Origin: the human T2T-CHM13v2.0 reference genome, Homo sapiens
Strand: one strand, 5' to 3'
DNA: 64,000 bases
NCBI RefSeq assembly: GCF_009914755.1
Contig: NC_060939.1
Below are positions 1 to 64,000 of this stretch, one piece after another; position 1 is the first letter of the stretch; each line of letters begins with the position of its first letter. A program made the translations under genes and the position numbers. Under the pieces are notes generated by a model. It was not told where the DNA came from. It did not search any database and saw nothing but the letters and a program-made list of their open reading frames with translations.

Positions 1-25
1 AATGAATTAAAATATATTTACTGAA

Positions 26-325
26 GGCCAGGTACGGTGGTTCACGCCTGTAATCCCAGCACTTTGGGAGGCCAAAGCAGGTGGATCACCTGGGGTCAGG
101 CGTTTGAGACCAGCTTGGCCAATGTGACAAAACCCCATCTCTATTAAAAATACAAAAATTAGCCAGGTGTGGTGGTGCATGCCTGTAGTCCCACCTACTT
201 GGGTGGCTGAGGCAGGAAAATCGCTTTCACCTGGGAGTTGGAGGTTGCAATGAGTCAAGATCATGTCCACTATACTCCATCCTGGGCAACAGAGTGATAC
301 TCTCTCTCAAAAATAAAATAAAATA
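26..325 (+). mobile_element. Alu
   Basis: GGCCAGG..CCTGTAATCCCAGC dimer with A-rich tail. Confidence 0.95.
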
Positions 326-1624
326 ACAGCATAAAACAAACCTACTGAGCATCTACCTGTGCCAAGCACTATTCTAGGTAAGGAATACAGTGGAAAATGA
401 GATAGACAAATTGAGAAAAAAGAAATAGGATCATCCATTCTTCACTCCCCAGTGTTATAGAACTAATTCAGGCCTATTAACGAAACAACTTAGCGCTATG
501 AAAATGTAATGTGCATAGACTAACACAGGCACATGACAAGCATTTACGGAAAAGTCCACTTAGGTGTTCCATCACCAGGCTCTGCCGGCAGCACTTGGCA
601 ATGAACGTAGCTTCTGCACAGGCTCAGAAAGAGAAGTGAAAGAGTCAGTGCTTGGTTAGGGCACATTCAGTGGGCCTTCATCGAAACGGCTGGAGAGACA
701 CTACCTCTGAGCAGCTTTCTGGAGAAACCTCAACCTGCTTCCTGAAAGGGCAAGCCAGGCTGAACACCTTCAGTAGATAGTCATTTGTGGGATAATCCAT
801 TACCATCTATTTGCGCTATAGGAAAAGCAGCCTTTTGAGAGAGGAGAACTTAGGACAGGGAAGTTTTGCTAGGGATAGGGACTTCGAATTCTGGGGACTT
901 CCCAGTCCCGGGGATGACTTGCAGCTGTGGGTGAATCATGATGGCCACTGATATCTATTGCATATGCGCTGAGCCTCCCAGCCACTTCACTGCATAGATT
1001 AGCTCTGAGAATTCCTGAAACCTACCAGGTAGGTACTTTTTCTCCCTTCTATTTTTATAGATGAAGAAACAGACACAGTGAAGTCACAGAGCCAACAAGT
1101 AAGGGAGCTGGGATGCTAAGCCAATAAGTCTGACTCCAGAGCCTGAAGTCTTCTACTCCCTCTCCCTGTACCTCTGGGCCCCAGGTGGAGAAGGAGAGCA
1201 GGACTACTGCAGTGTTCTTTCTATGCCCAGGCCTCAGCACCCAGTAGGTGACCACACGTATTGAAATGAACAATGACACAAAGAGCACCGTCAAGAACAA
1301 CCTTTTCCTACCCCGACCCTTCTTCATGGAGCTCACCTGGGCCTTGCCCCTCCCCAGCCCCACATTTCCACTGAGTATAGAGACCCGCCTTATTTGCCTG
1401 ACTTTGGAATCTGACCTCTGGCCCGTAGCCATCCTGGGCTCTGCCTCCTTTTGTACATAAAGCCTTTGTCTTCTTAGGAAAATGACCAGGTTCTGCCCAT
1501 AAAAGTATCCAGCCTGAAAGGAAGGTGGAGAGAGAGTGCATCATGGAAAATTATAGAAATGCATTTCTTTGCATTTGAATACTTATAGGATCTCACTTTT
1601 GGCAGCAAACCGACTCTGGGTTAG

Positions 1625-2395
<771 letters not shown>

Positions 2396-2745
2396 TAAAG
2401 AGTTCCAGTCCTTGTCAGCCCAGGCCTGGGATTTCCGTTCTGATGCCATTATATCCCTGGCTTATGTTTGTGACAGGGAAGACCAATTAGCAAGCATGCG
2501 AATGATGGTTCCCTTAGGATGTCCCCTGGCAAGAGTTGACTCCTCCAGTGTCAAGGCTGGGAATTAATGGTTTATAAAAGTGATGTTCCTAGTAGTAGAC
2601 CCTCCAAGAACACTTACTATGTGCCTATGTGCTTGTCCTTGTGAGAAAAGCACTATCTGTAGTAATTCACCCCATCCCCAGGTGAGCTAAGTATGGTTAC
2701 CCTTTTCACAGATGGGGAAAATGTGGCTGAGAGATGAGAAAGAGC

Positions 2746-3036
<291 letters not shown>

Positions 3037-3174
3037 CTACACTATAAGCCTCACACACACCCTCACAGGCATTTTTATCTTGATTTCAGATAACCCATGA
3101 TGATGTTGTAATAATAACAATAATTATAATTATCAACAGGAGCAGACCTTCTGTATTTCAGAATCTTGCATCAC

Positions 3175-3219
<45 letters not shown>
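3175..3219 (+). repeat. (CAT)15 microsatellite
   Basis: Uninterrupted CAT run. Confidence 0.97.
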
Positions 3220-3223
<4 letters not shown>

Positions 3224-3581
3224 TTAATAGCTAATCCTAGTCATTATGTTATTCCACACACTGTTCTAAGGATTTAACTCATCTAACCTTCCTAACAGCA
3301 GGACAAGTTAGATCATTTGGTTAAGGTCATATAGCTAGTATGCTGGAATTTGAACCAAGGAAATCTGGCTGTAACACCCTCATTTTTTTAAACTTTTTCA
3401 CTGAAGTAGAACATAGACATAGAAAAATGCATGAACCATGAATCTTCACACAGTGAGCACTCTCACTCAACTCACTCAATCCACACTCACTCAACCCACC
3501 AACCAGATCAAGAAATAGAACACTGTCAGCACCAGCAGCTTTTCGCTCCCCACCCAGTCCCCAAGGTAACCACTATCTTAA

Positions 3582-3764
<183 letters not shown>

Positions 3765-5093
3765 TGAGTTAGACAGAGATAGTTATATATCAAGGGCTTT
3801 AAGCAGGGGAAATGACAACAAATCACTTCAGTCATATTGTAACAGTACCTGCATCCTATTTTTGAACTTATATAAATGCCCCTTCATTATCAACCATTAT
3901 GCCCTCTCACTTAGTCCTCATAATGACCCTAGAGTCTAGAAAATAGCTTTGCCTCATGCCCATTTTACAGATGAGGAAATTGAGTTCTCTGCAACAATTT
4001 AGTAAGTTTCTTGAGACCCCACGTCAGTCCCAGCTACTTGCCCAGGGTGGTCTCACATCAGTGTGTGGTGGAAGTGGGAGTATCACCAAGATCCTTGAGG
4101 CTGACTGCACCATCTGCTGCCTTACCATCCACCCGGCCTGGATTTCTGCTAGGAAACTCAGAAACACATTAGATACTCAGGGATGTTTGTGTGAACAAAT
4201 GGTCCCATTGCCCTAACTGCTCCAAAGCTTCCTACCACAGGCCTATCCCTGCCTTTCCAGGGGACCCATCTACTCCAAAGTCCCCTCTCTGTTAAAACGA
4301 CATGAGCTTCTGTTTTTTCTTCAAAATCTGCAACAAAGTCCCACCTCTTCGTCTTTGCACATGCTTTCCCCCTGCTGACAAGAGTCTACTCCCCTAGGTA
4401 CATGCTTGGCTTCCTCCTTCACTGTTCAGTGTCACCTCCTGGACAAGGCTGACCCCGACCCCTGACTCTGTGTCTGCATAATGCAGCCCATGTGCTCTCT
4501 TGTTCTTCTGCCTTTGTCTTGGAGTGCTTATTCCATTTGACTCTATATTCTACACATATATTTGTTTGTCTCCCTCTAGAATGTATGTGCCATGAGGGCA
4601 AAGTGCTGTTTTATTCACTGCTTTATTCCCAGGGCCCAGATTTACATGGCACACAGTAAGGACTCAATAAATCTTGAGTGGATGGAAGACTTGGTTAGCA
4701 CAGAACTTCTCCATCAAAATAAAAATAGCCTCCACGAAGGAAGGATACCTAGAATTTAAATCCACTGCTTTGCTCCCAGGGGCAGTGCTGTGGACTTTTG
4801 CCAGGGTCTGATCTTTAGTTGTGACAAAGACAGGAGGTTGTGGGGAACAGGGCCAAACCCAGTGAGGTAGCTTATCTGCTGGCCAGGAAGCCACGGAGGG
4901 CCTTCCCTACCCCTCTCAGGCTGCTACGGTGATTGTTCCCCCATGTCTGCAGCCAGCCAAGGTGCCCCACCCCAAAGCATCAGAGGAGAGAACCAGCCAC
5001 CAGCCCAGAGGTGACAATGGGGCTGCTGTGTGCTATGGGCCCTTGGGTAGGGCACGGGCTCAGGCAAATGAGCCAGAGCACACGCAGATATAG

Positions 5094-5318
<225 letters not shown>

Positions 5319-5610
5319 TAAGGCTGCTTCTACCCACAGGTCCCTCATAGCCCACAGCCCCTTGGGGCTGAGAAAATGGTCTGGGAACTCTGGATCAGAC
5401 TGGTTCCCATCCTTTCCCTGGGCTAGGCAGGGGCCCTTGGAGGCGGGGGGCAGGGGAACAGACTGAGGAGCGCCACATCCTCTGGTGGTGGCTTCTGTAG
5501 GCAGAGTCGGGGAGGGCAACGGCCTCTACTTTAGTACAAGTTGAGGATGGCTGGGGCTGCCAGGCTGCCAGAGGACAGAAAGAGGGCCAGGCCCTGACTT
5601 GATGAGTAAC

Positions 5611-5720
5611 TAGGGGACCATATCTTTTATCGTCCAAACCGGAACACTATTAGTAACTAAGCTAGGAGAACCGTCATAAATGGGGCCATCCCAGGCAAAC
5701 CTGGATGCATGGTTATCCTA
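5611..5720. mobile_element. MER94-like hAT MITE
   Basis: Ends TAGGGGACCATAT / ATGGTTATCCTA; internal TATCGTCCAAACCGG. Confidence 0.6.
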
Positions 5721-5869
5721 GGTATAAAGGCCAAGATACAGGTTTGGCTTTCTATTTGGGCTGGGTCTCCAAGCAGCCAAAACACCTGATGAAGGAATGG
5801 CAAATCCAGCCAGTCCTTAGGTCCTGGCACAGCACCTGCACAGAGCCAGGGCCAGCTTTATGGTCACTG

Positions 5870-6010
5870 ACTCGTGCAGCAGCACAGGGTCAAAAGGGCT
5901 CCACATTTGGTTTAATGCTCTGCTGTCACTGTCTGGAAACTCTAAATCGTTTTGAACCAGGGGCCCCATGTTTTCATTTAGCACCTGGTCCTGCAAATGA
6001 TTTAGCTGCG
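5870..6010. mobile_element. MER91A-like hAT relic
   Basis: GGTTTAATGCTCTGCTGTCAC..TTTTCATTT matches recalled consensus. Confidence 0.55.
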
Positions 6011-6606
6011 TAGAACAGGCGCTCGGTATTTGGTGAGTAAGTGAGTGAGGGAATACATATCTGGTCTGTGTACTGCCAAACCACAAGACAGCTGGAACTT
6101 TTCTTCATGCCTCCAAAGTATTTGGCACCATGTGGAAAATCTCTGTAACTGCCTGGGATTGAAGGGGACAGGAAGAGGAATGAGTCCCTTTTAGCTGCTT
6201 CAGACACAGCAGCATCTTCTCCCTGCAGAAGCTTGTGTGTAGTGCACATCCTGCAGCACTGTACACAGTGGTTCTGAGGGAGGGACTCCCCACTAAACCT
6301 CAACATCTCCAGCTGTGTGGATTTATTCTTGCTACACAACCATCCAGGTGGAGAGTGGGTGGCCAGGGTCAGCAACCAATGTGCCTGCTAGTGAGGCTGC
6401 AGTGGGGAGTTGGGGGGGTTGCATATGGCTTCAGACCCTGACCCAGCCCCAGACAGTCTTGAACTTAATCATTTGGGCCCAGATAGGCCACATGCTGAAC
6501 CCTGACAGGCCACAGACCCATCCACAGGTCTGAGTGGCTCCTCTATAAAGGGTTGGAGGTCTGGAACCCAAAGGCATGGCCAGCAGGGATTCCAAGAGAG
6601 GCCTAA

Positions 6607-6759
<153 letters not shown>

Positions 6760-7125
6760 TAAGAGGGGAAGCCCTCTGGGCAAGCAAGCTCATCCTACCA
6801 TAACCTAGCCTTGCAGATTAGTGCAGAGGCCCCACTGGCCCAAATTGCCTAGATTTCCCTGGGTCCTGACTCCTGAATCCCTCAATCATCCATCACATGC
6901 TCAGCAGACACTTCCTGAGCAGCACTGGCCATATACTAGGGATGAAGACACGGCCTTCAAAGGAGGTGAGTGGGGTTCGGGGAGGCTTCACAGAGGTGAA
7001 CTTTGAGCCTAGGATAGAAGGAAGAATACAAGTTGCTAGGCAGAAAGGAGGGTGTGGTTGGGGTTTAGGAGGGTATCTCTGGTAGATGGAACGCCATGTG
7101 CAAAAATACAGAGGCATGAAAGACA

Positions 7126-7180
7126 AGGGTGCTGGGGGAGCTGCAGGGTGCTGGGGGAGCTGCAGGTTGCTGGGTGCAGC
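7126..7180 (+). repeat. 19-bp tandem repeat AGGGTGCTGGGGGAGCTGC, 2 exact copies plus a degenerate third
   Basis: Copies at 7126-7144 and 7145-7163. Confidence 0.9.
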
Positions 7181-7959
7181 AGAACACTTGGTTCCTTTGG
7201 AGGAATGCCTGGAAGGGAGGGTGGAAAAAGCTTAGAATGGCCTTGGATGCCTGGCTAAGTCTGTAGACCATGAAGGATGATCTGGTTCAATGTATTTGCA
7301 TAGGTCCTTTAGGCAGCCTATGGAGAGAGGACTGGAAGTCAGAGCTGGAGGTGTGGGGGCACTGGGGACTCCTGCAATTGCCTGGATGTGAGATAATGAG
7401 GTCTAGGCTAGGGTAAGACAGTGGGGATAGAGAGAAGGAGACAAGGTAGCGAGGACAAAGGCAAAGATGGTGATGTCAGATCTTGTCCCAAGAGTAGGTT
7501 GGTCAGGACGGGGAATTCAGAGGAGGTAAGAAGGCTTCCCTAAGTAGGGAGGGAGGCCAGGGCTCCAGAGTAAACTTAAAAGGCTTCAGATTCTGATTCA
7601 AAATTGTCACATATTCAGACTGCCCCAGTTCAAACCCTTACCTTGAGCAAGTTACTTTGCTTCTCTGTTCCCCCGTTTCCTCATCTGTAAAATGGGAATA
7701 TGATAGTACCTGCTTCATAGGCTTGATGAAAGTGTGCAATCAGTTGATACGTTTAAAACTGTTTAACACAATGCATAAAATGTAGTAAGGACTTTAAATA
7801 AATGTTAATCATTGTTAAAATATTTTTATTCTGTGTGCCAGACACTGTGCTAGGCATTTTGAAATATACTAACTCAGTAGTTTTCAAATGTCTTTTGAGC
7901 TTTGGGGATTTTTTTATTTTCTTTTGTTTTGTTTCTTCCCAGGTGAGATCTTAGGGAGA

Positions 7960-9920
<1,961 letters not shown>

Positions 9921-10450
9921 TTCTAGGAAAAAGGGAGATGAAGAGGGTAGGATTTTAGGGTGGGACTTTACAGGCCGAAGAGGGGGTGGGAGCTGGAACT
10001 CCATCATTGCAGCAGGGTGGGGAGTAGGGTGAGGTTGAGTTGTACAGGTGCAGGGTTGGATCCTGTCTTTATTTAAAACTTTGGTGTTTTGTTCATTGTG
10101 GATTTTTTTCATATATTTTGATTTTCTAAAATACTGCGTTATTAGTTTTCTTTATTGAGTTTTTTGGTGCCCCTTTAAATTTCGCACCTAAGATGAGTGC
10201 CTCACTTGCCTCACTCCAGTCACAGCCGTGCTCTCCCTGACTCCACCAGAGCAGGCTTAGGTACTTCCCAGGATCCCAGGGCTCCACGGTTTGAAAACCT
10301 CTCCGTAGCTTCCTGATGAACACACCATGGCTCCAAGTGGGGTACAGTGGCCCCAGGTCAGGCAGGTCTGTTCTGGATCAAGAGCTGGGACCCCTCACCT
10401 GCACCCAGGCACAGAGCTCAGACCCTGGGCCAAGGCTGGGCTGCCTGTGA

Positions 10451-11456
<1,006 letters not shown>

Positions 11457-11544
11457 TGAGAAAATGGATATGAAATGCCTGAATATCCCTTAGTAAGCTG
11501 TAGCATGGGGTGCCTGTGAGTCAATATTTTATTCTTCTCCATAG

Positions 11545-12182
<638 letters not shown>

Positions 12183-12721
12183 GAAGGATTTTTCTTTATA
12201 TCAGATCACAGCATGCCAACAGCTTCTCCTCATATTTAGAATAAAACCTAAACACTTCACTGGGGCCCACAAGAGCCTCACCAGATGCCCTGCTACCCTC
12301 TGCTTCTTCACTGGAGGCTTCAGTGAGGCCTTTTCATTGGCTTCTTTGGCCTTCTAGATCATCCTTGAACATACCAACCTTGCTCCCACCTCAGGGCCTC
12401 TGCACTGGCTCTACCATCTGCCTGCAATGCTCTTCCTACAAGATATCTGCATGGTTTACACTCTAACTGCATTCCATTCTCTTCTTAAATATCACCTCCT
12501 CAGAAAGGCCCACCTACATGACAGAAAATGTTGCCTTCCCCACCTGCCGTTCTCTCTATCCCATGACCCTGCTTCGTTCTTTGTAGCACTGATCATGCCC
12601 CCACACTCCATTGTCTTGTGATATATTCACCCATCATATAGCACATCAAACCATATTGTGCTACACAGCGCAGCAGTAGGCTGCCCATCTCCCAGATTAG
12701 AATATAAACTCCCAAGAGTTA

Positions 12722-14168
<1,447 letters not shown>

Positions 14169-14459
14169 TAGGAGACAACCTGAAGCCCCCAGGCATAGGC
14201 AGGTCAGGTCACCGCCACTGCCTGGAAGTACACAGAATTTTCCAGCCCTAATATCTGCCTAGAAGTGGTGGTGGTGGTGGTGGTGGGAGAGGCAGCTGCT
14301 AGATTTGGATGTAAGATGGGGGCTTCCAGGCCCTTCTAAGGGCATTCTCTACAGCAGATCAGGGTTCCCATCCCCTCCGTCTCAGCCTCTGCAGGGGTCT
14401 TAGCGCCTCTGGGAGCAGGAGAATGGCCCCTTTGCTCCTACTCCCTCACCTTGTAGCTT

Positions 14460-14935
<476 letters not shown>

Positions 14936-16020
14936 CCCAGGACCTCCATTTCCTCATCTGTAAAATGGGCTGATCCTCTGCTTGTATCCAGGGGTAGGTG
15001 CCCAGAGGATAATGCTAGACACCCTCTCCTGCTCAGAACACAGCCCAGAGAGGGCTCTTGATGAACAGAGCTATTATTCTGAGGATCTCTGGGGTGGTGG
15101 TGGTGGTAGTGGTGGTGGTGGTATTGGTGGCAGAGGCAGCTGCTAGATTTGGGTGTAAGCTGGGGGCTTCCAGGACCTTCTAAGGGCTTTCTGTGCAGCA
15201 GACCAGGGGTCCTTTCCCCTCCCTCTCAGTTTCTGCAGGGGTCTGATAAGTAAGGAAGAGAGGGGACCAGGAGTGTGGAGAGCGGTGGCCAGGAGTGGGG
15301 CTGGTTCAGGGTTCTCAGGGAGGCAGATGAACTCTCTGGAGCCCTCGGTCCCAACTACACTCTGCCTATACCCAGAGACAATAAAACCTGAGAGTCCCTT
15401 CCCCATGGGCAAGTCCTCTGATCTCAGTCAGGCACACGCGGATCTTCCTGCCTGGGCTCCTGGTGGAAAGATCTTCCTGGGAAGTGCTGACGGCTCCTCC
15501 CTCAGGGCAGGGCTGTGCCCACACACCCCATGGATAGCAGCCTTTGAGATCCTCACTCTCTGGGGACCACAGACCTGGCAGTGGAGACCCTCAGAAGCCA
15601 CATCCCATGTCTGCTCTTTCCCTGCGGCTGCCCCATGTCCTCTCCCATCTCTGTGGGCCTGGGTACAGCTTCACCCCACCCTACCTCGGACACCAGTGCA
15701 TCCTGAGGCCCCCAGCTGTGGGTCAGGGGAGACCAGGGCACTCCAGGGAGGTAAGGTGAGGCTCGCCACCCTTTCTACCCTCCTTCTTCCCCTTCTCTCC
15801 TTAGCCAGAAGAGGGTGAACCCTGCATCTGAAATTGGGGAGCTAAAGGTGGGATTTCGGGCACTGGGAGAGGCTTGTGGAATCAACTATCAGAATTCCAA
15901 CCTGGCCTCATGTCCTAGGCTTGGGCCCCCAACCCAAGGTCAATGAGGGGTCCTCGGAGCCTGGGTCTTTCCCTCCCTGTCCAGCGACCCCAGGCCCCAG
16001 TATCTCCTCCTTCCTTGCAG

Positions 16021-16071
16021 CCTGACAAGCTTCGGAGGCTCTTCTTCACGTACAGGAAGCACAAATTCTGA
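16021..16071 (+). CDS. SH2D7: SH2D7 last coding exon (PDKLRRLFFTYRKHKF*)
   Basis: Strong acceptor tctcctccttccttgcag|CCT; TGA at 16069-16071; joined CDS 1356 nt = 451 aa. Confidence 0.9.
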   Translation, partial: PDKLRRLFFTYRKHKF

Positions 16072-16898
16072 GGGCCTGGCATCCGGCAGCCCACCAGTGG
16101 GTTTCCTGGTACCCAGGCCATGCCAGGGGTTATCGCAAAGGCCTCAGCTCACTTGAAGGCACCCTTTGGATCTTGAGACTCATCCAGCCTGCTACAGAAC
16201 TAGGCTCCGAGACAGCCGAGGTGCCTGCCTGAGAGCAGGTGGAAGAGGACCTTGCAGGTGCCTGCAGCTCCTGGCTATGTCCTGCTTTCCTTGTGCCTCC
16301 CATCCATGCACAGGAGGGACTGGAGAGGAATGAGATTGGCCAAAGGCAGGGGTCACCACCCCCATTTCCCAGATAAGCATGCTGAGGCCCAGGCAGACTG
16401 ACTGAACCTGCCTCCCACTACTGAGCACTTACCGAATGTGTGGCAGGCTGTGTGCTAGCACAGACACCTTTCTAACTGGCCAAGTGACATCATGCAATTG
16501 CTACCGAGAACAAAACCAGTTCCCCTCCTTGCGGCCCCATCAGCGAAAAGGAGGGGAGGGCCAGAAGCCACATCCTCTGCTTCAGGCCTCTTCGCTCCAG
16601 CTGTACCCTCAGGTCAGGCTGGCTCTTCCTGGAACTCTGTCCCTCAGGAAACTTCCTGTTTTGTGTGTCACTTCCCTTCCTATCCACATGTCCCCTTCTC
16701 TATAAGGGTGGACAGCTGGCTTGCTACCCCACTCCCAACAACCCCCAGGCCTGGGATGCAGAAAACAGGACTGATCATCTCCAGAGAGAACACCATACGT
16801 GCCCCTCCTCCCTGCCCTGACCCTGGGCAGAGCGGGCTCAGGTTGCATTTGTGGGAAATCTACTCTTAGTGACCACTTGGCTATGCAGCTTTTCCTGA

Positions 16899-16904
16899 AA
16901 TATA
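16899..16904 (+). terminator. Candidate SH2D7 poly(A) signal (variant AATATA)
   Basis: I saw no AATAAA between the SH2D7 stop and the CIB2 3' end; AATATA is a recognised variant hexamer. Confidence 0.35.
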
Positions 16905-17219
16905 GGCCTGTAAGAGTCCCTCCCTCCTTGGGGGTTTAAGGATTGAGACTGAAGCAACTGTCCCTGTGCCTGAGTGGTTAGCACTCCCAAATGTTAACCA
17001 GAGATACTGTCAGGGAATTCACGGAAGGTTCGGGGCATGAATGTGTTTTCCTCCCGATGGCACACGCACTGAAATCAAAGTTAGTGCCTAAAGCAGGAGG
17101 CACTGCCTAATGCCGAGAGGTGAGACACCAATGGTGGGATTTCAAGGATCAGAAGCAAAGGTACCCTCAAACATTTCCTAACATTAGCATACATGGAGAG
17201 CAAAGGGATGCAAAAGTGT

Positions 17220-17225
17220 TTTACT
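17220..17225 (-). terminator. Candidate CIB2 poly(A) signal (variant AGTAAA)
   Basis: TTTACT on + = AGTAAA on -, about 640 nt past the CIB2 stop; no canonical signal seen. Confidence 0.45.
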
Positions 17226-17865
17226 ACCAGGAGTTCACAAATCTGTGGACAGCACACCAGTGAGGATTCCACGGTGTTGGGGAGGCAGGCAGGGTGGTAC
17301 TCATGACCCAGAGGCAGAGACAGGAGCAAGAGCCCTTGGGCCCACTGCACCCACAGCTTCACATTGTGAAGGAGGCCGGGAGAAGGGGAACAGGCAGGGG
17401 TGGGAAGCAGCCCAACCTTGGGTTTTGGAAAAAGATTGCATAGCTCGTTAAAACCCTGACCTCTTTTTTTTTTTTCCGCTCTGTCCTGGGTGACCAGGGT
17501 GTCTGCCAGCACTTGGACACGTCAGACCCCACCACCTCCTGTTGGGTTATCTGCTTTTCCCTCTTGGGGGGGTGGGGAGCATTTCTGGAGTAGGAAAGGA
17601 CTGGGGCATGGGGCGGGGTGCGGAGGGCCTGGAGAGAGGCCATGGGTCCCGGGGCTGGACCACAGCGGGGCTGTGGGAAGGGTCCTAACCTTCACAGGCC
17701 CCCTTCCTGGTTAAGGTTTTTTTTTTGCTGAAAGGGCCACAGGATATATTTGTGGTGTAAACCCCAGAGGCTGCCACTGCTTTCCTGGGGAGCTTGGAGG
17801 CCACACCCATGTGACTGCAGGGCAGGATGGTGGACTTCTAGGCCCCTACAGCCTCGGCAGTGTCC

Positions 17866-17887
17866 TCAGATCCGGATGTGGAAAGTG
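17866..17887 (-). CDS. CIB2: CIB2 coding exon 6 (S-TFHIRI*)
   Basis: Acceptor tctctctttctag|C; TGA at 17868-17866; joined CDS 564 nt = 187 aa. Confidence 0.95.
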
Positions 17888-18205
17888 CTAGAAAGAGAGA
17901 AAGGGCAAGAGAGGGTGAGAGGCCCTGGGTCGGGCAGGTAAAGGCTCCTCAGGGAAAAGCACAGCAGGCCCCAGCCCCATGCTGGACAGTGCCTCATTAG
18001 GGAACCCTGCATAGTGGATGCAGGTAATCAACACTGGGGGAAGACGGAGGAACAGCGGTGCCCAGGGAGTTCTGCCCCCACTTATCACTGAAGGGGCCCC
18101 CAGGTCTTCAACCTTCCCCCTGCAGGGGACAAAGGCCAGTCACACGTCTAGGGCAAGGGTGGCTTGAACGTGACCTCCTGCTTCCTGGCCGCACACCACT
18201 GCTCA

Positions 18206-18544
<339 letters not shown>

Positions 18545-19501
18545 CTACACTATAGCTCTTCCTCCTAGCTGGCCCCACTACCTCCACCAGCTTCTGATGT
18601 CCCCAGAGCATCTCCATGCACACTCTTGGGATACTGGATCCCTGCCCCCAAGAGGGCTTACCCACCAGGCATCGCTTAAACACCCACATCCACCACCAAC
18701 AACAACCCCACAATGACTAAACCACATCCTGAAGCAGGTCAAAAGTCCAAATCTGAGGTTTCCTGAGAACTTCAGGCTTAGGCCAGATAGCCCTTCCTGG
18801 CCTTAGCCCACAGTGGACCCAGTGTTCCCTTTAGACTTCTAGAGCTAAGGAAACTAAGGCCCAAAAAGGCCATGCGATTGAATCAAGGTGGGAGAGCCAC
18901 TCGGAGATGGAGCAGGGATTCTGACTGGGGCCTATGGGACTCTAAGACCCATGTTTTCTAAACTGCACCCCGTTGCCTCAGTGGTGTGTGACCAGAAGAC
19001 ACGGTGGGTCAGGAGACTCAAAATCAAAAGACCCTTAGAGAGGGGCCTGTGCCTGGCCTTTGTGCACACAGAGCAGGGAACATGGTTTGATTCTACCCAG
19101 CAAAAGGCACTACCACTGCCCCAAAGCACAGCAAAATGGTTCAGAGGACCGAGCCATGCCTGGCCACATCAAAGTGAACTCTCTCTTCTTACATTTTGAG
19201 CCCAACTACCAGATCTGCGCATGTGCTGTTTCTTCTGCCTGGGGTCCCTTCCCAGCAAACTCCTGGTCATCCTTCAAATTTTGGCTCACACATCACCTCC
19301 CAGTGGCGGGGCTTTCTAGCGATAAGGGTCCTCTTCCCCGCAAATGAGCTTCTGTTGCCCATTGGCAAACTCTGACATTAATGGTAGTGACAAAGACCCA
19401 TCATGTGAGCATTATATGCTCTTTCTCATTTAATTTTCAAAACAAAACTATGAGGCAGGCACAATTGAATCTCCACTATACACATGAAGAAACAGAGAGG
19501 T

Positions 19502-19806
19502 GGCCAGGCGCGGTGGTTCACGCCTGTAATCCCAGCACTTTGCGAGTCCGAGGTGGGTGGATCACGAGGCCAGGAGATTGAGACCATCCTGGCTAACACG
19601 GTGAAACCCCGTCTCTACTAAAAATACAAAAAAAAAAAAATTAGCCGGGCGTGGTGGTGGACGCCTGTAGTCCCAGCTACTCAGGAGGCTGAAGCAGGAG
19701 AATGGCGTGAACCCAGGAGGCGGAGCTTGCAGTGAGCTGAGATCGCACCACTGCACTCCAGCCTCGGTGACAGAGCGAGACTCTATCTCAAAAATAAAAA
19801 AAGAAA
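19502..19806 (+). mobile_element. AluY-like
   Basis: Diagnostic ACCATCCTGGCTAACACGG and AGAATGGCGTGAACC. Confidence 0.92.
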
Positions 19807-20444
19807 CAGGGAGGTGAAAAGGAGAGGTACCTGCCTGAGGTCACATCCCGGTCATTGTTGGACCCTAGAGCCCAAGCTCTTGGGGTGACTCTGCCCTGTC
19901 TATCTCTGCAGAGGCCTGGGCACAACTCTAGGGTATGCGTCAGGGAGTATTCATCTCTGCCCATGGCATGGGACATAGCAAATCTCTGGAAAGATTTGCT
20001 GGCTGGCTGGCTGAATTCCTGTGGCCATTTAACCTGAGTAAACTGAGGCTCAGAAGTGAGATGATCATTGTTGCAAATGAGGCCCCAGGCCTCCCCAGCG
20101 CCAGACTAGGAGGGCCCTGGCTGCCTCTCCCCACTCCACCCCCAGCCTAGAGCAGCAAGGAAGCCACAGTTCTTCCATGTATTCCTGTGCCCACCCGGTC
20201 CATGCGATCTGCACGCCCCTGTCTTGGGCAGACAGCAGCCCGTCCCAGGAGCAATGCTATGGGGTCCAAGACCGGGCGGATGTTGGGTGGAATCTGAGAA
20301 GCTTTTTACATGAGCCATGTGGGCATAGTTTGTGGAGGGCAGACTGGCAGGTATTTTCTTTCTAATATGCAAGCAAAACGTGGGTGCACAGACAGAAACC
20401 AAAGTCCTCTGAAATAAACATGATAACTAGAAAGTGAAACGTCA

Positions 20445-20795
<351 letters not shown>

Positions 20796-21777
20796 CAAAA
20801 TGTCAGCCCCTGATAGGCCCTGCTGCCTTTGGGATCCAGTGTCTGATCAAACGTGCTGAGGACAGGAGCTTTGACCTTGACTCTTCAGGTCCAAGTTGGG
20901 TCCCAGCCCCTTCCTAGGCCTTAGGCATCTCAACTGAGGTCTATCTGAGGATTTGACACCAGTCCCCATGGGTCTGTCAGGCCAGCAGAGGGGGTGAGCT
21001 CGTGGGTATGAAGTTTTCTCCCTGTGGCTGTGGGAGAAGCATGAGTCCTTGGCTCATGAGTGCCCGCCGCCCTCTGGTGGCTGGTGAGACAGCCAGCCTG
21101 AGGGCAGAGCTGGGCGGGGTGAATCCAGGTGGCCCTACCTCAGGCAGTATTCGGGGGGGCTCCAGAGGCCCCCCTGCAGGCCTGGCCTTACCACCATGGC
21201 CTAGGCAGCCTCTCTGGCTCCTCCATTTTACACCTCAAAGCTGCTGAGTGATCCTTCTAGAAAACAGAGCTGCCCTTCCTCACTGGAAACCTTGCAGTGG
21301 CCCTGGTGTCTGGATCACTAGGTCCAAACTCTGTGGCTGGCTCCCACAGCCTGGCCCCAGATTCTCTCCAGACTCATACCGCCCCCTGTCCCACCACCTT
21401 CCAAGTTCCTCCCATCTCCTTATCAAGCTCTGCGCTTCCCTGTGTCTGCATGGGCTGCGCCCTCTGTCAGGTCTGCCAGCCCCCTCTTCTCCAGTCCAAG
21501 CCTCTGCTAGTCCCTGCTTAAAGGTCATGCCTGGGACCCCTCTCACACTAACCACCCGACCTGGGATGGGTGAGTCCCTCCCTCCTTCGTTCTCAGGACC
21601 CTCACAGATGTCTCTCAGGGACTGATCGTCTCCCTTGGCCACCCCACTGGACAGGCACTCTTCAGAGGACAGATCAGCTTCACTGTTCTTGGTGTCCCTA
21701 GGGCAGGAGCCAGTAGTAACCAGACAGCCTAAGGGCCCCACATGTTCCCCCCCCGCATATTCAGGCCCCCTCCTCTA

Positions 21778-22113
<336 letters not shown>

Positions 22114-22212
22114 TTAAATGAGCTAAAGTATGTAAGGTGTTGGTACCAGGCCCGGCACATGTAAGAGCTCAGGAAGCATTCTACTGGGTCATGTCACATC
22201 ATTAAGATGGGC

Positions 22213-22382
22213 ACAGCCAGGGACAGTGGTGCACGCCTGTAGTCCCGCTATTTGGGAGACTGAGGTGGAGGAATCACTTGAGCCCAGGAGTTTGAGGCTT
22301 CAGTGAGCCATGATCGTCCCACTGCACTCCAGCCTGGGCGACAGAGCAAGACCATGTCTCCAAAAAAAAAAAAAAAAAAAAA
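22213..22382 (+). mobile_element. Alu right monomer / FRAM
   Basis: Single monomer with poly-A. Confidence 0.85.
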
Positions 22383-23718
22383 TGCTGAGCACAGCCAGTG
22401 TGTTATCACTGGAGGCACTGCCTCATCTGAAGCAGAAGCAGAAGCACAGATTCGTCCTGTTACCCAGAAAAGCACACAGAGGCTCTGCCTGGATGTGTAG
22501 GGCTCTGTCCCCAGCAGAAGAAGATGACAGCCCAGGGCACTGGTGGCCCTCAGCTCAGGCCGTGTCAGGCCAGGATCGTGGGAGGTGGATGTGGGGTCAG
22601 ATAACTGGACCAGTCAAGCAGCAAGAGCCATACAGCCAGTTCAGGCCCAGGTCTGCTGTCACTCTGCTCCTGTGAATTCTCCCCTAGACCACCTTGGATG
22701 CTGCCTCTCCCAGGGAGCTGTACACGGATGCCTTCCTAGATCCCCAAATCACTCATCCTGCAGCCCTTCCATCCCAACTGAGCTAGCGCTTGGCTAGCGC
22801 CATTCCGTGCCCAGCCCAGGCCAGTGCGGGAGGCTCAGAGACAGACCACTTGGGTCCTACCCATGAGTGTCTCACCTGCTCCAGCAACCCTCTGAGCTTG
22901 CTCTTGAGCCCCTTGCTGGGCCAGACGGGGTGCTGGTCCAGGGCTGAGCCTGGGGCCCATTGTCTCTCAGGACTGAGGTCACAACCAGAGTGCAGGCCCC
23001 AAGTGGATGCCATATAGCACTCTGACTCCACCTTCAAGCCACACATCCCAGGCCTGGCAAGGGGCTACTGACGAAGTCCCACTGCAATGGGGAGTTGTGC
23101 CCCAAATGCCTTCTTAATGCTGAATGCACTTTACATATTATGGATAAGGAACTCATGAAACGAAACATTCAGATATATATGGTCTGAGGATCAGCAGCAT
23201 CAGTCTCACCTGGGAGCTTGCTCGAAAAGCAGAATCCTGACTCTACTCCACATGTACTGAGCCTGAATTGGCATTTGGACAAGATCCCTGGGGAGTTTAA
23301 AATTAAATTTTAACAGGTACGTTAAAGTCTGAGAAATGATGCTATGGATGACCACCATGCTGACCTCAGTGAGAAGCCACAGCCAGACAAGGGGGAGACA
23401 GAAAAGTTATCTAACAAAGCAGACACAGGTCTGCCAACTACAGCAGGCTTGGGGCCACTTAACAAAGGGACAAGCAAATGAGCACAAGCCCATGGCCTGC
23501 AGTTGGGTGGCCACTGATGTACAGCACCCTTACAGAGCCCACATAGCTTATTTATTCAGAGTACAGATGAGGAAACTGAGGCACAGAGAGGTTCTGTGAT
23601 CTGCTCAGAGCCACGCAGACACAAAGGGTGGAGCTGGGTTCAGCCTAGACCTGGGGGCCTCTGCTGCTGGTCCAGAGGCACAGATCCCCTGCTCGCCAGC
23701 AAGAGGTCCTGCACATAC

Positions 23719-23830
23719 CCGGAGCTCTGGCATCTGGATGATGAGGCTCATGGGCACGTGGACGATGGGGCTCTTCCTGTAGTCCATTGGGACGAGGTTG
23801 GGGGCCAGCTCATAGAATCGCGAATGCAGC
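23719..23830 (-). CDS. CIB2: CIB2 coding exon 3 (LHSRFYELAP...MPELR)
   Basis: Acceptor ttcctccaag|G, donor CGG|GTATGT; 112 nt. Confidence 0.96.
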
Positions 23831-24837
23831 CTTGGAGGAAAGCAGAGAAAAAGCGCTGGAGGGGGTGCCATCCCTAAGCCCCAGCAGCCCGGTGCTGTCC
23901 TGCCTAGGCCTCTGCCTCTGCAGAACATCCTCAGCCAGGACCAGGTAAGGGGCCAATGGGAGGCTCTCTGCTCTGCCCACAGGGTGTGAAGTTGGGAGGG
24001 AGGTGAGTTCTGCCCAGACCTCTGTGCTGATAACCAGGTTGTGTCCAGGCCTCCCTATTTCCACCACACCCACCCCATCAGCACCACCACCATCACTCCT
24101 TGGGCCTGGGTCCAAATCTTTTAATTTTTTCTCCTTTGGGCTCTCATAAGGGTTTTCTATGCTCAGGATACTGTGCTAAGCACTTAACACATCACCTAAT
24201 TTAATCCTCCTCCACATCACTGTGCAGACAGATGCATCCTGACCCCAGCTTACTGCTCAGCAAACAGGGCTGAAGAGGTTAAGAGTGATTTGTCTAAGGC
24301 CACATAACTAGGGAGCATCAAGGGCCATGGGTTGAGCCCAAGATGGGAAATCCAAGCAGAAACTCTTAGCCACTCTTCCCCCTTACACTCCTGAGGGTCC
24401 ATCAAAGCCTGGGCCCACTTCGTGGCCCCACCACCCCAACTTAAGCCCTGAGGGTTGGGTCTCTCTGGGAGAGCTCTCAGCAGTCCTCACACCCTCAGGA
24501 AGCCCCTATGAATGGGTCACCCATAACCTCTCTAACTGGGGGCCATCGGGACCCAGGCTGCTACCCTGGTGGGCCTGGCCCTCCCTCCTCACTGATGGGT
24601 CAGGTCCCTAGCTCCTGTCCCAGCCTCCAGGAAATCAAGCCCACCTCAACAAGCTGCATGGACCCTCAAAGGTGTAAGGCATCCTGGCACTGTCTCACTT
24701 GGAAGCTCCCTTCCTCCCCGCCCCCTGCCCATTATTCAGTCTTTCTTTGCCCTATGTCCACTTGTCCAGGTCCCTGTCATCCCAGAGAATAGCCCCCCAT
24801 CCCAAGACAGGTACAAATTGTATTTAGATGACATTGT

Positions 24838-25132
<295 letters not shown>

Positions 25133-25999
25133 TTGTGTCCATTAAGTGCTGCCATGGGTGGGACAAGTGTAAGGGGCATTGACTGTGGGCTGAGGTAGGT
25201 AACCTGCCTAAAGTGATGTCCTAGGCTGCTGGTGAATGGATTAGGTATGACCCTGTATCTCCCAGGCTTGGGCCGGCCCTGCCACCCCCAAAGCCAGATC
25301 AGCCCAGGTCTCCTTTTAAGTGGCTTGACCCTGTGACACACCCCAGGCCCACCTTTATCAAGCCATTCAGCACAGCCACCCAACCTTCCTTGGGTTCTAC
25401 CAGTTCTTGTGGTCCTGCTGCCTACTGTCCTTAGCAAGGCACCTGACTACTTACCCAGCTCAAACAGATAATAACACCAGCTATCGTTTAGCAAGTGCTT
25501 ACTCTGTGCCAGGCCCTGAACTAATCTTCTCTGTGGATTGCTTTACTTATTTTAATCCCCAAATCACCCTGAGAGGTAGATATTAGTCTCCCATTTTCAG
25601 GTAGGGAAAACTGAGGCTCAAGAATCAAGTGTCTTCCCCATCCTACACAGCCAATGAGCAGTGGGAACAGGACTTGAACCCAGGACCTCTGGACACCAAC
25701 CACTTGGCTCCTCCCTGCAAGTCAAGCCCTGGTAAGCACATCATCTGCTGGTTCAGAGCCTGTCCAGGGCAAATGAACAGTAAAATGCCACATGCCCACT
25801 TTGCCAGTCGCACATTCCTATAAAAGGGTCTGAAATTACAAGGATGTGCCATGACTTGGAGACAGAGCAGGAGGGGAAAACCCCTAAACTTGTACTTTGG
25901 GTGGGAGGAGGCTCAGCAAATGCCAGGGCGGTGGGATCAAGCTGAGACTCTCCACAAGAGGGCACTCAAGGACTTTCTTTGCTCCTATTTCTTGCATAG

Positions 26000-26360
<361 letters not shown>

Positions 26361-26869
26361 GGCATCTTCTTTCATAATTCATGCATCTGGTACTTTGACA
26401 TATCCATTGTGCTTCCAACTGCTACATTTCCCACTTGACCTTGACCCCACCTCATATGTGGCAGTGTGATGTTGGAGTGTTTCTAGGGGTTGGCCTACAC
26501 CTCTGAAGTTTTGTGGGATGGCTGCAGCAGGAGCATGAAGTCAGGCTGAGGTTGGAGCCCTGCCTACACCTCTCATTAGCAGTGTGGGTAAGTGGGTTAA
26601 TCCACTGAAGGATAAGTTTCTCTATCAGTAAAGCAGGGGCTATTCTACTGTTCTCACCCCTGGATGTTCATAAAACCACTGGCCTTCAACTGGCAGCTTT
26701 TAGCATGCTGCCTGCCACGTCAGAGGCTCCCTGGAAGGGGTGGACTAGGGAGAGAGGCTATGGGTGCTTGGCAGGGTTGAGGAGGTATCCTCTGGGGTGG
26801 GAAGGCCAGCTTCTACCCTGGGACACAGATCTGTTCTAAAACAGTAACTAAAATCACATTGGAATTTTT

Positions 26870-32880
<6,011 letters not shown>

Positions 32881-34017
32881 CTTCTCTTGACTGGCTTCAT
32901 TTTCTAATTTTTCTACAATCATTATGTATATGTGTAGTAAGTAATTAAAATAGGTTACACAAAGTTTTTAAAAGGTTGAGAAAATAAACAATAAAATAAC
33001 AAGTAGGCAAATACCTTGGAGTGCTGGCTGGGTGGGCCTCTCTGTGTACCAAGGGGACAAGGACTACTGTCCCGCTGATTAAAGAGCACAGCCTAATTAG
33101 GGCACAAGGGAAGTTGAAGTGCTAAGCTCTTACCTATAAAAAGCAAGGTGACTGAATAGCGTGGGCTGCCCACTCGGCCTCAATGTGGGAATGCAGGAGC
33201 TGTGTCCTGGGGAGCAATCGGATCTACCTGGGTGGGGGCAGGGCAGAGGGAAGGAGAATTGGAGGCGGGCTATCTGTGACTCGGTATCACTGCCCCAAAG
33301 TTGCCACAGAGCTGGGCCCCAACCTGCAAAGAAAAACCTCCTGCTCAAGTTTCCTCCTAGCCATCTGGTCAGTACGCAGGGAGCAGCTTACCAAGAAAAC
33401 CATCCTGGTGGGGGTGGGGAGTAGCATCCCTGAAAGGCCCTTGGGAGCAGGGAAGATGAGCATGGCCTGGGGCTGGATAGCCTGGCTCTGCAGCTGACTT
33501 TGCCCTCTCTGGGCTCCAGGCCTCAGTTTTGTCACCCGGACCTGAGATGTGAACAGTGGAGAGGGCTCTCCTGGAGGGGCAGTCAGTCATGCTGGCCTCT
33601 CCACAGAGAAGGCTGGAGAAAAGCGAAGGGGGGTGAAACTGGAATTGAGCCATCATGGCCATGCCTGTTCCCTCTAGGGACAGGCAATCCCGAATCTGTC
33701 TTGTCTTAACTACCCTTCCCTGAGGGTGGACAGGTGGGCAGCAAACTCCGGGTAGCTCTTTTCATGTTTAATAACACCATCACCCAGCCCTCCCAGACAC
33801 AGGGGCCTGTGAGAAAACAGCTCCTGCAAGCAATGTCATCCCCATGCTGCAGACGGGGCCTCAGGCTTGGGTTTTGCTCTGGTGTTGAATTACAGAGCCT
33901 AGGGTCCTGATGCGTGCAGAGGGGTGCAGGCCAGGGCTGTGGGGAGCCAGGACGCCTCTCCTCAAGCCCTCTCACCTGCCTGGAGCCCCTCATTTTCCAA
34001 GGGGCCAGGGATACCCC

Positions 34018-34387
34018 TGATATGGTTTGGCTGTGTCCCTACCCAAATCTCATCTTGAATTGTAGTTCCCATAATCCCTACGTGTCATGGGAGGGACCTG
34101 GTGGGAGGTAATTGAATCATGGGGGCAGTTACCCCGAGGCTGTTCTCATGATAGTGAGTTCTCACGAGATCTGATGGTTTTATAAGGGGCTTCTCCCCCT
34201 TTGCCCAGCACTTCTCTTTCCTGCCGCCATGTGAGGAAGGATGTGTTTGCCTCCCCTTCTGCCATGATTGTAAGTTTCCTGAGGCCTCCCCAGCCATGTG
34301 GAGCCATGAATCAATTAAACCTCTTTCCTTTATAAATTACCCAGTCTCAGGCAGTTCTTTATAGCAGCATGAGAATGGACTAAAACA
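34018..34387 (+). mobile_element. THE1-family solo LTR (ERVL-MaLR)
   Basis: TGATATGGTTTGGCTGTGTCCC...GGACTAAAACA, 370 bp, TG..CA ends, TSD ACCCC/ACCAC. Confidence 0.92.
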
Positions 34388-36270
34388 ACCACCAAAGGCC
34401 CATCATATTGGATCGGATTCCCGGACTGGCCTTCGAGCTCCTCTCTCCTCTTCCCCACACAGGCAATCTTGCTGCTGTCAATGAGACCACGGGAGGATGG
34501 GGGTGGGAGTGGGAGCAGGAGAAGCTGGCCTGTGTCTCACCTCTGCTGCTCCCCAGCCTGGAATGTTCTCCCTCAGCCAATCCTACCTGTCTTTCACCCA
34601 CACACTCTTCATATGGTCACTGGTGGCTAACAGGTGCCATGCTCCCTGTTAGTCCTGCCTGATCACAAGTCTGGTGGGGAGCTGGGCCCCTGGGTCCAGG
34701 AACCCAAGGAGCCCCTAACAGGCTGTTAGAGCAGCTGGGATAGCACTAGGGTGGCAGGGTGTTGGGGGTGCTTATAAAGGAGATGATTCTGGAGTTGGGT
34801 CTGGAAGGATGCATAGCAATGCTGTGGGCAGAGGAGAGGCGAAGGACACTCCAGGGAGTGGAGATAGCCAGTGCAAAGGCCGAGGCAAGGGGCTTTTGTT
34901 GCCAGAATGAAAATGGCCGTGGGCCTCAGAAGACAGGCAGCTTGGGCTTGGCATCTACAAAGGTAGGGAACCCGAAGCTCCCTGTGAGGCTCAAATGAGG
35001 CTCCATGCCAAGAACTCTGAAAGGTAAAAGGTGCCACAAGAATGCCAGGGGTGACAGCTTTGTTATTCCAATACCGAGAGCCATCCTGTCGAAATGGGGA
35101 CCTCACCCCTGACATCTCTCAAGCTACAGGGCAAATCCCACTTATCAAACACTATACCCCAGTGTTGCTGCCTCTCGGCAATGCTATGAGGGTAGGTTTC
35201 ACTATCCCTATTATACAGAAGAAAACTGAGGCTCAGGGAAGGTCAAATGGTTGCCCAAGGCCACAGATGCCAGGTCTACTGATGCCAGGCCTGGAGGCTT
35301 TGCCCCTTGCTCAGACTCTCTAAGGTGGTGGAAGTGGGGTATCCCCTGCCCATGCAGGTGACAGGTTGGAATAGCAGCCTGGGTAGAGAGGAAAGCCGAG
35401 AGGCACTGCCTGAATGAGCAGAATGGTTAGGGCAGTGACAAGCTGCAGCACAGCTCTCTTGGGAAGCTGCAATGGGCTCTGGTCCCAGCCTGACCATCGA
35501 TCTCCAGGGCAAGTGATCCTGGGACTTTGCTGGCTTTTAGTGCCACCCAGGCAGAGGGGCCTAGTGAGGCCCGTGGGGCAGTTTTCTTGGTATTCAGTGA
35601 TTCCTGCTCACCCACTGGTCCTGGGGTTCTGAGGCTGCCGATCCCCTTTATCTTTCCCATCCAGGTCCACCCCCACCCCCATCAACACCAAGGAGAAGGG
35701 CTGTCCTGGGAAGAAGCAGAGCCCTGATGAATAGCTCAGGGGTGGTGGCCATGCCCTCAACTTTTAGACGTCCTAGGAGTGGAAGAACATCAAAGCTAGA
35801 GCCAAAGGGCCCTTAGGGACCCCTGGTCTAACAGACAGGGACTCCCTGCTATACCAGGACCCAGGATGCAGTGAAATAGCAAGGGACCTGGAGTCAGAGG
35901 CTGGGTCTTGAGTCCCTGGCTCTGTGACTTTAGCCAAGTTGCTAAGCTCCATCTGTCAAATGGGGATAAATGGATTCTCTTGTTACAAGGTCACAATGAG
36001 GATTAAATAAGAATGTGCCGGAAACTACCCACCTGAAAGCTCATAGTAAGTAGATGTTCATTCCCCAGCAGGAGGATCTGGGCCCTGGGAGGAGTGGGAA
36101 GCTCTAACTCCATCCTAGCCCAGTGGCCGAGTGGGGACCTGAATGTGGCTCCTGATACATGCTGATGCTCTGCCTCAGCCCCAGGAGCACAGCCAGCCCA
36201 TGTGGGGTGCCCCAGCCTCACCCCGGCCCCAGTCCCAGTCCCAACAGGGTGAACGAGAAGCCACACTTAC

Positions 36271-36305
36271 TTGAGGATGTCCTTCTTATTGAAGAAGGTG
36301 CAGTC
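36271..36305 (-). CDS. CIB2: CIB2 coding exon 2 (DCTFFNKKDIL-K)
   Basis: Acceptor ttttccctcaacag|GAC, donor AA|GTAAGT; 35 nt. Confidence 0.96.
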
Positions 36306-38132
36306 CTGTTGAGGGAAAACACACAACACACAGTCAGTGTGCGGCTCCCAGACTTTCTTCCTCAGAGGCCTCGATGCCACAGGGCTCACAGGGGATAGCT
36401 CCGGACTGGGGACAGAAGAGTCACTACTATCCCTTTCCACCTTGCCCTCACCCACTGGGGACAGCTGGCTCTAGTAGGTATAGAAAATGCCTCCCAAAAC
36501 CTTTATCCATCCTGGGCTAGGCCTAAGGAGCTTAGTGCATGGTGGGGGGCTGTAGCATGCTTTAGGGTACACATGTAGGAGGAAGATGAATGCTCACAGG
36601 TATGCGTGGCTGATTTGAGTGCCAGTGGGATACACTGGGGGATGACAGGGAGGTGGCTGGGAGACAACTCCGAATGAGGACCCACAGGGCCACCTCGTGT
36701 AGCTGCATGGGGTGCCATCCTCACTGTAGCCCTGAGCATGGTGCTAGGGGGGTTGTGCAGTCCCAGGCTCAGAGACTGAGAGTTCCAGGCACATAGACTG
36801 GGGAAGCATCAGTATATACTTGGTGTCTGAAGCCAGAAAGGGATGAGGTCACCCAGAGAAGGGAGTGAAGAGGCCAGGGAGATATGGGAGGGAGAAACGT
36901 GGGCAGGGGGAACCAGGTAGCATCTGGGGTAGAGGTGAGGGTAGGGGCTGCTGGGGATCCCCAGGTAAGCATTACTCCAGGTGGGGGGCAGCACTTGGCT
37001 CCTAGGGCCATCCAGATGACAAACTCATCTCGGAGGGGTCCTGTCTTTGTTTAGATGAACTGCCTCTATCCACAGCTTGGCCTGCCCAAGGTGAGTATCA
37101 ACCACTGGGAGTCAGTGACAATGGCCACTATGCCAGCCCTTGGTGAAAAGTATAGAGGTGAAGAGGACCCAGCACTTTGTAAAATGCCCAACCGTAAAGG
37201 GCTTTTGTGCACCTCCCCTGCTGTTTAGCTCCTCCGCCTTTGTCCACTGTTACAGCATGAAGCAAGAAGGCCTCCTAGGTCTGCAGAGCCCAGAGCCCAT
37301 AGGGCCTCCTGGGGCCATAAGCTGACCAGAGCCAGCTCTGATGAGGAGTGAATGGCTGAAACTCAGGCCTGCAAACAGCCAGGCTTGCCCTGAATGAGAC
37401 CTGAAGCTGCTGGACATCAGGGCAATTGGATTGCGTGTTAAGAGGCCCAAAGAGAGGACGCCTGCAGGATGCACACAACATCTGGGGTTTCCACTGGGTG
37501 CCTTCGGGAGAGCTGAAAAGGGGAGAGCTGGTGGGAATTTCCAGGCCCCATTTGGCCCAACAAGTCTGTCCTTCTAAGCTGCTGCTCCCTGGGAGTTAGA
37601 CTAAGGATCCATGCTGGCTTCTTGGAAACACGAGGGGTTCTCCTGGGGGTCTCAGCTTTGCTTTTGACAGTGGTTCCTCTGTAGGAGCCCAGAAAGGCTC
37701 AGGCTGGGGAAGCAGTGCCCCCTGCTCCTCACCCAACACAGACAGAAAACTCCCTACTTAGCAGGCCTCAGGCACAGACAGGCTGGAGACACAGTGGGCT
37801 GATTTATCAGCAAACTCCAGAAACATGGTGCAGAATGTGGACTTCCCTCCACCCCAGGGCCGTTTCCATGGTCTAAGGTGCCCAGTGAGAAGGGCCAGGG
37901 CTCTCCCACCTAGCCTGGAGGAGGCAGTCAGCAGAACTGGAAATGGGGAGAGGTCCCAACTCCTGCTCTCTTCCCCCCGATCTGTCCTCCTTCCCCTCCC
38001 CTCTTCTCTCTCCTATCCCATGTGTTGGAAAGGAACTATCCAGGTCCTGATTCAAGGGTTCTCCTGACAAAAGATGCAAACACTTCCCCTATAACCCTGC
38101 TCCCTGTCACAATTACTTACACCTCCCTACAT

Positions 38133-38325
38133 CAATGGTCCTCACGCTGTGGCTCCTGGACCAGCAGCATCAGCCTCACTGGGAACTTGGTGAAAATGTA
38201 GATTCTTAGGCTCCACTCCAGATCTCTTGAATCAGAAACTCTGTGGGTGGGGTCCAGGGATCTGCACTTTAAAAAACCCTCCCAATGATGCTGATGCATG
38301 TTGAAGTGTGAGGAAGTCTGCTCTA
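38133..38325. mobile_element. MER5A hAT-Charlie (similar copies at about 23178-23340 and 45855-46025)
   Basis: GGACCAGCAGCATCAGC..TGAATCAGAAACTCTG. Confidence 0.75.
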
Positions 38326-38682
38326 GAGCAGAATCACTTGGGGGACTGTTTAGGATACCTGTGTCCCCCATCCCTCAGCAGACCCCAGACAAATTGTAGA
38401 GAAATCCCCAAGGATGGATCCAGGCATTGGCTGTTTTCAAAGCCACTCAGGTGGTCCCAACGTGCAACCCAGGCTGAAAACCACATCACAACCAGTACAT
38501 GATGTACCATGCACCTGGCACCTGGGGCTCTAAATATCCAATTTTTCTTAATCCTTATCATTAGCCAATGGGGGTGGGCATTATCTCTCTATCTTAAAGA
38601 TGGGCAACTTGAGACTCAGCAAAGTTGAGTAGCTTGCCTTAAGTTGCACACACAGCCCAGGAGGGCTGGGAATGGAACTTAG

Positions 38683-39008
<326 letters not shown>

Positions 39009-40960
39009 CTTCTTTTTTTCTTTTTAATGGGAGTAGACCTTGGGGCCCTCACTGGCAAGGAAGCAGAGGCAAGAAAAGATCCTCTGTGCTTCTTGGCCAC
39101 TGCCTATGACTACAAACAGAGCCATGACCACTGTACACCAGCCACTCCATGTCCTGCGTCTGCTGTGTATTCCTATACTTATACACAGCAGGTGCTTAAT
39201 ACAGGCTTGTGGGATGAGTGACCAGACTTTTCCATCTATGCCTTCCACAGCAGTTACGTTATTTCAGTGGCTGCAGAGTCCCTGCCTAGTCTTAATCTTT
39301 CTTCTCTTTCTGAACATTTAGTAACACCTATTTCTTGGTTTTAACATCACTGACAAAACTGCCATGAACCTGCTCATCAACTGATGTTTCACTTTTTCTT
39401 CTGTTCACTTGTTTCCCTGGGACTCACCCCAAGGAGGCAGTGCACAGGTAGTGAATATGGCAGGTGTTCTTAAAAGCTTCTCAGGGCTCAGGGTGGCCTA
39501 GAAGTGTGGCAGGGGAAAAGGTTTGGTAGTCAGGGTCAAATTCTAGTCTAGCTTCAGACCCTTAGGCAAGTCATTCTCCTTTCTGAGCCTCAGTTTCTGC
39601 ATCTGTAAAGTGGAAATAGGCCTCTCTGAAGGGGACAGTGTGAAGAGCAAATGAGATAAGGTACAGGAAGTCTATAGGCCCCAGCTGATAGGAAAGAGTA
39701 CAACAGCTCCATCCACCACCCAGGTCCCAAAGGCATCTCCCCAGAGTCGGTAGCTCTGCTGTCTTTCCCTTCTCTGGAGTCACCAAACACCCTGCCCACC
39801 ACTACACCCTCAGCTGCCCTGGGAGCTACAGCCCTATGTCTGAAGGAACCCTTTCTTACACTTTTGGAGAGCAAGTGCCCCATCACTGCTTGGTTCCTGA
39901 CAGTACACAGGGACACAGGGACAGGTCTTCCGGCAAAGGTCAGGTCTGGGTCATGAGGAGTGGAAGGGAGGGAAGGAGAGAGGGGGCCTAACCCAGGAGT
40001 GATGGGCTCTCAGAACATTGGCAGCAGAAAACAGGACAGGCTGGGCTTTTACAGTAGAAGCCCAGACGTTTTCCCAGTTAAGGCTTGAGTTCTGCCTCCG
40101 AGCCTATATTCACCCTATTCCCCAACTGGAGTGCCCTCTCCTCTTTCTCCAGGTTGTCCAAACCCTTTCTCCAAAGCTCAACTCAAGGGTGACTTGTTCC
40201 AGGTAACCCACCTGCCTCCCATCTCCTACATGCCTGGTCTGCCTGTGCCAGCTGTCAGGAGCCGAGCCATGGGCCCTCCCAGCTCTAATGGAAATGGCTC
40301 TCCATCCAGCTCTGCCAGCTCAGGCCTCAGCACTGCCCAGGGGACCATCACACGGCTCAAGGTCAGTCTCCAGTGATCTTAGTTGATCCCCACAAGAACC
40401 CTGTGACATGAGCACAGCTGGGTTAGTAGTTCCCATTTTAGAGGTGGAGACACTTAGGCCCAGAAGGGAACAGTGGCTTGCTAAGGCCCACAGCATCAAC
40501 TACCCAGCTGACTTGAATCTAGGGCTTCAGAATCTTTGTCTAGAGTTCTTTGCTCTCCTGGAGCCACGCCTTAACAAATATTTGTTCATTCATTTGACAA
40601 CATCCTCCAAACATCTCTTTTGTGCCTGGACAGAGGCCATACAAGAAGGAAGCTGGAGTGTAAACAGTGAGGTGCCCAGTATAAACCATTCTGTGGCCAC
40701 ACAAGGGACTGGGGATGTATATGTGTCAGGCTCCCTGAGTACTCCCAGCTGAATGGATTGGTGGGGAGAGAGTCAGGGAGCCCGTCCCAAAGAGGTGAGG
40801 CCTGGCCTGGACAGAAAGATGGGCCAGACTAGGTTAGCAAAGGAGCAGGGAGAGCAGCAGGAGAACAAGGGCCAGAGGTGAGGGAGGGCTTGGCTAGAAG
40901 CCCTTCAGTGTGCCTAAAACTTTGGGTGCAAAGGGAAAGGGAGTAAGAAATGAGGCTGGA

Positions 40961-41275
40961 GGCCCGGCGCGGTGGCTCACACCTGTAATCCCAACACTCT
41001 GGGAGGCCAAGGCAGGTGGATCACCTGAGGTCAGGAGTTTGAGACCAGCCTGGCCAACATGGCAAAACCCTGTTTTTACTAAAAATACAAAAATTAGATG
41101 GGCATGGTGGTGGGTGCCTGTAATCCCAGCTACTTGGGAGGCTGAGGCAGGGAAAATTGCTTGAACCTGGGAGGCGGAGCTGGGATGCGGAGGTTGCAGT
41201 GAGCCGAGATCACACCACTGCACTCCAGCCTGGGTGACAGGGCGAGCGAGACTCCGTCTCAAAAAAAAAAAAAAG
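40961..41275 (+). mobile_element. Alu
   Basis: Alu dimer with poly-A. Confidence 0.93.
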
Positions 41276-43369
41276 GAAGAGAAAGAAAGAGATGAAGGAA
41301 GAGTGAGAGAACTAAGAGGGCGGGTGGCTGGAGGGGGATGGGCAGGAGGGGCGCAGGAGGGAGCAGTCAGACCTCCAGTTTGCAGGAGACTGAGCAGGCC
41401 TAGCCCAGGGCCCTGGCTGTCGTGATGGAGGAGGGGACCTCCAGGTGACCCACAAAAGAGGCTGAGTCACAGGCCTTGTTCTTAACTGAAAACATGGGCT
41501 GAGGGAGAGCAGAGAGTTGAAATGGCTGGAGGAGCAGCAGTGGGTGTTGGAGAGGCTGTGACCCCTGTTTTGGAGTTTGAGGGGTCTGGGGGATGGCCGT
41601 ACAATGCAGAGGAGTGTTCTGGACAGAAGCTTAAATGTTGGGAATCACCGGCACCGGGAACCAAGAGGGTGCACCCTGCCCAGGAAAGGTTAGACTACCA
41701 GGCTGGGAGGTCCCAAGAAACCCTAGGTGTCACTTAGGGGAGAGGGTGCTGTAACTCAGGCTCACCCCCACTCAGCCCGGGCTGGCAATGGCTGGCTGGA
41801 GAGCCAGAGGGTAGGAGATGTGGGGCTCTCAGGTTTCACAGCTCTCATTTCTCCCACCCCGCCTGGCAGGGTCTAGCTAGGCTCTGGCAAAGAATCAGAA
41901 CATAACACTGGGACTGGCTCCGATGAGTAACCCAATGCCAGGCTGGTTGGAGTGGGAACCTGGGCTCCCCACCCCCATGAAGCTACTCCTCACTTCTGAG
42001 CATGGCTTGCCTGCTTGCCCCTGCCCACTCCCAAGCCTTTATCCACGCTGTCCCCTCCACCTGGAATGCCTCCTCTGGGCCCCACTGGGCAAAACCCGAC
42101 CTATCTTCCCAAGGCCTGCTCAAGTGCTGTATCGTTTCTGGACTTTGTCCCCCTTCCCTGCTGGCCTCCCACTGCCCACTAGTGCCCTTCCCTAGAACAC
42201 ACTCCACCACCTGCCTCTATCACAAGGGCCACACACTGGAGGTGAGAGTCTGTCTCTGAGTGTCTGAGACTGAGTGCCTTGGGAACAAAAAGCACACATG
42301 GCCCAGCCCAGCCCACTCCCAACTAAAGAAGTGAGCCTAGGAGTCAAGATTCGAAATCCTGTGTGAGCCCTGAATGGCTCCTCAGCCTCTGTTTACACGT
42401 CTGTAAAATGGGCTAATAATCCACCTCACTGTGATGATCAAGTGAGTTGATGCGTAGAGGGCATCAATTACTGTGCCTGGTACACAGCAGGTGCTCCATA
42501 AATGCGTCTCCCCTCTTCCTTCCCAGGGCCTCACCTGGGGAGCTGAGAAATCCATTACTGACAACTAGGGCTTCTAGGAGGAGAAGGGGCCTTTGTTTTA
42601 CCTTCACCCACATCAGAGGACCCACACTTCACACCTGCTTTCCTTCACAGCCAAAGTAAGCACTGATGAAGGCAACAAGTGCCTATGGAGACCCTGTTGG
42701 TGTTCCTCCTGCCCAGTTACACAGGCCACAACACAATCCTGCCCCCTCCGCCTGGGGAGTCAGGGGAGAGGCATCAGATGTGGGACTTGAAGGGTGAAAG
42801 AGATCCTCTGGAGGGGGGAAAGGCATCCAGGCCCAGGAAATGGCATGGGCAGAGGGAGAGAGGGAGGGAGGAATGAGCCTGGTGAGCTGGAGCAACTGCA
42901 AATGGTTTTAAGGCGGCTGCCATGCAGAGGGCAGGGAAGGGACCTGGGGAGACTGAGGCTGCAGAGATAAGCTGAGCAATTGGCCAGGGCTCCGGGTAAG
43001 CCAAGGGGTTGGGCTTCATCCTGCAACCACAGCGAAGTTTTTACCTGGGTGGGACGGTATTGGGATTCCAGATCTGGAAAGCTGGCTCTGGAGGCAGGAA
43101 AACCTAGAAAGGTCTAAGGAGGTGGCTACTGAGGGCCTAAGGGAGCTGGGAGAGGTGGCCCTGGAAGGCTGCTACCGGGCTTGCGTTCTTGCTCCAGTTA
43201 TCTCCATGCTGGGGTCAGAAGGAGCGAACCCCAGCCGATAAACAAGACAGTCCCAAGGGAAGACTGCATGTGGGGACTGATGCACCCCACTCCTAGACCA
43301 GACAGGACGCCAGCTCTCATTTCTGCTTTACAGAGACTCGCTCTCCTGGGCTCCTTCCTGGGGCTGGGG

Positions 43370-44520
43370 GGCAGGGAGCGGGGAGGGCGGTCCTCCGTCC
43401 AGCCTAGTTTACTGACTCCCTCTCCGGGCCAGATGGGCGCTGGAATGGGTGGCTGGAGAGGGGTTCGGGTCCTGCCTAGGGCGAGAGTAGCTGGAGAGAG
43501 GCGCGCCTGAGAGGTTCTTCCAACTGGAAAGAGCTCTTATTCCACCGGTGGGGAAACTGAGGCACGGCGAGGGGAAGTCACCGGCCCAAGGTCACGCGTC
43601 GAGCTGAAGGCAGAGGCAGGGTTTGAACCTGGGAGAGCTGGCTCTCGGGAGGCCTCGGCCAGCGACCGAGAAAAGGGAGGGGCGGCGGGGCGGCGGGGCC
43701 TGTGTTGGGGGCCGGGCGCGCCGAGCTCACCTGGTAGTTGTCTAGCTGCTCTTCGGTGAAGATGGTCTGCTTGTTCCCCATGGTGGCCGCCGCGCCGCCG
43801 CTCGCCCGCCCGGGCTCCGACTCCCATCAGCGGCCGCCAGACCCGGAGCCAGCGCCCCGTGCCCGCGGCCCTCGGCAGCCCCGCGGCTGGCAGCGGCCCA
43901 CGGTGGCCGGACCCTTCCCGCCCCGCAGCTCGCCTGGAGGAGGCGCGCGGGGGTCTCGGAGGCGGGGACGGGAACCCGGAGCGGCAGCGACTCCGCCGCC
44001 GGCGGGAAGAGGGCGGGGCACCCGGCTCCGCGGCTGCAGCGCGCCCGGGTCCCGGCAGGAGGCGACCTGGCCCCGGGAGACGCTGCCCGGCACGAACCCT
44101 TGGCTCCCGCGGCCGGAAGTGCTGGGGGCGCGCGGGGGTCTCGGAGGCGGGGACAAAGACCCGGAGCGGCGGCGACTCCGCCCCGCAGCAGGAAGAGGTG
44201 TGAGCCCGGGTCCCGCCGTGGGAGTCCAGGTCGCACGGCGTGAGGGTGCGGGGCCTGGGAAAAAACCCTCTCGAGGCGGGCAGTGGGGCGAGTGGCGCCC
44301 CTTGACCTGGGGCGGGGGCGGCAGCGAGGACTGTGAGTGCGTGGATCTAGCTGGGGCCGGGCTCCGCCACCGTCTCGCGTCGCGACCTTGGTCAAGCCCT
44401 TACCCGGGCCCTGTCCCTCTGGGGAGAAGGAGGGGGTCAGTCAAGCTGACATCTGAGGCCCTCCCGGCCAGGCCTCGGGAAGCCCATCTGGCCTTTGGGC
44501 GCGGCCTAGGCAGGGCATCT
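43370..44520. promoter_or_regulatory. CpG island / CIB2 promoter, probably bidirectional
   Basis: Very GC- and CpG-dense; GGGCGG boxes; ETS motif CCGGAAGT at 44113-44120. Confidence 0.9.
43731..43781 (-). CDS. CIB2: Calcium and integrin-binding family member 2, coding exon 1 (MGNKQTIFTEEQLDNYQ)
   Basis: Perfect Kozak GCCACCATGG; MGxxxT myristoylation motif; donor CAG|GTGAGC; 51 nt, phase 0. Confidence 0.97.
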
Positions 44521-44669
44521 CAGACCTTCTGTGTTCCTTAGGGAGCAGGACAGGATTTACTTGGCTTGGTTACAAACGTGAGACTTGAGAGGATTTAAAG
44601 GACTTGACTGTGTCCACAGAAGTGTGACAAAGGCCAAGACATTTTTTGGAGCTTTTAAGCAGATGCCAT

Positions 44670-45422
44670 TGTAAGGGAAGCAGGACTTTACCTCTGCCCT
44701 CCTAGGGTCTTTGGCTGGGCTTGAGAATTAATTTGGCATAAGACAGATTAAGGGGAGAAAAACAGATTTAATACAAGTTTTACATGACGTGGAAGCCCTC
44801 ATAAGGAAATGAAGACCCTGAGAACTGGCAAAATCTAAATACTTTTTTTTTTTTTTGAGATGGAGTCTCCCTCTGTCGCCCAGGCTGGAGTGCAGTAGCG
44901 CGATCTTGGCTCGCTACAACCTCCGCCTCCTGGGTTCAAGCGATTCTTCTGCCTCAGCCTCCCCTAGTAGGTGGGACTACAGGGGCATGCCACCACACCC
45001 AGCTAATTTTTTTTTGTATTTTTAGTAGAGAGAGGTTTCACCATGTTGGCTGGGCTGGTCTCGAAATCTTGACCTCAGGTGATCCACCTGCCTCAGCCTC
45101 CCGAAGTGCTAGGATTAGAGGCCTGAGTCACCACGCCCGGCCAATTATTGTATTTTTTTTGTAGAGATGGGGTTTTGCCGTGTTGCCCAGGCTGGTTTTG
45201 AATTCCCAGGCTCGAGCAATCCACCCACTTTGGCTTCTCACCCAAAGTGCTGGGATTATAGGATGTGAGCCATCATGCCCGGCCTCATCTCCTGTTTTTT
45301 AGAAAAAGAAGGATGATCAAGAGTGCCCTTCTTGCATCTGCTATTTTTCAAGTGCCTTTAACTCAAATACTCAATATGCCAGAGCAGCATATGTTGTGGT
45401 GGCATGTTCTGAACTCCTTCCC
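44670..45422. mobile_element. ERV1-class LTR relic (MER34/MER39-like) interrupted by antisense Alus (about 44843-45284)
   Basis: CATAAGACAGATTAA..AGGAAATGAAGACC and CTCAAATACTCAATATGCCA blocks. Confidence 0.55.
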
Positions 45423-46766
45423 CATCCACCAAATGGAGTCACCGCTATCTTTTTGGGGTCCAGCCCATACAACTGTTATTTCTAAACTCAGGACAACTGA
45501 ATCAGTAGGTATTATCTCCATATTATAGGCAAAGAGTTGGGCTGAGAGAGGTTCAGTAACTTGCCCAGGGTCCCACAGCTGGGAATTAGTAGAACCTGGA
45601 CTGGACCCAGGCACTGGCTCAACATACCATTCCACAACTGCCAGTGGACTTTGAAGAGATCAGGATTTTTTTTTATTTATATATATAAAAAAAAATAGAG
45701 ATGGAGTCTCACTATGTTGTCCAGGCTGGTCTCCAACTCCCAGGTTCAAGTGATCCTTCTGCCTTGGCCTCCCAAAGTACTAGGATTACAGGCGTGAGCC
45801 ACCATGCCTGGGCGAGATCAAGACTTTATGCTTTAAAATGCGTGGTTTGTTACTTTAGGATAGTGGTTCTGAAACCACCTGGGAGCATGTATCAAAATTA
45901 CTTGGGAGGCTGCACCCCTAGATTTTCTGATTTAGAAGGTCTGGGGTGGCTAAGAATGTGGGTATCGAAAGGGTTCCTGGGTGACACTGATGCAGCTGGT
46001 CTTGGAACCATACTTTGAGAGTGCTTAGGCTGCTGAAGCTTGTGGGTTCTGATGGGAACAGGGCTTCAAGTTTGGCAGATGATCCCTCATGCTTTTAGTT
46101 TTCTTTTATATCTGAGGCTACTGGTTGGGGTTTTCCAACCTTATTTTGCCACTCCCTGGTGAGAACAGCAGCCATCAGCTAAACAGACATGTCACCCTGT
46201 TAAAATCACAAGAGTCTTCAGAGGCACCATCAATTGCTATCAGAGGGGTAAGAAGCAATTCATTAGCCTGGGGATTGGTGACCAGCCTTCAGGGGTCACC
46301 TCACCATCTTTTCATCATTGTGGACACATGCAATAGGGGCCTAACCCATGGGAAAGAAGGCAGGATGTGTCCCCAGAGATTCGGAGCATGTGGAATTTTA
46401 GAGCAGAGAAGGCACATTTAAAAGATTCTCTCTTCTGTACCTCCCCTTTTTCCTGTGTTGGAGTTGGGGAAAAGGAAACCCTTTTGAAACCACATAACCA
46501 CTATTACACAAGTTTTCCTTCTTCCCATCTTATTAGATTCCACACTGTGCATGAACAAGCCAGAATTCTGTGTGTTCAGATCCTGCTCTGGCGCATTCTT
46601 GTACAATTGCTAACATGCTGCTTATTTGCATACCAGGTGTTCCAGGTAGAAAATCTGGAACCTATACAAAGAGGACTGTGTTTTCAGTCCCGGGAGCCCT
46701 TCCTCTCATAGGAGAGAAATAGAGGTAACCAACTGAACTAGAAAATTCCTCTCAAAAATCCTTTTA

Positions 46767-47062
<296 letters not shown>

Positions 47063-47559
47063 ATCTTTTTGGATCATTATTACCATGGCCTATCTGAAGC
47101 TCTCTCTCTTGAGCAATGCTGTGAGGAGGGGCAAGGAACACAATTCCCATGTTACAGATAAGAAACCTGGGGCTCAGAGAGGCCAAATGACTTGCCTGAT
47201 GCCCCCCAGCTGGGAAGTGGCAAAGCAAAGCTCTAACGTCGTTCTCTGATTCCAAATCCTGTGCTTTAGCTGCTCCCTGATGTTGAGTGTGGTCCCTGAG
47301 GAGCAGAGTGTGTGTGTTTGCTGGGAGGGAGGATGGGCCGAGGGAGAAGAATAAAACATTACTGATTACTTATCTAGTGCCCAGAATTGTACTGGATGTG
47401 CTATATTTACTGAATTTGATTATTCCACAATAGCCTCCTCAGTCTGTGGAGTTTCATATTATTATCCCATTTCACAGGTGAAGAAATAGTTTCAGAGAAG
47501 GTGACTTGCCCAAGGTCACATAGCTGGTAACAGGTAGATTTAAATCTGGGCCCTGACTC

Positions 47560-47842
47560 TTTTCTTTTCTTTTTTCTTTTTTTTTTTTTTGAGACAGTCT
47601 TACTCTGTCGCCCAGGGGCATGATCTCAGCTCACTGCAACCTCTGCCTCCCGGGTTTAAGTGATTCTTCTGCCTCAGCCTCCTGAGTAGCTGGGACTACA
47701 GGTGGGAGCCACCACACCCAGCTAATTTTTGTATTTTTAATAGAGACGGTGTTTCACCATGTTGGCCAGGCTGGTCTCGAACTCCTGACCTCCTCAGCCT
47801 CCCAAAGTTGGGATTACAGGCATGAGCCACCGTGCCCTGCCG
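47560..47842 (-). mobile_element. Alu with internal deletions
   Basis: Antisense Alu. Confidence 0.9.
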
Positions 47843-48051
47843 GACTCTTCTCTTGATCACACAGTCTAGGACAGGGAAACGTGGTTACCAGTGTTTAAAG
47901 GGGGCTGACTCCTTGTCAATTGCAGTCTTGTAAATAATGTAAAAGGAAAAGGCAGCAGGGGTGCCAGATACTCATTAAATGTTAGCTTATTTTTTTTCAT
48001 TTCTGATTCACACAATGAAGTTTATTTTAAAATTTGGAAGGAAAACAGGAA

Positions 48052-48181
48052 TAAATGCTACCAAGTGCTTCTTTGGGATGAGAGGTCATCTTGACCTGCT
48101 GCCCAAGTGCTCGTTTGTGATGATGATGCACTTTGTGATCAAGATGACCTCTCATCCCAGAGAAGCACTTGGTAGCATTTA
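48052..48181. repeat. Inverted repeat: 43-bp arms (42/43 match), 44-nt spacer
   Basis: 48052-48094 is the reverse complement of 48139-48181 except T48073/G48160. Confidence 0.97.
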
Positions 48182-48224
48182 CTGCAGAACAACTCAATCT
48201 GCAAGTTGTTCTTCTAAGACTTAG

Positions 48225-48513
<289 letters not shown>

Positions 48514-48852
48514 GAATCTAGGTAGATCTTAATGACAGAGATGGAAGATCCCTGGGCCCAAGGTCTGGGTGGGACCATCTCTTAAAGTAAACGAAGCCTG
48601 CAGCCTGTCTTCTAGCAGCTCTGTGGGCCCTGTGAGTCATTCCCCAGTCCTCCACTCAAATCCTTTACTATCCCACCTCTACTTTTTATCAGCTCAGGAC
48701 CCCACCTGCTATCTTGGCTCATGGGAATCTTCTCTATCTTAGGGGCAATTCAAATCTTACTCTTATCTTTACCTATAAAGCATTGTCATCTTGGCGTCTT
48801 CCCTGACATGGCTGTGATTTATAGTGTGTGAGCAGTTACTAGGTCTGCCTCA

Positions 48853-48898
48853 GTCTCTCTCTCTTTCTCTCTCTCTCCCTCTCTCTCTCACACACACA
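48853..48898 (+). repeat. (CT)n(CA)n compound microsatellite
   Basis: Read directly. Confidence 0.85.
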
Positions 48899-49971
48899 TA
48901 CCCTGCAACCCCTTGTTTAACCTGGCCTATATCCTAGCACTGAACAGCTTGTCTCTGTTTCTCTAGCATTTTGCACATAGTAGGTTCTTAATGAGTATTT
49001 GGTGGATAAATAAATACACACCCTGGGACTGTTTTTTTTTTTGTCCTGAGGAGGGTTATTTTTCCCTCTCAAACACTAAGAAACAGGAGGGCTGGGACCA
49101 GGGCTGGGACCACATGTTCGTCTGTATCCCCAGACACAGAGGAATCTCCCAGGGTCTAGCACATGGTCTTAGCAAATGTAAAATCAACACCCTTTAAAAG
49201 AGTACATTTTCCTGGACCTGTTCATACATTTAATCAACTAGATCCCCAAATATTCTGACTTGAAAAAGATTTTCTTACTGGAGGATTTAGTGACCAGTCG
49301 TTTAGCGCAGAGCCAACAGAATGAAACCCCTTTCTCTCTTCCGGGAGACTGACCTGCCCTAGAGCCTTCCCCAGAAGCTACTCTGGATGTGAGAAGTTAC
49401 TGGATGGCTCAAATGGGACCCCAGCTGGATGGCGACTGTCCTGTTGTTGAGGGAGGAGGGGGTCAATTTCCTCCACAAATCTGCTTCTTCTGGATCGTGT
49501 CCCACCCACCTCTTGGATGCCTTTGACATCTTTGGAGGCACCCTTGATTTCTCTCCTTTCCTCAGACCCCTCAGTCCATTAGCACAGCCAGTCATATCTA
49601 GAAGCCAGCCACTTCTTAGCACTCCATTGCTATCACTGTGGTCCACGCCCCCCTCACCTCTCTCCTGTTATGGCCGTATCTATCATGAAATGACCTAAAC
49701 CAATTCATCCACAACTAGGTTCATTTTACTGCAGATCTCAGTAATCTCCAGTAATGAGTGGTAGGTAGGGGTGTTGTGTTTCCTTCCACAAACCTTGCTA
49801 TGAGGGGGTCTGAGGCAAGCAAGTCTCAGACTGAAGTCCACACCTTGTACCATCACTTATCAGCAAGCAGGTCCCCAACAGTCATATAACCTTCTCTATG
49901 AGCTCAATGAAGGCCTAGCTCCCTGACCTTTTGCATATTTCAATAAACTTTCCTCTTGAAAGATTTAGTTC

Positions 49972-51728
<1,757 letters not shown>

Positions 51729-52153
51729 TAAGAACAGGCTGCTTTCATCATCAAGAGGAGCTCTTCATCACACTTAAGGTGGTTCTGCAAGACCTCTGGG
51801 AGAATCCCAGTGAGCTGGGGTCCCTGTGTCTGTAGAGGCCTGGCATCATGGTTTACACAAAAGGAACAAAAGAAACTACCTGGGAATCCCTTAACCCTTC
51901 CCAAGCTCTATCAACTCAGGTCACATTGATGTCTCTGAAGCATCTTGTCATAATATGAACTGTCTTCCAGAGCTATCTTTGTGGCTCTCCCAGGCTACTA
52001 TGGGTTCCTCAGAGGCAGGCCCTGAATGATTAGATGTTCATTTCTGTGTTTGGAGGATTGTTGGGAAGTTTGTGTAGGGAGGGTTCTCATTTAATCAGTT
52101 TCCCTGCATCTTCTGATCTGATCAGCCCAGGAGAATGGGAGCTTCAGCAGGTC

Positions 52154-52523
52154 TGTGTGACCGCAACCATTCTTGTGTTGCTATAAAGAAATACCTGAGA
52201 CTGGGTAATTTATAAAGAGGTTTAATTGGTTCATGGTTCTGCAGGCTGTGCAGGAAACATGGCTTCTGATGAGGCCTCAGGAAGCTTTTATTCTCGGCAG
52301 AAGGTGAAACAGGAGCTTGCGTAACACAGGTGGAAAGCAGGAGCAAGGGGGAGGTGCCATACACTTTTAAATGACCAGATCGCACTATAACTCACTATCA
52401 CAAAGACAGCACCAAGCCATGGGGGACCTGGCCCCAAACACCTTCCACCAGGCCCCACCTCTAGCATTGGGGATTACACTTCAACATGAGATTTGGGCGG
52501 GGACAAATATCCAAAGTATATCA
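52154..52523 (-). mobile_element. MST-family solo LTR (ERVL-MaLR)
   Basis: GCTATAAAGAAATACCTGAGACTGGGTAATTTATAAAG...CAAATATCCAAAGTATATCA; TSD AGGTC/AAGTC. Confidence 0.88.
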
Positions 52524-53518
52524 AAGTCTTTTGTCATTCTATTAGCTTCAGCTTACTCAAACATCTTTAAAGATGTTATAAGGTGTCACATTAATCAGAG
52601 AGTCTTCTGAATTCTCCGTGGGAGTGTTAATAACTCCATTTTACAGGTGAGAGAATGGAAGGTCAAATTCACACATCTGGAGAGTGTCAATGTGAGAACT
52701 GGGACCCAGGTTTGCCTGGAGGATCTTCCACTATTGCCCTGGCACCTATACTGAGAATAAATGTTGTCCCTTTGAAAGGGGCAGCTAGTTCCTTTGTTCA
52801 CCCCAGAGACTATGAGAATAGGCTTTCAAGTATTTACTCCATTAACCTTGCAGCCCAAGGCTCAGCTACTCCAGGAAGAGAGAGGGACTGGGAGTCAGTA
52901 TCTGCTTTGAGGGAAGTTTTATCACTTTTTATAGCAACCTCTGAACTTGACCCATGGACTTAGGCAGATAGAGCAAAGCCAGTCCCTGCAGTATAAACAG
53001 ATGGGAGATAAGTCAGGTCAATTTGATTTGATCAACACCCCTGATTGCATTTATTTCCTTATTTCTAGGCTGGCTCCAGAGATGCTATCCCCAAATGGGC
53101 CTCTGGAGGACAAATCTTTTGGTGAACATTCATTAAGCAAAATAATGCACTTATGAGTAAAGCACATGGTGACTTGGATGGTGTGCCATTACCTCCCCAG
53201 GACAGAGTCCAAACTGCTTGCCATGATAGGTGCATGTGGTCTGGATCCTGCCTTTCCCCACTTCTTCCCACCTGGCCCTTTGTTCCTGGTATCCTTTCTG
53301 CCTGGCACTCCTTTTCCTTCCCTTCTTTCTGTTTGGAAAATTGGCCTCCCTTAAGTCTTGTCTGCTTGTAACAATCTCTGCTTTAACCCCCATGACACTC
53401 TCATCTCCCCTAGTTCTTGAGGTACCCCAGGCTTAGAGGACCCACAGACCCCGGAATCCATATTACAGCATTTGTTTCAGTGGATTGGGATCAACTGTTT
53501 GAATATTTACCCTCTAGA

Positions 53519-54660
53519 TCAGTGTTCGTATGGGAGGGATACTGCTCCCTAAGGAATGTTTTGAGCTGTATGGGTGTTTTGTGGATGCAATGACAAGAGG
53601 GTACTATTTCCACTTAGTGCCTGGGTTTTGGGGATGCTGATGTTCTGTAATGCCGGGACAATCCTGCCCACTGGAGAATGTCTCATGTCCTGCAGGACCT
53701 TGAGGAGATCAACCAGATACTCCTGTAGGAAACAAACCTGTTTATAATGACCTGAGCTTGGAACCCAACTCTGTTTTATAAATAAACTCCTTTTTGTGTG
53801 ATCTTAACATATGTTCAGTTATCCAGGAATGCAAATCAAGGGAAGACTAAAATTTACTTTGTTCAAAACTTTAACAAGACTCGATCACCATTTTGGAGGT
53901 AACATCGGAGATGGCAACGTGACTTGTGATTGAGAAAGAAGAAATTAACCCAGATGCCTGTGGCAACTAAGAATTTTGCTTGATGTGGCCTGGTGCAGCA
54001 GCTCATGCCTGTAATCCCAACACTTTAGGAGGCTGAGGCGGGAGGATTGCTTGAGCCCAGGAGTTCCAGACTAGCCTGAGCAACATAGCAAGACCCTATC
54101 TCTACAAAAAATTAAAAAGTTAGCTGGGAGTGGTGGCTCATGACTGCATTCCCAGCTACTTGGGAGGCTGAAGTAGGAGGATTGCTTGACCCTGTCTCAA
54201 AAAAAAGAAAGAAAAAGAATTTTGCTTGACCCCATACAACACACCTGTATTCATCTGCATTTGTGAACGTCACCATCACTGTGATTCATGGTCTATTAAC
54301 ATCTACTTTTTTAGCTCTTATTTTTAAATGTCAAAGATAAAAACTGTGGCCTGAATATTATCATACCTCTCTCAAATCCAAACTTACTTGTTATAAGTAG
54401 GTGCAAGCATGTGACTGCTTCATAATGTCTTTTAGAGTTTAGGCCTGAGCATTTATGTATTGAAACCCATTATTTTATTACAGTATTCCTTTTATTTCTC
54501 TTTCATATTACAGTAGCAGCATTATATTGATTTTGTTTTTTCATTATGTGTATAAGTGGTTTAGATTATCCATGAATTTCGTTTCAGTATGGTAAAGAGG
54601 ATATTCAAAATATTTGTTATAAAAAGGGAGCATCTGGCAGCATTGAGAACCACTCTAAGG
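53519..54660. mobile_element. MER20-like hAT-Charlie relic containing an Alu (about 53987-54217)
   Basis: Starts CAGTG, ends TTGAGAACCACT; Alu TSD AAGAATTTTGCTTGA. Confidence 0.5.
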
Positions 54661-56617
54661 TTCAGGAGGCAGGGACTTCGCCTCCCCTGGGTTACTCCAT
54701 TCTTCTTTGTGCCTAGCATAGGGCCTGGAATATCACAGATGCACAAAGAATCTTTTCTGAATGAGTGATGAAGGAATTGAGGCTGATACTCTGGTTTGGT
54801 AACCACCTAGGTATGTGATGAGGCCCTCTGCTGAGATGGGAACACAGGAGAGAGGGCAGGTTTTGGGGAGAGTAATGAGTTCAGTTTTCATTGTGAAAGT
54901 TTGGAGAGCCCTGGAATTTCTAGGTGGAGAGGCCTGAGGCCCAGGGCTGTGTGGGCCTTGATTTCTCTCAAGGCCACAGAAGAGTGGAAAGTGCAAAGTC
55001 GTAGTAACAGTTCATCTCTTTAGTCAGTAATCATTGCTGAGTCTCTCCATGCAGGATGAATAGACCAGTGAGAGCTGCCCATGAGGTGTCTCCCTCCTCC
55101 TGTGGTGATCTGTGTACCTGCCCAGGCCCTCAGAGGCTAGGAGCTCCTCCAAGGTAGGGGATAGAAATCCTTCATCTCTAGCCCCTCTGACTTCCTGCCC
55201 CATCCTGACATAGTAGGTGGCTCGGCAATGATAGCTGGAGGGACCACGCAGTAAAACCCATCTGTGGAAACACATGTATTCAGAGCAACTTTTTTTGGCC
55301 TGAAGTCACTGCAGTGGAACATTTGGGAGCAAGTTTCCCCAGGGCCCAGCTCCTTCCCGCTAGGCTCTGCCATGCCTCCTGTTTATTAACAGGGAGGCGT
55401 GACAAAGGGAAAAATCTCCTGATTGAAGACTCATCTCAGACATCTTTTCACTCCTCTAGGGAAGGGTGCAATTCTGGGCTTTAATGACATATGACGGGGC
55501 AGGCAGTAGAGGTGTTGCGCATTTTAGGCAATACATGTGCTGCTAGAAAGTTGAGGTATAGGGACTTTTTAGGAACACAATTTTTATTGACAAGTAACCT
55601 TTCAAGAACAATAAAGAAAATCAGAAAGAAAACCTATGTTCATAGCAGCATCATTCATAATAGCGAAAACAACTCAAATGGCCATCAACTGACGAACGTA
55701 TGAATAAAATGTGGTCTATTCATGTGATGGAATATAACTTGACTGTCATGAGGAATGAAGGACTGATGCATGCTATGATATGGATAAGTCTTGAAAACAT
55801 CATGCTAAATGAAAGAAGCCAGACACAAGAGACCAGATATTTTATGACTCCGTTTATATGAAATGCCCAGAGTAGGTGAATACATTGGGATGTAAAAGAG
55901 ATTGGTGGTTGCCAGGGTCTGGGAGAGGGGAGATGGGGAGTGGCTGATGGAACAAGCCATATGGAAAAGCATTCCAGGCATTGGGAGCAGTAAGTGCAAA
56001 GGCCCTGCAGTGGGAGGAAGCATGGCCGATTAAAGAACAGCAAGGAGGTAGGTCGGCTTCAAGGGAGACAGTGGTGGGGGAGAAGCTCAGAGAGGGGCTA
56101 GCAGGACTAGACCCTTTAGGGCTTTATGGGGCACTGCCAGGGCATTGCCTTTTACTTGGAGAGAGACAGGATGTCGCTGGCAGCTTTGGGCAGAGAAGGA
56201 TGTATCTGTCTTATGTTTGAACACAATCCCTCTGGCAGGAGATGGATTTTAAGGGGTAGAAGTAGGGAAGCCAGTTTGGGGGCCACTGTGTTGGTTCAGG
56301 CAAGAGGTAACTCTGACTTGGACCCTGGTGGCAGCAGCTGCCAAGGGGAAAAGTGTCCAAAACTGAACCTATTTTGAAAACAGCTCATCTTCAGGCTTTT
56401 GGCCTCAGCAACTAGAAGGCTGGAGTTGAATTTTATTGGGTGGGGGAATTCTGTGGGAGGGAGCAGGTTTCCTTCTACTCTTTGTTCACATATAAAAAGA
56501 AGTTATAAGAGAACATAGATAATAGTTTAAATTTTTATTTTTTTCTGAACATTCAACCATAAACATTTATCAAGATGCTAAAGTCTTCATAATACTCACT
56601 TTAAAAATGTTTTTTTT

Positions 56618-59948
<3,331 letters not shown>

Positions 59949-61266
59949 CAAAGCTTATCTTCTCAATGGCACACAGCAGAAGAGAATGTGATGTTTCCCA
60001 GGAGAGGTGGGAGCCAAGTGCTAGAGGGCTCTGAGTAAGGAGAGGGGGACACATTCGTGGGTCTTGGGGGCTTTTACAACTTTTACTACTTCCCAACATG
60101 TAAGCTGAGTCTTGACAAGGAGCTAGAATTTCAGCCAGTAGAAGTGGGGCAAGAGGGCATTGAGGCTGAGGGAATGGCACGACCATAGGCACGGAGAGGT
60201 AAAATATGGGAAGCATTTGGGGGCTGGCCAGCAGTCCTAGTTGGCAGGCGCTCCAGGTCTTTGGGGCTGGAAGGAGTGGTGGGAAATCAGGCTGAAAAAA
60301 GACAGTGGTGTGAGAGGAGAGTGCAAGGGAGAGCCAGGAGGTTTCAGAGCCGGGGCGAGCCCTGGTCAGAGCTGTGCCTGAAGGGGAGGGCAGGTTGGCA
60401 GGTGAAGAGGCTGTTGTAAGAGCCTGGGCCTGAGGTGGTCTGGCCCGAAGGAGGGCAGGGGTGACATTGGGGATGGAGGAACTGTGGGAGAACACTTCAG
60501 GATGGGACTGCCAGGGCCTGATGAGGGGAAGGGGCCCAATGGAAAGGGGTTGATAAAAGCCCTCCTTCCTGACAAGGCCACAGACTTAGCTGCAGTTTAT
60601 TATTTAGGTCATAAAAGCTCTTGGGATCACTTCTCTACTGCACTCATCACCTCTCTGGGTGGGTAGGCAGCTCCTCTCTGGATAGAACTCTTCCCAGGGT
60701 AGGGTAGCAGAGACCTGGTTTAAACACCTGACCTCCCCTGGCACCCAGCTAGAGGCCTGGCCATCAGCAGGAACTCAGGAGTTTGTGATGGACAGGGAGA
60801 GGACAAGGGGAAAGGTGAGTATGGATGTTATTTCTTCAGAGAAGCATTCCCTGACCTCCAGGTTAGGTTTGAATCAGGTTGCCTGATTTTGCCTTGCCAT
60901 AGCTCCTTGCTCTTTTGCTTCTTGGCGCAACAGTTTTAATGACATGTGTGTGACACTTGATTGAAGCCTGTCTTTCCTACTGGACACTAAGCCCCAGCAC
61001 TTAAAACAGTGCCTGGTGTCTAGTTGACCCTCAGAAATATTTGTTGAGCTAAATAGACAGATTAGTAGTTGCCTGGGATTGAGGACAGGAGCGGGATTGA
61101 CTATAAACGGACACAAGGAACATTTTCATATGCTCAAAAACTGGATTGTGGTGATGGTTGTGCAACTGTTTACATTTACTAAAAATCATCAAACTGTACA
61201 CTTACAGTGAGTAAATGTTACTATATATACATTATACCTCAATAAAGCTGGTAAAAAATAAAATTC

Positions 61267-61538
61267 GGCCAGTCGCAGTGGCTCACTTTGTGAGCCTGGG
61301 GCAAGCAGATCGCTTGAACTCTGGAGTTCCAGACCAGCCTGAGCAACATAGCGAGGCCCCATCTCTACGGAGAAAAAAAAAAAAAAAAAAAAAGAAAAAG
61401 AAAAGAAAAAACAAAGTTGGGCTGGGCTTAGTAATTACTTGATCCCAGGAGGTCGAGGCTTTGTAGTGAACCTGTTCGCGCTACTGCACTCCAGCCTGGG
61501 CGACAGAGTGAGACCCGGTCTCAAAAAAAAAAAAAAAT
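61267..61538 (+). mobile_element. Diverged Alu immediately upstream of the IDH3A island
   Basis: Alu with deletions and an expanded middle A-tract. Confidence 0.85.
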
Positions 61539-61699
61539 CAAAATTTGTGGAATAAGAAAATTATGTGTCTTTCTCCACGGGATTGTAAATTCTATGAGGA
61601 GCGCTATATCCCCAAGATCCTAGAACATTAATCAGCACCTAGTAGGTGTGGAACAAACGTCTTACCTTAACAGCGAGTCAATGAACCAGGGAGGGGAGG

Positions 61700-62520
61700 A
61701 AGAAGCTTTCCCGGAGATGCCGGCCCCTCAGTTTCCGGGTTCGCCTGGCGCTCAGCCAGGCCAGTCACAGAGAGACGAGCCCGGCGATTCGCCAGCGGAA
61801 TGTCCAGGGGCGGGGCAGCGAGCGAGCGCGAAGCAATCCTGAGGCGGTCTAGGGGGCGGGGCGTTCAGGGGGCGTGGCCGTGCAGGGGCGGGCTCCGAGC
61901 GTGGGGTGGGCGCTTGCGCACTGCCGCTGCGGCTGTTGCTGCGGAGCCAGGAGGGGAAGCGATGGCTGGGCCCGCGTGGATCTCCAAGGTGAGCGCTGGC
62001 AGGCCGGCGTGTGGCAGGCAGGCAGGCCGCGAGGGCTGGCAGGAGAGCCGGTCGCGTGCCGGGTGTGGGCGGGCGCGTGGGCCAGACAGGGAGGCGGTGG
62101 CTGCCCGCGGGGACAGCTTGGGAGCCGGTCCTGGTCGCCCGTGCCCCGCGCTCCGTGGCCGGCTCGCAGTGTATGGGCCGCCCCGGGCCGGGTCAGCAGC
62201 GCAGAGGCGGGGACGGCGTCAAGGTCAAGGCGGGGGGGCGCCGGCCCTGCTCCTGCCGAGACCCGGCTGCCGTCACCCGCATCCGCCCAGGCCAGAGCCC
62301 AGGCTTCGCGCCGAGCCCGGGAAGGTCACGGGAGCCTCTGTCCCGGCTCCGCCATCCGGGCCGCTTCCCCGGCTGCGGCCCTGCTGCGGGACTGATCCCC
62401 TCAGCACTGCCCACACCTCTCATCCGCTGTCTGCGCGGCCCTTGGCCGGGGAACCGCAGGTGCCACGGGCACTGGCGTTGAGCTTGGGAGGTTTTCCCAG
62501 GTGAGAGAATCCGGGGGCCC
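61700..62520 (+). promoter_or_regulatory. CpG island / TATA-less IDH3A promoter with Sp1 GC boxes
   Basis: GGGGCGGG boxes near 61807, 61853 and 61885; CpG-rich across exon 1. Confidence 0.9.
61962..61988 (+). CDS. IDH3A: Isocitrate dehydrogenase (NAD+) 3 alpha, coding exon 1 (MAGPAWISK; start of mitochondrial transit peptide); gene continues beyond window
   Basis: GCGATGG start; donor AAG|GTGAGC; peptide matches the IDH3A N-terminus as I recall it; synteny with CIB2. Confidence 0.93.
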
Positions 62521-63851
62521 TTTTCCCTATCAGATTGTTTTCCCTTTGGCGCTCTTCCCAGTCAGACCTCTAGTGCTCTTGTAGCTATTTCCCCTTCATA
62601 GGATAGGGCATCTTACACCTCGGAATTACCGTCTGAACCTTCGGAGAGAGAGACCAGCAGAGCCTTCCTTTTACCTTTCATTGGTGGGAATCCTGCAATC
62701 TGGAGCGCTTTAGCTCTCCTTGACAGCTCAGATGCCAGAGCTGGAAAGGGTTTCAGATCATCTATGCAGTTCCGTAGCTTCTCAGTGGAACTAACCTGTG
62801 CCTGAAGAAGAATTTGCTCAAGGTCACACAGGAGGTCGGTGTCAGAGCAGGGAGAGGAACCTAGGTGTCTTGGTTCCCATTTCCCAAGGTCACATAGCAA
62901 ATGATGGTACAGGCCATCAGGCCTCAAGTCTCCTGTTGCTATGAAAGGGTGGTCCCCTAGAAATCTATAAACAATTTAACGTTTTTCTGTAAGTTTGATA
63001 CTACTTTTCTCCCATTTTTTCGGTTTAAAGAGAGGTCCAGAGATGCACTGTTATTTAAGGAAAAGATCTCTGTACTGGAATTTAGGAGTCTCAGATTTAA
63101 ATCCTAGCAATGCCACTGATTGGCTGTGTGACCCTAAGCAAATTACTAAACATCTCTAAGCCTTAATATGCCCATCTGTGAATATCTATACTTACATCAC
63201 AGAATTGTTTGAGTATTAAATAAAATAATGTATGTGAAAGCACTTGGTATGTACAGAAGGAAAACAAAAATCTGAAGCTTTCTTATCAATATGTTTATCT
63301 GTCTCCAACAGACAGTGGTTTTCATGGGCATCATTAACTGGTTTTTTTGTTCAATAACTAGATTCTACTTTGTCACCCTCTTCAGACCCAGATTTGCTTG
63401 TGATGATAACTCTTATGTCACATTTGCTCCTAAAAGTAAAGCAACTTCTGTGTCACTGTGAAAACTGAACTCAGTCCTTTAATCTCTGAACTTACATTTA
63501 ACACCCAATTCATCTTTGGTAGGTACATTTGCCTTCACAGTGAGGCACTAAAGCAACACTTGATAATGATTGTGCTGGTAAATCTGTTTTGCCTTTAGTG
63601 TGATCTGCATGAAAAAACCCTCATAGTAGGTATTCAGAAAGTGTTGGGTTGTGGAGTCAGAAGATGAGGTTCTCTGACATGCACTCCCTGTGTGACCTTT
63701 GGCAGAGTCATTTGACTTCTGGGCCAGCTTCTCACTTTAGGGATTGGAGCAGAAGGTGGCTCAGAGGCTGACCCCAGGATGGTGGAGGTGCTGAGCTGGA
63801 TGCCGGTTTCAATCAGGACAGTTCCTCTGTTGAGTTTCCATTTCAGATTGT

Positions 63852-64000
63852 GGCCAGGCATGGTGGCTCATGCCTGTAATTCTAGCACTTTGGGAGGCCA
63901 AAGTGGGCGGATCACTTGAGGTCGGGAGTTCAAGACCAGCCTGGCCAACATGGCGAAACCCCATCTCTACTAAAAATACAAAAATTTGCTGGGCGTGGTG
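63852..64000 (+). mobile_element. Alu, truncated by window end
   Basis: GGCCAGGCATGGTGGCTCATGCCTGTAAT. Confidence 0.93.

What the first reader, a model, noticed from the sequence alone, without database searches (positions are those of the whole stretch)
48052..48181. Unexplained 130-nt near-perfect hairpin in unique intergenic DNA
Seen: arm TAAATGCTACCAAGTGCTTCTTTGGGATGAGAGGTCATCTTGA (48052-48094) pairs with 48139-48181 at 42/43. The only mismatch (T48073/G48160) is a G-U wobble in + strand RNA but A-C in - strand RNA. The spacer can pair further (AAGTGC 48105-48110 with GCACTT 48128-48133). CCAAGTGCT occurs twice (48061, 48103), hinting at a template-switch origin. The 5' arm contains AAGUGCU, the miR-302/372/520 seed. 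It matches no TE I know, although the TA ends are compatible with a Tc1/mariner-type MITE. Inference: nascent miRNA/endo-siRNA precursor, ADAR/PKR substrate or cruciform.
Basis: partly seen in the sequence, partly recalled or inferred. Interest (0 to 1): 0.75.

Follow-up and report, generated by a model that had tools for sequence, protein, structure and literature searches.

The report
Copying-slip hairpin hiding an older hairpin
Near the human CIB2 gene a 43-base stretch occurs twice in opposite directions (42 of 43 letters match), most likely left by a recent DNA-copying slip on top of an older repeat; thousands of such hairpins are reported, and this one is probably functionless.

Summary
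The inverted repeat is real: arms 48052-48094 and 48139-48181, 42/43, fold z -13 (+) and -11 (-). It is not a MITE on present evidence: own-genome searches find only itself, the terminal TA is part of the palindrome, and old transposon arms would not stay 98% identical. The locus therefore has three arms, and spacer plus right arm form an older 87-nt hairpin (z -6.0). Most likely a template switch recently copied one arm at an older local repeat, a known class (6,054 such hairpins reported in human genic DNA, 0.9% annotated as miRNAs). The full hairpin is a poor miRNA precursor: 43-bp stem, about 110-nt product, and AAGUGCU needs a cut 3 nt off the canonical site. It has no Rfam match, no RefSeq row and no entry among 84 chr15 novel-miRNA candidates. 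One oddity remains: the inner hairpin has basal UG, apical UGUG and CNNC in one Drosha register (chance about 1.4-2%), and the left arm outcompetes it. A lost miRNA overwritten in one step is possible (about 6%). No orthologues or RNA data could be examined. Interest 0.2.

The parts
48052..48094 (+). Left arm L, 43 bp
48139..48181 (+). Right arm R, reverse complement of L at 42/43 (T48073/G48160)
48095..48138 (+). Spacer S, 44 bp: diverged same-orientation copy of L (core 18/21 at spacing 42; last third of the alignment weak); carries the L base at the L/R mismatch column
48097..48177 (+). Older imperfect hairpin S.R: 32 pairs, stem 39/38 nt, 4-nt loop, -35.5 kcal/mol over 87 nt, z -6.0; predicted to be displaced by L in the present sequence
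48097..48098 (+). Basal UG of the inner hairpin, -14 from a predicted 5' cut at 48111
48134..48137 (+). Apical UGUG of the inner hairpin; its first two bases are predicted paired
48182..48185 (+). CNNC 5 nt below the base of the inner hairpin, 16-17 nt after the predicted 3' cut
48063..48069 (+). AAGTGCT heptamer in L (second copy 48105-48111 in S); would be a seed only if the 5' cut were at 48062
48190..48193 (+). CNNC 17 nt after the 3' cut of the 48062 register of the full hairpin
48050..48055 (+). AATAAA hexamer overlapping the base of L (consensus match only)

Best explanation
The locus is a 43-bp inverted repeat (42/43) around a 44-bp spacer that is itself a diverged copy of the arm; it most likely arose when a replication template switch copied one arm at an older local repeat, and it is likely neutral. 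Inferred: an old event first made an imperfect repeat. Later the polymerase jumped to the opposite strand, copied 43 or 87 nt backwards and returned, probably within simian primates (1/43 = 2.3%, 95% interval 0.06-12%; rates recalled; this dates only the last copying). Three histories fit. (1) An old tandem L.S gained R. (2) An old hairpin S.R gained L. (3) An old hairpin of L and inverted S was copied whole in one 'inverted repeat plus inverted spacer' switch, which yields L.S.R in one step; this is my preferred history because arm 43, spacer 44 and repeat spacing 42 then come out nearly equal, but I cannot rank the three without outgroups. If transcribed at all, the hairpin would be a low-level nuclear duplex poorly suited to Drosha.
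For: Single copy: DNA searches of the own genome with 156, 391 and 80 bases return only the locus and its own reverse match. A 24-nt pattern with up to 3 mismatches gives 3 outside hits against 1.3 expected; the reversed control gives 0. None of the 3 has an inverted partner around the hit. Spacer-arm similarity: score 36, 0 of 20,000 shuffles; 117 of 19,820 background positions reach 33 as direct and 12 as inverted neighbours. Known mechanism: inverted repeat 31% and inverted repeat with inverted spacer 23% of 794 human-chimp events (PMC5453318); 53,666 switches, 6,054 miRNA-sized hairpins, 57 annotated; copy lengths 24-96 nt in the rows seen, with two-event loci such as mir-4713 at 28 and 88 nt (PMC10710096). 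No small-RNA record in Rfam, in the supplied RefSeq table or in 84 of 84 chr15 candidate rows. Three poly(A) hexamers lie on + between CIB2's start and the arm, and ten on - beyond the lncRNA end.
Against: No outgroup sequence was available, so the switch is inferred, not traced. The own-genome DNA search scored one candidate only and warns that no match does not show rarity. One other window site of about 128,000 strand positions scored 37 against L, and only about 27 nt of the S-L alignment is firm. Neutrality is untested: no conservation or RNA data. The three Microprocessor motifs on the inner hairpin (chance 1.4-2%) are not explained by a neutral history. A donor-like GTGAGT at 44333 on + could let a divergent transcript run through. 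No comparable unique-DNA hairpin was found in 200 kb of background (0 of 3 hits), so the class is not dense.
Confidence: 0.72

Rival explanations
1. Spacer plus right arm (48097-48177, +) is or was a real miRNA precursor, cut near 48111 and 48165-48166. The younger left arm, a near-perfect partner for R, displaced the old 5' arm and would have silenced or rewired it in one step.
For: 87 nt, -35.5 kcal/mol, z -6.0, MFEI 0.87; 4 of 2,438 background windows of similar GC fold as well. Stem 39/38 nt with 32 pairs (82-83%), at the edge of the 33-39 nt and 82% rule; bulge at position 8, in the enriched 5-9 zone; CNNC 5 nt from the base. UG, UGUG and CNNC fall in one register giving a 55-56 nt precursor: 0.12% per register, 0.36% for any of 3, 1.4-2.1% after 4-6 hairpin and strand choices; none of 12 minus-strand registers has all three. 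With L present the S-R pair probability is about 1e-28.
Against: Found post hoc. Unpaired bases at 16, 17, 28 and 31 fall in the bulge-depleted zones; the loop is 4 nt and half of UGUG is predicted paired. G-U pairs are 3 on each strand, so there is no strand bias. Best Rfam score 17.6 bits against a cut-off of 100. The prior is about 1% (57 of 6,054). Histories 1 and 3 make the motifs coincidental.
Confidence: 0.07
2. The full hairpin is transcribed (divergently from the CIB2 CpG island on +, or by read-through of LOC124903534 on -) and yields a functional miRNA or siRNA, possibly with the AAGUGCU seed, or an edited duplex with a role.
For: The duplex is very stable on both strands and the one mismatch is G-U on +. 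If a 3-bp extension past a 3-nt bulge counts as stem (seen, not in the longer fold), the 48062 cut has an 11-nt lower 3' strand and CNNC at +17. Template-switch hairpins do become miRNAs, 12 of 111 in intergenic DNA. CIB2's start is about 4 kb away and a donor-like site lies at 44333.
Against: 43-bp stem against an optimum of 33-39; product 106-112 nt; the cut 13 nt from the stem base gives a different seed; the 48062 product would start with C; no basal UG or apical UGU in that register; 6 of 14 plus registers have a CNNC anyway. A transition mismatch is G-U on one of the two strands by necessity. Not in Rfam, RefSeq or the 84 chr15 candidates. AATAAA overlaps the base of L. About 1% of non-repetitive predicted duplexes are edited (4,597 of 497,429; PMC11838218).
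Confidence: 0.06
3. It is the relic of an old, low-copy palindromic DNA transposon (S.R or the whole element) whose arms were later homogenised by template switching or conversion.
For: Size (87-130 bp) and palindromy fit a MITE (recalled). A 24-nt search sees only 4-12% of arms at 25-30% divergence, so a small ancient family could be missed. Arm homogenisation is documented (PMC8604942). One outside hit (L008) matches 28 of 31 bases, with weak flanking similarity (27 of 1,500 random pairs as good).
Against: Searches find no family; at 15% divergence half of all arms would have been hit. P(at most 1 mismatch in 43) is 0.008 at 15% and 0.0008 at 20% divergence. nhmmer finds no relative at E below 1 in the 200 kb of unselected DNA. 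Profiles grown from neighbouring repeats (53, 40 and 80 copies) give no hit to the block below E 1.8. L008 was selected on the same motif, was the best of 3 tested, and has no inverted arm. The block is not among the longest masked stretches in the supplied table, which lists only those.
Confidence: 0.08
4. The repeat arose by another templated route (break repair using the nearby arm) or acts at DNA level as a hairpin or cruciform that affects replication or nearby promoters.
For: The single-strand DNA fold is strong. Sequence alone cannot separate fork template switching from repair-associated templated insertion (inference).
Against: A 44-nt spacer disfavours cruciform extrusion (recalled). 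No RefSeq functional element overlaps the site in the supplied table. The geometry matches the common fork-switch types.
Confidence: 0.07

Closest known systems
Template-switch mutations, four-point model (Loytynoja and Goldman 2017, PMC5453318), types 3-2-1-4 and 3-1-2-4
   Same: Near-perfect inverted repeat in unique DNA with a short spacer; a 43- or 87-nt copied fragment would produce it.
   Different: Not traced with an outgroup here; the spacer is an older copy of the arm, so at least two events are needed.
Template-switch-generated miRNA hairpins (Monttinen et al. 2023, PMC10710096), e.g. hsa-mir-4713, made by two switches
   Same: Stem within the 30-55 nt 'miRNA-like' range; near a promoter and SINEs; two-step history.
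   Different: No expression evidence or annotation; intergenic in RefSeq, whereas 99 of 111 such miRNAs are intragenic; the processed product would be about twice the usual length.
Canonical pri-miRNA (Roden et al. 2017, PMC5340965)
   Same: The inner S.R hairpin meets stem length, pairing, basal UG, apical UGUG, CNNC distance and the basal bulge.
   Different: It has bulges in both depleted zones and a 4-nt loop, is predicted not to form when L is present, and has no family match. The outer hairpin is too long.
Tc1/mariner MITEs such as MADE1 (properties recalled)
   Same: Short palindrome bounded by TA.
   Different: Single copy in all searches run; arms too alike for an old insertion; TA lies inside the inverted repeat; no similarity to a known terminal repeat was tested or seen.
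miR-302/372/520 seed family
   Same: AAGUGCU heptamer in a 5' arm.
   Different: No Rfam match to these families at E up to 1; the heptamer would be at the seed position only with an off-canonical cut; 49 copies occur in this window.

Membership tests
Template-switch inverted repeat | Near-perfect local reverse-complement copy of 15 nt or more | tested here: met
   42/43 over 43 bp, 44 bp apart
Template-switch inverted repeat | Source is local, not a dispersed family | tested here: met
   Only self matches; pattern hits at chance level; search sensitivity limited
Template-switch inverted repeat | Arm appears in one step on a branch; inverted alignment beats forward alignment to the parent | not testable with these tools
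   No primate or mammalian genomes held for this window
Tc1/mariner MITE | Multi-copy family in the host genome | tested here: not met
   3 outside hits against 1.3 expected, none with an inverted partner; small ancient families not excluded
Tc1/mariner MITE | Arm divergence fitting an old insertion | tested here: not met
   1/43; P = 0.008 at 15% divergence; ages of human DNA transposons recalled; later homogenisation could hide it
Tc1/mariner MITE | TA target duplication shown by an empty site | tested here: inconclusive
   TA at 48052 and 48180 is part of the palindrome; no empty site available
Tc1/mariner MITE | Match to a Dfam or Repbase consensus | not testable with these tools
   No repeat library held; only home-made profiles from local repeats
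Canonical miRNA (full hairpin L.S.R) | Stem 33-39 nt, precursor of usual length | tested here: not met
   43 bp; 106-112 nt for cuts 10-13 nt from the base
Canonical miRNA (full hairpin L.S.R) | Microprocessor motifs in register | tested here: inconclusive
   CNNC only, for cuts at 48061-48063; none at the canonical 48065
Canonical miRNA (full hairpin L.S.R) | Stacked reads from both arms, Drosha/Dicer dependence, AGO loading | not testable with these tools
   No read data; absent from 84 of 84 chr15 rows of one candidate table and from the supplied RefSeq table
Canonical miRNA (inner hairpin S.R) | Stem 33-39 nt, at least 82% paired | tested here: met
   39/38 nt, 32 pairs, borderline on both
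Canonical miRNA (inner hairpin S.R) | Basal UG, apical UGU/GUG and CNNC in register | tested here: met
   All three for a 5' cut at 48111; UGUG partly paired
Canonical miRNA (inner hairpin S.R) | No bulges at 16-21 and 28-32 nt from the base | tested here: not met
   Unpaired at 16, 17, 28 and 31 on the 5' arm
Canonical miRNA (inner hairpin S.R) | Forms in the native transcript | tested here: not met
   Predicted pair probability about 1e-28 with L present
Canonical miRNA (inner hairpin S.R) | Conserved arms with a variable loop across species | not testable with these tools
   No orthologues; no Rfam family
miR-302/372/520 family | Precursor homology | tested here: not met
   No such Rfam hit at E up to 1 over 47500-48700 or up to 10 over 48080-48200

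The most novel reading that the evidence does not exclude
The inner 87-nt hairpin is an unannotated mammalian or primate miRNA precursor, complete with all three Microprocessor motifs. A single template switch in the human lineage added a perfect third arm that captures its 3' strand: a natural one-step miRNA knock-out or arm swap, the reverse of de novo birth by the same mechanism. It should still be expressed in species lacking the left arm.
Probability: 0.06. Interest if true: 0.7.

Novelty: new member of a known kind. Interest (0 to 1): 0.2.

Why it matters
As a neutral template-switch scar it matters little: it is one of thousands, though a tidy two-layer example whose history a primate alignment would settle in minutes. 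It would matter if the buried inner hairpin proved to be a real miRNA precursor in outgroups, because the paper I read on this mechanism describes it creating miRNA stems and inverting their loops, not switching one off by adding a competing arm (PMC10710096, parts 1-4 of 6; no search was devoted to this point).

Tried and rejected
Rfam: 9 matches over 47500-48700, none at its family cut-off; the only one on the hairpin is plant MIR4240 at 34.8 bits against 200. 13 matches over 48080-48200, best 17.6 against 100, including C/D snoRNA hits at 8-11 bits against 37-44. Plasmid collection, distant blastn: no match. A sequence-only model of the three arms found nothing else in the window below E 0.07; no genome-wide profile search was possible. 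MIR-like origin: two profiles recover the neighbouring repeats at 47104-47245 and 47442-47560 but not the block; the third drifted to Alu-like copies and also missed it (family names recalled). L008 (chr14) homology was judged chance, not excluded. Bacterial promoter and terminator scan: 0 sites, irrelevant here. Literature: CIB2+IDH3A+hairpin 0 papers; the 24-nt motif 0 papers; chr15+78135 27 papers, 20 listed, none evidently on this locus, listing only; recalled start coordinates of a longer Ensembl IDH3A model gave 1 irrelevant paper and IDH3A+CIB2+bidirectional 1 irrelevant paper, so that recalled isoform is unverified. The PNAS supplements hold no CIB2, IDH3A or 78135 (the chr15 term was uninformative because loci are written without 'chr'; Dataset S2 was not readable; the hg38 and hg19 prefixes are my estimates from recalled offsets). 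Londin et al. 2015 was not held. The complexity-filtered background (0 direct, 1 inverted of 5,964) is not relied on, because the spacer itself (0.595) falls just under the 0.6 filter.

Full report
1. Observation. The arms 48052-48094 (L) and 48139-48181 (R) are 43 nt, 42/43 complementary and 44 nt apart, with the mismatch T48073/G48160. The + RNA folds at -91.9 kcal/mol (z -13.0) and the - RNA at -89.1 (z -11.3); 0 of 200 shuffles match either. Among 10 inverted repeats of at least 20 nt within 300 nt in the window it is the only one above 90%. In 200 kb of background from 20 evenly spaced places on chromosomes 1-5, a scan for arms of at least 20 bp, 90% and spacer up to 200 gave 3 hits: two Alu-like and one longer, older pair in repeat-like DNA (labels recalled), none in unique DNA. 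The sample is small; it bounds the rate only below about 15 per Mb. The feature is real and far beyond chance.

2. Copy number. Own-genome DNA searches with 156, 391 and 80 bases return the locus and its own reverse match only; each scored one candidate, and the tool warns that no match does not show rarity. A 24-nt pattern from L with up to 3 mismatches found both arms and 3 other places, against 1.3 expected and 0 in the reversed control. None of the 3 has an inverted partner. One (L008) matches 28 of 31 bases, with marginal flanks (27 of 1,500 random pairs as good, best of 3 tested). Such a search would see 50% of arms at 15% divergence and 4% at 30%: a young MITE family is excluded, a small ancient one is not. 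Arms left alone since an old insertion would show at most 1 mismatch in 43 with probability 0.008 at 15% divergence. The terminal TA is inside the palindrome. nhmmer on the 200 kb of unselected DNA found no relative at E below 1, and profiles from neighbouring repeats missed the block.

3. The spacer S is a diverged, same-orientation copy of L: 18/21 at spacing 42, global score 36 with 0 of 20,000 shuffles as high, though one other window site scored 37. In background DNA 117 of 19,820 positions have as good a direct neighbour and 12 as good an inverted one (score 33). About 27 nt is firm; the last third is weak. S carries L's base at the L/R mismatch, so R likely took that mutation (inference). 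Because S resembles L it also pairs with R: 48095-48181 alone folds at -35.5 kcal/mol, z -6.0 on + and -4.1 on -. The locus thus records two events of different age.

4. Mechanism. Short-range template switching makes this geometry. In human-chimp data, 31% of 794 events give an inverted repeat and 23% an inverted repeat with an inverted spacer, and the authors infer inter-strand switches (PMC5453318, passages). In human genic DNA 53,666 switches were inferred, 6,054 gave miRNA-sized hairpins and 57 (0.9%) are in miRBase (PMC10710096, parts 1-4 of 6 read). Copy lengths in the 15 rows seen run from 24 to 96 nt, and mir-4713 has two events of 28 and 88 nt. Arm homogenisation and spacer inversion are also reported in yeast (PMC8604942, passages). 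Three histories fit: tandem L.S then R; hairpin S.R then L; or an old hairpin of L and inverted S copied whole (87 nt) from the opposite strand, with the return guided by the old arm's similarity. The third gives L.S.R in one step and makes the near equality of 43, 44 and 42 less coincidental. All are inferred; no outgroup was available. 1/43 is 2.3% (95% interval 0.06-12.3%), which by recalled primate rates places the last copying within simians.

5. Is the full hairpin a miRNA? Optimal stems are 33-39 nt with at least 82% pairing (PMC5340965, passages), and Drosha cuts about 11-13 bp from the basal junction (PMC10954719, passages). A cut 13 nt up gives a 5' end at 48065, another seed, no motif and a 106-nt product. 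AAGUGCU becomes the seed only with a cut at 48062, 10 nt up, giving a 112-nt product that starts with C. In favour: that register has CNNC at +17, and a 3-bp extension past a 3-nt bulge would restore an 11-nt lower 3' strand. Against: 6 of 14 plus registers have a CNNC, and the extension is absent in the 351-nt fold. The heptamer occurs 49 times in the window, and any of 100 seeds would appear in such an arm about 36% of the time. Rfam has no match, the supplied RefSeq table has no MIR row, and none of the 84 chr15 rows of the Friedlander 2014 candidate table is this locus (PMC4054668, supplement 3 rows only, main text not read).

6. Transcription is untested. CIB2 starts about 4 kb away on the other strand. 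Three poly(A) hexamers (47350, 47974, 48050) precede or overlap L on +, and ten lie on - between LOC124903534's end and R. A donor-like GTGAGT at 44333 on + was missed by my first pattern and found by the second. I recall a longer Ensembl IDH3A model starting at the CIB2 island, which would put the hairpin in an intron on +; two searches did not confirm it. Even if transcribed, about 1% of non-repetitive predicted duplexes are edited (4,597 of 497,429; PMC11838218, passages, supplements not seen), and the neighbouring lncRNA exon holds 14 longer or equal inverted pairs of 43-151 nt.

7. The oddity. The inner S.R hairpin has a 39/38-nt stem with 32 pairs, MFEI 0.87 and a bulge at position 8; basal UG (48097), apical UGUG (48134) and CNNC (48182) all fit one cut at 48111 and a 55-56 nt precursor. 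In 394,800 background positions all three co-occur in 0.12%; allowing 3 registers and 4-6 hairpin or strand choices gives 1.4-2.1%. Against: it was found post hoc; bulges at 16, 17, 28 and 31 lie in the depleted zones; the loop is 4 nt with half of UGUG paired; G-U pairs number 3 on each strand; there is no family match. With L present the S-R pairing is predicted to vanish (about 1e-28). With a prior near 1% and a likelihood ratio near 10 (motif frequencies in real miRNAs recalled), I put a lost or rewired miRNA at about 6-7%.

8. Verdict. A real, single-copy, three-armed repeat, most likely a young template-switch duplication on an older repeat and likely neutral (0.72). It is a new member of a known kind. 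Interest 0.2; 0.7 if the inner hairpin is a miRNA in outgroups. Not examined: orthologues, Dfam, miRBase or MirGeneDB directly, RNA reads, PNAS Dataset S2, and the preprint's supplements, any of which could bear on these claims.

Noticed in passing
window 43887-44029 and 44067-44213: The CIB2 promoter CpG island holds a direct duplication of about 150 bp (score 121, long exact runs) spanning the two annotated transcript starts at 44011 and 44101.
   Followed up: partly
window 44333-44338 (+): The only GT[AG]AGT donor-like site on + between 43900 and 48052, just outside CIB2's start; could serve a divergent first exon.
   Followed up: partly
window 56614-59952: The long last exon of LOC124903534 holds 14 inverted pairs of 43-151 nt at 72-88% (Alu-like by recall), two arms only 12 nt apart; a likelier editing substrate than the hairpin.
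   Followed up: no
window 48224-48240 and 48514-48530: 17-bp target-site duplication (16/17) around the Alu-like insertion just downstream of the hairpin.
   Followed up: no
L025 about 6285-6627 (G000:C4:20006285-20006627): An inverted pair of about 140-bp arms with a 56/59 core in repeat-like DNA (LTR-like by recall), found in the random background.
   Followed up: partly
L008 1497-1556 (G000:C14 near 48177958): Best outside look-alike of the left arm (28/31), next to a MIR-like repeat starting at 1556; probably chance.
   Followed up: yes
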